A stretch of 64,000 nucleotides of DNA from contig JAZSQB010000027.1 in the NCBI GenBank assembly GCA_045537695.1, positions 11,288-75,287 on the forward strand. The letters run 5' to 3'. The notes under the pieces were generated by a model, which did not search any database, was not told where the DNA came from, and was given only the letters and a program-made list of their open reading frames with translations. The position numbers and the translations under genes were made by a program. Shown here piece after piece: positions 1 through 64,000 of the stretch (positions within the stretch are counted from its first letter, which is position 1; each line of letters opens with the position of its first letter). This stretch comes from Clostridia bacterium. Its GTDB lineage: Bacteria > Bacillota > Clostridia > UBA1381 > UMGS1253.

Positions 1-1059
1 GGAAAATTTGTTTCTCTGCGCCACCGTTGCGATGCCGGTTTTCTCGTCATAGTCCAAAATAAAGCCGACAATATCATAATCGCGGATATAGGAGCTGTTT
101 TCATACACCTGCGAGTTTTCGTCCGTTTTGCCAAAGTAAAAACCGGTGCAGTACGGGCGGTGGCTGACCTTTAACACTTCGTTTAAAGCTTCTATGTCAA
201 ATACATAATTTTCCGGATCTGCAAAGTAGCGGTCAATCTCTCTGCGATAGGCGTTGACCACCGTCGCAACATAGTATTCACTCTTAACTCTGCCTTCAAT
301 TTTAAAGCTTGTAATGCCGCTCTTGACCAACTCCGGAATATGCGCAATCATATTTAAATCTTTGGAGTTAAATATAAATGTCCCGTTGTCGCTTTCCGAA
401 ATTTCCATATATTCGCCCGGGCGTTTTTCTTCTACCAACGCATACTTCCAGCGGCACGGCTGTGCGCACGCGCCTAAGTTTGCATCGCGCTTGGTTAAGT
501 AGTTACTTAAAAGGCATCTGCCCGAATAGGAAATGCACATCGCGCCATGCACAAAGGCTTCCAGTTCCAAATCTGCCGGTGTCTTTTCACGAATTTCCTG
601 AATTTCCGTAAACGAAAGCTCTCTTGCAAGCACAACACGCTCCGCACCAAGCTCGTGCCAGGTACGCACAGTCTCGTAGTTTACGTTGTTTGCCTGCGTC
701 GATACATGCACGCTCATTTCCGGATGCAGTCTGCGCACCATCGAAAACAGGCCCAAATCTGCAACAATCACCGCATCCGCGCCGATTTCGCAGAGCATAT
801 CTAAGTAATCTTCAAATCCATGCAGCTGCGCGTTGTGCGGAATAATATTGACGGTCACATAAACCTTCACGCCACGCTCGTGCGCAAAGCGAATACCCTC
901 CTCCATCTGTGCGCGCTCGAAATTTTTGGAAGCGACACGAAGACCAAAGCTTTCGCCGCCGATGTATACGGCATCTGCGCCGTAGAGCACAGCCATTTTC
1001 AGTTTTTCCAAATCGCCTGCCGGAGCAAGCAGTTCCGGTTTCGTCATACTGTTTTTCAT
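1..1059 (-). CDS. Peptidase U32 family protein (tRNA hydroxylation TrhP/YrrO-like), runs off the window's left edge
   Basis: Manual translation of the - strand: (MKNS)MTKPELLAPAGDLEKLKMAVLYGADAVYIGG..., later ISYSGRCLLSNY and SLKIEGRVKSEYY, typical U32 motifs. Follows the O-methyltransferase as in the B. subtilis yrrL-yrrM-yrrN/O cluster. Start may be 1047. Confidence 0.88.
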   Translation of the reverse strand, partial: MKNSMTKPELLAPAGDLEKLKMAVLYGADAVYIGGESFGLRVASKNFERAQMEEGIRFAHERGVKVYVTVNIIPHNAQLHGFEDYLDMLCEIGADAVIVADLGLFSMVRRLHPEMSVHVSTQANNVNYETVRTWHELGAERVVLARELSFTEIQEIREKTPADLELEAFVHGAMCISYSGRCLLSNYLTKRDANLGACAQPCRWKYALVEEKRPGEYMEISESDNGTFIFNSKDLNMIAHIPELVKSGITSFKIEGRVKSEYYVATVVNAYRREIDRYFADPENYVFDIEALNEVLKVSHRPYCTGFYFGKTDENSQVYENSSYIRDYDIVGFILDYDEKTGIATVAQRNKFS

Positions 1060-1062
1060 CCT

Positions 1063-1716
1063 TTATAGTTTATACGAAAGTGAAACGCCGTCGCCAATAG
1101 AGAGCAAGCTCGTCTTCAACTCCGGTGCATCGCAAAGCGCCGCAATGTATTTTTTCAGTCGCTTCACAATCGTGATTTTTCTTCGAATCAGCAACGCACG
1201 GTTTGCCACCATGCCGCCGTATAAAATATTATCGCTTACCAGTACGCCGCCGGATTTTAACAGGCGGATGCACTCCGGCAAGAAGTATATGTAATGCGAC
1301 TTTGCCGCATCCATAAAAATCATATCAAAGCTATCTTCTAATGTTTTTAAATATTCTTCCGCGTCTGCTTCCACAACCGTAATCTGCGCAGACAAGCCTG
1401 CTTTTTCAATATTTTCGCGCGCAAGATTTGCCATCGCTTCATCGCGCTCGACAGATACAATTTGTGCACCGGTCGGCATATTGGCATGCATTAAAATCGC
1501 GCTGTAGCCAATCGCCGTACCGATTTCCAGCACGCGCATCGGCTTTTGCATTCTGCAGATGGTTTCCAAAAATGACGCAACCTCTTTTTGCACAATCGGC
1601 ACGCCGTTTTTGTGTGCATAGCTTTCAAGATCTGCTAAAATGCCGGTGCTCGGCTTTAGCGTGTCGCGGATATAATCTATAATATAATTGTGTGTAATCT
1701 GTTCTTCAAACGGCAT
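1063..1716 (-). CDS. O-methyltransferase (TrmR/YrrM-like)
   Basis: VLEIGTAIGYSA SAM motif, FDMIFMDAAK and DNILYGG; sits between mltG and U32. Confidence 0.85.
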   Translation of the reverse strand: MPFEEQITHNYIIDYIRDTLKPSTGILADLESYAHKNGVPIVQKEVASFLETICRMQKPMRVLEIGTAIGYSAILMHANMPTGAQIVSVERDEAMANLARENIEKAGLSAQITVVEADAEEYLKTLEDSFDMIFMDAAKSHYIYFLPECIRLLKSGGVLVSDNILYGGMVANRALLIRRKITIVKRLKKYIAALCDAPELKTSLLSIGDGVSLSYKL

Positions 1717-1721
1717 TTATA

Positions 1722-2744
1722 TCACCCTTGAATTTCTTTTTTCATCGCTTCGTGCTGCTGCAGCGTTTCCGCATAGTAGATTTTGCCGTCCGCATCCGAC
1801 TGGAAATAGTAATCCTTCGTATCTGCCGGATACAGCGCCGCCTCTATCGCCGCTTTGCCCGGATTGCATATCGGACCGATTGGCAACCCCTGATTTATAT
1901 ACGTGTTGTACGGCGAATCTATCTGCGTGTCCGCCAGGGATAAAATCGGCTTTTTCTCGCCCAATAGATACTGCACGGATGCGCAAGACTGCAAATACGG
2001 AAATACCGACGGCTTGTTTAAGCGGTTATGAAACACCGCCGACACCTTGGTGCGGTCATTTACGCTGCTCGCCTCGCTTTCAATCAGCGATGCCAGCGTT
2101 AAAATTTCATCATCTGTATAGCCAAGTTCTTCTGCGCGTGCCCGATACGTATCGGTATACACTTGCGCAAAGCGGTCAAGCATCAATTCAATAATCTTAG
2201 ATGCCTTCATGGTGTTGGAGATATTGTATGTGTCCGGAAACAAATACCCCTCTAACGGATTTTCGCGCTCGACTGCCTTTAAAAACGGATAGTCATAGGC
2301 TTGCGCCAGTGCCGCCGTAAATTCTTCGTCCGTAATATAGCCGGTTTCGGTCACAATTCTCTGAATATCCTGGAGGGTCGACCCTTCCGGCACCGTAATA
2401 TCTGTGGTACGATAACCGCTGTCATACGTTAGCGTATTGATAATTGCATTGTAGCCGTCCCCCGTATCAAACGTAAACGTCGCGGCATAAAAACGGTCAT
2501 CCACGCCCTTCAGCTTCGCCACTGTGCGAAACAGAAACGGACTTTTGATGACTTTTGCTTCATTTAATATTACACTAACGCGTGTAGCATTTGCATCCGC
2601 CTGCGAAAGTCCCAGCGTGTACGGTCCACTCTTTTGAAAAATGCCAAACACATCTGCCGCAAGCCCACCCAGATGCACAAGCAGCACGGCAGCAAGCAAA
2701 ATAATCCCCAGCATGCAAAGCCGATAATATTTCCATTTTTTCAT
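1722..2744 (-). CDS. mltG: Endolytic transglycosylase MltG
   Basis: N-terminal TM, LEGYLFPDTY, LASLIESEA, SPYNTY..GLPIGPICNPG. Start taken at MKKWK (RBS GAGGA). Confidence 0.92.
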   Translation of the reverse strand: MKKWKYYRLCMLGIILLAAVLLVHLGGLAADVFGIFQKSGPYTLGLSQADANATRVSVILNEAKVIKSPFLFRTVAKLKGVDDRFYAATFTFDTGDGYNAIINTLTYDSGYRTTDITVPEGSTLQDIQRIVTETGYITDEEFTAALAQAYDYPFLKAVERENPLEGYLFPDTYNISNTMKASKIIELMLDRFAQVYTDTYRARAEELGYTDDEILTLASLIESEASSVNDRTKVSAVFHNRLNKPSVFPYLQSCASVQYLLGEKKPILSLADTQIDSPYNTYINQGLPIGPICNPGKAAIEAALYPADTKDYYFQSDADGKIYYAETLQQHEAMKKEIQG

Positions 2745-2752
2745 AATCTTCC

Positions 2753-3346
2753 TCACATTTCCCGTCTGCCTTCCATGGCGCGAAGCAGCGTCACTTCATC
2801 GGCATACTCCAGGTCGCCGCCGACCGGAATACCGTGCGCAATACGCGTCACCTTCACGCCGAGCGGCTTTAAAAGCTTGCAAAGATACATCGCGGTTGCT
2901 TCGCCCTGCACCGTCGGATTGGTCGCCATAATGACCTCCTGCACCGTCCCGTCGGAAAGACGCTTTAAAAGCGGCGCAATCTTTAATTCATCCGGACCAA
3001 TACCGTCCATCGGCGAAAGCGCGCCGTGGAGCACGTGGTAAAGACCATTGTATTCGCGCACCTTTTCCATCGCCGCCACGTCTTTGGGCGACTCCACCAC
3101 GCAAATCACACTGCTGTCACGCTCTGTATCCGCACAGATTTCGCACGGCGAACGGTCCGTCAGATTCTGGCAAAAATCGCAGAATACGACCTTTTCCTTT
3201 GCCTCTGCAATGGCATCGCACATATCCTCTGCGTATTTTTTCGGCATCTGCAGCACGTGAAAAGCAATGCGCTCTGCCGATTTTCTGCCGATGCCCGGTA
3301 ATTTTTCAAACTGTTCTATTAACTTTTCAATCGTTGGTGCATGCAT
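2753..3346 (-). CDS. recR: Recombination mediator RecR
   Basis: [13 protein letters not shown] HhH, C4 zinc finger, TOPRIM YHVLHG...[12 protein letters not shown]. Confidence 0.97.
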
Positions 3347-3425
3347 AATATAAATCCTTTGTGTTTATCTTTGTCGAGGCATTCTGGGCACATTTCCCAA
3401 GCAAAGTATGCTGACAGATTATACA

Positions 3426-3480
3426 ATCCCTCAGTCTTTTGCTTCGCAAAATCCAGCTCCCTTTACACAAGTGAGCCTTA
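3426..3480. repeat. CCCTCAG...CAGCTCCC double-hairpin intergenic repeat (copy 1)
   Basis: aatccctcagtc-ttttgc ttcg caaaa-tccagctcccttt acac aagtgagc; same architecture as 14869-14921 and 28960-29008. Confidence 0.65.
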
Positions 3481-3506
3481 ACTTACCTCAAATTTCCCTA
3501 TCTATT

Positions 3507-3698
3507 TTAAAGTGGGAATTTGGATGCAGCGCAAGGCACAGACGGTAGCACAGTGCGTTGGTACGCTCTGACGGCTACAACGCCACATCACATATATTTT
3601 AAGCGAAAATCAGATGCACGACGTGGCGTAAACAATGACACAGTACGCAGGTACGGGTCATCGTTTACAACGAAGTATTGCGCCGATTTTACCTTTAA
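3507..3698. repeat. Two tandem units (one partial, one full) of a ~100-bp bulged-hairpin repeat
   Basis: Cores GCACAGTGCGTTGGTACG and ACACAGTACGCAGGTACGGG, flanked by (A/T)GGC and AACG. Homologous to 29032-29228. Terminal TTAA overlaps the ybaB stop codon. Confidence 0.8.
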
Positions 3699-4036
3699 AA
3701 CAAGCCTGGGATGCTCATGCCGCCCGTCAACTTCCCCATCGTGCCGGCTGCAAGCTCATCTGCCTGACGCATAGCCTCATTAACTGCGCTTAAAATCAAA
3801 TCCTCGAGGGTTTCTACATCATCCGGGTCAACGGCTTCCGGACTGATTTTGATTGCCATAAGCTCTTTTTTACCGTTGATGGTTACGGTGACAGCACCGC
3901 CGCCGGCAGATGCTTCGAGTGTTTTTTCTTCTATTTCCGCTTGCGCTTTGAGCATTTCTTCCTGCATCTTCTGCGCTTGCTTAATCATTTGGTTCATGTT
4001 GCCCATACCAGGCATACCGCCTCTGAATTTTGCCAT
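3695..4036 (-). CDS. ybaB: YbaB/EbfC nucleoid-associated protein
   Basis: [13 protein letters not shown]...[10 protein letters not shown]...[12 protein letters not shown]; conserved dnaX-ybaB-recR synteny. Confidence 0.95.
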
Positions 4037-4064
4037 TGCTATACTCTCCTTTTATTTTAACTTG

Positions 4065-5771
4065 TTATTCATCAAATGAAATGTCATCACCGGCGAATTG
4101 CATCAGTGCGTCGAGCGGGTCTGCCTCTTCGGTCGGTTGTGGTGCTGGTTCGCTGTTCTGTACGGTGATTTGCGATGCAGATTCCTGCAGCGCATCGAAT
4201 TCGTTATCGGAAAGATACTTGACGCGCAGAGGCATACCGCAAACCTGCGTCGTCGCTTTCTTTAAATCGTCCGCAAGGCTTTCCACAATCGTTTTGATGT
4301 AGAACTCATTGCGCATATACAAACTGTCGTCTGCGATTTTAACCTGCTTGCTGGAAAGGGCACCGTAAAGTGGCGGACTTTGTTTTTTTAGAATGGTTAA
4401 AATCTCACCCCACGCGGATGCGCCGCTTGCTTTGGGTGCAGACGGCATCGGTTTTGGCTGTGGTGCAGGCTTTTCTGCCGGTGCGGCAGGTGCTTCCGGC
4501 ATCGGTGGTTCTTCCCACGGCGGCATTTCCTCCGCAGGCGGCGCCGGCTCTATCGGTTGCGGCGCCGGTGTCGACCAAACAGGTCTTTCCATCGCCTGCG
4601 GTGCAACGCGCACCGGTGCTCCGCCGGAAAGCTGCGCCTCCAGCGCTTCAATACGCGCAAGCAAGCCTGCTGTGGTCGAATCAAAATTCTCATCACACAG
4701 ACGAATAAATGCCAGCTCATACACCACGCGCACACTCTTTGCCGTTTTTGCATCAGCAACCGCCGCTGTCAGCGTATCAATACAATAGGCAATCCACGCC
4801 GGTGTAAACATCTTTTTCTGCTGTTCAATCACAGAAAGAATATCCGCGCCGCAATCGAACAGCCTGTCCGGCTCTTTACAAATGCCGAAAACCAATATAT
4901 CACGCAGACGCTGAATAATGCGGTCTGTAAAATTTGTCAAATCCTTACCATTGGCAACCGTTTGCGCCAGAATTTCCAGTGCCTTTGCCGTATCCTTTGC
5001 AGCAAAAGCTGCGATGCAGTCATCAAGCAGCGTATCGGAAGCCACGCCCAAAACACGCTCTACACTTTCGCGCGTAATTTTCTCTGCCGAAGCACTGATG
5101 CACTGGTCAAGCATGCTGAGCGCATCGCGCATACCGCCGTCTGCCAGGCGGGCAATCAGTTCAAGCGCTTCGACCTCTGCATCGACATTTTCCGCCGTCA
5201 CAATCTGCCGTAAACGGATGGTAATATCGTGCACGCTGATGCGCTTAAAATCGAATCGCTGACAGCGCGACGTAATCGTCGGCGGTAGCTTATGCGCCTC
5301 TGTCGTTGCTAAAATAAACACAACGTACGGGGGCGGCTCTTCCAGCGTTTTTAAAAGCGCATTGAAAGCACCCGCCGAGAGCATATGTACCTCGTCTATA
5401 ATATAAATCTTATATTTTGCCTGTGCCGCACTGTAGGAAACCTCGTCACGGATTTCACGGATATTGTCTACGCCGTTATTGGATGCCGCGTCGATTTCCA
5501 CGATATCGAGCACACTGCCGTCCGTCACGCCCTTACAAATACTACATTCGTTACAAGGATTGGCATCCTGCGGATTTTCACAGTTGATTGCTCTTGCAAA
5601 TATTTTTGCGCAGGAGGTCTTACCGGTACCGCGCGTGCCGCAAAACAAATAAGCATGCGCTGTTTTACCGGACAGTATTTCATTTTTCAGCGTGGAAACA
5701 ATATGATTCTGCCCAATTACATCATCAAAGGTCTGCGGTCTCCACTTTCGGTACAATGCCTGATATGCCAT
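4065..5771 (-). CDS. dnaX: DNA polymerase III subunit gamma/tau
   Basis: ALYRKWRPQTF, GTRGTGKT Walker A, IIDEVHML, SRCQRF; Pro/Ala-rich linker. Confidence 0.97.
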   Translation of the reverse strand: MAYQALYRKWRPQTFDDVIGQNHIVSTLKNEILSGKTAHAYLFCGTRGTGKTSCAKIFARAINCENPQDANPCNECSICKGVTDGSVLDIVEIDAASNNGVDNIREIRDEVSYSAAQAKYKIYIIDEVHMLSAGAFNALLKTLEEPPPYVVFILATTEAHKLPPTITSRCQRFDFKRISVHDITIRLRQIVTAENVDAEVEALELIARLADGGMRDALSMLDQCISASAEKITRESVERVLGVASDTLLDDCIAAFAAKDTAKALEILAQTVANGKDLTNFTDRIIQRLRDILVFGICKEPDRLFDCGADILSVIEQQKKMFTPAWIAYCIDTLTAAVADAKTAKSVRVVYELAFIRLCDENFDSTTAGLLARIEALEAQLSGGAPVRVAPQAMERPVWSTPAPQPIEPAPPAEEMPPWEEPPMPEAPAAPAEKPAPQPKPMPSAPKASGASAWGEILTILKKQSPPLYGALSSKQVKIADDSLYMRNEFYIKTIVESLADDLKKATTQVCGMPLRVKYLSDNEFDALQESASQITVQNSEPAPQPTEEADPLDALMQFAGDDISFDE

Positions 5772-5808
5772 TGTTTTTCCTCCTGTGTTTTTTCAAAATG
5801 ATAAAAAA

Positions 5809-6080
5809 AGTCATACAGCTCTGCTTCGAAGTCGGTTTTCCATGCGGTAAGTCTGCCGATGACTCAGCCCCGGCACCCCCGTATCACACCCAGTGCACCG
5901 CTTATTGCTGCTCGGTTCCCCGCCTGACAAGGTTCACGGGTCTCGGTCGCACAGGACCAAAGCCTCATTGCCATCCAAAACAAACGCCTGCCATACAAAA
6001 CCGCTCCTCGGCAGAGCATTCACCCTTGCTATAGCGGATTGCAAGTTCAGGGTACCGCTACCACCCCGGCTAGTACGACT
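5809..6080 (-). ncRNA. ffs: Large (Bacillus/Clostridium-type, Alu-containing) SRP RNA
   Basis: - strand has TCAGGCGG-GGAA-CCGAGCAGC (helix 8 motif) and a 5' Alu-like GGGGTGGTAGCGGTACCCTG...CAATCCGCTA. The ends pair (AGTCGTAC/GTATGACT). Located directly upstream of dnaX. Confidence 0.92.
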
Positions 6081-6085
6081 TATAT

Positions 6086-6114
6086 ATTATACCCTATTTT
6101 TTTGATTTGTGCAA
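6086..6114 (-). promoter_or_regulatory. sigmaA promoter of SRP RNA
   Basis: TTGCAC-17 nt-TATAAT immediately before the RNA 5' end. Confidence 0.7.
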
Positions 6115-6188
6115 CTAATTTTTGCTTTTTTATAATTAGAAAATTTATAGCAACAACCGGATAGGAATGTCACTTTAAATTTGTTGTT

Positions 6189-6716
6189 TTACTTCACCTG
6201 TACATACTGTCCCATAAACAGAATTTCGCCGTTTGTGTTGTCGCGTACCCATTTGTTGATTTCCTGCACAGCACTGTTTTTTGGCACTGTCGCAACCGGT
6301 GCATTATAATATGTACGCATCCGCTCTGCATACGTTTCCGAAACGGTTGCATCTTCTTTTAGCACCCACACACCGTTTGCAAGGTGCAACTGCATCAACT
6401 CTTCCATTTTGTATATCTCCAAAAGCTTTTCAAGCCTCTGATTATATACCTCCAGGTCCTGTATCCCCAGCGCATCCAAAATTTCTTGTCTGGTTTCGTC
6501 CTGCGCACCGTTTGCAACCATCGCAAACGCACTTTGTATGGAAAGCGGCGAAAACATATAATTCTCATTTTTCGGCATCAGCTTGTTTACATCATCCGCA
6601 AAAAATGCACTATGCTCTACTTGCGTATCAGTAGTCTTCCATAGGGTTTCTTTTTCACAACCGGTAATGCACAATAGCATACAAACGCATAAAACAGCCG
6701 CAACCCATTTTTTCAT
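6189..6716 (-). pseudogene. Serpin-family lipoprotein with a large in-frame internal deletion (no reactive-centre loop)
   Basis: Lipobox (CITGC), NYMFSPLSI..AMVANGA, INKWV, then directly the serpin C-terminal RDNTNGEILFMG motif. Only 175 aa. Confidence 0.75.
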
Positions 6717-6750
6717 AGAAAGACCTCCTTGTTTTCATGCTCTGCCACTA

Positions 6751-6777
6751 TAGACGCATTTTGCTTACAAAAGTTCC
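6751..6777 (-). promoter_or_regulatory. Candidate ECF-sigma promoter of the serpin gene
   Basis: GGAAC-16 nt-CGTCTA, 35 nt upstream of the ATG, with AAGGAGG RBS. Confidence 0.6.
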
Positions 6778-6788
6778 CAAAATGCACA

Positions 6789-6812
6789 AAAAGCCGGTTT
6801 GCACCGGCTTTT
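6789..6812 (-). terminator. Intrinsic terminator after the ECF S-component gene
   Basis: aaaagccggt-ttgc-accggctttt. Confidence 0.7.
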
Positions 6813-6814
6813 CT

Positions 6815-7411
6815 TTAATTCTTCTTTAAAAATACTAACAGTGCCTTCGACACCGCTGTGGCAATAACACCGCAGGTAAGAACCTCCGCAATACCGTTGG
6901 ATAAAAACACACCCCAGATAAACAACCACGCGCTTTTGCCTGCCGCAATCTGCTGAAAAACCGGTGTGCTTGAAAACAGCAATACCAGCGTGCCCAAAAA
7001 CAGAACGGTATTTAAAAGCGGTGCTGCAATGCTACCGAGAATTACACTAAATACATTATCACCAACTACCTTCTTTGCGCCCACATAGGACAAACCGCAA
7101 AGCCAGCCCATCAGCACGCGCGGCACAATACAAAGCACCATTGTGCCAAAAACATTATAATTAAACAGAAGCGTTGTCATACCGCCGCTGCCGGAAATCG
7201 CACTCCACGCGCTGGTCAAGCCAAAAACCAGACCCAATACGGCCCCCGCCGTCGGACCCATCGTCACCGCACAAACCGCAATCGGCACCGTCAGAATCGT
7301 CACATTGAGAATCGGGGTTTTAATATAGCCGAGACCGGTCATGGTCATCAAAAGCAAAATTGCTGCAAAAAACGTCACTCTCATCCAGTACTGCAAATTT
7401 TTATTTTTCAT
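6815..7411 (-). CDS. ECF transporter S component (PanT-like)
   Basis: LGYI..P..NVTILTVP, GLVFGLTS, IVPRVLMG, LNTVLFL, NGIAE. Start at MKNKNLQ after a GGAGGGG RBS. Confidence 0.85.
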   Translation of the reverse strand: MKNKNLQYWMRVTFFAAILLLMTMTGLGYIKTPILNVTILTVPIAVCAVTMGPTAGAVLGLVFGLTSAWSAISGSGGMTTLLFNYNVFGTMVLCIVPRVLMGWLCGLSYVGAKKVVGDNVFSVILGSIAAPLLNTVLFLGTLVLLFSSTPVFQQIAAGKSAWLFIWGVFLSNGIAEVLTCGVIATAVSKALLVFLKKN

Positions 7412-7629
7412 ATTGTCCCCTCCTGCTGCTATACTACCACCTTTTTCGCAAAAAATCAAGCCCATCCAGACATTTCTTGGAACAAATGCCAAATTTCGTC
7501 GTTTAGTAAGATATAAACAATTTGTGAATTTGCCGAAACCCTCTGTTTTGGTGGTTGACAGAAAAACAAACAAGGTGCTATAATATTTTTGCTAGAGTAT
7601 GCTTAATTAGTTTTAGTTAGATACATATT

Positions 7630-9153
7630 ATGGAAACGGAGGCCTTGGACTTGAAGCAAAAGGAAGTCATTTTTAATTCTTTTCCAAACGATGCAAGCAA
7701 ATCCGGTGGGGAAAACACAGATACCTCTACCACCATTCGCTTTAATGCAATAAAATCAACGGATGCATTTGATGTTGAAAGTGTATATACGCCGCGTACG
7801 CGCGCCGGCGCAGCAACAAGAACAACCAGTCGCAGAAGGACAACAACGCGTGCGCGTCAATCCGGCAAATCCAAAAAGGCAGATTTATCCCGGCTGAAAA
7901 CAATGACGAAAAGGAAGAAAATCACTTTTTTAATTGTCAGCGTTCTTTTGCTCTTCTTTTTAATCAGCAGTTGCAAATTCCTGTTTTTGCTGGGTAATCC
8001 GCTTATTGGCGGCGATATTGACGAAGAAATTAAAAAGGCACAGGACGCAGTTAAGAATGATATGGTATCCGTTCTGCTGATCGGCACAGACGGCGGTGGC
8101 TACAATACAGATACCATTATGCTTGCCGTAATGAACTGCAAAAGCAAGGAAATCAGCTTAATTTCCATTCCGCGTGATACACGCGTGCCGAATCCGTACG
8201 GTGGCAGCGGGTATGCAAAAATCAACTCCGTCTATGCCGCAAAGGGTATGGCAGGTTTAATTTCGCAAGTCAAAGCAGTTACCGGTATGCCGGTCAACTT
8301 CTATGCGATGATTGACTTTGAAGGTTTCAGAGAAGCCATTGACGTTTTGGGCGGTGTTGAATTTAATGTGCCGCAGCGTATGAAGTATTATGACCCTGTG
8401 CAGGATTTAAATATCGATTTATATCCGGGTGTGCAAATCCTCGACGGTGACAAAGCGGAGCAGCTCGTGCGTTGCCGAAACATATACGCGCAGGCTGACC
8501 TTGCCAGAACAGAAGTGCAACGCAATTTTATCAAAGCAACAATTGAACAGCATGCAACTGTCGCAAATCTGACGAAACTCGGCGACCTGTATAAAACCCT
8601 GGAGCCGTATGTAAAAACAAGTGTGACGCTGGGCGATGCACTCAAGTACGGCGCTTCCGTAACCGGCGTAAAATCCGACCGCATTTATTCTTATATGTTG
8701 CCGGGCGCTGCTGGTTCTTACGGTTCAAAGAACATTTCTTATTTCATCTATGATGCAGAAGAAGTCAAGGCACTCGCAAACGAGATTGGGTACGGCGAGG
8801 TAGAGGTTGTAAGACTGCCGGCACCGACAATGTCCAGCGATAAAAAGGCCGAAATTCCTGAAGAAGAGGAAGATAAAAAAGAGGATACGAAAGAAGATAG
8901 CAAGGATAAAGACGATACCTCTAAAACCGATAGTGATGAAAACAAAAAAGAACCTGCCGATGCAGAAGATAAGAAGGATGAAAAGCCGGATACTTCCCCG
9001 AAGGATCCAACTGCAGAAATGCAAAAGCCCCAGTCTCCTGCAGAACATCCGGCAGATACGCAAAAACCAATCCCTGGTCCGAAACCACAACCGCAACCGT
9101 CCCCGACGCCGACGCAGCCGGTGGATCAGACACAAGTGCCGGACGGAATTTAA
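7630..9153 (+). CDS. LCP (LytR-CpsA-Psr) family cell-wall ligase with a low-complexity D/E/K and P/Q tail
   Basis: TM, LLIGTD..NTDTIML, ISIPRDT, KINSVY, DLARTEVQRNFI. Confidence 0.92.
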   Translation: METEALDLKQKEVIFNSFPNDASKSGGENTDTSTTIRFNAIKSTDAFDVESVYTPRTRAGAATRTTSRRRTTTRARQSGKSKKADLSRLKTMTKRKKITFLIVSVLLLFFLISSCKFLFLLGNPLIGGDIDEEIKKAQDAVKNDMVSVLLIGTDGGGYNTDTIMLAVMNCKSKEISLISIPRDTRVPNPYGGSGYAKINSVYAAKGMAGLISQVKAVTGMPVNFYAMIDFEGFREAIDVLGGVEFNVPQRMKYYDPVQDLNIDLYPGVQILDGDKAEQLVRCRNIYAQADLARTEVQRNFIKATIEQHATVANLTKLGDLYKTLEPYVKTSVTLGDALKYGASVTGVKSDRIYSYMLPGAAGSYGSKNISYFIYDAEEVKALANEIGYGEVEVVRLPAPTMSSDKKAEIPEEEEDKKEDTKEDSKDKDDTSKTDSDENKKEPADAEDKKDEKPDTSPKDPTAEMQKPQSPAEHPADTQKPIPGPKPQPQPSPTPTQPVDQTQVPDGI

Positions 9154-9207
9154 ACAAAAAGCATACAAAAAAGACACTTCGTATCAGGTGTACTCTTAAG
9201 GACAGTA

Positions 9208-9237
9208 AAAGGCTCTTGCAATTTTGCGAGAGCCTTT
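9208..9237. terminator. Hairpin at the RAYT 3' end
   Basis: aaaggctcttgcaa-tt-ttgcgagagccttt; a homologous hairpin follows the RAYT remnant at 17830. Confidence 0.65.
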
Positions 9238-9733
9238 AATCATTGTAAAAACAATCTTTTTCCCATCTTAAAACATTTGTATCAATATATTCCCATATTT
9301 TCTGATAATCCTTTTCACCACGGATTATATGGTCATTATAGGAAGATTGCCATACATTTTTACCATATTCTTTATTGCAATATCTCTTTAATAAGGATAT
9401 AAATTTTGATATTTCGTTATTGTAGGGTGCGGCGGTTTGCGACGCACCGTTTTTGTAATCCGTAATATTCAAAATTAAATGAAAATGATTTGGCATTATG
9501 ACATATTTATCTATTTTTATATGAGAGTATTTCTCGTTCATCAGATTAATATATTTATCAAGAATTGCACCACATTCCGATAGTATTATTTGCGGTGTGT
9601 CGAAATCGCCACACCCTACGATTTTTCCAAGCAGTTGTTTTCTATCTTTCACGCAGATTGTCAGGAAATACATCCCCGGTGTTGAATAATCATATCCTTT
9701 TAATCTTGTTGGTTTTCGTTTTGGTAAATCCAT
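9236..9733 (-). CDS. REP-associated tyrosine transposase (RAYT; IS200/IS605 Y1 HUH superfamily)
   Basis: RKPTRLKGYDYS..GMYFLTIC, YVIMPNHFH (HUH), WQSSYNDHIIR, YIDTN (catalytic Tyr). Confidence 0.9.
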   Translation of the reverse strand: MDLPKRKPTRLKGYDYSTPGMYFLTICVKDRKQLLGKIVGCGDFDTPQIILSECGAILDKYINLMNEKYSHIKIDKYVIMPNHFHLILNITDYKNGASQTAAPYNNEISKFISLLKRYCNKEYGKNVWQSSYNDHIIRGEKDYQKIWEYIDTNVLRWEKDCFYND

Positions 9734-9737
9734 ACTA

Positions 9738-9980
9738 TTATTTTATTTCCTGTTCTAAATCGTCAAAATCTTTTGTTGAAAAGAATTCTCCTAATGTGAT
9801 TTCTAATCCATCACAAAATTTCTTGATTGTTCTTATAGAAATATCCCTGCGTGATTTATCCATCATACTATATGCAGTTGACGGTGTTACGCCTGATATG
9901 TTTGCAAGCTCATTTATCCGCATATTTCTTTCAGCACAAAGTTCATTAAACCTTTTTACGATTACATCTTTAACATCCAT
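9738..9980 (-). CDS. XRE-family HTH transcriptional regulator
   Basis: 80 aa; INELANISGVTPSTAYSMM helix-turn-helix; TIKKFCDGLEITLGEFF. Confidence 0.88.
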   Translation of the reverse strand: MDVKDVIVKRFNELCAERNMRINELANISGVTPSTAYSMMDKSRRDISIRTIKKFCDGLEITLGEFFSTKDFDDLEQEIK

Positions 9981-10023
9981 TTTAAAACACCTCGTAAAGA
10001 TATTTTAAAATAATTTACATTTT

Positions 10024-10065
10024 TGCGTATACGCACTTGCGTATTTTATGAAATTATGATATACT
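10024..10065 (+). promoter_or_regulatory. sigmaA-like promoter with an adjacent 12-bp palindrome (candidate XRE operator)
   Basis: TGCGTATACGCA at 10024-10035; TTGCGT-17-TATACT with extended TG. Confidence 0.55.
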
Positions 10066-10114
10066 ATATTTGTGAAAATTATTCAAAAGAATAAAATTTT
10101 GGAGGTTAAACAAA

Positions 10115-10885
10115 ATGAAGAAAAGATTACAAGGATTGATTGCAGGTGTACTGATAGGTGCAATGCTGGCGAGTGGGGTGGTATTTGCAAAACAAATCAG
10201 TGAAACAGCAGAGTTGTTTTATAACAACATTAAGATTTACATTGACGGCGGAGAAATTGTTCCAAAAGATGCAAATGGCAATGTTGTTGAACCATTTACA
10301 ATGAACGGAACAACATATTTGCCTGTTCGTGCTATTTCAAATGCTTTTGGAAAAGATGTTGAATGGGACGGAGCAACGCAGAGCGTTTACATTGGAAAGA
10401 AAGACCAGACAAAACCCGATAATTATTTGCATAGAATTCAGTATAATGATTATCGTGAGGCTGATGACGATAATGATTTTGCTATTATAAATGGTACAAT
10501 TACAGATTACAATAACAATGTATATACTAACGGATTACTATTTTTTGTAGATTGGCACAGAGAATTACAGGATGACGCGGATAAGAGCGATATATTGGTG
10601 GCATATCCTTTAAACAGTAGTTATAACACTCTGAAGGGAAAAATTATCATCCCAAAAGAACGCAACATAAGCACAACCGCTGCGACACGGTGTGAATCCG
10701 CAAGTAATGATGTTTTCTTTTATGGAGATGGCAAATTACTTTATAAGGCCACAGGAGTAACATCATCAATGCCATTTTCATTTGATTTGAATATTAAAGG
10801 CGTGAACCAATTAGTAGTTAAAATTAAATGTGCACAAAATTCTTCAACTCATATAGCCCTTACAGATTTGGCACTTTATAAATAA
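10115..10885 (+). CDS. Secreted protein: copper-amine-oxidase N-terminal (stalk) domain plus NPCBM-like C-terminal domain
   Basis: Signal peptide; EPFTMNGTTYLPVRAISNAFGKDVEWDG; C-terminal FYGDGKLLY...FDLNIKGVNQLVVK. Confidence 0.75.
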   Translation: MKKRLQGLIAGVLIGAMLASGVVFAKQISETAELFYNNIKIYIDGGEIVPKDANGNVVEPFTMNGTTYLPVRAISNAFGKDVEWDGATQSVYIGKKDQTKPDNYLHRIQYNDYREADDDNDFAIINGTITDYNNNVYTNGLLFFVDWHRELQDDADKSDILVAYPLNSSYNTLKGKIIIPKERNISTTAATRCESASNDVFFYGDGKLLYKATGVTSSMPFSFDLNIKGVNQLVVKIKCAQNSSTHIALTDLALYK

Positions 10886-10902
10886 TGTCCGGTACTGTAA
10901 CA

Positions 10903-11022
10903 AGCAGGGAAGATGTATCGCATCTTCCGATAATTTTAGGATAATCCTAAGACCTTATGAAGAGGAACGACACGCAGGTCTTTCCCTACAATGCGGTTCG
11001 TCGGAAACCGCCGAACCCTACG
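10903..11022. repeat. Cluster of three GTAG-type REP hairpins
   Basis: GCAG-GGAAGATG tatcg CATCTTCC; GGAACGAC acgcag GTCTTTCC-CTAC; GGTTCGTCGG aaa CCGCCGAACC-CTAC. Confidence 0.75.
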
Positions 11023-11024
11023 AT

Positions 11025-11058
11025 AAAAGGCTGAACGAAATCAATCGTTCAGCCTTTT
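11025..11058. terminator. Bidirectional terminator-like hairpin
   Basis: aaaaggctgaacga-aatcaa-tcgttcagcctttt. Confidence 0.7.
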
Positions 11059-11118
11059 AAATTACTGTCCTTTAGAGTACTCCTCATAAGAAGTGTCTTT
11101 TTTACTAAGAAAAATCAA

Positions 11119-11400
11119 TTATTCCGCAATCAAATCAGCCTCTTCAGCAAGAGCAGTTTCATACTTTGCCAAAATCGAACTTTCTAAATACTCACGCATC
11201 TGCGCGTTGATCGGATGAGCGATGTCTTTAAACTCGCCGTCTGCCGTCTTTCGACTCGGCATTGCAATGAATAACTTATCCTGTCCCTCGATAATCTTAA
11301 TATCATGAACAACGATAGCGTTATCAAATGTAACGGAAACTACTGCTTTCATTTTACCCTCAGCATTGATTTTTCTTACTCTGATATCCGTTATCTCCAC
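11119..11400 (-). CDS. spoVG: Septation regulator SpoVG
   Basis: [10 protein letters not shown]...[29 protein letters not shown]. Confidence 0.97.
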
Positions 11401-11737
11401 GATATTTCACCTCCCTACGAACAGTCGCTTTTTCGCACACAACTGCTCCATTTTTTCATTTTCACTATCTCATAATTTCTAATAAATGTCAATAGCTTTT
11501 TAACCAATTCCTTGCAAAATGTAACAGAATTTTCGTTTTAATTGTAAAAACATTGTGCAAATCTAATAGTTCACAATTTCATTTTTTGTAGCTTTAGCAC
11601 AAAAACCATTTTTTCACTGTATCTATACTATGCGCAATAAAAAATTTTTCTTGCATTTTTCTTTGAAAAGTGTTTTAATTTATCTTATGTTGTTATATAA
11701 TGATATCTAGGAATATAAATAGGGAGTTTATCCGAAC

Positions 11738-13114
11738 ATGAACGATTTTTATATCTCGTCTCTCAGCAAAAATGCAAAAATACATTTTATTGGCATTGGC
11801 GGCATCAGTATGAGCGGTCTTGCGCATATTTGTATTAAGGAAGGTTTTACAGTGTCCGGCTCGGACACCGGCACTTCCCCCATTCTGAACCGTCTCTCCG
11901 ATGCAGGTGCAACCATCTATCGCGGTCACGATGCAAAAAACTGTATCGGCGCAGAGCTGGTTGTCTATACAGCGGCGATTCAGGAGGATAATCCGGAGCT
12001 TGTATATGCGCGCGAAAATGGTATACAAAACATCGAACGGTCGATATTTTTAGGTGCGGTAATGCGCAGCTACAGCGATTGCGTATGTATCGCCGGTACG
12101 CACGGCAAAACCACCACAACCTCCATGATGTCGCACGTACTTTTGGCACACGACTGTGACCCGACGATTTTAATTGGCGGCGAGCTCGATGCCATCGGCG
12201 GCAATTATCGTTTGGGTAAAACCGGTTACTTTTTAACGGAAGCTTGTGAATACCATAGCTCCTTTTTAGAGTTTTTTCCGAAATACGCACTCATTACCAA
12301 TGTAGATGCAGACCATTTAGACTACTTTAAAGACTTAAATCACATCAAAGAAACCTTTACAGCCTATGCAAAGCTCCCTGGCAAGGATGGTTTCGTGATT
12401 GTCTGCGGCGACGATGAAAACGCAATGGAATGTGTGCAAACCACAGACGCAACCATCATCACATACGGTCTGGATGCCAAAAACGACATACACCCGACCG
12501 GGGTATATACAAAAGAACACCATATGTGCTTTGAACTGGAAACAGCCGGCGAAACGCGCAAGGTACACCTGCAGGTGGCAGGTATGCACAATCTTTACAA
12601 TGCGCTCGCGTGTTTTGCCATCGGCAAAGCGATGGGCATAGATGCCGATACCGTGCAGCGCGGCGTGGAAAGCTTTACCATGGTGCACCGCCGTTTTGAA
12701 AGAAAAGGCGAGCTAAACGGTGCTTGCATTGTAGACGATTATGCCCACCATCCAACGGAAATCATGTGCACACTGCAGGCGGCAAAATCTATCGCCAATG
12801 GGCGCGTTATTGTTGCATTCCAGCCGCATACGTACACCAGAACGTACACCTTGCTTGAAGAGTTTGCAAATGCGTTTAACGATGCGGACGAAGTGCTCGT
12901 ATTTGACATTTATGCGGCACGCGAAAAGGATACCGGTCTGATTCACGCGCGTGACCTAGCTAAAAAGCTAAAGCAAAACGGTGTAAATGCAAAATATATC
13001 GAAAACTTTGATGCGGCCGAGACGAATTTAAGACACACCTTACAGCCCGGGGATATATTACTCACAATGGGTGCCGGCAACATATTTCAGGTCGGCGAAT
13101 ATTTATTAAAATAA
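11738..13114 (+). CDS. murC: UDP-N-acetylmuramate--L-alanine ligase
   Basis: IHFIGIGGISMSGLA, GTHGKTTTT, DDYAHHPTE, FQPHTYTRT. Confidence 0.96.
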   Translation: MNDFYISSLSKNAKIHFIGIGGISMSGLAHICIKEGFTVSGSDTGTSPILNRLSDAGATIYRGHDAKNCIGAELVVYTAAIQEDNPELVYARENGIQNIERSIFLGAVMRSYSDCVCIAGTHGKTTTTSMMSHVLLAHDCDPTILIGGELDAIGGNYRLGKTGYFLTEACEYHSSFLEFFPKYALITNVDADHLDYFKDLNHIKETFTAYAKLPGKDGFVIVCGDDENAMECVQTTDATIITYGLDAKNDIHPTGVYTKEHHMCFELETAGETRKVHLQVAGMHNLYNALACFAIGKAMGIDADTVQRGVESFTMVHRRFERKGELNGACIVDDYAHHPTEIMCTLQAAKSIANGRVIVAFQPHTYTRTYTLLEEFANAFNDADEVLVFDIYAAREKDTGLIHARDLAKKLKQNGVNAKYIENFDAAETNLRHTLQPGDILLTMGAGNIFQVGEYLLK

Positions 13115-13117
13115 ACG

Positions 13118-13150
13118 AAAAAAGCACTTGCCTTACGCAAGTGCTTTTTT
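13118..13150. terminator. Bidirectional terminator between murC and tRNA-Leu
   Basis: aaaaaagcacttgc-cttac-gcaagtgctttttt. Confidence 0.8.
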
Positions 13151-13236
13151 GGTGCCGCTGGTCGGGGTCGAACCGACACGGTATCACTACCACAGGATTT
13201 TGAGTCCAGCGCGTCTGCCAATTCCACCACAGCGGC
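13150..13236 (-). tRNA. tRNA-Leu(CAA)
   Basis: GCCGCTG acceptor stem, TGGCAGAC D-loop, CT-CAA-AA anticodon loop (one U-U pair in the stem), long variable arm, GTTCGA T-loop, encoded CCA; 87 nt. Confidence 0.95.
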
Positions 13237-13411
13237 ATATGAAATTGAACACTTAAATAAGATACCATATTCGACGGAAGATGTCAAGCGTTTTTTTAAT
13301 AAACTTTGCATAAAATCATACGAAAAGGCAATGTTTTTATTGATTGTAAAACTTTTTTGTGCTAATATAAATACATCAGTAGCAATTCCAATAAAAAAGG
13401 AGTGTAAACAA

Positions 13412-14836
13412 ATGAAGAAAACTGTACAGGATATTATTTCCATGATTCAGGAAAATGACATCAAGATGGTGGACTTTAAGATGGTGGACATCAACGGTCA
13501 GTATCGCCATGTGACGATTCCTGCAAAGAACTTTTCCGAAAAGACAATGAAAAACGGCATCGGCTTCGATGCCTCCAACTATGGCTACGCCGTAGTGGAA
13601 AAAAGCGATATGGTATTCATTCCGGATCCAGACACCGCTGTGATTGACCCGTTCTGCGAAATCCCGACCCTGTCTATGACCGGTAACGCCATGATTATCG
13701 ACTCGCCGGAAAACAGACCGCTCGCGCAGTATCCGAGAAACATCGTACTCGCGGCTGAAAAATACTTAAAGGACTGCGGCATTGCAGATACGATGCTGAT
13801 TCTGCCGGAGTTTGAATTCTACCTTTTCGACCAGATTGGCTGGGAAGTAAAGCCGGAATCCATCGGCATGCGTCTTGATGCAATGCAGGCGCACTGGAAC
13901 AGCGCCGTAGAAGGCACGGGCAACATTGTTGCAAAGCAGAAAAACTACCACATTGCAAAGCCATTTGACATTGCATACGAAGCAAGAAGCGAAATGTGTA
14001 TGCTTATCGACGATGCAGGCATCGCCTTAAACTACCACCATCCGGAAGTGGGCGCAGGCGGTCAGTTTGAAATCGAGCCGGAGCTCGGTCAGATGTCTAA
14101 AATGGCTGATGCAACCATGATGATTAAATACATCATCCACAACACCGCAAGAAAGTACGGTCTTTCCGCTACATTTATGCCAAAGCCGGTGATGGGCGAA
14201 GCAGGTAATGGTATGCATGTTCACATGCAGCTTTTTAAGGACGGCTTGCCGGTATTCTCCGATGATAACGGCTATGCACACTTAAGTAAGGAAGCGCACT
14301 GGTTCATGGGCGGTCTTTTAAAGCACATTGCATCCCTCTGTGCACTCACAAACCCGTCCACCAACTCGTTTAAGCGTCTTGTACCGGGCTTTGAAGCACC
14401 GGTGACCGTAGGCTATGCAACCTCCAACAGAAGTGCCGTAATCCGTATTCCTGCATACGCAAAAGCACCGGAGCTTCGCCGCTTCGAGCTTAGAAATCCG
14501 GACGCAACCTGTAACCCGTACTTCTGCTATGCAGCTATCCTGATGGCAGGTATCGACGGTATCAAAAATCAGATTGACCCGCACGAAAACGGCTGGGGTC
14601 CGTACGATATGAACCTCTTCCACTTAAGCGACGAGGAAAAGGCGAAATTAAAGCACCTGCCGACCTCGCTCGACCAGGCACTCGATGCCCTAGAAGCAGA
14701 TCACGACTACCTCACTGCAGGCGGTGTATTCCCGGAAGAACTGCTCAAAAACTTCATCGCTACCAAGCGCGAAGAATGCCGTCAGCTCTCCACCATTCCG
14801 CATCCGGCAGAATTTGAGAAATATTATAATCTGTAA
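13412..14836 (+). CDS. glnA: Glutamine synthetase type I
   Basis: FDASN, EFEFYLF, HHPEVG, ATFMPKP..AGNGMHVH, RLVPGFEAP, NRSAVIRIP, FELRNPD. Start MKKTVQ after an AAGGAG RBS. Confidence 0.95.
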   Translation: MKKTVQDIISMIQENDIKMVDFKMVDINGQYRHVTIPAKNFSEKTMKNGIGFDASNYGYAVVEKSDMVFIPDPDTAVIDPFCEIPTLSMTGNAMIIDSPENRPLAQYPRNIVLAAEKYLKDCGIADTMLILPEFEFYLFDQIGWEVKPESIGMRLDAMQAHWNSAVEGTGNIVAKQKNYHIAKPFDIAYEARSEMCMLIDDAGIALNYHHPEVGAGGQFEIEPELGQMSKMADATMMIKYIIHNTARKYGLSATFMPKPVMGEAGNGMHVHMQLFKDGLPVFSDDNGYAHLSKEAHWFMGGLLKHIASLCALTNPSTNSFKRLVPGFEAPVTVGYATSNRSAVIRIPAYAKAPELRRFELRNPDATCNPYFCYAAILMAGIDGIKNQIDPHENGWGPYDMNLFHLSDEEKAKLKHLPTSLDQALDALEADHDYLTAGGVFPEELLKNFIATKREECRQLSTIPHPAEFEKYYNL

Positions 14837-14868
14837 TGCAAAGCAAAAGACGGGAGGGTTGTAAATAA

Positions 14869-14980
14869 CAACCCCTCAGTCAAAACTCGTTTTGACAGCT
14901 CCCCTTACACAGGGGAGCCTTTTTGTTGCGGTGCGCCCTACTAACATTCAATATCGTAGGGGTAATGCACGAATCGCCCA
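14869..14980. repeat. CCCTCAG-type double hairpin (copy 2) followed by a degenerate CCCTAC...GTAGGG REP pair
   Basis: aacccctcagtcaaaac tc gttttgacagctcccct tacac aggggagc; then gcgccctac-14 nt-gtaggggtaatgcacgaatcgccc. Confidence 0.7.
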
Positions 14981-15028
14981 TAAAAAACTGCAATCCGTTG
15001 GGCAATGATATGCAAATTTTATAGGTGC

Positions 15029-16792
15029 TTATTTTATTTTCGTATACATACTGTACAGACCGGCATACATGCCGTCTTTTTCCATCAGCTCTGTGTGCGT
15101 TCCTTCCTCGACAATACCCTCATCCGTTAAGACAACAATCTTATCTGCATTACGGATGGTGGTTAAGCGGTGCGCCACCGTAAAGGTCGTTCTGCCCTTG
15201 GCAAGCTTTTCGAGTGACTGCTGTACAATCAGCTCACTTTCGTTATCGAGTGCACTCGTCGCTTCATCCAGAATCAGAATCGGCGGATTTTTTAAAAATA
15301 CACGTGCAATGGCAAGGCGTTGCTTCTGTCCACCGGAGAGTTTAATGCCGCGCTCACCGATATAGGTGTCATACCCGTCTGAAAGTCCCATAATAAATTC
15401 GTGCGCCCCCGCGAGCATTGCAGCCTCAACAATTTCCTCTTCAGTCGCATCCATTTTACCATAACAGATGTTTTCCTTCACTGTGCCGCAGAACATATAT
15501 ACATCCTGCGCCACAACACCGATATGGTCGCGCAGACTTTTTAAGGAAATGTCTCTTATATCCGTGCCATCGAGCAAAATCTCTCCAGACTGGATTTCGT
15601 AAAAATGCCCAATTAAGTTACACATCGTCGTTTTACCGCCACCGGAAGGACCAACCAGTGCAATGTTTTCGCCCGGTTTTGCGTGTAAATTGATATTACT
15701 TAGCACATCCTCGGCGCTGTCGTTATATTTAAAGCAAACGTTCTTAAATTCAATTTCGCCACGTACATCCTCAATCTCCACCGGATTTTCACAATCGCGG
15801 ATGTCCGGCTCCTCCGCCATAATTTCCGTAAAACGCTCAATGCCGGTGATACCGCGCTGAAACTGCTCCGTAAACTCCACGATTTTGCGAATGGACGCAA
15901 TCAGGGTCTGAATATATAAAATATATGCAATCAAATCCGCCGGCTGAATCAAACCGCGAATCATAAATACCGAGCCGAGCACAATGCCGACCACATACAT
16001 CAATCCGTCAAAGAAGCGGTTTGCCGCCTGAAAGCGCGCCATATAGACGTACGCCTTTTTCTTCGCCGCGAAGAAGCGCAGATTACCCTTGCCGAACTTC
16101 TTTTTCTCCACCTCTTCATTGGCAAAGCTTTTCACCACGCGAATACCGAGCAGGCTGTCCTCCAAATCCGCATTAAGCTCGCCAACCTGCACGCGCTGCT
16201 CTTTAAATGCATTTTTCATTCCCTTGCGGAACAGTCCGACCGAAATGAGCATAATCGGCAACACTAGGAAAATCAATACCGTCAACTGCGCATTGATGCC
16301 GCTTAAAATAATAAACGCGCCAATCAGTTTAATACCCGCAATAAACATTTCTTCCGGAAAATGGTGTGAAAACTCCGTAATGTCAAACAAATCCGTGGTC
16401 ACGCGCGTCATCAGCTGCCCGACCTTGGTATTATCAAAAAAGTTATACGAAAGCGTCTGCATATGCGCAAACAAATCGCGGCGCATATCCGTTTCCAGCT
16501 TCGTACCCATCACGTGCCCGACATATGCCATATAATAATTTGCCGCTGTATCCACCAGACGCAAAAACAGATACAGAGCGCCGATTTTTAAAACCGAGCT
16601 GAGCAAAAGCGCCTCCGGATTGGTCTGCGCCGTAGCGGTGATATAGCGCACGAGCATTGGAAACAAAAGCTCGCACACCGTCGTCAGCGCAGCGCAGAGA
16701 AGGTCGACGCCCACAATGCCCAAGTACGGCTTGTAGTACGGCAAAAACTGCATAAATATTTTGAAGGTTGATTTCTTATTTTCTTTGGACAT
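15029..16792 (-). CDS. ABC exporter, fused permease/ATPase
   Basis: TM domain plus GPSGGGKT, LSGGQKQR, ILDEATSALD, VAHRL. Confidence 0.95.
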   Translation of the reverse strand: MSKENKKSTFKIFMQFLPYYKPYLGIVGVDLLCAALTTVCELLFPMLVRYITATAQTNPEALLLSSVLKIGALYLFLRLVDTAANYYMAYVGHVMGTKLETDMRRDLFAHMQTLSYNFFDNTKVGQLMTRVTTDLFDITEFSHHFPEEMFIAGIKLIGAFIILSGINAQLTVLIFLVLPIMLISVGLFRKGMKNAFKEQRVQVGELNADLEDSLLGIRVVKSFANEEVEKKKFGKGNLRFFAAKKKAYVYMARFQAANRFFDGLMYVVGIVLGSVFMIRGLIQPADLIAYILYIQTLIASIRKIVEFTEQFQRGITGIERFTEIMAEEPDIRDCENPVEIEDVRGEIEFKNVCFKYNDSAEDVLSNINLHAKPGENIALVGPSGGGKTTMCNLIGHFYEIQSGEILLDGTDIRDISLKSLRDHIGVVAQDVYMFCGTVKENICYGKMDATEEEIVEAAMLAGAHEFIMGLSDGYDTYIGERGIKLSGGQKQRLAIARVFLKNPPILILDEATSALDNESELIVQQSLEKLAKGRTTFTVAHRLTTIRNADKIVVLTDEGIVEEGTHTELMEKDGMYAGLYSMYTKIK

Positions 16793-16930
16793 CTCGCATA
16801 AACCTCACAGAAATTTTATATGAAGTAAGTATACTAAACTGCCCCTGCTTTTGTCAAGATTATGACAAAACTTGACAAATTTTTTAATTATGGTATACTT
16901 TGTGTGATATTGTGCTAGCGGGGGATTTTT

Positions 16931-17815
16931 ATGATTTACATTATTGCAAATACACTTTCCGGCAGCGGCAAGGGCGCCGCATGCCTGAAAAAGACAGAAG
17001 CGATTTTGCGCGAGAAAAACATCGCTTTCCAGACGCGCATTTCCGAATACGCCGGACACAGCAGCGTACTTACAAAAGAAGCCTGCGCAAACTTGGATTG
17101 TCGCCGCATTATTGCCATCGGCGGTGATGGTACCTTCAGCGAGGTGCTCCGCGGCTTGGATTTATCCGTACCAATTGCTTTCGTACCCGCCGGTACGGGC
17201 AACGACTTTGTAAACGGCGCAGAATTGCCGACAGATACACAAAAGGCGGTTGAAGCTGCCGCATATGGTAAGCCGGTGCTCTACGATATGATAAAAGTCA
17301 ACGGCAAGCGCTGCTTAAATGTTGCAGGCACAGGCTTTGATGTCAACGTGCTTTTGCACGAGCAAAAAATCCGCAAGGTATACAAAAGCAAGCTCAGTTA
17401 CACCTTGGCGCTGCTGCGCGCGCTGTTAAAGCTTGAATTTACACCGGTGACCATTCGCGTCGATGACGGTGAGCCGTTTGAAGAAGATGTGCTGCTTTTG
17501 GCAGCCGCAAACGGCAAGTATTACGGCGGCGGTCTTCCGATTTGTCCGTCCGCAACCGCCAATGACGGGTATATGGATTTGGTGAGCATCAAAAAGCTCT
17601 CCTACCTTGCACTGCCGGGCGTGCTGTTAAAGTTCTTTAAAGGCAAAATTGCCGAAATCACCGAATACGCGAAGATTTTTCGTTGCAAGAAAATCAGCCT
17701 GCTGGTGAAAAAGCCGCTTCCGGTCAATATTGACGGTGAACTCTGCGAAGAAACACAACCCTTGCAAATTGAGCTTGTCAGCAAGCGCTTGCAGGTACTA
17801 TGCTTAAATGATTGA
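16931..17815 (+). CDS. Diacylglycerol/lipid kinase family (YegS/BmrU)
   Basis: IGGDGTFSE, PAGTGNDF, NVAGTGFD, NGKYYGGG, NIDGE. Confidence 0.92.
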   Translation: MIYIIANTLSGSGKGAACLKKTEAILREKNIAFQTRISEYAGHSSVLTKEACANLDCRRIIAIGGDGTFSEVLRGLDLSVPIAFVPAGTGNDFVNGAELPTDTQKAVEAAAYGKPVLYDMIKVNGKRCLNVAGTGFDVNVLLHEQKIRKVYKSKLSYTLALLRALLKLEFTPVTIRVDDGEPFEEDVLLLAAANGKYYGGGLPICPSATANDGYMDLVSIKKLSYLALPGVLLKFFKGKIAEITEYAKIFRCKKISLLVKKPLPVNIDGELCEETQPLQIELVSKRLQVLCLND

Positions 17816-17829
17816 TCAGTGTATATAAC

Positions 17830-17997
17830 AAGGCTCTCGCTACTGCGAGAGCCTTACATCATTATAAATACAATTCTTTTCCCATCCCATTACATCCATA
17901 TCTATATATTCCCATATTTTCCGACAACCCGCTTTACCAAGAATAACGTGGTCATGCGCGCCTGCCATATGTTTTCACCATATGCCTTGTTACAAAG
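17830..17997 (-). pseudogene. Frameshifted C-terminal remnant of a second RAYT gene with its 3' hairpin
   Basis: - strand reads CNKAYGENIWQA / HDHVILGKAGCRKIWEYIDMDVMGWEKNCIYND, versus CNKEYGKNVWQSSYNDHIIRGEKDYQKIWEYIDTNVLRWEKDCFYND in the intact RAYT. Followed by aaggctctcgc-tact-gcgagagcctt. Confidence 0.85.
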
Positions 17998-18086
17998 CAT
18001 GGCGCATTAATCCGGCGCGCCGTTACACACAAATCCCAACACACAAAAAACGGGTAGAGCAAAATTGTGCTGCACCTGTTTCTTTT

Positions 18087-19139
18087 TTACATCAGTGCAT
18101 CGCCGCGGTCGACCACGACTTCGTAACCGATTTTTGCCATATTTTCTTTAAGAGCTTCAAGCATCTGCGCAGACTCGGCACCGTTCGAAAGCTTATTGTT
18201 ATAGAGCGCATACAGCGCACGGTTCTCTTGCGGTGACAAATTCGGCATCACCACATTTGCACCCGCGCAAATGCCCATTTCCCTGCCCTGCGGATGCATA
18301 CTGCCAAGCGCCGTGGTCGCCGGCAAAAGGACCTTCGGCAGCATCAGGCGGACTATGGAAAGGAGCTTGAGCGTCATCGTCAAATCCCCTGCCGGAAATG
18401 CGGCAAATGGCGTATCCTTATGCGGAATAAACGGACCGATGCCCACCATATGCGGCGCAAATCGCTTCAAAAAGCGCAAGTCCGCTAAAATGTGGGCTGC
18501 AGTCTGGTACGGCGAGCCCACCATAAAGCCGGCACCAACCTGATAACCGATATATTTTAAGTCCTCCAGACATTTTTTTCTGTTTTCAAGCAGCATACCT
18601 TCCGGATGCAACTTCTGATAATGCTTGCTGTCTGCTGTTTCATGGCGCAAAAGATAGCGGTCCGCACCCGCATCGTACATCGCCTTATAGCTCTGATAGC
18701 TTCGCTCACCGAGCGAAAGCGTAATCGCACAGTCCGGATAGCGTTTTTTTAGCTCCGACACCACACCGCAGACAAAATCATCCGTAAAGGTGCTATCCTC
18801 ACCGCCTTGCAGCACAAAGGTGCGAAAGCCGAGGGAATATCCTTCCGCGGCACACGCCAAAATCTGCTCGACACTTAAACGGTAACGCTCCACTTTGCGA
18901 TTGCCGGCGCGAATGCCGCAGTAATAGCAATTATTCCTACAATAATTGCTGACCTCCACCAAGCCACGGATATAAACCTTATTTCCGAAATGTGCCCGGC
19001 GCACTTCATCTGCCTTCTCATACAGATAGGTCAGCTGCCTTTTATTCTGCATATGCAAAAGGGCTTCCATCTCCGCAGACGGCAAATCCCCCGTTGCGGC
19101 AAGCTTGTCAATAATCAGTTTCATAGCCATTTCCTTCAT
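18087..19139 (-). CDS. hydE: [FeFe]-hydrogenase maturase HydE-like radical SAM protein
   Basis: RGLVEVSNYCRNNCYYCGIR, RYLLRHET, GIGPFIPH..TPF, LPATTAL, GANVVMPN. Confidence 0.85.
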   Translation of the reverse strand: MKEMAMKLIIDKLAATGDLPSAEMEALLHMQNKRQLTYLYEKADEVRRAHFGNKVYIRGLVEVSNYCRNNCYYCGIRAGNRKVERYRLSVEQILACAAEGYSLGFRTFVLQGGEDSTFTDDFVCGVVSELKKRYPDCAITLSLGERSYQSYKAMYDAGADRYLLRHETADSKHYQKLHPEGMLLENRKKCLEDLKYIGYQVGAGFMVGSPYQTAAHILADLRFLKRFAPHMVGIGPFIPHKDTPFAAFPAGDLTMTLKLLSIVRLMLPKVLLPATTALGSMHPQGREMGICAGANVVMPNLSPQENRALYALYNNKLSNGAESAQMLEALKENMAKIGYEVVVDRGDALM

Positions 19140-19240
19140 TTTATATTTTCCTTTATTGTATTCTTAATCTTTCCTGTTGTCAAGCGCTGAAATACAGTGT
19201 ATAATAAATGGTAGTGAAAATTTCGAAAGGATTTGACTGT

Positions 19241-19432
19241 ATGCAGATTATTATTGACCGATTTGAGGGCGAATATGCCGTCGTGGAATTAGAAGACAAA
19301 ACCTTTGAAAATCTGCCGCGCACACTGGTGCCCGAAGGTGCACACGAAGGCGATGCGCTGGAAATACACATCGCAACCGCGGCAAATACGCAGGAAATTA
19401 CATCTTTGATGGATGCACTTTTTGAAGAATAG
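19241..19432 (+). CDS. DUF3006 family protein
   Basis: IIDRFEGEYAVVE...LVPEGAHEGD. Confidence 0.8.
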   Translation: MQIIIDRFEGEYAVVELEDKTFENLPRTLVPEGAHEGDALEIHIATAANTQEITSLMDALFEE

Positions 19433-19532
19433 GCGCTCAGGGGATGGATTGCACAGATTGCGATAAAACCAAAACGCGTGCCACATTACTGCAAAGCTGC
19501 ATCCGCAGAAGGAGATATGCAGATTGTTCCCG

Positions 19533-19586
19533 CAAGGTAAAAAGACTTGCATTTGAGAAACCCTCAAGCGCAAGCCTTTTTACCTT
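19533..19586. terminator. Long hairpin between convergent DUF3006 and scfB
   Basis: aaggtaaaaagacttgc..ttgag aaacc ctcaa..gcaagcctttttacctt. Confidence 0.6.
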
Positions 19587-19612
19587 TTTAAACAGTTTTT
19601 TACTTTCCGCAA

Positions 19613-20986
19613 TTATAAATCCAATTCGGCAATCTTTACCACCAACGCACATTCTATGCGCTTTTTAAACAGCTTACAGCCATATTCGTATACACCGGCA
19701 ATATCGCCCGTCGCGTGGCACGCATTGGCGGCGCAACCGCCTGCACAGTAAAGCTTTGCCCAACAATTCTGACAATCCGGCCGCGTATAGCAGTTACAGG
19801 ATGCAAATTTGTCACGCAGTGCCATATTTGTAACACCATCATAGATGTTACCCATACTGTATTTCTCGTCGCCGACAAACTGATGGCACGGATAGAGCTC
19901 ACCCCACGGTGTTACCGCAAGGTACTCCGTACCCGAGCCACAACCCGATACGCGCTTATATACGCATGGGCCGCCCGTCAAAGAAATCATATAGTGGTAG
20001 AAGGTAAAGCCGTTGCCCGCCTTCTTTCTTTTAATCATTTCGGTTGCCAGCTTTTCATACTGGTCAAACAGCACCGGCAAATCCGCCTCGGTCAGCGCAC
20101 ACGGGTCGGACGGATCACACACCACCGGCTCCATGCTCAGCTCTTTAAAGCCAAGGTCTGCCATATGCAGAATATCGCTTAAAAAGTCCGTGTTGTGGTG
20201 CGTATAGGTACCGCGCACATAATAGCTTTTGTCGCCGCGCTTTTCCACAAAATCCAAAAACTTCGGCAAAATCTTTTCATAGCTGCCGCGCCCTGCGTGG
20301 TCTACACGGAAGCGGTCGTGCACGTCTTTTCTGCCGTCAAGACTGAGCACCACATTGTGCATTTCCTTATTGCAGAATTCCGTTACCTCGTCATCGAGTA
20401 AAACACCGTTGGTGGTCAGGGTGAAACGGATATTTTTATTGTGCGCTTTTTCAAGGTCTCTTCCGTATGCCACAAGTGCCTTGACCACGTCCCAATTCAT
20501 CAGTGGCTCGCCGCCGAAGAAGTCCACGTCTAAGTTTTTGTGCGTACCAGAGTTTTCTATCAGAAAATCCATTGCGCGCTTGCCGACCTCTAAGCTCATC
20601 AGCGCACGGTCGCCGTGGTATTCCCCCTGCGAAGCAAAGCAGTAGGAACAGTTTAAATTACAAACGTGCGCCACATGCAGGCAAAGTGCTTTGATGGAAA
20701 AATTGCTGCGTCTGTAGTTTTTCGCAATTTCTGCGTACGCATCCTTGGTAAAGAGCTTCCCCTTCTGCTTTAATTCCTCCACATCGGCGATGCACTGCGC
20801 CACTTCTTCTATCGTTACATCCGGCGCATCCGCATACTTATCTAAAATAAGCTTTTCAATCTCCGCCGCCGTCTTTTCCTCGTACATCGCGATAATATCA
20901 TACGCAACATCATCGACCACGTGAATCGAGCCGGAAAAGACATCTAAAACAATATTGTATCCGTTTAATTTATACTGGTGAATCAT
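19613..20986 (-). CDS. scfB: SCIFF (ranthipeptide) radical SAM/SPASM maturase
   Basis: MIHQYKLNGYNIVLDV N-terminus, CNLNCSYC, FFGGEP, SPASM C..GCGSG..PCHQF..C..CWAKLYCAGGC; adjacent to scfA. Confidence 0.95.
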   Translation of the reverse strand: MIHQYKLNGYNIVLDVFSGSIHVVDDVAYDIIAMYEEKTAAEIEKLILDKYADAPDVTIEEVAQCIADVEELKQKGKLFTKDAYAEIAKNYRRSNFSIKALCLHVAHVCNLNCSYCFASQGEYHGDRALMSLEVGKRAMDFLIENSGTHKNLDVDFFGGEPLMNWDVVKALVAYGRDLEKAHNKNIRFTLTTNGVLLDDEVTEFCNKEMHNVVLSLDGRKDVHDRFRVDHAGRGSYEKILPKFLDFVEKRGDKSYYVRGTYTHHNTDFLSDILHMADLGFKELSMEPVVCDPSDPCALTEADLPVLFDQYEKLATEMIKRKKAGNGFTFYHYMISLTGGPCVYKRVSGCGSGTEYLAVTPWGELYPCHQFVGDEKYSMGNIYDGVTNMALRDKFASCNCYTRPDCQNCWAKLYCAGGCAANACHATGDIAGVYEYGCKLFKKRIECALVVKIAELDL

Positions 20987-21002
20987 CGTTTTACCTCAAA
21001 TA

Positions 21003-21036
21003 AAAAGTCTCATAATGTCGAATTATGAGACTCTTT
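21003..21036 (-). terminator. Hairpin between scfA and scfB
   Basis: agtctcataat-gtcga-attatgagact with a U-run on the - strand. Confidence 0.6.
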
Positions 21037-21057
21037 TCTCTCGTATGTATTCTATGC

Positions 21058-21204
21058 TTATCTGTTTTCGTTTTCGCAATCCTGATTTGCTACGCCGCAG
21101 GAAGTCTTGCAAGCGGACTGGCAGGATGTCTGGCATTCGCCGCAGCCGCCTGTCTTAACAGATTCATTTAAATCACGAGTTTCAACCGTTACAATTCTCT
21201 TCAT
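21058..21204 (-). CDS. scfA: SCIFF six-cysteine precursor peptide (48 aa), not in the ORF track
   Basis: MKRIVTVETRDLNESVKTGGCGECQTSCQSACKTSCGVANQDCENENR*; AAGGAGAG RBS. Confidence 0.96.
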   Translation of the reverse strand: MKRIVTVETRDLNESVKTGGCGECQTSCQSACKTSCGVANQDCENENR

Positions 21205-21262
21205 TGTTATTTCTCTCCTTTTTTACAAGTTACAGTTAGTATATCATAGGAAACCGCCTCTG

Positions 21263-22696
21263 TCAAGAAGCGATTACGGCAATTTTATCATTTTCCTTTG
21301 TACGGCTTTTGCATAGTGCAATACCGGCGCGCTCCATTGCCGCCGCGGTTTGCACAAATGCTTCTTCTATGCGTTCCCCCGGAATCAGCAGCGGTATCCC
21401 CGGCGGATATGCCCAGACGTATTCCGCGCTGATGCAGCCGATGCTTCCCTGTATACCGCGCATCTCAAACGCCGCCTCCTGCGCCTGCTCCGGCGAACGC
21501 AGTAGCGTTGGTACAGCATACGGCGCACATTCTTCCGACGCCGCCGGCAAAAGTTGCGCATCAATTTCCACCAAAGCCTCTGCAAGAACGCCGATGGATT
21601 CAATGCTGTCGCCCGCGCCCGTCATCGCAAGCACACCATCACAGCAGACCATTTCCAAATCAATGCGGTAGACCTTAAGCATCTCCGCAAGCATCGGTCC
21701 CGTAATATTGGTGCCTGCCGTGCTGATATACAGCTTCGTTTGGTCGAATGCAAACACATTTTCCGGCAAAGTGCCGCAGCCGAGCACCTTTAAATGCACA
21801 AGCTGACTTGCCCAGATGGAAAAGCCCGCAAGTCCGATCAGCCACGGGTCAAAAATATCTTTCTTTTCCAGAATAGCGCGTACGCATCCGTCCGCCGAGC
21901 ACAGAAGCGGATAGGACGGACTGCTTGTTTCAAATACGCTGAGCTGCTGGCGTAGTCGCGCTATGTCTACCCTGTCGCTGCCCACGTGCAAAATCGCCGT
22001 CTGCGTCAGCGCGGGCAAGGTTTTGTGCAAGCTTTGCACCACCAAATCCGCACCGCAGGCAAGCGCGCTTCTTTCAAAGGTCGGATGCAGTCCTAAATGC
22101 GCGCCGTGTGCCTCATCGACAAACAGCGCCGCGCCGTGTTGGTGCACAATTTTGCTGATGCTTTCTATATCGGACAGCACGCCCTCGTAGGTCGGGCTGG
22201 TCAACACAACAAGCCGGATATCCGGATGCACTTTAAACGCCTCTTTAATCTGCATCGGCATCACCGAGCCGCACACGCCAAACACCGGCACCTGTGGCGG
22301 CAAAACAAACACCGGCACCAATCCGCAAAGCTCAATCGCGTGAAAAACGGACTTATGCGCATTGCGCGCCACTAAAATTTTATCGCCGCGCTTGGTGAGC
22401 GCACGCATGCCGGCAAGCATACCGCAGGTACTGCCGTTGACTAAGTAAAACGAAGCTTTACTCTGCCAAAGCTTGCGCGCCAGCTCCATCGAATCGCGCA
22501 AAACGCCCGTCGCATCGTGCAGGTTGTCCGTTGCCTCGATTTCCGTAAAATCCTGCATCACGCTAAAATCCATATGCGCCGACACCGCTTTTGTGCGCTT
22601 GTGCCCCGGCATATGCATCGGGATTCTGCCGCTCTGGCTATATGCCGTCAGATATGCATGTAAATCTTTTTCCTTTTCCATAACCGTCTCCATCAT
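21263..22696 (-). CDS. PLP-dependent Orn/Lys/Arg decarboxylase family protein
   Basis: HMPGHK, LVNGSTCG, VDEAHGAH, QSLHKTLP, TSSPSY, YPPGIP. Confidence 0.9.
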   Translation of the reverse strand: MMETVMEKEKDLHAYLTAYSQSGRIPMHMPGHKRTKAVSAHMDFSVMQDFTEIEATDNLHDATGVLRDSMELARKLWQSKASFYLVNGSTCGMLAGMRALTKRGDKILVARNAHKSVFHAIELCGLVPVFVLPPQVPVFGVCGSVMPMQIKEAFKVHPDIRLVVLTSPTYEGVLSDIESISKIVHQHGAALFVDEAHGAHLGLHPTFERSALACGADLVVQSLHKTLPALTQTAILHVGSDRVDIARLRQQLSVFETSSPSYPLLCSADGCVRAILEKKDIFDPWLIGLAGFSIWASQLVHLKVLGCGTLPENVFAFDQTKLYISTAGTNITGPMLAEMLKVYRIDLEMVCCDGVLAMTGAGDSIESIGVLAEALVEIDAQLLPAASEECAPYAVPTLLRSPEQAQEAAFEMRGIQGSIGCISAEYVWAYPPGIPLLIPGERIEEAFVQTAAAMERAGIALCKSRTKENDKIAVIAS

Positions 22697-23425
22697 TTAT
22701 TCTTCCGCATCTTCGCGAAAAACCATATCCCAGATTTGCTTGTATGTTATCGCTTTGCTTGCGCGGCTCGTGTGCGCCTGCGCCGCCGTCAATACCATAA
22801 TCTTTTCCGCGCCGGCAACCTTTAAGGCTTTGGCGCAATTTTTCACCGTATTGCCCGTCGTGTAGATATCGTCCACCAACAACACATTTTCGCCTATCAG
22901 CTCGCGCTTGCAGGCAAAGGCATCCCGCACATTCAAGATGCGCGCTTCCCCTTTCAAGCGGCTCTGCGGCTTCGTTTCGCGCACCTTATACAGCACGTTT
23001 TCCGCCACCGCCAAATCACAGCGCCGTGCTACACTGCGCGCAAGCAGTGCCGCCGGATTGTATCCGCGCCGACTTTCCTTTTTCTTCGTCATCGGTACCG
23101 GTATAATCACATCGATTTCGTCTAAATCGCAAACCTTCACCAAACGCTCTGCCATAAATGCCGCCAGCGTTTCTGCCAGCATATGCTTGCCGGCAAACTT
23201 CATTTTCTGCACGATATGTTCCACCCGTCCGGTATAACAAAACGGCGAAAGCACAAAAGCAATATGTCCTTTTGTCCTCAGCTTACCGCTGCCGCGGATG
23301 ACCGGCAGTTTAGAAAGACAATCCTTACACAGATGCAGCGGTGCTGCCTCCGGAATATCGGCATCGCAAAAGCCACAGCGTTTGGGAAACAGTATGCGAT
23401 TGATCCACTCTGCCAGTTTACGCAT
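22697..23425 (-). CDS. ComF family amidophosphoribosyltransferase-like protein
   Basis: N-terminal CxxC...CxxC, IPVP..RGYN, LLVDDIYTTGNT. Confidence 0.9.
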   Translation of the reverse strand: MRKLAEWINRILFPKRCGFCDADIPEAAPLHLCKDCLSKLPVIRGSGKLRTKGHIAFVLSPFCYTGRVEHIVQKMKFAGKHMLAETLAAFMAERLVKVCDLDEIDVIIPVPMTKKKESRRGYNPAALLARSVARRCDLAVAENVLYKVRETKPQSRLKGEARILNVRDAFACKRELIGENVLLVDDIYTTGNTVKNCAKALKVAGAEKIMVLTAAQAHTSRASKAITYKQIWDMVFREDAEE

Positions 23426-25640
23426 TTTTTGCCTCCTCTACAATAGCAACGAGACGTTGCTTTAAGCTTGTAAAGCGCAAATTTTCCGTATCATTCGCCG
23501 TCATCGCCGCGACCGCGGATTTCATACCTACCAAAACCACAAGCTTTTTTGCGCGCGTCACCGCCGTATAGAGCAGATTGCGCTTCATCAGCATCGGCGC
23601 CGCGTGATATACCGGCAAAATCACCGCATCAAATTCACTACCCTGGCTCTTATGCACCGTCACCGCATACGCAAGCTCTAATTCTGTCAGCTGGTCAAAG
23701 GTGTAATGCACCTGCTTATCCTCATCGTAGACCACCGTCACGACCCTGTTTTCCTTATCCATATGCGTGATATACCCGATATCGCCGTTAAACACACCCT
23801 GCCCGAAGGCATCACTTTCCGTGCTGGTCCAGCCGATATCGTAATTATTCTTAATCTGCATCACCTTGTCGCCCACGCGAAAGACTGTATCGCCCATGCG
23901 ATGCTCCGCTTTATCACGGGACGGCGGATTCACGCGCTGCTGCAGCAGCATATTTAAATTCTGCACGCCGCTGATGCCCTTGCGCATTGGTGAGAGCACC
24001 TGCATCTGCCGGAGCGCATCAAATCCGTACGCCTGCGGCAGGCGCTTTGCATACAAATCCGCCACCGTTGCCGCAATCGTTTCTGCATCATGCTTTTCTG
24101 TATAAAAGAAGTCGGACTGCACGTCATCTAAAATCGGGGTGTCTCCGTGTATAATGCGGTGCGCATTCTGCACAATCAGGCTCTGCGCCGCCTGGCGGAA
24201 AATCTCCGTCAGACGCACGGTCTGCACCAGTCCGCTCTCGATAATATCTTTAAGCATATTACCCGCGCCCACCGGCGGCAGCTGGTCGGCATCGCCGACG
24301 AAAATCACCGTACTGTCCGGATGCACCGCATTTAAAAGTGCGCTGCCCAAAAGTACATCAATCATACTGCTTTCATCCGCAATAACGACATCTTCTTCTA
24401 ATGGATTAGACGCATCGCGCGCAAAGATTTGCGCCTCGCCCTCCTCCATATATTCAATCTCTAAAAGTCTGTGGATCGTGCTTGCGCGCTCGCCCGTTAC
24501 CTCACCGAGCCGCTTCGCCGCGCGCCCCGTCGGCGCCGCAAGCGCAATCTTATAACCATCCTGCTTTAAAATATCCATAATGGTGTTCACGACAGTTGTT
24601 TTGCCTGTGCCCGGACCGCCCGTCAGAACCATAATGCGATTGCAAAGTGCACAAATCACAGCCTCGCGCTGCTTGTCACCGAGCTGAATACTGCTGTTTT
24701 TCTGCCAATCATCCACACGCTGTGCCGCTTTCTTTGCCGTATACAGTGCTTTGCCCTGCCGGAGTCTCGCAATCTTTGCCGCAATCGCGCGCTCTGCCTG
24801 TAAAAAGGTGTTTAAAAATACGCAACGCACCTCCGATACGGTTTCCACCGTAATGCGCCCCTCAATGGCAAGCGAAATCAGTGCGCCCACTGCCACTTCA
24901 CCATCCACCGACAGCATACGGCATACGGTTTCTATCAGCTCGTGCTCCGGCAGGTACGTGTGTCCGCGCTCATAAGCATTGGAAAGCAAAATATATGCAA
25001 GCGCCGCCTTGATACGGCTCTTGCTGTCTGGCGGCAAGCCCATCTGCATCGCAACGCGATCCGCCGTTTTAAACGAAATGCCGTGCACAGCGCTGACAAG
25101 CACGTACGGATTCTGGCGAATCAGATTCACCGCATCTGCCCCGAGCGCACGCTGCACCTTCAGTGCCATCGCCGCGCTGATGCCGTAATTTTGCAAAAAC
25201 ATCACCGTCTGCTGCACGCTCTGCTGCTTTAAATAGCTCTCGCCGATGTCGAGCGCCTTTGCCTTGCTGATGCCCTTGATGCACGCCAATCTCTCCGGCG
25301 CCGTCATCATCACGTTGAGCGCATCTTCGCCAAACTCTGCGACAATGCGCTGCGCCGTCGCAAGCCCGACCCCGCGGATGATGCCCGAGCCAAGATAGCG
25401 CAAAATGCCCTCCTCGGTCGTCGGTTGCACCTTTTCGTATGCGCTGACCTTAAACTGTCTGCCATACTCGCGGTGGTGCGTCCAATCGCCGTACAGACAC
25501 ACGCTTTCGCCCTCGCTTAAATACGGCATACATCCGGTCGCCGTGACCGGCTCACCCTCCACATCCAGCATACAGACCGTGTATCCGTTTTCGTAATTTG
25601 CATATATAATTTCTTCTACAAAGCCGTTTAATTCAATCAT
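23418..25640 (-). CDS. recD2: ATP-dependent RecD-like helicase RecD2
   Basis: GGPGTGKTT, APTGRAAKR, DESSM, VGDADQLPPVG, AYAVTVHKSQGSE, YTAVTRAK; start MIELNG. Confidence 0.95.
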   Translation of the reverse strand: MIELNGFVEEIIYANYENGYTVCMLDVEGEPVTATGCMPYLSEGESVCLYGDWTHHREYGRQFKVSAYEKVQPTTEEGILRYLGSGIIRGVGLATAQRIVAEFGEDALNVMMTAPERLACIKGISKAKALDIGESYLKQQSVQQTVMFLQNYGISAAMALKVQRALGADAVNLIRQNPYVLVSAVHGISFKTADRVAMQMGLPPDSKSRIKAALAYILLSNAYERGHTYLPEHELIETVCRMLSVDGEVAVGALISLAIEGRITVETVSEVRCVFLNTFLQAERAIAAKIARLRQGKALYTAKKAAQRVDDWQKNSSIQLGDKQREAVICALCNRIMVLTGGPGTGKTTVVNTIMDILKQDGYKIALAAPTGRAAKRLGEVTGERASTIHRLLEIEYMEEGEAQIFARDASNPLEEDVVIADESSMIDVLLGSALLNAVHPDSTVIFVGDADQLPPVGAGNMLKDIIESGLVQTVRLTEIFRQAAQSLIVQNAHRIIHGDTPILDDVQSDFFYTEKHDAETIAATVADLYAKRLPQAYGFDALRQMQVLSPMRKGISGVQNLNMLLQQRVNPPSRDKAEHRMGDTVFRVGDKVMQIKNNYDIGWTSTESDAFGQGVFNGDIGYITHMDKENRVVTVVYDEDKQVHYTFDQLTELELAYAVTVHKSQGSEFDAVILPVYHAAPMLMKRNLLYTAVTRAKKLVVLVGMKSAVAAMTANDTENLRFTSLKQRLVAIVEEAKNA

Positions 25641-25777
25641 GATTTGCTCCTTCGGAATACTACATATATTATGACAAAACACACCTTCTTTGTCAAGCTT
25701 TTTAGAACAAATTTTCGATTATCCACCCCTTTACTTTCCCATGCAAAAATGGTATACTACCCCTTGAGGTGAAACAC

Positions 25778-26512
25778 ATGGCAGAAAATTATGCAGAATT
25801 TGCTGCGATTTACGACCGCTTGATTTTAGAGGACATCGACTATAACCGTATTGCAGATTATATCGAAGAAACCTTGCACCGTCTCGGCAAAAAGGCAGAG
25901 CTTGTCTGCGACCTTGCCTGCGGCACCGGTACGCTGACGGATATACTTGCCAAGCGCGGCTACGATATGATTGGCATCGACCTTTCGCCGGAAATGCTCG
26001 GCGTGGCGCGCGAAAAGAATCCGGACATTCTGTTTTTAAATCAGGACATCCGCGAATTTGAGCTCTACGGCACGGTAGATGCGCTTTTGTGTATGACGGA
26101 TTCGCTCAATTACATATTGGATGAAGACGATTTATTTGCCATCTTTAAAGCCGCAAAAACGTGCTACTTAAATCCGGATGCACCGTTTATTTTCGACTTA
26201 AACTCCCCGTACAAACTAAAAACCGTCCTCGGTAACAACACCTACACCTACGACAGCGACGATGTGTTCTATGTATGGGAAAACGAATATATCCCCGAGG
26301 AGAAATGCACCGATTTTTACCTGACCTTCTTTGTAAAGGACGGCGAAAAATATACGAAATTTACGGAAGAGCACACAGAGCGGATCTACACCGAGGCAAA
26401 AGTCAGCGCCCTGCTCAAAAAGGCAGGCTTTACCAAAATCGAGGTTTTTGACGGCTACACAACCGCGCCTGCGCACAAAAAAAGCGAGCGCCTCGTGTTT
26501 GTCGCCAGGTAG
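25778..26512 (+). CDS. Class I SAM-dependent methyltransferase
   Basis: [29 protein letters not shown]. Confidence 0.9.
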
Positions 26513-26556
26513 CAAAAACTGTCGAGCAAAAATGGCTAAAAAACAAAAGTTTATTA

Positions 26557-26585
26557 TTGACATTAAAAGAAAAGAGTGGTATGAT
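26557..26585 (+). promoter_or_regulatory. sigmaA promoter of the cold-shock gene
   Basis: TTGACA-17-TATGAT with extended TG. Confidence 0.7.
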
Positions 26586-26637
26586 TAGCATACAGTCAAC
26601 CAAAGTTGGCGCAATATTTTTTTGGAGGAAAGTACAC

Positions 26638-26838
26638 ATGCAAAAAGGAACAGTAAAATGGTTTAACGCAGAAAAGGGTTACGGCTTTATCCAGAGCGAA
26701 GACGGCACAGACGTTTTTGTTCACTTCTCCGCAATCCAGGGCGAAGGCTACAAGTCTCTTGACGAGGGTGCAGCCGTTGAATTTGAAGTTGTTGAAGGCG
26801 CTAAGGGTCCGCAGGCTGCAAACGTTGTAAAGCTCTAA
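26638..26838 (+). CDS. Cold-shock protein
   Basis: [18 protein letters not shown]...DVFVHFSAI; GGAGG RBS. Confidence 0.97.
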
Positions 26839-26935
26839 TGTTTGTTTGACCGCGGGTGTTTATATACCGGCAAAAATTTTAATTCAAAAAAAGAAAACGC
26901 GTTGCAATTGCAGCGTGTTTTTTTGTTTAATTTCC

Positions 26936-27051
26936 GGCAGGCGCAAGCCCCTGCCCTACAAGCACAAATGCCAATTTAACATCGTAGGGGCGGCGTCCCG
27001 ACCGCCCGTTTGTACCACGTTTGCGGGACGATGTGGGCATCCTCTCTCTAC
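26936..27051. repeat. BIME/REPIN-like cluster of three GTAG REP hairpins
   Basis: GGCAGG cgcaagcc CCTGCC-CTAC; GTAG-GGGCGGCG tcc CGACCGCCC; GGGACGATG tggg CATCCTCTCT-CTAC (degenerate). Confidence 0.8.
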
Positions 27052-27090
27052 CAATAGCATACAAAAAAGGAGCGTCTCCGCTCCTTTTTC

Positions 27091-27492
27091 TCATTTCTTA
27101 CCAATATTGATTCTATTCAGCGCACGCTTGATTTTCAGCTCGGCGAGCTGAATATCCTGCGCCATTGTTTTTTCCTCTTTTTTTGCCTTTGCACGTTCGA
27201 GCGCCCGCTCTGCACGGGCAACGTCAATCTCGTCTGCCCATTCAAAGGTCTGTGCAACCACGGTTGCAACCTCATTTGCAAACGAAACCATGCCGCCGGA
27301 GCACGCCGCTTCGCGCACATTGCCCTCGGCATCCGTTACGCGCACACCGCCAATGGCAAGTGGCGCAAGATAGGTGGCATGGCGGCTTAAAATGCCGACA
27401 TCCCCCGCCGTGGTACGGACGGAAAGTCTCTGCGCCTCCCCGTCATAGCAAACGCCGTCTGGCGTTACAATTTTTAATTGAAATGTAGCCAT
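27091..27492 (-). CDS. atpC: ATP synthase epsilon
   Basis: LKIVTPDG, GDVGILSRH, EIDVARAERA; last gene of the atp operon. Confidence 0.95.
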   Translation of the reverse strand: MATFQLKIVTPDGVCYDGEAQRLSVRTTAGDVGILSRHATYLAPLAIGGVRVTDAEGNVREAACSGGMVSFANEVATVVAQTFEWADEIDVARAERALERAKAKKEEKTMAQDIQLAELKIKRALNRINIGKK

Positions 27493-27504
27493 AGAACGCC
27501 TCCG

Positions 27505-28920
<1,416 letters not shown>

Positions 28921-28959
28921 TTAGGGATTTTTTGTTCTGTTCTTCGGAGTGAATTATGA

Positions 28960-29008
28960 AATCCCTCCACCGCTCAAGCGGTCCCCCTCCCTTTAGGCAA
29001 GGGAGGCA
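28960..29008. repeat. CCCTC-type double hairpin (copy 3)
   Basis: aatccctcc-accgct c aagcggt-cccc-ctcccttt aggc aagggagg. Confidence 0.6.
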
Positions 29009-29031
29009 TTACACAAACTTACCTTCAAGCT

Positions 29032-29228
29032 TTAAAATGAAATATTTTTGCTGTAAGGCGAGGCATAGACGTTGACACAGTACGTTGGTACGGGTCAATA
29101 CCAATCAAACTCACCTTAAGTATTAAAAGGCGGAAGTTTGGATGAAGTGCGAGGCGCGGATGGCGGCACAGTACGTTGGTACGGGCCGACAGGCGTAACG
29201 AAGCAATTCGCCAAATTTACCCTTTTAA
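29032..29228. repeat. Two tandem units (partial plus full) of the ~100-bp bulged-hairpin repeat inside the atp operon
   Basis: CACAGTACGTTGGTACGGG occurs twice. The full unit 29123-29228 is TTAAAAGG...CCTTTTAA and overlaps the atpG stop. Confidence 0.82.
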
Positions 29229-30070
29229 GCGTTGGAGCCGGAGACAATTTCGGTTATCTCCTGCGTAATCGCCGCCTGACGGGCACGATTGTACTCCAAA
29301 CTCAGGCTGTCAATCATTTCGCCGGCATTTTTGGTTGCCGACTCCATCGCGGTTCTGCGCGCCGCAGATTCCGATGCTTGCGCCTCGGCAACACCGCCGT
29401 AGACCATACCGGCAATGTATTGCGGTACAATCGAGGCAAATGCCGCTTCGGGGCTTGGCTCACATATCATAATCTCGCGCGTTTGTTTCTCGCTTTCCTC
29501 CGGCAGAATCGGCAGCATCTGCTCGATTTGCGGCACCTGCGAAAGCATAGATACAAATTTTGTATACACGATATACAACGCGTCAAACTTGCCTGCCGCA
29601 TACTGGGAAGCAAGCATATGCCCGATACGGTCACAGTCTGCAATGCTGATGTCTGCAGCAAGCAGATATTCATCCGACAGAATTTCTATGTTCTGTCTCG
29701 TAAAATATTCCATTGTTTTTTTGCCGATGGGCAATACGCAATACGGCGTATCCCCCACCTGATGGGCAAGGGATTTTAAAACATTGCTGTTATAGCCACC
29801 TGCCAGACCGCGGTCACCCGCAATCACAACAAAGCAGGCTTTTTTCACGTCGCGCTTTTCCGTATATACAGAAGAAAATCCGAAATTTCCGGCTGCAATG
29901 CGGTCGAGCGTCTGCGAAAGTATTTCAAAGAACGGACGTGCCCGTTCTACGCGCTCTTTGGCTTTTCTCAGCTTCGAGGAAGCGACAAGCTCCATGGCTT
30001 TGGTAATCTGCCTGGTGCTCTGCACGCTCTTGATGCGAAGCTTGATATCCTTCATAGAAGCTCCTGCCAT
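29225..30070 (-). CDS. atpG: ATP synthase gamma
   Basis: ITKAMELVA, DRGLAGGYN, YNRARQAAITQEITEIV. Confidence 0.97.
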   Translation of the reverse strand: MAGASMKDIKLRIKSVQSTRQITKAMELVASSKLRKAKERVERARPFFEILSQTLDRIAAGNFGFSSVYTEKRDVKKACFVVIAGDRGLAGGYNSNVLKSLAHQVGDTPYCVLPIGKKTMEYFTRQNIEILSDEYLLAADISIADCDRIGHMLASQYAAGKFDALYIVYTKFVSMLSQVPQIEQMLPILPEESEKQTREIMICEPSPEAAFASIVPQYIAGMVYGGVAEAQASESAARRTAMESATKNAGEMIDSLSLEYNRARQAAITQEITEIVSGSNA

Positions 30071-30083
30071 AGCTCACTTCTCC

Positions 30084-31598
30084 TCACTTCTGCGCTGTAA
30101 ACTTTTCCGTAAATTCTGCAATGGCTTCACCGAGCTTTGCATCGTTTTCCTTCGACAAGTCGCCCGTTGCAGTAATATCATTTAAAATCTGCGGATAGCT
30201 GTTTTGCATAAATGTAAACAAGCCGCTCTGGTAATCGTCAATATCCTCCAGCGCAACCGCTTTGAGATAATTATGGATTACCGCATAGATAATCACAACC
30301 TGCAGCTCTACCGGAATCGGCGTGTTGCGGTTCTGCTTTAACACTTCCACAATACGCGCGCCCTGCTCGAGACGCTCCTTGGTATCCTCATCGAGGTCGG
30401 AACCGAACTGTGCAAAGGACTGGAGTTCTCTGTATTGCGAGTACGAAAGCTTTAACTGACCGGAAACCTTCTTCATCGCCTTAATCTGCGCATTACCACC
30501 GACACGGGATACGGAAATACCCGGATTTACCGCCGGACGGATACCGCTATGGAACAGCTCTGTTTCCAGAAAAATCTGCCCGTCCGTAATAGAAATTACG
30601 TTGGTCGGAATGTATGCCGATACATCGCCTGCCTGCGTTTCGATAATCGGCAGCGCCGTTAAAGAGCCCCCGCCGTATTCCGGCGCCAGTCTTGCCGCAC
30701 GCTCCAAAAGTCTCGAATGCAGATAGAATACGTCGCCCGGATAAGCCTCACGCCCAGGCGGGCGGCGAATCAACAGAGAAAGTGCTCTGTACGCTACCGC
30801 GTGCTTGGACAAATCATCGTAAATAATCAAGACATCCTTGCCCTGATACATAAAGTATTCGCCCATGGCACAACCGGAATACGGTGCAATATACTGCATC
30901 GGCGCAAGCTCGGATGCCGTTGCCGAAACGACGATGGTATAATCCATCGCGCCGTTCTGTGAAAGCGTTTCTACAAGCTGCGCTACCGTCGAACGCTTCT
31001 GACCAATGGCAACATAGATACAAATCACATCTTTGCCCTTCTGGTTGATGATGGTATCGGTTGCAATGACCGTTTTACCGGTCTGTCTGTCACCGATAAT
31101 CAGCTCACGCTGCCCGCGACCGATCGGAATCATGGAGTCAATCGCCTTGATACCGGTCTGGAGCGGCACGCTAACGGACTTTCTTTCAATAATACCCGGC
31201 GCCGCGCTTTCAATCGGGCGCGTCTCGGTGGTTTCAATCGGACCCTGCCCGTCAATCGGATGACCGAGGGCATCCACCACGCGACCAATAAGTGCCTCAC
31301 CAACCGGTACTTCTACGACTCTGCCGGTACGCTTTACAACATCCCCTTCACGGATGCCTGCATCCGTACCGAGGATAACGACGCTGACAAAGCTTTCCTC
31401 TAAGTTGAGCGCCATACCGTACTCCCCGTTGGCAAACTCCAAAAGCTCGTTTGCCATACAGTTATCGAGTCCGTGTACCTTGGCAATACCATCACCAACT
31501 TCAATAACGCTGCCGGTTTCCTTCTGTTCTATCTTATTTTCATAATTCTTAATCTGATTAATAATAATCTTACTGATTTCATCTGCTTTCAGCTGCAT
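30084..31598 (-). CDS. atpA: ATP synthase alpha
   Basis: [31 protein letters not shown]. Confidence 0.98.
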
Positions 31599-31624
31599 TG
31601 TCTCACCATCTTTCTGTAGGCGGT

Positions 31625-32161
31625 TTATGAATTCATTTTAATCTGTGCTTCCAAGTCAAGCAGGCGCGAACGCACGGATGCATCTATCTGTCTGTTTGCC
31701 ATACGCACCGTCAGACCGCCCAAAATCTCCGGGTCTACTTTATTCTGAAGCACAACCGTTTTGCCGGTCATCTTCGAAAGCTTCTTCTGCAGCTTTGCAA
31801 GCAGCGTTTCTGTCATCGGCACCGCCGTAATCGCCACAGCTTCTTCAATGTTGTGCTCCGCATTATACTTTTTTACATAGGCACGCCGCGTAGCAGCAAA
31901 GGCATACATCTGCTTTTTCTCGGCGAGAATTTTTAAAAAATTACTTGTGTACGGATGCACGTGTGCGGAAAAAGCCGCATCCAGCAGCTTCACCTTCTCT
32001 GTCTGCATCACGGTCGGACTGTCGAGCAAGGTCTTGTATTCCGGTTGCTGTGTCAGCACTGTATCTACAAGCTCCAAATCCGCCAAAAGGCGCTCGCAAA
32101 GCCCTTCTGCGCAGGCAAGCGCATACAACGAGCCTCCGTACAGTACAGAAAACTCTGTCAT
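31625..32161 (-). CDS. atpH: ATP synthase delta
   Basis: Operon position; VDPEILGG...IDASVRSRL. Confidence 0.92.
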
Positions 32162-32670
32162 AGCGTTTCACCCATTTCATCCATACACTTTTCAATCAGC
32201 GCACTCTGTCCCTCGGCGTCCAAATCCTTTTCAATCACTTTGGATGCCATCAAAACGGCCATAGAGCAAATTTCACCCTTGGCTTCCTCCAAGGCTGCCT
32301 TTTGCTCACGCGCGATACGCGCCTGTGCGCCTTCAATTATATTTGCCGCCTGCGCCTGCGAATCAGACAAAATCTGGTCAGCGCGGTTTTGTGCATTCTG
32401 CACCGCCTCTGCCACAATCGATTCTGCCTGCGCATTTGCACCGGCAAGCTTTTCCGTATACTCTGCTTCCATCGCCTTTGCGTTATCGCTCGCGCTTTGC
32501 GCATCTGCATACATTTTGCCGACTTCATCTTCGCGCTGCTTGATAATGCCCATAATTGGCTTAAAGAGCAGCTTTTTAATGATTAAAAACAAAACAAGCA
32601 AATTTGCCCAAGTGAAAATCAGCGTCCACACATCGGGCGGTATGGAAACAAATTGTAATGTTTTTTCCAT
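32158..32670 (-). CDS. atpF: ATP synthase b
   Basis: N-terminal TM, KKLLFKPI, coiled coil. Confidence 0.92.
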   Translation of the reverse strand: MEKTLQFVSIPPDVWTLIFTWANLLVLFLIIKKLLFKPIMGIIKQREDEVGKMYADAQSASDNAKAMEAEYTEKLAGANAQAESIVAEAVQNAQNRADQILSDSQAQAANIIEGAQARIAREQKAALEEAKGEICSMAVLMASKVIEKDLDAEGQSALIEKCMDEMGETL

Positions 32671-32696
32671 GTTACGCCTCCAAGGTTGTTAAGATA

Positions 32697-32975
<279 letters not shown>

Positions 32976-33002
32976 CTAAATATTTATATTTTAAAAATAA
33001 TT

Positions 33003-33725
33003 TTACTCTACACCTGATACGAACGACATGGTAAGCATACAGAAGATGTATGCTTGCAAAAAGCCCGTAAACAAATCAAAATAGATAGATAACATTGCCG
33101 GTATACCCACCTGCAAAATGGGAATAGAGCTGATAAACTCTACCGGTATCCAGGAAAGCAACATATTGCTTAATCCCGCCAATGCACTGTACATCAAGGT
33201 GGAAATAACAATACCCGAAGCAATGTTACCAAAATGACGGAACGCCATCGAAATCGGATTTGCAATTTCACCGATGATATTCATCGGCAGCATCACCGCT
33301 ACCGGCTGCACAAACGATTTCAGCCAACCGCCGACACCATTGATGCGGATATTGTTGCCTTGCACCATAATAAATGTAAGCAATGCCCAACCAAATGTGG
33401 TATTCAAGTCACCTGTCATCGGACGCATTCCCAACAGTGAGGACAAACTGCCGACCACCGAAAAGGCAAACAGTGTACCGATATATGGTGCAAACCCGAG
33501 GTACTTTTCACCCATCGTTTCCCGCACCATATTGTTCGTCATCATCACGAGCTTTTCTGCAACAATTTGCTTCTTGCTTGGTTTGCGCACACTTAGACCT
33601 CGCGTCAGCCAGATGCACAAAAGTACAATGGCCGCCATAATAATCCAACCGTTCACAATCGTTTCCGTAATATGAAAGCTACCCCATTCAAACAGAATTT
33701 TTGGTCCGGTTATGTTTATATTCAT
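33003..33725 (-). CDS. atpB: ATP synthase a
   Basis: PISMAFRHFGNI, LQAYIF..LT. Confidence 0.95.
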   Translation of the reverse strand: MNINITGPKILFEWGSFHITETIVNGWIIMAAIVLLCIWLTRGLSVRKPSKKQIVAEKLVMMTNNMVRETMGEKYLGFAPYIGTLFAFSVVGSLSSLLGMRPMTGDLNTTFGWALLTFIMVQGNNIRINGVGGWLKSFVQPVAVMLPMNIIGEIANPISMAFRHFGNIASGIVISTLMYSALAGLSNMLLSWIPVEFISSIPILQVGIPAMLSIYFDLFTGFLQAYIFCMLTMSFVSGVE

Positions 33726-34120
33726 TCTTGTCGCTCACCTCTGTCCTTTTTAAAATGTGCCGCAATACCGCACACCGTAATCACAATACGCGGAAACAAC
33801 AGCGGAATCGCCGCGGTAAACACATTGAAATACGGTGCTTTAATTGCCCAGTAAATCGTCACCGCCGCCAATGCCAGACGCAGATAGTAACCGCCCATCA
33901 TATAGCCCTTCGCCTGATTTTCGCTTTTCTGCACGCTGCGCGATATAAAATATGCCGTCAGCACAAAATTGAGAATGGCATAGCTGCAGCCGAGCAAAAT
34001 GCCCCAAAGCATCGGTGCCTGCCAATGCCAGATGCACCCGACTACAATCGCCATACACACCCCTAAAATAGCGACACCAAGCACCATTTTCTTTATTTCA
34101 CTTGTCAGTGACTTATCCAT
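33722..34120 (-). CDS. atpI: ATP synthase subunit I
   Basis: 4-TM protein directly before atpB; YYLRL motif. Confidence 0.8.
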   Translation of the reverse strand: MDKSLTSEIKKMVLGVAILGVCMAIVVGCIWHWQAPMLWGILLGCSYAILNFVLTAYFISRSVQKSENQAKGYMMGGYYLRLALAAVTIYWAIKAPYFNVFTAAIPLLFPRIVITVCGIAAHFKKDRGERQE

Positions 34121-34134
34121 AGACGTATCCGTCC

Positions 34135-34356
34135 TTATTTCTTTTTAGTCCATTTTTTCAGTAAGGCAGAGAGATTGGAAAACCCTGCCCCTACGCCAAG
34201 CACACCGCCTGCTATGACAATCCAATTTCCCAAATCATAATATCTTTGCAGCCAGCCTGCACCAATGATACAGCAGGCAATCGGCACAAACATATTCAGT
34301 CCCAACTGCGTAATCATACTCAGCGATTTTAAAATTTCAGCTCTGTCCTTTTTCAT
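34135..34356 (-). CDS. AtpZ/AtpI family protein
   Basis: ITQLGLNM..PI...G.WL; 2 TM; first gene of the atp block. Confidence 0.8.
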   Translation of the reverse strand: MKKDRAEILKSLSMITQLGLNMFVPIACCIIGAGWLQRYYDLGNWIVIAGGVLGVGAGFSNLSALLKKWTKKK

Positions 34357-35510
34357 TATGCCATAAAGTCTTCGATGCGCTTGTCCGTAATGCCGAACTC
34401 GTACAGAAGTGCCTCTACAATACGAGCAGATGCATTACCGTCACCGTACGGGTTGGCAGCCTGCGCCATCTTGTCATAAGCGGCTTTATCATCCAAAAGC
34501 TCTTTGGCAAGCTTTAAGATTACATCCTTGTCCACGCCGGCAATCTTAACCGTACCTGCCTCAACCGCTTCCGGACGCTCCGTTTCATTACGCAGCACCA
34601 ATACCGGTTTTGCCAGCGACGGTGCCTCTTCCTGCAAGCCGCCGGAGTCCGTCATTACCATAAAGCAACGCGCCATCGCGTTGTGCAGATCGTCTACATT
34701 GACCGGCTCGATGAGCGATACGCGGTCGAGACCGCCCAAAATATCAAATACGACCTCGCGTACAGCCGGATTTAAGTGCACCGGATATACGAGCTGAATG
34801 TCTTCATAGGTTTCTACAAGCTCTTTGAGTGCATAGCATATGTTCTTGAGCGGCTCGCCTAAGTTTTCGCGTCTGTGCGCCGTTACCAAAATCACACGGC
34901 GTGCGTTAAAGTCGAGGTTTCTTAACGTTTCATCCGTGAAGGTATAATCCTCGCGTACGGTGCTCTTGAGCGCGTCAATAACGGTGTTACCCGTGATATA
35001 AATCTTCGCTGGGTTGATGCTTTCCTTTAAAAGATTGTTCTTATTGGAAACCGTCGGCGAAAAATGATAGTCCGCAATCACACCAGTCAGGCAACGGTTC
35101 ATTTCCTCCGGGAACGGAGAATACTTATCGTACGTACGAAGTCCCGCTTCTACGTGACCTACCTTGACCTGATTGTAAAAGGCAGCCAGTGCACCTGCAA
35201 ATGTCGTTGTGGTATCGCCGTGTACCAAAATCACATCCGGCTTTTCTTGCTTGATGACCTCATCCAAGCCTGCAATAACGCTGTTTGTAATGCTCACCAA
35301 GGTCTGGCGGTCCTTCATAATATCCAAATCATAATCCGGCACAACGCCAAACATTTCCAATACCTGGTCCAGCATCTGTCTGTGCTGCGCTGTTACGCAC
35401 ACCTTTGCATCTATATACGGGCACTTTGCAAGCTCAATAGCAAGCGGTGCCATCTTAATCGCTTCCGGACGTGTGCCGAAAACGGTCATTGCCTTAATTT
35501 TCTTTTCCAC
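34356..35510 (-). CDS. wecB: UDP-GlcNAc 2-epimerase (non-hydrolysing)
   Basis: FGTRPEAIKMAP, HVEAGLRT, TDSGGLQEEAP. Confidence 0.96.
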   Translation of the reverse strand: MEKKIKAMTVFGTRPEAIKMAPLAIELAKCPYIDAKVCVTAQHRQMLDQVLEMFGVVPDYDLDIMKDRQTLVSITNSVIAGLDEVIKQEKPDVILVHGDTTTTFAGALAAFYNQVKVGHVEAGLRTYDKYSPFPEEMNRCLTGVIADYHFSPTVSNKNNLLKESINPAKIYITGNTVIDALKSTVREDYTFTDETLRNLDFNARRVILVTAHRRENLGEPLKNICYALKELVETYEDIQLVYPVHLNPAVREVVFDILGGLDRVSLIEPVNVDDLHNAMARCFMVMTDSGGLQEEAPSLAKPVLVLRNETERPEAVEAGTVKIAGVDKDVILKLAKELLDDKAAYDKMAQAANPYGDGNASARIVEALLYEFGITDKRIEDFMA

Positions 35511-36657
35511 TGTCTTCTCCCCCTATTTCCTCATGCTCTTCTGCAATCTGTATTTCCTGTAATACCACCTGCACATCCGCCTCGGTTTTCTTAGCTTCCT
35601 GTGCAGCAATCATCTCTTCAAAATGCTCTCTGCGCTTGGTGACCATACCGCCGCCAAACACAAATACCAACACACAAATCAACAAAATCAGCGCACGCAT
35701 TGCGCCGCTCTCTGCCAGCAGTACGGCAGCCAATCCCAGCACGCCGCTGATGGCATAAAGAATAAACACCGTCTGCTTCTGCGAAAATCCCATATCCACC
35801 AAACGGTGATGAATGTGCCCGCGGTCCGGCGTCATAATGCCCTGACCGGTAAACAAACGTCTTAAAATCGCAAAGCCCGTGTCAAAAATCGGCAAGCCCA
35901 AAATCAGAAGCGGTACGGCAAACGAAATCACCGCATAGCTTTTAAAGCTACCCTGTACGGACAGCACCGCCAGCATAAAGCCCAAAAATGTAGAACCGGT
36001 GTCGCCCAAAAAGATGGTCGCTGGATTGAAATTAAACGGCAGAAAACCGAAGCACGCACCTGCAATAATCAGCGCAATGAGCGCAATCTTCGCCTCCCCG
36101 ACTACGCCGGCTACAAACACCAGCGAAACCGCCGCAATCGAAGAAATTCCAGCTGCCAGACCGTCTAAGCCGTCAATTAAATTTACAGCATTGGTAATGG
36201 CAACAATCCAAAGCACAGTAAACGGTATGGAAACCCATTTATCGAGCTGCAGCACCGGCAGATTGGAAAAAAAGTTCGGATTGGTGAATACCTCTACGCG
36301 GATATTGCCGCCGTATACAACCACCAATGCCGCTATAATCTGCACGACAAACTTCACCTTGGCGCTCAAACCACGGCTATCATCTATAATGCCCAAAATC
36401 ACAATAATAATTGCCCCGCTCAAAACAGCAACCAAATCTCTTGTAATTTCACAAAAGCTCAAAAGGCTCACCAAAAAGCCAAAAAACACGGCAATACCGC
36501 CCAGGCGCGGTGTCGCTTTTTTGTGCATACGCCTGCCGTCGCGCGGCACATCCATGGCGCCGATTTTTCCGGCAACAATTTTCGCCATCGGCACAGAAAC
36601 AAATGTAAACGCAAATGCTACCACAAAGGCAAGTGCCATAATCACATACACATTCAT
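35494..36657 (-). CDS. MraY/WecA/TagO-family undecaprenyl-phosphate GlcNAc-1-P transferase
   Basis: PRLGG, GIIDD, NLIDGLDGLA, FLGDTGS, HIHHRL. Confidence 0.93.
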   Translation of the reverse strand: MNVYVIMALAFVVAFAFTFVSVPMAKIVAGKIGAMDVPRDGRRMHKKATPRLGGIAVFFGFLVSLLSFCEITRDLVAVLSGAIIIVILGIIDDSRGLSAKVKFVVQIIAALVVVYGGNIRVEVFTNPNFFSNLPVLQLDKWVSIPFTVLWIVAITNAVNLIDGLDGLAAGISSIAAVSLVFVAGVVGEAKIALIALIIAGACFGFLPFNFNPATIFLGDTGSTFLGFMLAVLSVQGSFKSYAVISFAVPLLILGLPIFDTGFAILRRLFTGQGIMTPDRGHIHHRLVDMGFSQKQTVFILYAISGVLGLAAVLLAESGAMRALILLICVLVFVFGGGMVTKRREHFEEMIAAQEAKKTEADVQVVLQEIQIAEEHEEIGGEDSGKEN

Positions 36658-36678
36658 ACTTTATCACCCGCAATCAGC

Positions 36679-37683
36679 TCAGCGCTTTACAAAGCCGACC
36701 TTTCTGTATACCTTATCCAGTGTGCGGCGCGCCAGATACTGCGCGTGCTGTGCACCCTCTGTATAAACCTTTTCAATATACGCTTTATCCTGCATATACT
36801 GTTCGTACTTTTCCTTAATCGGACGCAGACACTCTACAACCGCCTCGGCAACCTCGGCTTTAAACTCACCGTAGCCCTTACCTCTAAAGCGGCTTTCTAT
36901 CGAATCCATGCTTTCGCCGCTCGTTGCAGACAGAATACTCATCAGATTCTCAATGCCTTCCTTGCCTTCGCCGCGGCGCACACTGCCTTCGCTGTCCGTC
37001 ACCGCACTCTTGATTTTCTTTGCAATCACATCCGCATCGTCCACGATGGAGATAAAGCCCTTTGGGTTCGGGTCGGACTTGCTCATCTTCTTGGTCGGCT
37101 CGGTTAAGCTCATAATCTTCGCGCCCACCTTCGCAATGTAAGGCTCCGGCACCTTAAAGGTTTCGGAATAAATACCATTAAAGCGCTCCGCGATGTCACG
37201 CGCCAGCTCCAAATGCTGCTTTTGGTCCACACCGACCGGCACCAAATCCGTCTGATAAAGCAAAATATCTGCCGCCATCAGCACCGGATAGGTAAACAAA
37301 CCGGCATTGATATTATCTGCATGTCTTTGCGACTTATCCTTAAACTGTGTCATTCTGCTCAATTCACCCATATAGGTGTAGCAATTGAGAATCCACGCGA
37401 GCTCCGCGTGTGCCGGCACATGCGACTGAAAATACATAATATTTTTCTGCGGGTCTAAACCGCAAGCCAAGAACAAACTCAAAAGTTCTATGCTTCTTTT
37501 TCTTAAATCCGCCGGATTCTGCCGCACGGTAATGGAGTGCAAATCCGCCACGCAGTACATACAGTTGTAGTCATCCTGCAAATTTACCCAATTTTTGATT
37601 GCGCCCAGGTAATTGCCGAGCGTAACAACGCCGGACGGCTGAATGCCCGAATACAAAATTTTTTTATTTTCTTCCACGTCCAT
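36679..37683 (-). CDS. trpS: Tryptophan--tRNA ligase
   Basis: SGIQPSG.VTLGNYLGA, YPVLMAADIL, KMSKS. Confidence 0.97.
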   Translation of the reverse strand: MDVEENKKILYSGIQPSGVVTLGNYLGAIKNWVNLQDDYNCMYCVADLHSITVRQNPADLRKRSIELLSLFLACGLDPQKNIMYFQSHVPAHAELAWILNCYTYMGELSRMTQFKDKSQRHADNINAGLFTYPVLMAADILLYQTDLVPVGVDQKQHLELARDIAERFNGIYSETFKVPEPYIAKVGAKIMSLTEPTKKMSKSDPNPKGFISIVDDADVIAKKIKSAVTDSEGSVRRGEGKEGIENLMSILSATSGESMDSIESRFRGKGYGEFKAEVAEAVVECLRPIKEKYEQYMQDKAYIEKVYTEGAQHAQYLARRTLDKVYRKVGFVKR

Positions 37684-37968
37684 TTCGCCTCACTATTGCA
37701 TTTTCTGCTTTTTTCGTCTAAAAAACGATTTCTAAAAAAATCCATTCCTTATGCAGTATACACTATACCATAAAATTCCGATATTGTAAAGCATTGTTTA
37801 TTATATATCCATAATTTTACTTATTTTTTGCTTTCTATTTTCAGAAAAAATAACGGAAAGAAACCTATTGATTTTTTTCTTATATTAGTATACAATATAA
37901 TATATACGCTAAATATACGCTAAAAATAGGTAGCGTTATACACACATCGACAAAAAAGGAGAGGGCTC

Positions 37969-38334
37969 GTGAAAAAGTCTGTTTATTTGTTTTTGGTTAT
38001 CTGTCTTATGCTTGCTCTGCTGACAAGCTGTGGCAAACCAATATGCCATACAGCATACGATGGTCACCTGCCCCAGCTTCCGTTCTTAGAGGATGACACG
38101 TCAGACGGCGGCTCGCTCGGTTTATATGATGGCAGCGCATTCGGCATTGTAGAAAGCACCTGCAAGCATGGCATTACGATAAAGATGCAGGACAAGTCTT
38201 TTTTCTTTGCCTGGACAGACCTTGCAAAAAAAGCGTATGCTACCTTTGGCATAAAGGTCGGTGATGAAATTGCCATTCCGGTGGATGCCGACGAAAATAC
38301 ATATATTGCACGCAACATAGAAAAGGTAATGTAA
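37969..38334 (+). CDS. Hypothetical lipoprotein
   Basis: GTG start with AAGGAG RBS; signal peptide with lipobox LTSC. Confidence 0.6.
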   Translation: MKKSVYLFLVICLMLALLTSCGKPICHTAYDGHLPQLPFLEDDTSDGGSLGLYDGSAFGIVESTCKHGITIKMQDKSFFFAWTDLAKKAYATFGIKVGDEIAIPVDADENTYIARNIEKVM

Positions 38335-38434
38335 TTTTCATTTGTTATATAGCCGCAAAGGCTTTATATAAGGTAAGCTAATTAAAGCTCCGTTACGGAA
38401 TGCTCTGTTTCGGGGACTTCAAGGAGGAAAAAAT

Positions 38435-41065
38435 ATGAGCAAAAAGTTTGTTTACTTGTTCAGCGAAGGCGACGCCTCCATGCGTAACCTTCTCGGCGGT
38501 AAGGGTGCAAACCTGGCAGAAATGACCAAGATTGGTCTGCCGGTACCGCAGGGCTTCACTGTAACCACAGAAGCATGTACACAGTACTACGAAGACGGCA
38601 GAAAGATTAACGATGCTATCCAGGCAGAAATTATGGAATACATCGTTAAGATGGAAGCTATCTGCAGCAAGAAGTTCGGCGACAAGGAAAACCCGCTTCT
38701 CGTATCCGTTCGCTCGGGTGCAAGAGCATCTATGCCGGGTATGATGGATACCATCTTAAACCTCGGTCTGAACGAAGATGTTGTTGAGGCTATGGCTGCT
38801 AAGTCCGGCAATGCAAGATGGGCTTGGGACTGCTACAGAAGATTTATTCAGATGTATTCCGACGTCGTAATGGAAGTTGGTAAGAAGTATTTCGAACAGC
38901 TTATCGACGAAATGAAGGAAGCAAAGGGCGTAACGCAGGATATCGAGCTGACAGCAGAGGACTTAAAGGAACTCGCAAGCCAGTTCAAAGCTGAATATAA
39001 GGCTAAAATCGGCAAGGACTTCCCGTCCGACCCGAAGGAACAGCTCATGGGCGCTGTGGAAGCGGTATTCCGTTCCTGGGACAACCCGAGAGCAAACGTA
39101 TACAGAAGAGATAACGATATTCCGTACTCTTGGGGTACAGCCGTTAACGTACAGATGATGGCGTTCGGTAATATGGGTGACACTTGCGGTACAGGTGTTG
39201 CATTTACCCGTGACCCTGCTACAGGTGAGCGCGGTCTGATGGGCGAATTCTTAGTAAACGCACAGGGCGAAGACGTTGTTGCCGGTGTTCGTACACCGAT
39301 GCCGATTGCTGAAATGGCGGACAAGTTCCCGGAAGCTTTCGAAGAGTTCAACAAGGTTTGCGCTATTTTGGAAGACCACTACAGAGATATGCAGGATATG
39401 GAGTTCACCATTGAAAACAAGAAGCTCTATATGCTCCAGACAAGAAACGGTAAGAGAACTGCAAAGGCTGCTCTTAAGATTGCTTGTGACCTCGTGGACG
39501 AAGGCATGATTGATAAAAAACAGGCCGTTGCAATGATCGACCCGAGAAACTTAGATACACTTTTACATCCGCAGTTTGACGCAAAGGCACTCAAGGCTGC
39601 TACGCCGGCAGGCAGAGGTCTCGGTGCTTCCCCTGGTGCAGCTTGCGGTAAGATTGTATTTACGGCTGAAGACGCTGAAGCATGGAATGCAAGAGGCGAA
39701 AAGGTTGTCCTCGTTCGTCTGGAAACCTCTCCGGAAGATATCACCGGCATGAAGGCTTCCCAGGGTATCTTAACCGTTCGCGGCGGTATGACCTCCCACG
39801 CAGCCGTTGTTGCTCGCGGTATGGGTACCTGCTGTGTATCCGGTTGCGGCGAAATCAACATGGATGAAGAAAACAAGAAGTTCACACTGGCAGGCAAGAC
39901 CTACACAGAAGGCGACTTTATTTCCATCGACGGTTCCACCGGTAACATCTACGACGGTATTATCCCGACAGTAGACGCTGAAATCGCTGGCGAATTCGGC
40001 AGAATCATGGAATGGGCTGATGAGTTCAGAACACTCAAGGTTAGAACAAACGCAGATACACCGGCTGACGCAAAGAAGGCAAGAGAGCTCGGCGCAGAAG
40101 GTATCGGTCTTTGCCGTACAGAGCATATGTTCTTTGAAACAGACAGAATCGCTGCATTCCGCGAAATGATCTGCTCCGATACTGTTGCAGAAAGAGAAGC
40201 TGCCCTTGAAAAGATCCTCCCGATGCAGCAGGGCGACTTCGAAAAGCTCTACGAAGCGCTCGAAGGTAATCCGGTTACTATCCGTTTCTTAGACCCGCCG
40301 CTGCACGAGTTCGTTCCGACAGAGGAAGCTGATATTGCAGCACTTGCAAAGACAAAGGGCAAGAGCGTTGAAGAAATCAAGGCTATGATTAACTCCCTCC
40401 ACGAGTTCAACCCGATGATGGGTCACCGTGGCTGCCGTCTTGCAGTAACCTATCCGGAAATTGCAAAGATGCAGACAAGAGCCGTTATCCGCGCTGCTAT
40501 CAATGTAAAGAAAGCACACGCTGACTGGAACATCAAGCCGGAAATTATGATTCCGCTCGTTGGCGATATCAAGGAGCTCAAGTTCGTTAAGAACGTAGTT
40601 GTAGAAGCAGCAGATGCTGAAATCGCAGCTGCAGGCGTTGAAATGGCTTACGAAGTTGGTACAATGATTGAGATTCCGCGTGCTTGTATCACAGCGGATG
40701 AAATCGCAGGCGAAGCTGAGTTCTTCTGCTTCGGTACAAACGACCTTACCCAGATGACTTACGGTTTCTCCCGTGACGACGCAGGTAAGTTCTTAGATGC
40801 TTACTATGATACAAAGATTTTCGAAAACGATCCGTTTGCAAAGCTCGACCAGACAGGTGTCGGCAAGCTGATGGAAACCGCAATCAAGCTTGGTAAGCCG
40901 GTTCGTCCGACACTCCACGTTGGTATCTGCGGTGAGCACGGCGGTGACCCGGTATCCGTTGAGTTCTGCCATAAGATTGGCCTCGACTACGTATCCTGCT
41001 CGCCGTTTAGAGTGCCGATTGCAAGATTGGCTGCTGCGCAGGCAAAGATTAAGGAAGAGAAATAA
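38435..41065 (+). CDS. ppdK: Pyruvate, phosphate dikinase
   Basis: LLGGKGANLAEM, SVRSGA, GGMTSHAAVVARG (phospho-His), FGTNDLTQ, GICGEHGG. Confidence 0.98.
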   Translation: MSKKFVYLFSEGDASMRNLLGGKGANLAEMTKIGLPVPQGFTVTTEACTQYYEDGRKINDAIQAEIMEYIVKMEAICSKKFGDKENPLLVSVRSGARASMPGMMDTILNLGLNEDVVEAMAAKSGNARWAWDCYRRFIQMYSDVVMEVGKKYFEQLIDEMKEAKGVTQDIELTAEDLKELASQFKAEYKAKIGKDFPSDPKEQLMGAVEAVFRSWDNPRANVYRRDNDIPYSWGTAVNVQMMAFGNMGDTCGTGVAFTRDPATGERGLMGEFLVNAQGEDVVAGVRTPMPIAEMADKFPEAFEEFNKVCAILEDHYRDMQDMEFTIENKKLYMLQTRNGKRTAKAALKIACDLVDEGMIDKKQAVAMIDPRNLDTLLHPQFDAKALKAATPAGRGLGASPGAACGKIVFTAEDAEAWNARGEKVVLVRLETSPEDITGMKASQGILTVRGGMTSHAAVVARGMGTCCVSGCGEINMDEENKKFTLAGKTYTEGDFISIDGSTGNIYDGIIPTVDAEIAGEFGRIMEWADEFRTLKVRTNADTPADAKKARELGAEGIGLCRTEHMFFETDRIAAFREMICSDTVAEREAALEKILPMQQGDFEKLYEALEGNPVTIRFLDPPLHEFVPTEEADIAALAKTKGKSVEEIKAMINSLHEFNPMMGHRGCRLAVTYPEIAKMQTRAVIRAAINVKKAHADWNIKPEIMIPLVGDIKELKFVKNVVVEAADAEIAAAGVEMAYEVGTMIEIPRACITADEIAGEAEFFCFGTNDLTQMTYGFSRDDAGKFLDAYYDTKIFENDPFAKLDQTGVGKLMETAIKLGKPVRPTLHVGICGEHGGDPVSVEFCHKIGLDYVSCSPFRVPIARLAAAQAKIKEEK

Positions 41066-41081
41066 TTTTCCGAATAGAATG

Positions 41082-41111
41082 AAAAAGGAAGTTGATTTCG
41101 ACTTCCTTTTT
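41082..41111 (+). terminator. ppdK terminator
   Basis: aaaaaggaagttga-tt-tcgacttccttttt. Confidence 0.75.
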
Positions 41112-41148
41112 ACCCCCTACACACCACAAAGAAGGGACGAATAGTATA

Positions 41149-42216
41149 ATGATCGAACCATTTGTTTTAAAAGTAGACAAGCTTTGTGACGGCGAAGCTT
41201 TGCAGACAGAAATCAATCTGCAAAAAGACAGAAAGCACCTATCTTTTACTTGTGATTTAGATGCTTTGGGGGATGGCAAAATCATCCTCGGCCACGGCTA
41301 CAAAATTACATACGGCTCCTGGATTGAAATTACGGCAAAAACCCTGGCTGCCTATTCCTATTACAGCTTCAAAGACCCGGCAGAGCAGGTCATCTTCCCC
41401 GAAACGGCACACGGTCTTAACGTAAGCACGTTTTTAAAAGTATCGATTGATGTGGACGTCGAGCGCGGCGGTGTATTGATTACACTTGCAACACCATCCG
41501 GGATGTATCAGACCGAACGCATCTCCACCTGGTCAGGTTGTAACGGCACCATCTGCGCGCAAGTTGAAAACTGCACCCTGCAGGATGTGAAACTGAATTG
41601 GTATACAGACAACTACGCCAAAGAAATCTGGGTCATCGGGGCATCGTTTCTGAGCTTCGGCAGTCCGGAACGCTGGCCGTATTACTTATACAAAGACGGC
41701 TACACAAACCTGATGATTTGCGGACGTGGCGGTCTCGGTGGCGCCCGTGCCCTTGCCGAAATCAAGCAGGCCCTCACAAGAGGCACACCAAAAACCATCG
41801 TATGGCACATCGGCGGCAACGACGGCGATGGAAGATGGGCAGAAGTTTTAACCGAAGAACAACTCAAGCTGATGACGGATAATTTTACATTCTCCGGCGA
41901 AATTGGTGGAACAGAAGTAAATCAGCGCTGGCTCGACAGCACAACGGAGTTGATGGACATCTGCAAAGAAAAAGGCATCACCCTTGTATTGGTAACTACA
42001 CCGTCTAATCCGCTTACAAACCACGAACCGAAAAACAACTGGATCCGCAATTCAGGCTACAGATACATCGACATCGCCAAATCGGTCGGCGCAGACAAGG
42101 ATTTGCACTGGTATGACGGTATGTTATTTACCGACAATGTGCACCCGACGGAAAAAGGCGCAATCGCCATGTATATGCAGGTGCTTACGGATTTCCCGGA
42201 AATCATGAGCCGATAA
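41149..42216 (+). CDS. SGNH/GDSL hydrolase family protein with an N-terminal beta-rich domain
   Basis: VIGASF (block I variant), GRGG, IGGND, DNVHPT (DxxH). Confidence 0.7.
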   Translation: MIEPFVLKVDKLCDGEALQTEINLQKDRKHLSFTCDLDALGDGKIILGHGYKITYGSWIEITAKTLAAYSYYSFKDPAEQVIFPETAHGLNVSTFLKVSIDVDVERGGVLITLATPSGMYQTERISTWSGCNGTICAQVENCTLQDVKLNWYTDNYAKEIWVIGASFLSFGSPERWPYYLYKDGYTNLMICGRGGLGGARALAEIKQALTRGTPKTIVWHIGGNDGDGRWAEVLTEEQLKLMTDNFTFSGEIGGTEVNQRWLDSTTELMDICKEKGITLVLVTTPSNPLTNHEPKNNWIRNSGYRYIDIAKSVGADKDLHWYDGMLFTDNVHPTEKGAIAMYMQVLTDFPEIMSR

Positions 42217-42224
42217 CAAATATT

Positions 42225-42259
42225 AAGACCTTGCAGGAAAATCCTGCAAGGTCTTTTTT
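42225..42259 (+). terminator. Intrinsic terminator
   Basis: aagaccttgcagga-aaa-tcctgcaaggtctttttt. Confidence 0.8.
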
Positions 42260-42271
42260 CGTGGGATTTGC

Positions 42272-42342
42272 GGCAGGAGCAAGCCCCTGCCCTACAAGCT
42301 TAATTTAAATTATGTGTGTAGGGCAAGGCGATTCGGCGCGCC
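42272..42342. repeat. REPIN-like GTAG REP pair
   Basis: ggcaggagcaagcccctgccctacaagc is 27/28 identical to 26936-26963; followed by a degenerate gtagggc... arm. Confidence 0.8.
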
Positions 42343-42469
42343 GTTTATTGTATCGCCACACAAAAAAGCGTGCAGTTTAAACAACTACACGCTTTTATTC
42401 TTCTATAATATTCGTTCGGTAATTTGTATTGCCCCAAACATTCTGGATGTTCCCTTTAAGCCTCTAGGC

Positions 42470-42649
42470 TTATTTCTTTTCCTTTGTGGAAACATTCAAA
42501 AGATAAATGCAAAGAATAATCACACAGGTCACAATTAAAATACCTGCCATACCTTTACCCATATACTGCAAAGAATCTACAAATGCATCAGTTTTAAAAG
42601 TGTTCACTGCCCATGCACCTAAACCTTCTACCCATTTTAAAAATCCCAT
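42470..42649 (-). CDS. OadG-related small membrane subunit (59 aa), not in the ORF track
   Basis: MGFLKWVEGLGAWAVNTFKTDAFVDSLQYMGKGMAGILIVTCVIILCIYLLNVSTKEKK*; AGGAGG RBS; 25 nt downstream of oadB. Confidence 0.75.
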   Translation of the reverse strand: MGFLKWVEGLGAWAVNTFKTDAFVDSLQYMGKGMAGILIVTCVIILCIYLLNVSTKEKK

Positions 42650-42674
42650 AATTACTACCTCCTGAAGTTCACAC

Positions 42675-43772
42675 TTAACCTAACAGGCTTAAGATTAAGC
42701 CGCCTGCAATAACGGATGCAATCTGACCGGATACATTTACACCGATGGTATGCATCAAAAGGAAGTTGGAGCTATCTTCCGCCAGACCCATCTTATGCAC
42801 AACACGCGCCGACATCGGGAAGGCGGAAATACCTGCCGCACCTATCATCGGATTGAGCTTCTTGCCCGGCTTTAAGAACAGGTTAAACAGCTTTGCAATC
42901 ATCACACCGCCGAAGGTATCGAAGATAAATGCCACCAGACCGAGACCCATAATAAGAAGTGTGCTCGGGGTTAAAAATGCATCCGCCTGCATCTTAAATG
43001 CAATGGTGATACCCAAAAACAGCGTAATCAAATTCGCAAGCACCTTCTGCGCGGTTTCAGACAGATTGTCTAAAACGCCGCATTCGCGAATCAGGTTACC
43101 GAACATCAAAAAGCCAATCAGCGCCACACTCATCGGTGCAACCAGACCGGTGATAATCGTAATCACAATCGGGAAGAGGATTCTTGTCAGCTTGGAAACC
43201 TCCATCGGCTTGTATTCCATCTTAATCTTTCGTTCCTGCTTAGTGGTAATCATTTTAATTACCGGCGGCTGGATAATCGGCACAAGTGCCATATAAAAAT
43301 AAGCCGCCACCATAATTGCACCTAAATATTTCGAGTTTAATACATTTGCCACGAAAATCGAGGTCGGACCGTCTGCCGCACCGATAATTGCAATGGATGC
43401 CGCGTCGTTTAAGTCAAAGCCAACCAGTCTCGCCAAACTCAGCGTAAAGAAAATACCGAACTGTGCTGCCGCACCGAAAATCATCAGCTTCGGATTGGAC
43501 AGAAGCGGACCAAAGTCAATCATTGCGCCAATGCCGACAAACAAAAGGAGCGGAAACAGCTCGTTTGCAATACCAGCGTTAAATAAAACCTCAATCGTTT
43601 CAATGGCACCGGAGAACGGCAGGTTCACCAAAATCGAGCCAAAACCCATCGGCAAAAGCAAGGTCGGTTCCATGTCCTTTTTGATGGCAAGATAAATTAA
43701 AATTCCGCCGATAATCCACATAACCACCTGTTGCCATTGAATGGCTAAAATGTTTTCATACAATACTTCCAT
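42675..43772 (-). CDS. oadB: Na+-translocating decarboxylase beta subunit
   Basis: EPTLLLPMGFG, GAAAQFGIF, IIGAADGPT, IGAAGISAFPMSAR, NVSGQIAS. Confidence 0.93.
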   Translation of the reverse strand: MEVLYENILAIQWQQVVMWIIGGILIYLAIKKDMEPTLLLPMGFGSILVNLPFSGAIETIEVLFNAGIANELFPLLLFVGIGAMIDFGPLLSNPKLMIFGAAAQFGIFFTLSLARLVGFDLNDAASIAIIGAADGPTSIFVANVLNSKYLGAIMVAAYFYMALVPIIQPPVIKMITTKQERKIKMEYKPMEVSKLTRILFPIVITIITGLVAPMSVALIGFLMFGNLIRECGVLDNLSETAQKVLANLITLFLGITIAFKMQADAFLTPSTLLIMGLGLVAFIFDTFGGVMIAKLFNLFLKPGKKLNPMIGAAGISAFPMSARVVHKMGLAEDSSNFLLMHTIGVNVSGQIASVIAGGLILSLLG

Positions 43773-44065
43773 TTTTGTTGTCCTTTCTTTTTTAAGTATT
43801 TTTCAGGGGGAAGCCCTAAAAACACGGTATAATTATACCATACAACCTTTCAAATCACAAGAAAAACTTGTAAAAATAATGTTAAAATTTTACCTGTTTT
43901 TGTCGAAATACTTGTACACAATTTTCGAAATGTCCGCAATCATCGCGTGTGCATTTTCTTCCCAAAACGCCGTAACGCAAAAGAAGACCACCATAAAAAT
44001 ATGCACCCCACACAGGTGGGATGCATAGCCTAATTTTATTTGTTATTTACACTGACAGCTTATCT

Positions 44066-45721
44066 TCATTCCTTCTGAGAGCCTGTTGGATTGACTATAC
44101 TATACCCCACATTCACCAGATGGTCCGCAACTCTTTCGAGGCGCGTAACTGCAGAAGCATAGTACGGGCTGACGTCCATAGAGCACTGCCCATCTGCGAG
44201 GCGCGCGAAGTGGCGCGCGGTAAGGTCTTTTTTCATACGGTCCGCTTCGTTTTCGAGAACCGTCAGTTCGCCAAGCCGGCTTCTGTTTAAATTCGTAAAG
44301 GCATCCTTGGCGATTTCCATCATCTTAAAAATGCAGGTGTGCATCTGCACAAGCTCGGCTTGCGCTGTCTGGGAAAACACGATGGATTTATTCTGCATTT
44401 CTTCGCCGATGTCGCAAAAGTTCTCTGCGTGGTCGCCGACACGCTCGAGGTCGTTTAATACATGGAAGTATGCACCGATTTTGCGCTCATCGCTTTGCTG
44501 CACGTGGGAAGAAAGTGAGATAAGGAACTTCGTCAGCGCGCTGTTTGTAAAGTCGATAATCGCTTCATTTTCCGCAATTTTTTCTTTGTGCGCCAGGTTA
44601 CCGGTTTCCATCGTCTCCATAGAAAGCATAATGTTTTCTTCCACGAGGTCAAACAGATAGACCATTTCTTTTTTCACCTGCATCAAGGCAATCGGCGGTG
44701 TGGACAACAAACGATTGTCCACGTACTTGAGCGCACGCGTTTCGCCTGCCTGCTTTTCCGGAATGACCGCGCAGGCGTAGTCCACAAGCTGCTTTACAAA
44801 CGGCAGAAGCATAACCGTTGTTGTCACGTTAAAGATAACGTGGAACGCGGACAGACGCATCTGCAAGGACATCTGATCGTCCGCCGGAAACATGGAGGTC
44901 AGAACGGAAATGACAAAATCTTTAAAAATCCAGATGAGGACGGTAAATAAAACCGTACCAATCATATTAAAGGTAAAATGCACGAGCGCCACGCGCTTTG
45001 CGTTTGCGTGCGCACCGACACTCGCCAGAAGCGCCGTCACACAGGTACCAATGTTCGCACCAAGCACAATAAACAAGGCTAAATCCAGCGGCAATACACC
45101 TGCGCCGACCATTGTGATGACAACACCCGTTGCCGCAGAAGAGCTTTGAATCAGTGCCGTGAAAACCACGCCGACCAAAATCAGCAGAAGCGGAAAATCA
45201 ATTACGCGGAAGATGTTTACAAACATTTCTTCCACCAGGGGATTGCCGAACGCCTGCTCGCTGCTCATAATCTCCAGACCGACAAAAATCAGACCGAGAC
45301 CGCTGCAGAGGCTGCCCGCAATCTTCATTTTTTCCTTGCTGCTAAAGCCCATCATCACACCGGCAAATGCCAAAAGGTACATTGCCATATTAAAGTAGTC
45401 GTTTTTCAGCGCCACAAGGACACCCGTAATCGTCGTACCGATGTTGGCACCCATAATAATCGACACCGCCTGCATCAGCGTCATAACACCGGCGTTTACC
45501 AAGCCGATGGCCATGACCGAGGTCGCCGAAGAGCTTTGGATAATCGCGGTCACGCCCGCACCGACGCCCACGCCGGTAAAGCGGTTGTTGCTGATTTTTC
45601 CGAGCAGCTTTTTCATACCGTTGCCGGCGCTTTTTTCCAAAGCATCGCCCATAAAGTTCATGCCGACAATGAATACACCAACGCCTGCCAAAAGCCAAAT
45701 CAAATTCTGTAAAATCTGCAT
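44066..45721 (-). CDS. Na/Pi cotransporter with C-terminal PhoU domain
   Basis: Two QSSS...GANIGT repeats; DLERVGDHAEN and LERVADH. Confidence 0.93.
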   Translation of the reverse strand: MQILQNLIWLLAGVGVFIVGMNFMGDALEKSAGNGMKKLLGKISNNRFTGVGVGAGVTAIIQSSSATSVMAIGLVNAGVMTLMQAVSIIMGANIGTTITGVLVALKNDYFNMAMYLLAFAGVMMGFSSKEKMKIAGSLCSGLGLIFVGLEIMSSEQAFGNPLVEEMFVNIFRVIDFPLLLILVGVVFTALIQSSSAATGVVITMVGAGVLPLDLALFIVLGANIGTCVTALLASVGAHANAKRVALVHFTFNMIGTVLFTVLIWIFKDFVISVLTSMFPADDQMSLQMRLSAFHVIFNVTTTVMLLPFVKQLVDYACAVIPEKQAGETRALKYVDNRLLSTPPIALMQVKKEMVYLFDLVEENIMLSMETMETGNLAHKEKIAENEAIIDFTNSALTKFLISLSSHVQQSDERKIGAYFHVLNDLERVGDHAENFCDIGEEMQNKSIVFSQTAQAELVQMHTCIFKMMEIAKDAFTNLNRSRLGELTVLENEADRMKKDLTARHFARLADGQCSMDVSPYYASAVTRLERVADHLVNVGYSIVNPTGSQKE

Positions 45722-45809
45722 ACGTTTTTTCTCCTTCCGTTTTCCCCTATCCTAGTTTTCACTGCTACAGTTTATCAAAAAGATAGCCGAAAGTAAACAG
45801 TCCATCCCA

Positions 45810-46907
45810 TTACTTCTTCTCTTTTTTCAGCAAGAGCCGAAGCTGTGCCGCCCCGGTTTTCGCAAAGCTGCGCAGCACCTTCTGCATCATCGTCCGCGTC
45901 GGCGCATCCAACGATTTCACCTTTTCCCGTATCGGCGAAAAGTCCTTGCGCAGCGCCTTTAAAAGCTCCGGATATGTGGTGGCATTGGTCGACTGCAAAA
46001 TCTCAAACAGGGTGTCGACAAATGCTTTGCGCGTCTCCGGCAAAAGAGATTCCATCCACGCGGTCAGCGTTTTATTCGTTAGCGAAGAGAACAAATCCAC
46101 TTTCTTTAAACGCACAAAATCTGCACCTTGTATCTCCCATGTAAACGGATTGTGCTGCAGCAGCGGTAAGGACTTGCTTGCCACCACCGTGTGCGGCCCG
46201 TAATTTGCCAGAAGCATACCGACAATGGAGCTGTGCGGGACGGTTTTATAAATGCGCTCCTGTATACTCTTATACGCTTCGCTTGCAAATACCGCCGGCA
46301 AAAATCCCGGTCCGTCGTGGTTATAAATAGCTTGTATGCGCTTTTTTATGCCATATGGCGCGTGCATTGCCGCATACACCGCCAAATGTCCGCCCTTGGA
46401 ATGTCCGCCCAAAATCAAACTGCCGCGCAAATAGCGCGCCGTGCGCTTTAAATAGGTTGCCGCCATTGCCTGTGAAGGAATGTTTTCCGAATACGCTAAA
46501 TTAAAATCTTCCTTCCACCCCACGAGGGTTGTATCCGTCCCTCGAAAGGCAATATAGTGCAATCGTGTCGTCAAACGCAGGGTCACCGCCGCAAACTGCA
46601 GCTCACTTTTTGTATCCGTCACGGATTTATAGCAAGCCAAAGGAAGCTCGCCAAAGCGCACGCTGTCCTTCACCGCTTCGAGCAAAAGCGTATTGTCGCG
46701 CGGCAGGGTTGTATTTAGCGTAATGCTTTCATCCGAAAGCTGCGCAATATCCCGCACGGTGACATCAAACTTATGCCGCGCGGAAACGTAACCATCGAAT
46801 ACAAAATAAGCAAGCTGCGCCAAAACAAGGCTGTCCACCTCGCAAAACGGCATCTGCGTAAAGCTACGGTCTCCATATTCTTTTATATACGTAAGCATAT
46901 TGCCCAT
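45810..46907 (-). CDS. DUF2974/Mbeg1-like alpha/beta hydrolase
   Basis: AFRGTD.TLVGWKEDF, GGHSKGG, DGPGF. Confidence 0.88.
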   Translation of the reverse strand: MGNMLTYIKEYGDRSFTQMPFCEVDSLVLAQLAYFVFDGYVSARHKFDVTVRDIAQLSDESITLNTTLPRDNTLLLEAVKDSVRFGELPLACYKSVTDTKSELQFAAVTLRLTTRLHYIAFRGTDTTLVGWKEDFNLAYSENIPSQAMAATYLKRTARYLRGSLILGGHSKGGHLAVYAAMHAPYGIKKRIQAIYNHDGPGFLPAVFASEAYKSIQERIYKTVPHSSIVGMLLANYGPHTVVASKSLPLLQHNPFTWEIQGADFVRLKKVDLFSSLTNKTLTAWMESLLPETRKAFVDTLFEILQSTNATTYPELLKALRKDFSPIREKVKSLDAPTRTMMQKVLRSFAKTGAAQLRLLLKKEKK

Positions 46908-46968
46908 AAGACAATTTCCTTTCCGCCTGTATTATATCATATTTTTCCCGTTTTGCAAGTTTTTAGAT

Positions 46969-46998
46969 GTATAAATTTTAAAAATTGGATGCAAACTT
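46969..46998 (+). promoter_or_regulatory. Candidate forespore sigmaG promoter of the ger operon
   Basis: GTATA-18 nt-CAAACTT just upstream of the GGAGG RBS. Confidence 0.45.
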
Positions 46999-47017
46999 TT
47001 AAGCGGAGGCGATGCAA

Positions 47018-48076
47018 ATGAAAAACATCAAAAACGCTGTCGGTTTATTCGCCGTCTGCTGCATCAGTATACTCGGCATCGGTCTGTTCAGCTTGCCGAC
47101 GGCAGGCGCACATTTCGGTTCGACATTTTACTGGGGCTATTTGCTCGCCGGCGGACTGCTTGTGTTGTGCGGTGTACTGCTTTGCACAGCGAAGCGAACG
47201 GCTGTCGGCTATGCGGCATTTCAAAAATCCCATCCGAAAGGTGCCCGCTTTCTCTCTATACTCTACATCTTATTTTATACCGCCATTGCCGCTTTTATAT
47301 TCGCTTATTATACACATACGGTACAAGGTTGGTTTTTAAACAGCGTGCAGCGGTTTTTCCTCGCGCTGTTTTTGGTCGCCGTTTGTCTCACGATTGCCGC
47401 AAAACCACAAAAAACGCTTTTGCGGCTGCTTGGGTTTCTCGCCTGGTTTGTGCTCTTTGCCGTCAGCGCGATGCGCCTTGTCATGCTTTTGCAGGGCGAT
47501 GTTCGCCATCTGCAACCCTTTTTCGAAGCGGAAACGACAACCAGTCTGCCAAGCGGCACCCTCTTTATTGCCGCTTTTTTTGTATTGCTCGGCTTTCTTC
47601 CCTGCACCACCGAAAATCGGCGCATTAAGCGCATCGCTGCCGGCAGTGCGGTTTTGGTCTGCACCGCGCTGTTTATCTGCGCCACCGCCGGCTGCATCAG
47701 CCTGCTCGGTCCCTGGCAGACCGCACAATACTTAAACAGCACTGTCCTTGCGATGAAATCTCTGCAGCCGGCGCAGACGGATTTGCTCCAGCGTGCTGAC
47801 CTTGTTTTTATCCTCACCTGGTCTGTACTGCTTTTGTGTGCCGGCGCCCTCTGCGCGCACATACCGCTACACCACCTTTTCAAAGCCTATCCCAAGCTGA
47901 AAAGTGGTTGGCTATGCGCTGCATTCGGCGTTGTGTATACAATCACTGCCCTATGTGTTCCCAGTGAAGAAAACGCCCTACTGTGCCTGATTTACACCGC
48001 GATGCCCGGCGGCATCCTGTTCTTTTTTCTTTTACCTCTGCTGTTGCAATTCTACGCAAGGAGACACCGCCCATGA
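47018..48076 (+). CDS. Spore germination receptor B subunit (GerAB-like APC membrane protein)
   Basis: GIGLFSLP, about 10 TM, LQRADLVFI..W; adjacent to the C and A subunits. Confidence 0.78.
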   Translation: MKNIKNAVGLFAVCCISILGIGLFSLPTAGAHFGSTFYWGYLLAGGLLVLCGVLLCTAKRTAVGYAAFQKSHPKGARFLSILYILFYTAIAAFIFAYYTHTVQGWFLNSVQRFFLALFLVAVCLTIAAKPQKTLLRLLGFLAWFVLFAVSAMRLVMLLQGDVRHLQPFFEAETTTSLPSGTLFIAAFFVLLGFLPCTTENRRIKRIAAGSAVLVCTALFICATAGCISLLGPWQTAQYLNSTVLAMKSLQPAQTDLLQRADLVFILTWSVLLLCAGALCAHIPLHHLFKAYPKLKSGWLCAAFGVVYTITALCVPSEENALLCLIYTAMPGGILFFFLLPLLLQFYARRHRP

Positions 48077-49101
48077 AAAAATACATTTTATTTTTGATGC
48101 CGCTATTGCTCCTTTGCGGCTGCTACCCCTATACGGAAATTGAAAACACCGATATTTTAACCTCACTCTATGCAGATGCCGCAAACGGCGCATTTCACTT
48201 AGGGGGCGGCGTTGCCAATGTGCGCAATTTTTCCGATGCGATGGCAGAAGACCCCGTCAGTCTTTTGTATACGACCGGCGAAAATTTGGAAAACGCCGTA
48301 GAAAATCTGCACCGCAGTGCGGACCACGAGCTATTTTACGGTGCACTGCGCGCCGTACTCATCGGTGACAGTCTCGGCAAAAAGGACATCTATCCGTTAG
48401 TCCGCTATCTGGATGCGCAGCCGCGCCTGCGCCGCGCCACCGCCGTATTTACCACCGACGGGGACATCGAGGAAATCGTCACCTACAAAGCCATCAACGA
48501 CTTTTCCGGCGGCTTTGCCGCGGACAGCATTGTATCGACGCTTTATCAGCGCGGCGAGATGCGCGCCGCCAGCATCGGCGACATTCTCTATGCACGCAGC
48601 TTAGGCGATGCCGGATACTGCATCCCGCACATTACGCTTCGGGAGGACACGATGCAAATTGACGGCTATACCCTCTTTCGCGGGTCTCAAGCCGTTGGTT
48701 TTACCGAAAGCAAAGCCATCCCCTTTTTCACCGTCAAAAATGCAGCGCAGCAGCATATCGTTGACGGTCAGCCGCTCACAACCAAGCTAAACAAAAAGCG
48801 CATTTTGCCCAAAATACAGGATAATAAACTGCACATCGACGTTGCCTTTACCTTTGCACTCGCGCAGGGGCAAGGCGCGGACACCTTAAAGCCGGCGCGC
48901 CACAAGGATGCGCGACAAAGGCTGAAATCCAAGCTTAAAACCGAGGTGGAAGACGCGCTCGCTCTTGTGCGCGAGACGCAGTGCGATTTTTTGGAAATCT
49001 ACAAAAGTCAAATGGCGCAAAGCCGCGCGGATTTTGATATGAAGACCTGGAACAAGCTTTTGAAAACTATGACTTACAGCGTCAGCATCACGCTAAAGTG
49101 A
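48073..49101 (+). CDS. Spore germination receptor C subunit (lipoprotein)
   Basis: Lipobox LCGC then YTEIEN; C-terminal CDFLEI; overlaps the B-subunit stop. Confidence 0.78.
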   Translation: MKKYILFLMPLLLLCGCYPYTEIENTDILTSLYADAANGAFHLGGGVANVRNFSDAMAEDPVSLLYTTGENLENAVENLHRSADHELFYGALRAVLIGDSLGKKDIYPLVRYLDAQPRLRRATAVFTTDGDIEEIVTYKAINDFSGGFAADSIVSTLYQRGEMRAASIGDILYARSLGDAGYCIPHITLREDTMQIDGYTLFRGSQAVGFTESKAIPFFTVKNAAQQHIVDGQPLTTKLNKKRILPKIQDNKLHIDVAFTFALAQGQGADTLKPARHKDARQRLKSKLKTEVEDALALVRETQCDFLEIYKSQMAQSRADFDMKTWNKLLKTMTYSVSITLK

Positions 49102-49111
49102 GGGAAGAAAA

Positions 49112-50566
49112 ATGAACATCGATCCAAAAAGCATCTGCGACAAATACACCACGGAAAATAACGCGATTTCGCGCGTGCTCGATGCCGGATACGGCAGGAT
49201 TTATCTTTTATACATCAAGCAGCTCAGCGATATGGAAGCGCTCCGCCAGGACATTATGCGCCCGATTCTGCAATACTGGCATTACTTAAAAAAGCCGCTG
49301 ACCGCGGACGATTTGTATACGCAGGTGCTCTGCGTGGAGGAATGCAGCTTCTTAGATAAGGAAACGTCGATTGAAACACACTTATTCAACGGAATGACGC
49401 TTTTATTTACAGAAGACGGCGCCTGCATCGTCATCAACCTGCGCAAAAACGCAAGCTCGTCTCCCTCTGCACCGGAGCTGAATTACTCCGTCTGGGGTGC
49501 GAAGGATTCCTTTGTCGAAAACATTGAAATCAATTTATCCCTCCTGCGCTACCGTATGAAGGACCCGCGCCTGCGCACGGAGCTTCTCTACATCGGCAAG
49601 CGTACGAAAACCGCCGTGGTCGTCACCTACATTGCCGACATCGCCAACAACGAATATATCGAGCTTGTCAAGAAGCGCTTAAATGCCATCGATATTGACG
49701 GCATTTTGGAATCGGCGCATCTGCAATGGTTTTTAAAGGACAAGGCGTTTTCTCTGTTTCCGCAGGCAGGGCTGGAGCAGCGCGTCGACAACACGTGCGC
49801 CGCTATGCTGGAGGGCAAGGTCGCCATTTTATGCGAAGGCAGCCCTCTCGCTATCCTCACCCCCAAAGTGCTCACGGAGTTTTTCCGTGCCGACGAGGAC
49901 GAGAGCGAAAATGTATATTTCGCCGTATTTTCCAAGGTTTTGCGCTATATCTGCGTGCTCATTTCCATTACCGTCACGCCGCTCTATATCGCTTTAGTCG
50001 CCTTCCACGCCGAAGCACTCCCCACCGCGTATACGATGATTCTCGCCGCCGGCAGGGCTGGCGTGCCGATGACGGTGGTCACCGAAATCATTTTAATGGA
50101 AGTTTTGGTGGAAATTCTGCGCGAATGCCTGATGCGCATTCCAAAAAACATCGGCTCTGCCATCGGTATAGTCGGCGGTATCGTTGTCGGGCAGGCAACA
50201 GTGGAGGCCGGCATCGTCAGCCCGTTGGTGCTTGTCATCGTGGCACTTTCGCTGATGACCTCCTTCGTCGTGCCGGATTACAGCTTAAACGGCACCGTGC
50301 GCATCGTGAAATTTATGCTGATATTTTTTACCGCTTTTTTCGGTCTGCTCGGTTTGGTCGCAGGTCTTATACTGCTGCTCACCGCCGCCATCGGTGACAC
50401 AACACTGCACACGCCGTACTTCGCACCGTATGCGCCGTTTTCGTTGCGTGACAGCCTGAAAAGCTTTTTTACGAACAAATATGTATCGGTACGCCGCCCG
50501 CACTTTTTGCGCACGAAAAATAAAATCCGGCAAAAGGTGGATGGGCGCAAGGATAAAACACCTTAA
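49112..50566 (+). CDS. Spore germination receptor A subunit (GerAA family)
   Basis: GAKDSFVE..NLSLLRYR, AMLEGKVAI, ILRECLMRIP..IGSAIGIVGGIVVGQA. Confidence 0.93.
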   Translation: MNIDPKSICDKYTTENNAISRVLDAGYGRIYLLYIKQLSDMEALRQDIMRPILQYWHYLKKPLTADDLYTQVLCVEECSFLDKETSIETHLFNGMTLLFTEDGACIVINLRKNASSSPSAPELNYSVWGAKDSFVENIEINLSLLRYRMKDPRLRTELLYIGKRTKTAVVVTYIADIANNEYIELVKKRLNAIDIDGILESAHLQWFLKDKAFSLFPQAGLEQRVDNTCAAMLEGKVAILCEGSPLAILTPKVLTEFFRADEDESENVYFAVFSKVLRYICVLISITVTPLYIALVAFHAEALPTAYTMILAAGRAGVPMTVVTEIILMEVLVEILRECLMRIPKNIGSAIGIVGGIVVGQATVEAGIVSPLVLVIVALSLMTSFVVPDYSLNGTVRIVKFMLIFFTAFFGLLGLVAGLILLLTAAIGDTTLHTPYFAPYAPFSLRDSLKSFFTNKYVSVRRPHFLRTKNKIRQKVDGRKDKTP

Positions 50567-50734
50567 AAAGCAATGTTTTGGTAAATTGCTGTATAAAGAA
50601 CGGCCAAAATTTGCCAAGGAATCGGCGCAACAGACATTCTTTTTTTCTGCATAATTAAACTATGCTTCGTCTTGCTTTTTGTCTTTAACTGCGGTATAAT
50701 GCTTATATCCGTAGAACAACGAGGGGGTTTTTTA

Positions 50735-52099
50735 ATGCAGAGAGAAAAATTTTCGTCCCGACTTGGTTTTTTGCTGATTTCGGCAGGCTGTGCCATTGGA
50801 CTTGGCAATGTTTGGCGTTTTCCGTACATTACCGGTAAATACGGCGGTGCGGCGTTCGTTTTGCTGTATCTTGCCTTTTTGGTGCTGATGGGCTTGCCAA
50901 TTATGGTGATGGAGCTTGCGGTTGGACGCGGCAGCCAGAAAAGTATGGCAATGTCGTTTGACGCCTTAGAGACGAAGGGTGCAAAATTCCATTGGTATAA
51001 GTATATTGCCGGTGCGGGCAACTATCTTTTGATGATGTTTTACACCTCGGTTGCCGGCTGGATGGTAATTTACTGCAAAAAGATGATTTGCGGTGAATTT
51101 GTCGGCGCAACATCGGAGAGCATCAGCGCCGCGTTCGGCGGCATGATGTCTGATCCGGTTTTGATAACGGCGGCGATGGTGATTGTGGTTGTTTCCTGCT
51201 TTGCAGTCTGTGCCGGCGGTCTGGAAAAAGGCGTAGAGAAAATCACAAAATGGATGATGCTGGCGCTTTTAGCGATTATGATTGTCCTTGTGATGCACTC
51301 GCTTCTGATGCCGGGCGCAGCAGAGGGACTTAAGTTCTATCTGTATCCGGACTTCGGCAAGCTTGCCGAGGCGGGCATCTTTAATGCCATTTTTGATGCG
51401 ATGGGACAGGCATTCTTTACCTTAAGTATCGGTATGGGTTCCATTGCGATTTTCGGCAGCTATATTGACAAGAAGCATTCGCTGACCGGCGAAGCACTGC
51501 GCATCACACTTTTGGATACCAGCGTCGCGTTTATGGCAGGCTTGATTATTTTTCCGGCTTGCTTTACTTACAATGTCAATCCGGAAGCAGGTCCGAAGCT
51601 GATTTTTGAGGCGCTCCCGAACGTGTTTGCCGCAATGCCGGGCGGACGCATCTGGGGTACGCTGTTCTTTATCTTCCTTTTGTTTGCGGCACTTTCCACG
51701 GTCATTGCCGTGTTTGAAAACATTATTTCCTTCTGGATGGATTTAAAGGGCTGGAGCCGCAAAAAAACCGTGTGGGTGAACGGCGTTGCTATTTTGATTT
51801 TGTCGCTCCCGTGCGTGCTTGGTTTTAACGTGCTTTCGTTTATCCAGCCGCTTGGCGCAGGCTCGACCATTATGGATTTAGAAGATTTTATCATCAGTAA
51901 CAACATTTTGCCGCTCGGCTCGCTTGTATACTTGGTTTTCTGTATGTACAAGTGCGGTTGGGGCTGGGAAAACTTTATAGAAGAAGCAAATGCTGGTCAG
52001 GGACTTAAATTTCCGAAGGCAATCCGTATTTACGCAAAATATATTCTACCGCTGATTATTCTGTTTATCTTTGTCCAGGGCTATATAGCAAAATTTTAA
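50735..52099 (+). CDS. Sodium-dependent transporter (NSS/SNF family)
   Basis: GCAIGLGNVWRFPY, GQAFFTLSIG. Confidence 0.95.
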   Translation: MQREKFSSRLGFLLISAGCAIGLGNVWRFPYITGKYGGAAFVLLYLAFLVLMGLPIMVMELAVGRGSQKSMAMSFDALETKGAKFHWYKYIAGAGNYLLMMFYTSVAGWMVIYCKKMICGEFVGATSESISAAFGGMMSDPVLITAAMVIVVVSCFAVCAGGLEKGVEKITKWMMLALLAIMIVLVMHSLLMPGAAEGLKFYLYPDFGKLAEAGIFNAIFDAMGQAFFTLSIGMGSIAIFGSYIDKKHSLTGEALRITLLDTSVAFMAGLIIFPACFTYNVNPEAGPKLIFEALPNVFAAMPGGRIWGTLFFIFLLFAALSTVIAVFENIISFWMDLKGWSRKKTVWVNGVAILILSLPCVLGFNVLSFIQPLGAGSTIMDLEDFIISNNILPLGSLVYLVFCMYKCGWGWENFIEEANAGQGLKFPKAIRIYAKYILPLIILFIFVQGYIAKF

Positions 52100-52363
52100 G
52101 AGGTGACTCTGCGAAAAAGATTTTAAGCTTGATTTTGGTTGTTGTTTTGTGCGTTTGTGTATGTATGTTGAGTGGCTGCAATAGTAAAAGCAAATAAAAA
52201 GCATCTGAAGCGCGTAAGTGTTCGGATGCTTTTTGCTGCATACATTTGCATTGAAGAATCCGGGACAAGTTACCAATCAACCCTATGCCACATATGATGG
52301 TATTACAAGAGCACGGCGAATGGCAAGAGCGCCACTCTTGAATGTGGGGAAGGAGGTAAAAGT

Positions 52364-52465
52364 ATGGGCTGCTTTTTCAATGGCTGCGGTGACGATAACA
52401 ACAACTGGCTGCTCTGGATTATCTTAATTGCGGTAATTCTTTGCTGCTGCTGTGGCGACAACTAA
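52364..52465 (+). CDS. Small Cys-rich hydrophobic peptide (33 aa), probably spore-associated
   Basis: AAGGAGGT RBS; MGCFFNGCGDDNNNWLLWIILIAVILCCCCGDN*; followed by a terminator. Confidence 0.7.
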   Translation: MGCFFNGCGDDNNNWLLWIILIAVILCCCCGDN

Positions 52466-52474
52466 ACAAGGGAG

Positions 52475-52508
52475 AAAAAAGGGTGTCCTTGACGGACACC
52501 CCTTTTTT
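52475..52508. terminator. Terminator after the small peptide gene
   Basis: aaaaaagggtgtcc-ttgac-ggacacccctttttt. Confidence 0.75.
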
Positions 52509-52833
52509 AATACAATATGCAACTCATATACAGAAATATTATAAGAACTATCTGCCGGCGAGCGAGCAGGGGGTTCTTATGGGGGCGGCAATCCCCCTAA
52601 GCCGTTTTAGGGGCCCAGGGGAATCGGAACCTCTGGGACTTTTGGTACTTTGGGTCACAAAAGTACATTCGTTCTTTGTCTGACAAACAATAAAAAAGGG
52701 CGATTTTTGAATCGCCCTGCATGCTTAAATGTTAAAGAGGAGACCGTATTGGATATTTTAACATCCCGCATAAAAGTCAAAATCCCGCACAATACTGTGC
52801 GGGATTATCTTGACATGCGATTTTGTAGACAGA

Positions 52834-53022
52834 TTAGATAGCTCTTTCTACCTTACCTGCGCGCAGGCATCTGCTGCATACATAAACGGACTTGTTTGTA
52901 CCGTTTACAACTGCCTTTACCTTACGAACGTTTGCCTTCCACATGCGGTTGCTTCTTCTGTGGGAGTGGCTGACTTTGATACCAAAGGAAACGCCCTTAC
53001 CGCAAACTTCACACTTTGCCAT
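52834..53022 (-). CDS. rpmB: 50S ribosomal protein L28
   Basis: MAKCEVCGK....G..VSHSH..SNR.WKAN...CSRCLR. Confidence 0.97.
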   Translation of the reverse strand: MAKCEVCGKGVSFGIKVSHSHRRSNRMWKANVRKVKAVVNGTNKSVYVCSRCLRAGKVERAI

Positions 53023-53180
53023 ATCTGATTACACCTCCTGCATACTACCGAATATATATATCGGAAAGTAACTCTACTCATAATAAGCAACAATTATTTT
53101 AACACATAAAAATAAAAATAGCAAGAGTTTTTTTAAAATCTTTTTAATTTTTTGTTCATAAATTATTCAAAAATAAACTA

Positions 53181-53245
53181 TTGACATTTTGTAAGCAAAA
53201 TGGTATAGTATAGTCAAACAAAGGTCAAAGAAAGTCAAAGTCAAA
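53181..53245 (+). promoter_or_regulatory. sigmaA promoter with CtsR-binding heptad repeats
   Basis: TTGACA-17-TATAGT, then AGTCAAA, GGTCAAA-gaa-AGTCAAA, GTCAAA (CtsR consensus RGTCAAA-NAN-RGTCAAA). Confidence 0.88.
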
Positions 53246-53260
53246 AACGAGGTGAGACGT

Positions 53261-53704
53261 ATGAAGATGAGTGATGTGATTGAGCAGTTTTTGCTGGAGA
53301 TGCTTCAGGATGAAGCAGATATCGTGCTCAAGCGAAACGAACTGGCAAACCGCTTTTCCTGTGCACCGTCACAAATCAATTATGTTATCGGCACAAGATT
53401 TACGGGGCAACGCGGCTATGAGGTAGAGAGCCAACGCGGTGGCGGTGGGTATATCCGCATACGGCGCGTGCAACCGAGCGGCTCAAACTATATGATGCAC
53501 GTGGTCAACGCCATTGGCGATACCATTAGCTATGCGAGCGTGCAGGCGATGGTGGTCAATATGATGGAGAGCGGCATGGTGACCGAGCGTGAGGGCAAGC
53601 TGATTTGTGCCGCCGTTTCGGAGCGCAGCTTGCCGATTCAACAGCCGGAGCGAGACAGACTTCGTGCGGTTGTGTTTAAAAATATGCTGATTGGTATTAT
53701 ATAG
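53261..53704 (+). CDS. ctsR: Class III heat-shock repressor CtsR
   Basis: SDVIEQFL, FSCAPSQINYVIGTRF, VESQRGGGGYIRI. Confidence 0.96.
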   Translation: MKMSDVIEQFLLEMLQDEADIVLKRNELANRFSCAPSQINYVIGTRFTGQRGYEVESQRGGGGYIRIRRVQPSGSNYMMHVVNAIGDTISYASVQAMVVNMMESGMVTEREGKLICAAVSERSLPIQQPERDRLRAVVFKNMLIGII

Positions 53705-53715
53705 GAGGAAAGACA

Positions 53716-54102
53716 ATGTTTTACGATTTGTTTGATGATTTCTTCGGTGGATTGGAAAAGGATTTGCATTTAGCGTTTGGTGCGCCGAAGGTGCAGTATA
53801 CGGATGCGGCGTGTCCGGTGTGCAACACACGCCTCAGCGAGGTAGCAAAAACCGGTAAGGCGGGCTGCTCGAAATGCTACAGCGTTTTCCGTCCGCAGTT
53901 TGAATATATGCTCGGTAAAGTACATTCCAATACGAAGCATACCGGCAAGGTTTCCGAAAGCGCCGGCGAGCGTATCCAGGTGAAAAAAGAGCTGGAGCAG
54001 CTTGGCGCCGAGATGCAGGAAGCGATTGCAAAGCAGGATTTTGAGCGCGCGGCGCAGCTGCGCGACCACATAAAAGTATTGCGCGAAAAGGAGGTGGACT
54101 GA
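53716..54102 (+). CDS. mcsA: McsA-like activator, short form (two CxxC plus UVR domain)
   Basis: CPVC..GKAGCSKCY..F, HTGK, QDFERAAQLRD; operon position. Confidence 0.85.
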   Translation: MFYDLFDDFFGGLEKDLHLAFGAPKVQYTDAACPVCNTRLSEVAKTGKAGCSKCYSVFRPQFEYMLGKVHSNTKHTGKVSESAGERIQVKKELEQLGAEMQEAIAKQDFERAAQLRDHIKVLREKEVD

Positions 54103-54103
54103 G

Positions 54104-55111
54104 ATGAAAATGTGGTATCATAACAAGGGCAAAGACACGGATGTTGTCATCAGCACGCGCGTGCGTCTTGCCCGTAATATTACGGAAGTGCCGTTTCCGC
54201 CGAAATGGAGCGACGGCGCGGCAAAAGAGATTACGGAAAATGCGAAAAAGGCACTGGATACAACGAAAGACAAATTTTCGTTTTTAAATCTTGACAATGC
54301 ACCGCAGATGAACAAGTCCGCCCTGATGGAGGACCATATCATCAGCCGCGAAATGCTGGAGGGCAAAAACAAGGCGCTGTTTTTAAATCAGGAAGGGACG
54401 GCCGCAGTGATGGTCGGCGAAGAGGACCACATCCGCATCCAGACCATTGAAACCGGCTTTGCGCTGGAAAACACCTACAAGGCAGCAGACGCGCTGGACG
54501 ATGCGCTGGGACAAGTGCTCGATTATGCCTTCGACGAGCAATTCGGCTTTTTAACGCACTGTCCGACCAATGTCGGCACCGGTATGCGCGCATCGGTAAT
54601 GCTGCATCTGCCGGCGCTCCGTATGATTGGCAACATCAATTCCTTAATCGGGCAGGTCGGCAAGCTCGGCCTCACCATCCGCGGTGTGTACGGCGAAGGC
54701 AGTCAGTCGCGCGGCGATTTGTATCAGCTTTCCAATCAGATTACGCTGGGACTGAGCGAAACGCAGACGATCGAGAAGCTCACGGATGTGGTAGAGCAGA
54801 TTGTAAAAATGGAGCGCGACACACGTGCGCGCTTGTATGCAAATGACAAGCTTGGGTTGGAAGATACCATCTACCGCGCACTCGGCACACTGAAGTTTGC
54901 GCGAAAAATGGCATCGGAGGAAGCACAAAAATGGCTTTCCTATGTAAAACTTGGCATTGACCTGGGTATAATAGAAGATATGGATACGCAAAAGATTATA
55001 CAGCTGATGATTGAAAGCGAGCCACATCATATTGCGCTCGCCGAGGGCAGTGCGCTCGCGCCGGCGGCAAGAGATGAAAAGCGCGCGGCGCACATCAGGG
55101 CTACACTTTGA
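54104..55111 (+). CDS. mcsB: Protein arginine kinase McsB
   Basis: [35 protein letters not shown]. Confidence 0.95.
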
Positions 55112-55125
55112 AAGGAGTGGTTTCG

Positions 55126-57594
55126 ATGACTTTTGATAACAGATTTACGCAAAAAGCGCAAAATGCGCTCCGCAGTGCACATGCCTGCGCGTGTGCGTTG
55201 GGGCACAATTATATCGGCACAGAGCATATTTTAGCAGGGCTGACGTCGGAGACAAGTGCCGTTGCGGCGCAGCTTTTGCAGAGCAAAGGTGTTTCTTATG
55301 CTACAGTACAGGAAAAAATTGTGGCACTGACCGGCAAGGCAGAGCCACTGACCGAAGGGGCGCAGCTTGTGATGACCCCGCGCACCAAGCGCGTGATTGA
55401 ATTAAGTCTTGCGGAGGCAAGAAAGCTCGGCCACGGCTTTATCGGCACAGAGCACCTTTTACTTGCCCTACTGCGTAGCGGTGAAAGCGTGGCGCTCAAG
55501 ATTTTGTCGGAGAGCGGCGTGGATTTACAGGGCTTTTATGCAGAGATTGCGGCATCCGTTTCCGGCTATGCGGCAGCAAACGCATCTGCGCCAGGCGCAG
55601 AGAGTGCACCGGGCGCACAAAAACAGGAGACCAAAACACCGACGCTTGACCAGTTCGGGCGCGATTTTACGCAGATGGCGCGCGACGGCAAGTTTGACCC
55701 GGTGATTGGCAGAGACACGGAAATTGAGCGCGTAATTCAGATTTTGTCGCGCCGCACGAAGAACAACCCGTGCCTGATTGGTGAGCCGGGTGTCGGCAAA
55801 ACGGCAGTTGTAGAAGGGCTTGCGCAGAAGATTGTGGCAGGCGATGTGCCGGAAGTTTTGACGGACAAACGCCTGTTCACCCTCGATTTGTCCTCGATGA
55901 TTGCCGGTGCGAAATACCGCGGTGAATTCGAAGAACGCTTAAAGGCGGCAATGGATGAGGTTGTCAAAGCCGGCAATGTGATTTTGTTTATCGACGAGAT
56001 GCATACGATTATCGGTGCCGGTGCAGCAGAAGGCGCGATTGATGCGGCGAATATCTTAAAACCGTCTCTGGCGCGCGGTGAAATTCAGGTCATCGGCGCG
56101 ACGACGCTCAATGAATACAGAAAGCATATCGAGAAGGATTCTGCGCTTGAAAGACGTTTTCAGCCGATTACGGTCGGCGAGCCGAACGAGGCGGAGAGCG
56201 TGCTGATTTTGACGGGCATCCGCGACAAGTACGAAGCGCATCACGGCGTAAAAATCACCGATGCGGCGATTAAAGCGGCGGTAGAGCTTTCGGCGCGTTA
56301 CATCACCGACCGGTTTTTGCCCGACAAGGCAATCGATTTGATTGACGAGGCGGCATCGAAGGTTCGCCTTGGTAAATTAACAGCACCGCCGGAATTAAAG
56401 GAGCTGGAAGACAAGCTCGCTTCGGTAACGAAGGAGAAGGAAGCGGCGATTGCAGCGCAAGAATTTGAGCGTGCGGCAACCCTGCGTGACGATGAAAATA
56501 AAATTAAGGCAGAGCTTGACGGCGAGCGCGCAAAGTGGGAGGATGTGAAATCCACACAAAAAATGTGCGTCGACGAAGAGCAGATTGCGCAGATTGTGTC
56601 GCAGTGGACGAACATTCCGGTGGCGCGTCTGAGCACGGACGAATCGCAGAAGCTTTTGCATTTAGAAGAAGGTCTGCACGAGCGCGTAATCGGGCAGGAG
56701 GAGGCAGTGCGTGCAGTTGCCAAGGCCATCCGCCGCGGCAGAGTGGGCTTAAAAGACCCGAAGCGTCCGATTGGCTCGTTTATCTTCCTCGGTCCGACCG
56801 GTGTCGGTAAAACCGAGCTTTCCAAGGCACTTGCCGAGAAGATGTTCGGCTCGGAGGACGATATGATTCGTATTGATATGTCCGAGTATATGGAAAAACA
56901 TTCGGTGTCCAAGCTCGTCGGCTCGCCGCCGGGATATGTCGGCTACGACGATGCGGGGCAGCTGACGGAGAAAATCCGCAGAAAGCCGTACAGTGTGGTG
57001 CTCTTTGACGAAATTGAAAAAGCGCATCCGGATGTGTTTAATATCCTTTTGCAGATATTGGAAGATGGTATTTTGACCGATGCGCAGGGCAGACGTGTAG
57101 ACTTTAGAAACACGGTCATCATCATGACCTCAAATATAGGCGCCAGACTGATTACCGCCGAAAAGAGCACGAAGCTCGGCTTTGCTTCCGCGGCAGAAAA
57201 TGCACAGGAGCGCAATTACGAAAAGATTAAAAGCGACGTGCTCGGCGAGCTTAAAAACCACTTTCGACCGGAGTTTTTAAATCGTATTGATGACACGATT
57301 GTGTTCCATCAGCTTACGGAAGCACAAATTGGCGAGATTGCCAAGCTGATGCTCGCATCGCTCGAAAAGCGACTCGCGAAAAATGAAATTACCGCGCACT
57401 TTACCAATGCGGTGGTTTCGATGGTAACAAAGGCAGGCTTTGACCCGATTTACGGCGCAAGGCCGCTCCGCCGCGCGATTCAGACAAAGATTGAAGATGC
57501 ACTGGCAGAGAAAATGCTCGATGCAGACATCGGCGCAGGTGACAGCATCACGGTCGATGTCAAGGACGATGCGTTGGTTGTGGAAAAACAGTAA
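55126..57594 (+). CDS. clpC: ATP-dependent Clp protease ATPase ClpC
   Basis: Double Clp-N repeats, [22 protein letters not shown] loop. Confidence 0.97.
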
Positions 57595-57597
57595 AAC

Positions 57598-57906
57598 AAA
57601 AAGGACGGGAAGGGCGATTGTTCTTAAGGATACAACGGTTTTAGCCGCTAATTTACCGAAAATAGTTTACAAAAAATCCGCATTATACGCGAGTATGATG
57701 CGGATTTTTATGTTCCTCTTTCCGACAAAATTCCTCGTCTAAAACTGCCGCAGGCACCTTAAAAGGGAATAGCTTGGATAAAGAGCAAGGCAGAAACGAC
57801 CGAAATCCGCGTGGATGTCGGTCGTTTTTAACACAGCTATTTGCCAAAATATTGCTTTTTAAGGCGTTTTATCCTTAAGAACACTCGCCCAAACCGTCCT
57901 TTTTTA
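57598..57906. repeat. Nested palindromic element: ~35-bp outer inverted repeat enclosing two hairpin units
   Basis: aaaaaggacgg-gaa-gggcgattgttcttaaggata ... tatccttaagaacactcgccc-aaa-ccgtcctttttt. Inside: aaaaatccgcattatac-gcga-gtatgatgcggattttt and a TTAAAAG...CTTTTTAA unit (57759-57862). Confidence 0.8.
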
Positions 57907-57979
57907 ATGTAAAGTGGGGGCACACCTTGATAGTCGTACACCTTTTTTTCATGGTATGCTTATTTTGAGGTGAAGAAAA

Positions 57980-58528
57980 ATGTATGCATTACAAGGTTTT
58001 ATTATGCTCCACAGAAAAATACTCGACTGGGAGTGGTACGCAGATGCGAATGTACGCAGTGTGTTTATCCATCTGCTGTTGCTGGCAAGCTTTAAACAGA
58101 GCAAATGGCAGGGACAAGACATTGCGCCGGGGCAGGTCATCACAAGCTACGCACGCATCGCAGAAAAGCTGGGGCTTGGCGTTTGGCAAGTTCGTGTTGC
58201 GCTTAGAAAATTACAGACCACAGGCGAAATTTCCGTAAAAGCCACAAACAGAAATACGGTTGTAACCATTGAAAACTGGGCACTTTATCAAGCAGACACG
58301 GAAAAAGCCACAAGCAAACCACACGCAAGCCACACGCAGACCACAAGCAAACCACAACATCGTAATAATGTAAATAATTTTAATAATGTAGATAAGTATA
58401 GCGCGCGGGCGCAAAGCAAAAAACCAGGTATATTTCATACTGGGCGATACGATTACGATTTAATTATGCAGCAAAGCAGAGAGCGTATTCGTCAAAAGAT
58501 TGCAGGTAAGGAAAAGGAAACAGCATAA
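57980..58528 (+). CDS. Phage-type replication initiator/replisome-organizer-like protein (orphan)
   Basis: GFIMLHRKILDWEWY...FIHLLL.A....W.G..I.PGQVITS..RIAEKLGL, wHTH-like, TVVTIENWALYQ; internal 11-bp repeats. Confidence 0.75.
   Translation: MYALQGFIMLHRKILDWEWYADANVRSVFIHLLLLASFKQSKWQGQDIAPGQVITSYARIAEKLGLGVWQVRVALRKLQTTGEISVKATNRNTVVTIENWALYQADTEKATSKPHASHTQTTSKPQHRNNVNNFNNVDKYSARAQSKKPGIFHTGRYDYDLIMQQSRERIRQKIAGKEKETA
58308..58400 (+). repeat. Iteron-like 11-bp tandem array plus AT-rich tract
   Basis: CCACAAGCAAA, CCACACGCAAG, CCACACGCAGA, CCACAAGCAAA, CCACAAC; then TAATAATGTA(A/G)ATAA twice. Confidence 0.7.
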
Positions 58529-58673
58529 GCAATGGAACAGGAAAGGCTATTGTAAGGACTTGTTGTGCACAGGTGCGCATAAAACGATGCATCCGCAACT
58601 CCCTCTCCCACCCCGAAATCTCCACAGAAACAAAAAAGCGAATATTTTAAAAAATACTCGCTTTTCCTTTTTA

Positions 58674-59108
58674 TTATTCGTGATGATGACTACAGCTTTC
58701 GCAGCATCCGTCGCACTTACGCGGATTCGGATTTGCGATGCCTTTTCTTGCATAATAATCATCAATCGCGGCGTGGATGGCTTCTTCTGCCAACACGCTG
58801 CAGTGGATTTTGGCCGGCGGCAAACCGCCAAGCGCATCCATAACGGCTTTATTGGTCAGCGCAAGGGCATCTTCGATGCGCTTGCCGATGACAAGCTCCG
58901 TTGCCATCGAGCTCGTTGCCACAGCGGCACCGCAACCGAAGGTCTTGAACTTGACATCCTCAATGATACCGTCATCATTGATTTTCATATACATTTTCAT
59001 AATATCGCCGCATTTTGCGTTACCCACCTGTCCAACAGCATTGGCGTCTTCCAATTCGCCGACATTACGCGGGTTCGCGAAATGGTCCATTACCTGTTCA
59101 CTGTACAT
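58674..59108 (-). CDS. iscU: Fe-S scaffold IscU/NifU (clostridial type)
   Basis: MYSEQVMDHF.NPRNVG, CGD, FKTFGCG, KIHCSVLA. Confidence 0.95.
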   Translation of the reverse strand: MYSEQVMDHFANPRNVGELEDANAVGQVGNAKCGDIMKMYMKINDDGIIEDVKFKTFGCGAAVATSSMATELVIGKRIEDALALTNKAVMDALGGLPPAKIHCSVLAEEAIHAAIDDYYARKGIANPNPRKCDGCCESCSHHHE

Positions 59109-60279
59109 TATTTGCTACCTCCTCATATAACGGGGACATATCGCGCAGACGCTGTACAATCGGCACAAGCGCCGCAATCACCTTGTCCACTTCCTCTTCC
59201 GTGTTAAAATCGCCGAGGCTTAGGCGCAACGAGCCGTGCGCGATTTCGTGCGGCAAGCCAATGGCTAAGAGCACGTGCGACGGGTCGAGCGAGCCGGAAG
59301 TACACGCAGAACCGCTCGATGCTGCAATGCCGTACATATCCAGCATCAAAAGCAGTGCCTCCCCCTCAATATACTGAAATGAAAAATTCACGTTGGTGCA
59401 AAGCCTTTTTTCTCTGTGCCCGTTTAAGCGGCAATACGGGATTTTTTCCTCAATGCCCGCAATTAAGCGTTCACGCAGCTTTGTCAGCTTAGCCATATGT
59501 GCCGGAATGTCCGCACACGCAATCTCCATTGCCTTGGCAAAGCCCACAATGCCTGCCACATTTTCGGTGCCGGCTCTTCTGCCGCGCTCCTGCGCACCGC
59601 CGTGCATAAAGATGTCTATCTTCACGCCCGTGCGCACATACAGCGCGCCCACGCCCTTCGGACCGGAAATCTTATGCGCCGAAATGGAGAGCATATCCAC
59701 GCCGAGTGCCTTGACGTCAATCTCTACATTACCAATTGCCTGCACCGCATCCGTGTGAAACAGTACGCCATGCGCCTTGGCAATTTTGCAAAGCTCCGCA
59801 ATCGGCTGAATTGTACCGATTTCGTTGTTGGCGAACATAATGGTTACTAAAATTGTATCCGGACGAATGGCAGCTTCCAAATCTGCCGGACTTACAAGAC
59901 CGTCCGCATCCACCGGCAGGTATGTAACCTCAAAGCCCTGCTTTTCTAAATACTGCGTGGTATGCAGTACAGCATGGTGCTCAATTGCCGATGTAATAAT
60001 GTGCTTGCCCTTGCCCATATTGGCAAAAGCTACACCCTTGATTGCCCAGTTATCCGCTTCCGAACCGCACGCTGTAAAATACACCTCGCCCGGCTTTGCG
60101 CCTAGCGCATCTGCCACGCATGCACGCGCCTCGTCTACAGCTTTTCTTGCACTACGACCGGTTGCATATATAGAAGATGCATTACCGAACTCCTCGGTTA
60201 GATAAGGCATCATCGCATCTAAAACCTCGCGTTTTAGCGGCGTTGTAGCGGAATTGTCCATATAGATTGTATTCCCCAT
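59098..60279 (-). CDS. iscS: Cysteine desulfurase IscS/NifS
   Basis: YMDNSATT, HTDAVQ, SAHKISGPKG, SSGSACTS. Confidence 0.96.
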   Translation of the reverse strand: MGNTIYMDNSATTPLKREVLDAMMPYLTEEFGNASSIYATGRSARKAVDEARACVADALGAKPGEVYFTACGSEADNWAIKGVAFANMGKGKHIITSAIEHHAVLHTTQYLEKQGFEVTYLPVDADGLVSPADLEAAIRPDTILVTIMFANNEIGTIQPIAELCKIAKAHGVLFHTDAVQAIGNVEIDVKALGVDMLSISAHKISGPKGVGALYVRTGVKIDIFMHGGAQERGRRAGTENVAGIVGFAKAMEIACADIPAHMAKLTKLRERLIAGIEEKIPYCRLNGHREKRLCTNVNFSFQYIEGEALLLMLDMYGIAASSGSACTSGSLDPSHVLLAIGLPHEIAHGSLRLSLGDFNTEEEVDKVIAALVPIVQRLRDMSPLYEEVANNVQ

Positions 60280-60379
60280 AACCTGCCTCCTAAATACTTT
60301 GTTAAATCTCAAACAGAACTATTATATACCTTTCTCGGTCTTTTTTCAATACAATTTAGCGATTTTTTTACATTTTTGG

Positions 60380-60760
60380 CTAAAATATATTTTGCAGGCA
60401 GAAAATCTGGTCCTCCGCCATCTCTCTCGCCTCGCTGCGCACACGCGCATTGGCAAGCAAAATATCCGTTTGCACATCGCCGCGCAAGGCGGCTTTGAGC
60501 TCTGTCATGGCTTTGGTAACGGCATTGAGCTGCGCGTGGTCCACAAAATAGGTCATTGCCGTCTCTTTTTTATCCCAATAGTCTTCCCAAGTGGCATAAT
60601 GTGCTTTTAACGCCTCTGTATCCTCTCTAAGCGCAAGTGTTTCTGTCTTGTCACAGTAGCGCATCATCTCATCCGTCACACCCGTAATGGCACGTTCGCT
60701 AAAAAAACTACCGACCAAAAGTACCAAAAGCACAACCACCGCAAAAACAAAGTTTTTCAC
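60380..60760 (-). CDS. DUF4363-like protein
   Basis: N-terminal TM, W...W......YFVDH, ending LQNIF; usual partner of DUF421. Confidence 0.7.
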   Translation of the reverse strand: MKNFVFAVVVLLVLLVGSFFSERAITGVTDEMMRYCDKTETLALREDTEALKAHYATWEDYWDKKETAMTYFVDHAQLNAVTKAMTELKAALRGDVQTDILLANARVRSEAREMAEDQIFCLQNIF

Positions 60761-61449
60761 GCCGCGCCCCCCTTTCTTTTCTTCTTTTCCTGGATAAACA
60801 AGGCACCCTCGCCATTGAGTGATGCCAAAAACACATTTTTACAGCTGCGGATATGCCGTACCTTCAACTGTTTTTCCAACCAGGCGCGCGTTTTACCGGC
60901 ACGTGTCAGCTCCGTCTCATCCACATAGCCATCCGTAATCAGAATATACGGCAGCACCGCCTGTCGCTTGGATAGCTGCAAATCGCCGCGCGTAACGGGC
61001 GTTGCCGCATTTTTCGGCACGACGCTGATTTGCCCGCCGGTCTCCAAAATGGCATATTCAATCTCGGAAATATCCGGATAACCGAGCACGCGCAGCTCCT
61101 CCATCAAATCGTCAATGTTAAACCGCTGCCGCTCCATTTCCTTTTCATCGAGCACACCCTTGTGAATCATCACGCTCGGGTTCCCCGAAAACGCAACGCG
61201 CAGACGGCGGCATTTCAAGCTCACAAACGAAATACTCAGTTCAGCAATCAGCAGCACCAAAATCGGCACCACACCGGACAAAAGCGGCACACCGGTGTTC
61301 TGCATCGGAATGGACGCTACATCGGAAATCATAATGGCAATGACCAGCTCTGCCGGCTGCAGCTGACCAACCTGCCTTTTGCCCATCAGCCGCAGCGAAA
61401 ACATAACCAAGCCATAAAGGATTACCGCACGTAAAATTAAAATTGCCAT
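60757..61449 (-). CDS. DUF421 (YetF-like) membrane protein
   Basis: RLMGKRQVGQLQPAELV, AILETGGQISV, LITDG; start MAILILR. Confidence 0.9.
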   Translation of the reverse strand: MAILILRAVILYGLVMFSLRLMGKRQVGQLQPAELVIAIMISDVASIPMQNTGVPLLSGVVPILVLLIAELSISFVSLKCRRLRVAFSGNPSVMIHKGVLDEKEMERQRFNIDDLMEELRVLGYPDISEIEYAILETGGQISVVPKNAATPVTRGDLQLSKRQAVLPYILITDGYVDETELTRAGKTRAWLEKQLKVRHIRSCKNVFLASLNGEGALFIQEKKKRKGGAA

Positions 61450-61475
61450 ATGGAGCACCTCCCAAAGATTGTTTC

Positions 61476-61505
61476 TATTTTTTCCCAAAACCACCTTGCT
61501 TATAC
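61476..61505 (-). promoter_or_regulatory. Candidate sigmaF/sigmaG promoter of DUF421-DUF4363
   Basis: GTATA-15 nt-GGAAAAAATA, matching the sigmaF consensus GYWTA-15-GGNRANANTW. Confidence 0.55.
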
Positions 61506-61676
61506 ACCAGTTTTTTGGTATACTTTGCAGGTGAGCACGGCCTGTGCGGGCGATTGCTTGTGCTGTCCTTCCGGCAATGCCGGACGGTGCCGCCATGCAA
61601 AAACTGATAAATGGCGAAAATGCTTGACTTTTCGGGCATTTTACACTAAAATATATAAGATAGACTTAGGAAAGGT

Positions 61677-61874
61677 TTGAATCGCATGATTATCAAAGTA
61701 ATTTGCGTCATCCTGGCAGTGCTGTGCGGTGTGCTTGCACTGAGCGCAAAGCATCTTTTGCCGCGCATTTTAAAGCGCGAGCCGGACGAGAGAGAAACGG
61801 TACTTGTCAAGGCCGTACTGCTTTTAATCTGCATTGCAATTGCGATGCTGATGATTCTGCCGGACTATCTGTAA
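61677..61874 (+). CDS. Small two-TM hypothetical protein
   Basis: Two hydrophobic helices, GAAAGG RBS, upstream TTGACT-17-TACACT; start may be 61686. Confidence 0.55.
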   Translation: MNRMIIKVICVILAVLCGVLALSAKHLLPRILKREPDERETVLVKAVLLLICIAIAMLMILPDYL

Positions 61875-61906
61875 TTTTGTAAATTGTATTTTTGGAGGAA
61901 TAAACA

Positions 61907-64000
<2,094 letters not shown>

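Follow-up and report, generated by a model that had tools for sequence, protein, structure and literature searches.

Stop-codon-associated, gene-oriented hairpin repeats in gut Clostridia: an apparently undescribed family with the marks of an old DNA-level repeat

Two core-gene intervals of a draft Clostridia genome, ybaB-recR and atpG-atpD, each carry a long hairpin-forming repeat whose edge coincides with the stop codon of the upstream gene. Both lie in a 64,000-nucleotide stretch of DNA, hereafter the window (contig C52:11288-75287; a window coordinate is the contig coordinate minus 11287), of an assembly of 1.65 Mb in 78 contigs, with 45.7% G+C and 98.6% completeness. The features concerned are given below; gene names were checked with NCBIfam models, R1 is the covariance model of the repeat, and A and B are two of its subfamilies.

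2753..3346, minus strand: recR, downstream of ybaB (TIGR00615, 283 bits)
3509..3592, minus strand: second A-type unit, 5′-truncated, in tandem (nhmmer profile positions 17-100, C52:14796-14879; repeat families D1 and D4)
3593..3702, minus strand: full A-type unit, the first after ybaB (R1, 87.1 bits, model positions 1-110)
3695..4036, minus strand: ybaB/ebfC (TIGR00103, 93 bits, cut-off 49)
29033..29101, minus strand: second A-type unit, 5′-truncated, in tandem, upstream of atpD (nhmmer profile positions 35-103, C52:40320-40388)
29120..29230, minus strand: full A-type unit after atpG (R1, 98.3 bits)
29225..30070, minus strand: atpG (TIGR01146, 302 bits), its TAA (29225-29227) inside the terminal stem of the unit
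50549..50610, plus strand: fragment of a composite element, consisting of a terminal repeat and the 5′ part of a B unit (pair I1, 84% complementary to 57815-57876)
57598..57904, no strand assigned: composite of ∼290 nt with a B unit, a terminator-like hairpin and terminal inverted repeats of ∼28 nt (inverted pair I2)
57756..57863, minus strand: B-type unit, the hairpin module of the composite (R1, 91.5 bits; copies 90-94% identical on other contigs)

The RecR relatives listed are all distant, at 58-68% identity, and come from Clostridia, Oscillospiraceae and Acutalibacteraceae MAGs and from Bacilli, so that the organism is placed loosely among uncultured gut Clostridia. The spacer between ybaB and recR measures 348 nt, most of it occupied by the stretch initially flagged (3507-3698). 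The full unit at 3593..3702 overlaps with its 5′ end the TAA stop of ybaB, which sits at 3695-3697 within the terminal stem; its predicted hairpin has a minimum free energy of −35.7 kcal/mol (z −4.0). At the third site the composite fragment at 50549..50610 supplies the last codons and the TAA (50564-50566) of a GerA-family gene (49112-50566). The initial annotation had assigned full units at 3598-3698, 29123-29228 and 57759-57862 to a single family, and R1 recovers all three at the slightly wider bounds listed above (87-98 bits). Its partial units are likewise found again, two of them by nhmmer and the third by complementarity to the composite.

An iterated nhmmer search seeded with the three units returned 33, 40, 41 and 40 matches in successive rounds; the repeat family thus comprises 40 nhmmer matches in the 1.65-Mb genome. 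Thirty-one full copies were aligned (alignment A1), and a 41-pair consensus drawn from their individual minimum-energy folds was turned into R1, which finds 47 matches in the genome at E≤0.01, at least seven of which echo a locus already matched on the other strand. The unit is ∼105-112 nt long and forms one long hairpin. All five congeneric genomes (G001 to G005; the present genome is G000) carry it, with 31-76 R1 matches each. Outside the genus its occurrence is rare and patchy. Of 41 relatives, 18 show at least one match, with counts of 0-16 in the remaining genera of the family and of the order; at E≤1e-8 matches are present in 35 of the 151 genomes of the order. Four matches from outside the genus (L034-L037) are 108-109 nt long and AT-rich, and resemble subfamilies B and C, not A.

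When the whole window was compared with Rfam 15, an SRP RNA and a tRNA alone matched and the repeat unit had no match at gathering score; at E≤1 the four unit-bearing loci gave 10 matches, all far below gathering scores, as chance-level hairpins do. A literature search of article full texts returned no description of the repeat family. The family is real and apparently undescribed so far, in keeping with the first impression that it belongs to no named family.

Nearly every full copy folds, by computation, as one long hairpin, as first proposed. From base to tip, a terminal stem of T-T-A-A-A-A-G-G and its complement is followed by an A/T-rich stem, a bulged C opposite A-T, two 3-bp stems, a 3×3 internal loop and a long stem of free sequence, which is closed at the apex by GTAC-N4-GTAC with a bulge. 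Covariation was assessed on 90 copies (89 distinct) from the genome and its congeners, aligned to R1. Standard pairs fill 89.4% of 3589 stem cells against 67.7% in column shuffles, none of 500 of which reaches the observed value; these counts come from an alignment fitted to the R1 structure and so lean towards it, and the margin is large. Sliding the stem partners by 1-3 columns lowers pairing to 37-48%. Changes occur on both sides in 39 of the 41 pairs, with a covariation score of 0.525 versus 0.164. The earlier observation that stems differ between copies yet stay paired therefore stands far above both shuffled and slid controls.

The ends of the unit pair and covary too: column pair 9/105 is AU in 48 copies, GC in 28 and UA in five, and many alternative pairs are found throughout the terminal stem (columns 4-13). 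The unpaired bases named in the initial annotation are conserved among the 89 copies: C at column 21 (72/89), C at column 81 (87/89), T at column 82 (84/89), A at column 91 (87/89) and T at column 92 (73/89). These fixed bulged bases give the unit a direction.

Copies fall into three subfamilies. A, the form found at ybaB and atpG, is divergent, with ∼65-84% identity between loci. B is young: its copies are 90-94% alike in this genome and 94-99% alike in G002. It is one module of a ∼290-nt composite, which is bounded by terminal inverted repeats of its own and encloses a terminator-like hairpin; the five congeners carry many copies of this composite, at 83-92% identity. C has three copies in this genome, with further conserved flanks. 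An alignment of nine composites from this genome contains none that lacks its B unit, truncated copies being the sole exceptions. One composite can be seen both filled and empty (G002 locus L083 versus G000 contig C31), where it is inserted in the loop of a terminator hairpin. B units are not anchored at stop codons: among relatives, none of 10 copies is. The copies first grouped as one family are thus all related, with the qualification that those at 57759 and 50563 belong to the distinct young subfamily B and to its composite. Of the 85 copies from relatives, no two A-type copies at different loci of the same genome are as much as 93% identical over 90 nt; the A-type pairs that do reach 93% are tandem neighbours, places sampled twice, or copies of one locus in two species.

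Units sit in intergenic DNA directly behind genes and point in the same direction as the gene. The 27 A-type matches in this genome reduce to 20 array-leading copies, 19 of them assessable, and 13 of the 19 start no more than 12 nt from the last stop-codon base of a co-oriented upstream open reading frame of at least 100 codons; 2.9% of 20,000 random intergenic placements fall within 12 nt of a co-oriented stop. At the opposite end the picture is reversed: in 0 of the 20 leading copies does an opposite-strand gene end within 12 nt of the 3′ end, the nearest lying 133 nt away. The loci of relatives repeat the asymmetry, with such a co-oriented upstream frame in 26 of 43 leading A copies and a gene at the other end in 4 of 43, counts that are not independent because one place was sampled twice and many of the sites are orthologous to those of this genome. 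In these relatives the stop falls at offset 0-7 in 22 cases and at exactly offset 13, in the internal GGTAAAT/GGTGAAT word, in four. TAA forms the left flank of most copies, and TAG or another word that of some. In most cases the stop of the gene lies in the terminal stem or in the internal word, which means that the unit either landed on a stop codon or replaced it. The initial annotation had the element begin at the TAA, in the orientation of the gene, at ybaB, atpG and gerA; this holds for the first two, and the gerA stop proves to be part of a B-composite fragment.

Orientation follows the gene, not replication. Three minus-oriented units (C28_254, C40_131707 and C40_135552) follow minus-strand genes on contigs where a positive GC skew identifies the plus strand as the leading one, and in the convergent pair at C40 135418(+)/135552(−) each unit points with its nearer gene. 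C7_22981 is an exception that fits neither the gene nor the replication rule. The upstream genes share no functional theme: they include argB, a microcompartment shell protein, xerD, purH-like, purF-like and YlbF-like genes, a PaaK-like ligase, gpsA, a galactokinase-like gene and cysS, among others.

Comparison of the ybaB-recR and atpG-atpD intervals between congeners shows that units come and go. Between ybaB and recR, G002 and G005 have a spacer of 15 nt with no unit (empty sites L042 and L043), the ybaB stop being followed directly by the recR ribosome-binding site. The same interval holds two units plus other sequence in G000, two units plus a GTAGGG-type hairpin in G004, an unrelated insertion in G001 and, as read from the sequence, at least four near-identical tandem units of ∼104-nt period in G003, where the array runs up to the contig end. 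Between atpG and atpD, units are present in G000, G002, G004 and G005, with differing numbers of partial units, while G001 and G003 have no unit and a GTAGGG-type hairpin alone. The species patterns at the two sites differ, which points to independent events. At another site two units lie in G004 between a gene and its terminator, and the gene now ends at the internal TAA of a unit; the end of the same gene in G000 is plain. The units behind the galactokinase-like gene are dissimilar between G000 and G004 and point in opposite directions. Locally, units multiply into head-to-tail arrays whose copy number differs between species.

At ybaB and at atpG the inserted block has TAA(A) at either junction. 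A TA/TAA-type duplication would fit, but the palindromic ends of the unit itself could also give this word. A clean recent A-type insertion was found at none of the compared sites of congeners; two comparisons (L112 versus C56, and L092/L094 versus C66) were left out as empty sites, a different sequence or upstream gene preventing a clean comparison. Other species have units at most of the sites occupied in this genome. Sites in common, together with the want of any A-type pair at or above 93% between loci of one genome, indicate that A is old and that most of its present change is the gain or loss of tandem units. Conserved sites could also mean that units are kept because they are useful.

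One rival reading takes the unit for a functional RNA element, a selected 3′-UTR or intercistronic hairpin that would serve as a shield against exonucleases, as a site of RNase cleavage that sets operon ratios, or as a means of slowing termination at the stop, its spread being secondary. The pairing itself bears on this reading. A stem selected as sense RNA should tolerate G-U far more than A-C. With the fixed U-G pair at columns 33/79 left out, the stem cells contain 3062 Watson-Crick pairs, 63 G-T and 64 A-C, and the equality of the last two points to complementarity at the level of DNA. In addition, antisense RNA folds more stably than sense RNA in 68 of 89 copies (means of −42.3 and −38.6 kcal/mol).

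Copies at the same locus were compared between two species in 19 pairs of 21. In 10 of the 19 the same-locus copy ranks 1-4 of 60 by similarity, and here 40 double changes keep pairing, 28 single changes break it and three give G-U; the 40 pairing-keeping double changes indicate that the arms change in concert. In the other nine pairs the same-locus copy ranks 6-51 and is as distant as an average member of the family, a hint that units there have been replaced or reshuffled. These measures do not suggest an RNA fold under selection; the fold appears to be maintained at the DNA level.

On other counts the functional RNA element fares better. Orientation follows the upstream gene, including the three on the lagging strand, a stop codon adjoins 13 of the 19 leading copies, species share most of the sites, and the unpaired bases are conserved. 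Precedents exist as well: PMC6006769 reports that REP sequences raise mRNA stability and implicates them in the regulation of translation, and PMC3049150 reports cleavage of ERIC and Correia transcripts. Against this, one core-operon site holds anything from no copy to at least four between species, the genes upstream have no theme in common, terminator-like or promoter-like signals in the units do not exceed shuffled expectation, and Rfam has no counterpart. Strict polarity is unexplained by a symmetric DNA palindrome alone and fits a transcript-level effect at least as well. We consider a functional RNA element fairly unlikely: it is weakened by the G-U/A-C equality and by antisense stability, and kept alive by polarity. 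The 3′-UTR structure offered as one alternative in the initial annotation is accordingly borne out in its orientation with transcription and its position at stop codons, and not in the chemistry of its stem.

One further asymmetry separates the two strands. An ATG occurs within the first 36 nt of the antisense arm in 59 of 71 A- and C-type copies and of the sense arm in 18 of 71; the antisense ATG often stands 8 nt after a Shine-Dalgarno-like word. The fixed bulge of C opposite AT is exactly this sense/antisense difference in ATG. It could be a recognition feature or a fossil transposase start, or it could explain why mRNAs do not tolerate the other orientation. A conserved antisense peptide was considered and rejected: the frames run from 3 to 91 codons in 17 matches and are not conserved.

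No mobilising enzyme with a matching distribution was found in searches for DDE_3 transposases, RAYT-like genes and integron integrases, in draft metagenome-type assemblies of the kind from which insertion sequences are often missing. IS630-type DDE_3 (PF13358) has no match in any of 41 genomes. Y1_Tnp matches occur in 28 of the 41; canonical Y1_Tnp genes (E 1e-39 to 1e-45) are present in G001 and G003, with none in G000, G002, G004 or G005. This genome has two RAYT-like genes, both below the NF047646 cut-off of 80 bits:

9236..9733, minus strand: RAYT-like gene, 165 aa (NF047646, 63 bits), flanked by 42-nt inverted repeats (pair I3)
contig C66: RAYT-like gene, 245 aa (NF047646, 68 bits)

The repeat unit adjoins neither. 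The 165-aa type is found throughout the order, with or without units. The 245-aa type was seen in G000, G001, G004 and G028 alone and, in these draft genomes, does not track the units: G028 has the gene and no unit match at E≤0.001, and the unit-rich G002, G003 and G005 (31-70 unit matches) have no 245-aa gene that we could see. Around the 245-aa gene stand four copies of another hairpin repeat, 23 nt long. The idea that this hairpin is a miniature of the unit's terminal stem was rejected, as it occurs beside the RAYT-like gene alone (four places, plus a weak match on C53). No candidates for mobilisation other than these RAYT-like proteins, of the HUH type, were seen, and nothing links them to the units.

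An ordinary MITE would need a different enzyme: a DDE transposase of IS630/Tc1-like type with a TA or TTAA target, its parent insertion sequence lost or unassembled. IS630/Tc1-like mobilisation has been proposed for Correia, RUP and ERIC. The ends of the unit are inverted repeats that start and end in TTAA/TA, the TAA(A) words at both junctions of the ybaB and atpG blocks are what such an element might leave, and the related B unit travels in a composite with classical terminal inverted repeats and a clean filled-versus-empty site; the antisense ATG could then be a fossil transposase start beside one end. Yet the terminal stem covaries, when ends bound by a transposase would be expected to be conserved, and DDE_3 was found in none of the 41 genomes. 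No solitary unit arm adjoins a long frame fit for a transposase in G000, where all partial unit matches lie in arrays, and a strong orientation bias is not expected from cut-and-paste at a palindromic target. We judge the ordinary MITE quite improbable.

An attC-like site, used as folded single-stranded DNA by a tyrosine recombinase and inserted with polarity behind reading frames like an integron cassette, resembles the unit, as attC is generally understood, in size, imperfect palindrome, extrahelical bases, variable stem, polarity and stop position, but is scarcely credible here: no integron integrase lies above the TIGR02249 cut-off (265 bits) in the five genus genomes, whose tyrosine recombinases are XerD-type and others (best single stretch 72.8 bits, in XerD-like genes; whole XerD protein 133 bits), the units lie between core genes and in tandem arrays free of open reading frames rather than in cassette arrays, and their ends do not fit the attC core words.

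Together the above analyses lead us to put first, at about even confidence, the view that the units are an old, non-autonomous, DNA-level repeat: an imperfect palindrome of the REP/BIME, ERIC, BOX or MITE-like kind. The fold would matter in DNA: a trans-acting enzyme might use it in single-stranded or cruciform form, templated repair from arm to arm might maintain it, or both. A TA/TAA-type target, followed by survival of those insertions that spare both neighbouring genes, could produce polarity and stop-codon anchoring. On the mRNA the unit would then be a passive 3′ or intercistronic hairpin, which may locally change stability or termination, as described for REP, ERIC and BOX. In outline, a unit would land on a stop or come to supply it, survive in the orientation of the gene, persist through speciation, and grow or shrink in tandem. 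The non-autonomous mobile element first suggested is thus favoured by gain and loss, by opposite orientations at one site, by tandem variation and by pairing at the DNA level; the recognition of folded single-stranded DNA and the TTAA/TA target that were attached to it find no partner enzyme to carry them.

A more radical version, which we hold to be distinctly doubtful, is that the units represent an undescribed class of structure-defined mobile DNA: folded single-stranded DNA, recognised by fixed extrahelical bases and not by conserved ends, inserted with polarity at the 3′ boundaries of transcribed genes, at or next to the stop, by an enzyme that would read the non-template strand, using attC- or IS200-like chemistry coupled to transcription and not to replication.

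A repeat of this abundance has practical consequences. Small, gene-dense genomes of uncultured gut Clostridia carry dozens of long hairpins on the stops of core genes, the ATP synthase operon included. Units break assemblies, and many copies stand at contig ends. Gene callers can be misled, since the stop and the last codons of a gene may come from the unit. Array length differs between species and so supplies strain-level markers. The pairing of strict polarity with covariation confined to Watson-Crick pairs is unusual, and the enzyme or process behind the units would show how repeats persist through speciation in Firmicutes.

Several known systems invite comparison. attC sites are structure-defined and polar, have fixed extrahelical bases and lie at the end of a reading frame; the units differ in having no integron integrase, no cassette arrays and different end words. 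The small elements of the IS200/IS605 group have unlike left and right ends, subterminal hairpins and a fixed left target word, and go with a TnpA in the genome; the two ends of the unit pair together, its left flank is mostly TAA, and canonical Y1_Tnp genes occur in two of the congeners.

ERIC/IRU of Enterobacteriaceae and Correia of Neisseria are closer in form, being imperfect palindromes of ∼100-150 nt in transcribed intergenic DNA. ERIC and Correia have a TA target, and we know of no report of strict stop-codon anchoring and polarity for either. They belong to other phyla, and the comparison is one of descriptions. Orientation-dependent effects on transcripts are reported for both in PMC3049150.

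BOX, from Streptococcus pneumoniae, offers the precedent for stop codons: in one genome it supplies the stop in 36 of 58 overlapping coding sequences, according to the same paper (PMC3049150). Like the unit, BOX is a Firmicute intergenic repeat that folds, is co-transcribed and encodes stops. It is modular (boxA-boxB-boxC), whereas the unit is a single long hairpin repeated in tandem as a whole, a comparison of descriptions.

REP/REPIN-RAYT systems have been described mainly in Proteobacteria. REP sequences close to stop codons reportedly stall ribosomes, a finding ascribed to Liang, Rudd and Deutscher (2015). PMC6006769 gives REPs as 21-65 nt long with a tetranucleotide guide 5′ of the hairpin foot, and the RAYT gene as flanked by its own REPs. 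The unit differs on each count: it is one hairpin of 105-112 nt; the 5′ side of its consensus reads T-T-A-A-A-A-G-G, with no GTAG-type word at the foot in consensus or alignments; and the RAYT-like genes here are flanked by other repeats and, in these draft genomes, do not follow the distribution of the units. The same genomes have another hairpin repeat, of GTAGGG type, that comes closer to REP than the unit does. What the unit shares with REP, BIME and REPIN is a manner of life: intergenic hairpins behind genes, clusters and arrays, complementary arms, and the long vertical persistence described for REPINs.

Among the ~105-nt hairpin units, a copy of the young subfamily B forms part of a larger entity:

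window 57598-57904: composite of ~290 nt, containing a B unit

The composite is bounded by terminal inverted repeats of ~28 nt and carries a two-way terminator-like hairpin of its own. A clean pair of filled and empty sites is provided by the congeneric genome G002 (L083:385-1144, filled) and contig C31 of the genome under study, G000 (25481-25830, empty): in the filled site the composite interrupts a terminator hairpin at its loop. Other copies, too, have flanking sequences that are inverted repeats. The composite looks like a young MITE that has hairpin loops as its target.

The antisense arm of the units often carries a Shine-Dalgarno-like word followed, after 8 nt, by ATG (for example, window 29123-29160, + strand). 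Among copies of the divergent subfamily A and subfamily C the ATG is present on the antisense arm in 59 of 71, versus 18 of 71 for the sense arm. The reading frames that follow the antisense ATG are short and show no conservation.

Other sequences occur beside the units or in their place. Upstream of recR, the congeneric genome G001 contains other inserted DNA, at least 0.8 kb long (L039:701-1500), at a position occupied in other species by units or by a 15-nt spacer; the part of this locus that precedes recR gave no match to ybaB. A further repeat, rich in G+C and with the appearance of a double hairpin, recurs adjoining unit arrays:

window 28960-29010: repeat with GGGAGG/CCCTCC words; also in loci L039 and L060, and in G000 contig C56 at ~1790-1850

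Two RAYT-like genes, that is, genes resembling Y1 HUH transposases, each have repeats around them:

window 9236-9733, - strand: 165-aa RAYT-like (Y1 HUH) gene
window 9167-9208 and 11062-11103: 42-nt inverted repeats, 90% complementary
window 9225-9336 and 17844-17955: 112-nt direct repeat, 78% identity
L200 (G000 contig C66) 1199-1936, - strand: 245-aa RAYT-like gene
L200 898-922, 1133-1182 and 1996-2019: 23-nt hairpin repeats

Between the 42-nt repeats lie the 165-aa gene, a reading frame of 80 aa and a gene of 256 aa. Proteins like the 165-aa product in size and type occur across the order. The first copy of the 112-nt repeat overlaps the 3′ part of the 165-aa gene, and because of this overlap its partner at 17844-17955 may be the remnant of a second copy. 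The 23-nt hairpin repeat stands on both sides of the 245-aa gene and, within G000, is found only there.

A second repeat family, besides the 105-nt units, consists of the word GTAGGG followed by a short hairpin, the stem of which varies among copies:

window 26909-26963 and 42245-42299: GTAGGG-hairpin repeat
L061:1431-1546, L062:1436-1551 and L040 (ybaB-recR spacer): GTAGGG-hairpin repeat

In the alignment, one hairpin of this type is inserted at the apex of an A-type unit (G000 contig C56:29828-29925; L019:301-428). It is this GTAGGG-hairpin family, rather than the 105-nt units, that better fits classical REP sequences.

Follow-up and report, generated by a model that had tools for sequence, protein, structure and literature searches.

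A 1.9-kb element with a RAYT gene at the tip of a terminator hairpin: a probable RAYT-moved transposon family of gut and rumen Clostridia

Positions 9182-11088 of the window (the whole 64-kb stretch of DNA analysed) are, with high confidence, one copy of a family of 1.9-kb transposons of gut and rumen Clostridia, inserted at the tip of the terminator shared by an LCP gene and spoVG; the element is probably moved by the RAYT protein that it encodes, and we put the probability of the whole reading at roughly 60%. Each end consists of a conserved 27-bp terminal inverted repeat (TIR) starting with TA and adjoining a strong hairpin preceded by GTAA. In the interior, the gene of a small XRE repressor forms an operon with the RAYT, the latter with two REPs of its own inside the reading frame, and there is also a divergent, exchangeable passenger gene, here for a putative secreted, variable CBM51-like sugar-binding protein. 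Since the element entered right at the tip of the bidirectional hairpin, the half-stems with their A- and T-tracts now flank it, extending its 27-bp ends to arms of 42 bp; the subterminal hairpins of the element have probably taken over from the split terminator.

The RAYT genes examined to date look immobile, and for this reason the question of how RAYTs and the REPs or REPINs linked with them move has stood open since 2010-2011. The family described here is a compact natural element with defined ends, empty sites, minimal forms made of RAYT only and derivatives without a transposase, and it makes the question testable. Insertion at a hairpin tip harms no gene, and the element supplies hairpins of its own; this would explain a spread through very small, gene-dense genomes.

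Element boundaries and the insertion site

The first-pass annotation described an AT-rich segment, bracketed by long inverted arms, with genes for a RAYT, an XRE regulator and a secreted protein between an LCP gene and spoVG. ORF and Pfam annotation recovered this gene order (Table 1), and the GC content of the segment, 0.30-0.36, compares with 0.457 for the genome. The 42-nt arms (9167-9208 and 11062-11103) are complementary at 38 of 42 positions (90%, four mismatches) with 1853 nt between them; among the nine pairs listed for the 64-kb window, they form the sole long-range inverted pair of ≥30 nt and ≥80% complementarity, the chance expectation for such pairs being ∼2e-10.

Judged by alignment with other copies, the arms are composite: the outer 15 nt are the halves of a host terminator and the inner 27 nt the TIRs of the element, which gives a mobile element of 1,907 bp (9182-11088). 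A search of the genome to which the window belongs, allowing up to seven substitutions, located the 27-mer in the two arms only. It had been proposed that the arms, once joined, would form a long bidirectional terminator; this is right for the outer 15 nt, but the full 42-nt arms would not do so because only those outer nucleotides belong to the terminator. The other proposal, that the arms are ends of a MITE-like or invertible unit, fits the inner 27 nt as far as its MITE-like part goes: they end a mobile unit with true MITE derivatives. The strong hairpin noticed directly inward of each arm was confirmed by DNA folding, with −14.4 kcal/mol (z −4.1) on the left and −17.8 kcal/mol (z −5.8) on the right; the former is kept in related copies, the latter in other copies as well as in deletion derivatives.

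Table 1. Features of the element and its surroundings (positions in the window)
Feature	Position	Strand	Remarks
LytR-CpsA-Psr (LCP) family gene, flanking host gene	7630..9153	+	low-complexity tail; Pfam LytR_cpsA_psr E 4.6e-36
Host bidirectional terminator, split: left half	9167..9181		A-tract and stem, AAAAAAGACACTTCG; complementary to 11089-11103
TIR-L	9182..9208	+	begins with TA; homology with other copies begins here; ends-profile match
Left subterminal hairpin	9208..9237		AAAGGCT...AGCCTTT; overlaps RAYT stop codon; GTAA before hairpin
RAYT-like Y1/HUH tyrosine transposase gene, 165 aa	9236..9733	-	HUH = H83-F84-H85; Tyr149
REP hairpin in RAYT reading frame, between HUH and Tyr	9417..9449	-	then CCCTAC on coding strand; folds
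Second REP in RAYT reading frame, upstream of HUH and in opposite orientation to the first	9594..9622	+	GTAGGG and hairpin
XRE/Cro-type HTH regulator gene, 80 aa	9738..9980	-	directly upstream of RAYT gene; Pfam HTH_26 E 5.3e-10
Perfect 12-bp palindrome TGCGTATACGCA with an extra half-site	10024..10035		divergent promoter region; read from sequence
Cargo gene, secreted protein	10115..10885	+	signal peptide, Cu_amine_oxidN1, variable CBM51-like beta-sandwich
Two tandem GTAGGG-footed REPs near right end	10980..11026	-
Right subterminal hairpin	11024..11059		AAAAGGCTGAACGA...TCGTTCAGCCTTTT; perfect 15-bp stem
TIR-R	11062..11088	-	TA at end
Host bidirectional terminator, split: right half	11089..11103		stem and T-tract, AGAAGTGTCTTTTTT
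spoVG, flanking host gene	11119..11400	-	Pfam SpoVG E 1.7e-37

The idea that the cassette sits in the loop of a palindrome, and the suggested comparison of the LCP-spoVG junction in relatives, led to the same answer: the palindrome is a bidirectional terminator, and in 5/5 same-genus genomes the two genes are adjacent without the cassette, with an intact empty hairpin between them; these empty sites come from other species, the housekeeping flanks being 73-79% identical within the genus. The order of A-tract, stem, loop, stem and T-tract is complete at the corresponding place in these genomes. Two exact-flank scans of metagenome contigs for a same-species empty site gave 0 and 0 matches. For the copies in two other genomes (G120 and G026), 20 genomes of the same genus yielded no orthologous site, since in these the two flanks are found on separate contigs. 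No public read run contained the host locus (best word share 0.26 among the 24 runs listed); contigs of four runs gave many partial cassette matches from other organisms and scarcely any coverage of the flanks. A single X20 contig joins 9210 to 11024, possibly a MITE-like form, with only 25 letters on one side of the junction. Neither a transposition event nor a circle junction was encountered, nor a filled and an empty allele within one species.

Other copies, too, sit at terminators. The flanks of an element (22 + 22 nt), when rejoined, folded with a median of −11.0 kcal/mol versus −3.1 kcal/mol for 1190 mismatched flank pairs; 25 of the 35 testable elements fell below the 5th percentile of the control, and 10 did not pass. 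An A-run of at least four on the left together with a T-run of at least four on the right was present in 32 of these 35 elements, the stem sequences being all different. The 12 nt outside both ends of 36 elements had no sequence in common, only complementarity and A/T tracts.

RAYT, its REPs and the other genes of the element

Y1_Tnp is the sole Pfam match of the RAYT protein (23.1 bits, cut-off 23); the NCBIfam model REP_Tyr_transpos scored 63.1 bits with a cut-off of 80. The closest solved structure is E. coli TnpAREP (4ER8), whose HMH (59-61) and Tyr115, residue numbers counted off the printed alignment, are aligned with H83-F84-H85 and Tyr149. In comparison with 11 close homologues dN/dS was 0.06-0.12, and the RAYT is intact and under purifying selection.

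The earlier count of three REP hairpins held in part: the structures at ∼10980-11026 are GTAG-footed, the one at 10908-10928 is a plain terminator-like hairpin, and two more REPs lie within the RAYT frame. Between the REPs at 9417-9449 and 10994-11026 complementarity is 88%, and changes in the stem are compensated; the HUH codons being at 9479-9487 and the Tyr codon at 9287-9289, the former REP falls between them. The one at 9594-9622 is a direct repeat of 11004-11024 and folds weakly (z −1.5). The two in-frame REPs persist across 75 aligned homologues, where they appear as variable segments, 'VG......P' and 'G......P'. The same REP stem occurs at two further places in the genome (C54 and C43), and by a loose criterion of our own a hairpin follows 51 of the genome's 159 GTAGGG sites.

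A truncated copy (L118) connects these REPs with the element ends: there a bona fide GTAG REP adjoins the outer TIR, precisely at the position of the TIR's GTAA. The GTAA-preceded end hairpin is an analogue of a GTAG-footed REP. The three types of hairpin on the RAYT side, when compared by eye with RAYT clades, showed no correspondence.

A small XRE gene is found in most full-size copies and is of at least two divergent types. Promoter-like sites lie near the palindrome TGCGTATACGCA on both strands, and the palindrome is a candidate operator of the XRE protein.

The cargo protein matches Cu_amine_oxidN1 in Pfam (E 2.3e-10) and, weakly, NPCBM. A model of its C-terminal domain (pLDDT 71-92) had CBM51 modules as best Foldseek matches (E 1.4e-6, TM 0.68-0.70). 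Divergence differs strongly along the protein: dN was 0.013-0.045 in the N-terminal part versus 0.20-0.56 in the C-terminal part. The most frequent cargo in the family is a secreted protein of this kind, in which the N-terminal domain is invariant and the CBM51-like lectin domain varies. Since this commonest passenger joins an unchanging N-terminus to a fast-changing lectin domain, surface functions in glycan binding may travel with the element from one gut or rumen bacterium to another.

The element family and what moves it

Recurrence of the cassette, for which a survey had been suggested, was observed: other genera and families have copies, at different loci, with 73-91% DNA identity. Relatives of the RAYT numbered 162, and 80 loci were kept. 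The ends profile detected at least one TIR end in 43 of these 80 and none in the other 37, so the RAYT gene is often without these ends; one of the 37 (L042) has a diverged TIR recognizable by eye, which makes 43 a lower bound. When inverted ends of another kind were sought de novo near these 37 loci, only short, low-scoring matches appeared.

We collected 36 distinct complete TIR-bounded elements, from 82 bp to 3.1 kb, in genomes of gut and rumen Clostridia. A whole or partial RAYT is present in 34 of them (full-length in 27), and two, of 689 and 681 bp, consist of RAYT only. TIR-bounded units without a transposase gene (L121, L123, L116/L117 and L137-L141) occur elsewhere than in the window, whose copy has an intact RAYT; L121 is a MITE of 82 bp built as TIR-hairpin-TIR, and L123 has an HTH gene and an ABC exporter between its TIRs and no RAYT. 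Two RAYT-deleted copies of 491 bp, 96% alike, occupy different sites of one genome. A MITE of ∼225 bp, which shares the left TIR but differs entirely in its interior, is present in at least four copies that are 98-99.5% alike by pairwise BLAST; an Rfam search with it gave nothing near any gathering score. No published description of the element was found in the literature surveyed, mostly outside subscription journals and supplements.

Modules appear to be shuffled between copies, the XRE being 97% identical where the RAYT is ∼50% identical (L125, L019). In one copy, 16 nt from the flank of another copy are present.

That the family has defined ends, that relatives have empty sites, that many copies sit at terminators unrelated to one another and that some derivatives are non-autonomous we regard as shown, with little doubt. 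We consider it fairly probable that the RAYT is the transposase, that it acts on folded single strands and that targets are chosen by hairpin shape and not by sequence. No transposase other than the RAYT was found in any of the 36 elements. A RAYT was present in 23 of 30 genomes with a TIR match (≤2 mismatches) versus 38 of 121 others, in a cross-tabulation made by hand in which relatives are not independent; seven of the 30 had none.

A less likely account, which retains some weight, is that an unlinked transposase such as a DDE enzyme recognizes the 27-bp TA-ended repeats and mobilizes the TIR-bounded unit in trans as a mobile insertion cassette, with RAYT, XRE and lectin genes as mere passengers. 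The symmetric 27-bp ends, starting with TA at 62 of 72 termini, are typical of DDE elements of the IS630/mariner type and speak against the RAYT as mover; RAYT-free elements exist and have multiplied (L121, L123 and the 225-bp MITE), the 37 RAYT loci without TIRs point the same way, and hairpin-targeting DDE elements are known from the accessible part of the report on IS1272/TnSha1 (PMC4923244). Against it, the RAYT is the only transposase inside the 36 elements, and the RAYT-only forms of 689 and 681 bp contain nothing else. In five element-rich genomes DDE_3, DDE_Tnp_1_6 and DDE_Tnp_1 were each found in 0/5, rve in 3/5 only and Y1_Tnp in 5/5, the search covering four DDE families in incomplete MAGs (73-97% complete), a kind of assembly from which repeats are often missing. 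DDE_3 was absent also from the element and from the window's genome. Canonical IS200-type TnpA genes are present as well in three of the five element-rich genomes. The inner part of each end is, moreover, a GTAA-footed hairpin interchangeable with a GTAG REP, the type of site bound by RAYTs.

Entry by hairpin-stimulated illegitimate recombination, template switching or gene-cassette exchange at the palindrome, the inverted ends being remnants, seems to us improbable. Palindromes are hot spots of breakage and template switching, and both the shuffling of modules and the transferred 16 nt of flank would agree with such events; but the same 27-bp ends bound units of 82 bp to 3.1 kb at the hairpin tip of >30 unrelated terminators, and near-identical short copies lie at different sites of one genome, therefore end-specific, repeated mobilization is required. 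Hardly credible is an old resident segment whose 42-bp arms serve as a functional long terminator or as switch sites for inversion: long inverted repeats can support inversion, and the arms do have A- and T-tracts, but the site is empty in 5/5 same-genus genomes, the composition looks foreign, the inner 27 nt recur as element ends elsewhere and the element encodes no invertase or recombinase.

Transposition by the RAYT, the preferred reading, can be carried further. The RAYT, a member of an enzyme class widely seen as domesticated, immobile 'REP keepers', would be the working transposase of an autonomous cargo element and of its MITEs, and the element a long palindrome entering the loops of hairpins, such as terminators, that form on single-stranded DNA and are recognized by shape, with circle junction and target being structures of the same type; the family would then be a living link between IS200/IS605 and the RAYT/REPIN systems, and would spread variable glycan-binding surface proteins among gut Clostridia. 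We see the chances of this extended picture as evenly poised.

Relation to known systems

Two premises of the first-pass annotation turned out to be too strong. Y1/HUH transposases were held to do without TIRs; in the accessible part of Di Nocera, De Gregorio & Rocco 2013 (PMC3733652), TIR-flanked RAYT-like genes are published as TIRtrons/TIRYTs. Proteobacterial RAYTs were held to be immobile single-copy genes; that picture was drawn for other RAYT groups, as far as the available portion of Bertels 2017 (PMC5581495) goes.

The accessible sections of Quentin, Siguier, Chandler & Fichant 2018 (PMC6006769) equate TnpAREP subclass 2.4 with RAYT Group 4 of Bertels 2017, report it as abundant in Cyanobacteria and Bacteroidetes and describe REPs inside the tnpAREP frame, generally between HUH and Tyr, as unique to it. 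The window's RAYT seems to be subclass 2.4-like, a placement made by the trait of in-frame REPs and not by the profiles of the subclass authors. Shared with that subclass, as presented in the same sections, are a Y1/HUH core that has both the HUH motif and Tyr, GTAG-footed REPs next to the gene, the in-frame REPs and a patchy distribution suggesting horizontal transfer (PMC6006769). Boundaries, TIRs, cargo, target site and MITEs are, in contrast, not given in those sections, nor does the word 'terminator' appear there (PMC6006769).

TIRtrons/TIRYTs resemble the present element in that a RAYT-like gene is bracketed by TIRs, instead of or besides REPs; some of their TIRs form small repeat families, according to the available part of the paper (PMC3733652). 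As far as the accessible parts of the two papers tell, TIRYTs belong mostly to subclass 2.1 and have a C-terminal HTH and a GGGGWSAS motif in the TIR (PMC3733652, PMC6006769), none of which is seen here: the TIR of the window's element has no GGGG run, and its 165-aa RAYT has the one Pfam match given above. Cargo, empty sites and target preference are not mentioned in the available part of the TIRYT paper, with 0 occurrences of 'terminator' and 'target site' (PMC3733652).

Hairpin targets, often confirmed terminators, without a primary-sequence consensus are described for IS1272/TnSha1 (IS1182 family) in the accessible part of Furi et al. 2016 (PMC4923244). According to the same part, these elements have a DDE transposase, insert into the stem and delete part of the target (PMC4923244). 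Here, no IS1182-type domain was found, and the element enters at the tip and leaves both half-stems in place.

With IS200/IS605 elements (IS608, ISDra2) the family shares a small Y1/HUH transposase, strong subterminal hairpins and the lack of an evident target duplication >2 bp. IS200/IS605 elements have no TIRs and asymmetric left and right ends, and insert 3′ of a fixed 4-5-nt sequence; the ends of the present element are, in contrast, symmetric inverted repeats, and its flanks are alike in shape, not in sequence. Mobile insertion cassettes (e.g. MIC231 of Bacillus cereus) have TIRs in common with a DDE insertion sequence, by which they are mobilized in trans. Like these and like MITEs, the family has passenger genes within TIRs and transposase-less derivatives, but no DDE partner was found here and the full-size element has a Y1 gene.

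REPINs, as reportedly set out by Bertels and Rainey in 2011, are two inverted hairpin units forming one long palindrome and are thought to be moved by RAYTs; they are said to lie outside the RAYT gene, which is reportedly regarded as immobile and vertically inherited. In the present family, unlike in REPINs, the inverted units bracket RAYT and cargo, and the whole unit moves between genomes; the 82-bp MITE is the form that resembles a REPIN.

The cassette and the split LCP-spoVG terminator

The first-pass annotation had described an AT-rich segment holding a RAYT, an XRE gene and a divergent secreted-protein gene, bracketed by 42-nt inverted arms with a hairpin inward of each. All these features were recovered: the arms are complementary at 38/42 positions across a 1853-nt spacer, the three ORFs lie between them (see table), the cassette has 30-36% G+C vs 45.7% for the genome, and the two inward hairpins are strong when folded as DNA (z −4.1 and −5.8). 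Among nine inverted pairs (≥26 nt, within 6 kb) in the whole window, the arms are the sole long-range pair exceeding 80% complementarity; the chance expectation for such a pair is ∼2e-10. A second inverted repeat in the window has 68-nt arms, 74% complementary and 171 nt apart.

The cassette is flanked by convergent genes, LCP and spoVG. That an empty hairpin might mark this junction in relatives was borne out when window positions 8000-12300 were compared with 40 relatives: in 5/5 same-genus genomes LCP and spoVG flanks are adjacent, cassette-like sequence is absent between them, and an intact hairpin (A-tract, stem, loop, stem, T-tract) occupies the junction, in one genome (G001) as a perfect palindrome. 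In the window, the outermost 15 nt form a half-stem with A-tract in the left arm and with T-tract in the right, and similarity to cassette copies elsewhere starts at ∼9182 and ends at ∼11088. From the empty-site hairpins and these homology limits it follows that each 42-nt arm consists of 15 nt of a split host terminator and a 27-nt element TIR. The 1,907-bp segment is an inserted element bounded by 27-nt TIRs. The earlier view of the joined arms as one long terminator thus holds for the outer 15 nt and fails for the inner 27 nt; of its two alternatives, landing in a palindrome loop is right, and arms as MITE-like ends is right in part, as the inner 27 nt are ends of a mobile unit with gene-less derivatives.

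Coordinates of the element, its components and related loci (window positions unless genome, G, and contig, C, are given; G000 is the window's own genome)
Feature	Location	Strand	Remark
Inverted arms	9167-9208; 11062-11103		
Outer 15 nt of arms	9167-9181; 11089-11103		split host terminator
Y1_Tnp/RAYT-like ORF	9236-9733	minus	between arms
HTH_26/XRE ORF	9738-9980	minus	between arms
12-bp palindrome	10024-10035		candidate XRE operator, in divergent promoter region
Secreted Cu_amine_oxidN1 protein gene	10115-10885	plus	between arms, divergent
Decayed RAYT remnant	17830-17995 (G000:C52:29117-29282)		subterminal hairpin kept, TIR degenerate
Decayed RAYT remnants	G000:C66:32843-33350; G000:C27:958-1152		
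GTAGGG-footed REP hairpin (example)	42285-42328		
Second inverted repeat	57598-57904		
Element L123	G093:C11:3600-6660		RAYT absent
∼225-bp elements L137, L138, L140, L141	G120:C8, C27, C13, C27		
IS200-type Y1 genes	G120:C29:16842-17198; G120:C27:58645-59001		Pfam Y1_Tnp
IS200-type Y1 genes	G102:C99:5117-5455; G056:C39:8-313		Pfam Y1_Tnp

Spread, insertion sites and derivatives

Other genera, and other families too, carry pieces of the cassette at different loci with 73-91% DNA identity, equal to or above that of housekeeping flanks within the genus (73-79%). In a survey with one genome per species, 162 relatives of the RAYT were found and the best 80 loci retained, all from Clostridia MAGs, many labelled in records as from ruminant or other animal gut. 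Searched with a profile of the ends, 43 of the 80 loci had one end or both, and the other 37 gave no match. After loci from relatives were included and one duplicate was removed, both ends were present in 36 distinct elements of 82 bp to 3,061 bp. Units between such ends, differing widely in length, have multiplied and spread.

For the 35 elements with flanks uncut by a contig end, 22 nt per side were rejoined in silico and folded. The median was −11.0 kcal/mol vs −3.1 for 1,190 mismatched left/right flank pairs; 25/35 fell below the control 5th percentile, and 32/35 had an A-run of at least 4 on the left plus a T-run of at least 4 on the right. In most elements the insertion point falls within the predicted loop. 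As the stem sequences differ in every case, the common feature of the sites is shape, not sequence. Ten elements fail this test and some look rearranged: L117 (G120:C21), the second of two 491-bp RAYT-deleted copies (96% alike, at different sites of one genome), carries 16 nt of the left flank of L116 (G120:C7), i.e. its half-terminator, while its own flanks do not pair; the arrangement may result from imprecise or one-ended mobilisation. TA starts 62/72 termini; no direct repeat was seen outside these 72 termini. Neither read data nor two exact-flank metagenome scans gave evidence on TA duplication, on the RAYT as transposase, on inversion of the 1.85-kb segment or on present activity of the window copy.

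The usual order is TIR, hairpin, RAYT, small HTH gene, divergent promoter region, passenger gene, REPs, hairpin, TIR. RAYT is whole or partial in 34/36 elements (full-length in 27), and a relative of the window's secreted protein is the passenger in 21/36; other passengers are small zinc-ribbon/DUF4190 membrane proteins. The 3.1-kb L123 has the same ends but no RAYT; its genes are an HTH_3 regulator and a bacteriocin-type exporter of 718 aa, which combines a C39 peptidase with an ABC transporter. Two elements (689 and 681 bp) hold RAYT alone, and L121 is an 82-bp TIR-hairpin-TIR unit in a split terminator. Truncated copies are present as well; in L118 the outer TIR runs directly into a GTAG-footed REP where the TIR's own GTAA belongs. 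A gene-less element of ∼225 bp occurs in at least four copies (98-99.5% alike by pairwise BLAST); its left TIR is the same, its right TIR has diverged, and its interior, rich in hairpins, is unrelated and had no match in Rfam. Split terminators are visible around two copies (L138, L141); L140 has a more complex right flank, and L137 is truncated by the end of its contig. In two elements (L125, L019) the XRE protein is 95-97% identical to the window's while the RAYT is ∼50% identical, which indicates exchange of modules between elements.

The RAYT and the movement of the element

In alignment, the HUH motif (H83-F84-H85) and Tyr149 of the RAYT fall on the catalytic residues of E. coli TnpAREP (4ER8, E 0.0011), the best match among solved relatives. 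The NCBIfam model 'REP-associated tyrosine transposase' gives 63 bits, under the family cut-off of 80. The gene is under purifying selection (dN/dS 0.06-0.12 vs 11 close homologues). A pair of GTAGGG-footed REPs is located close to the right end, and the RAYT reading frame contains a further two, in opposite orientations. The REP stem of the element is found at two more places in the 1.65-Mb genome, through which GTAGGG hairpins of several other stem types are scattered; by a loose criterion, a hairpin lies 3′ of GTAGGG at 51/159 sites. When translated, several of the genomic REP stems (e.g. VGDDAHIVP) resemble the segments that in-frame REPs encode in other RAYT clades. The genome also contains three decayed RAYT remnants, which look like old, dead copies of related elements.

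Parts of this picture are in print. Quentin et al. (2018, PMC6006769) describe in-frame REPs, as in the window RAYT, as the hallmark of subclass 2.4 of TnpAREP; RAYT-like genes bounded by TIRs, as here, are described as TIRtrons/TIRYTs (Di Nocera 2013, PMC3733652); IS1272/TnSha1 are DDE elements with terminator hairpins as targets (PMC4923244). According to Bertels et al. (2017, PMC5581495), RAYT groups resemble housekeeping genes in copy number and inheritance. In the literature searched we found no RAYT element with defined ends and empty sites, with exchangeable cargo or MITE derivatives, or inserted at a terminator-hairpin tip.

We expect, with a probability of roughly 0.6, that the RAYT is the enzyme moving the element. 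No other enzyme is shared by the elements, some elements hold no gene but the RAYT, and a GTAA-footed hairpin, for which a real REP can stand in, forms the inner part of each end. Movement by an unlinked enzyme is the less probable reading. The symmetric ends with a TA start are DDE-like and would suit it, and RAYT-free elements have multiplied; however, in five element-rich genomes, a survey of four DDE families in incomplete MAGs gave IS630-type, IS1182-type and IS4/IS5-type domains in 0/5 each and rve in 3/5, with Y1_Tnp in 5/5. Canonical IS200-type TnpA genes in 3/5 of these genomes (Y1_Tnp E 5e-41 to 4e-36 in G120 and G102, 5e-15 in G056) count against the RAYT. RAYT accompanies the ends in 23/30 genomes with a good TIR hit vs 38/121 others (a hand count over relatives that are not independent), in favor of the RAYT; the remaining 7/30, in which it was not seen, and the 37/80 RAYT loci without the ends count against it.

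If the RAYT moves the element, the two ends would pair in single-stranded DNA, on either strand, and the host terminator would form a hairpin that exposes its loop. Bound to the GTAA-footed hairpins, the Y1 enzyme would cleave each end at its outer TA; joining of the ends would give a circle with the tip of a long palindrome as its junction, and reversal of this reaction in the loop of a different hairpin would leave a nested palindrome as at the LCP-spoVG locus. After insertion the element's hairpins would occupy the place of the split terminator, where they would probably end transcripts of the element's own genes as well as those of the two neighbours.

The passenger protein

The window's secreted protein was compared with five homologues (alignment A1). 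Residues 1-112, the signal peptide plus Cu_amine_oxidN1, are almost invariant (dN 0.013-0.045, dS 0.23-0.99); the C-terminal 145 residues differ widely (dN 0.20-0.56), and at the protein level this CBM51-like domain changes ∼20 times faster. In the predicted structure the N-terminal 100 residues are poorly modelled and the C-terminal domain has pLDDT 71-92. Structurally, the C-terminal domain is most similar to CBM51 carbohydrate-binding modules from enzymes of Clostridium perfringens and Streptococcus (E 1.4e-6; TM 0.68-0.70 on target), consistent with a weak Pfam NPCBM match.
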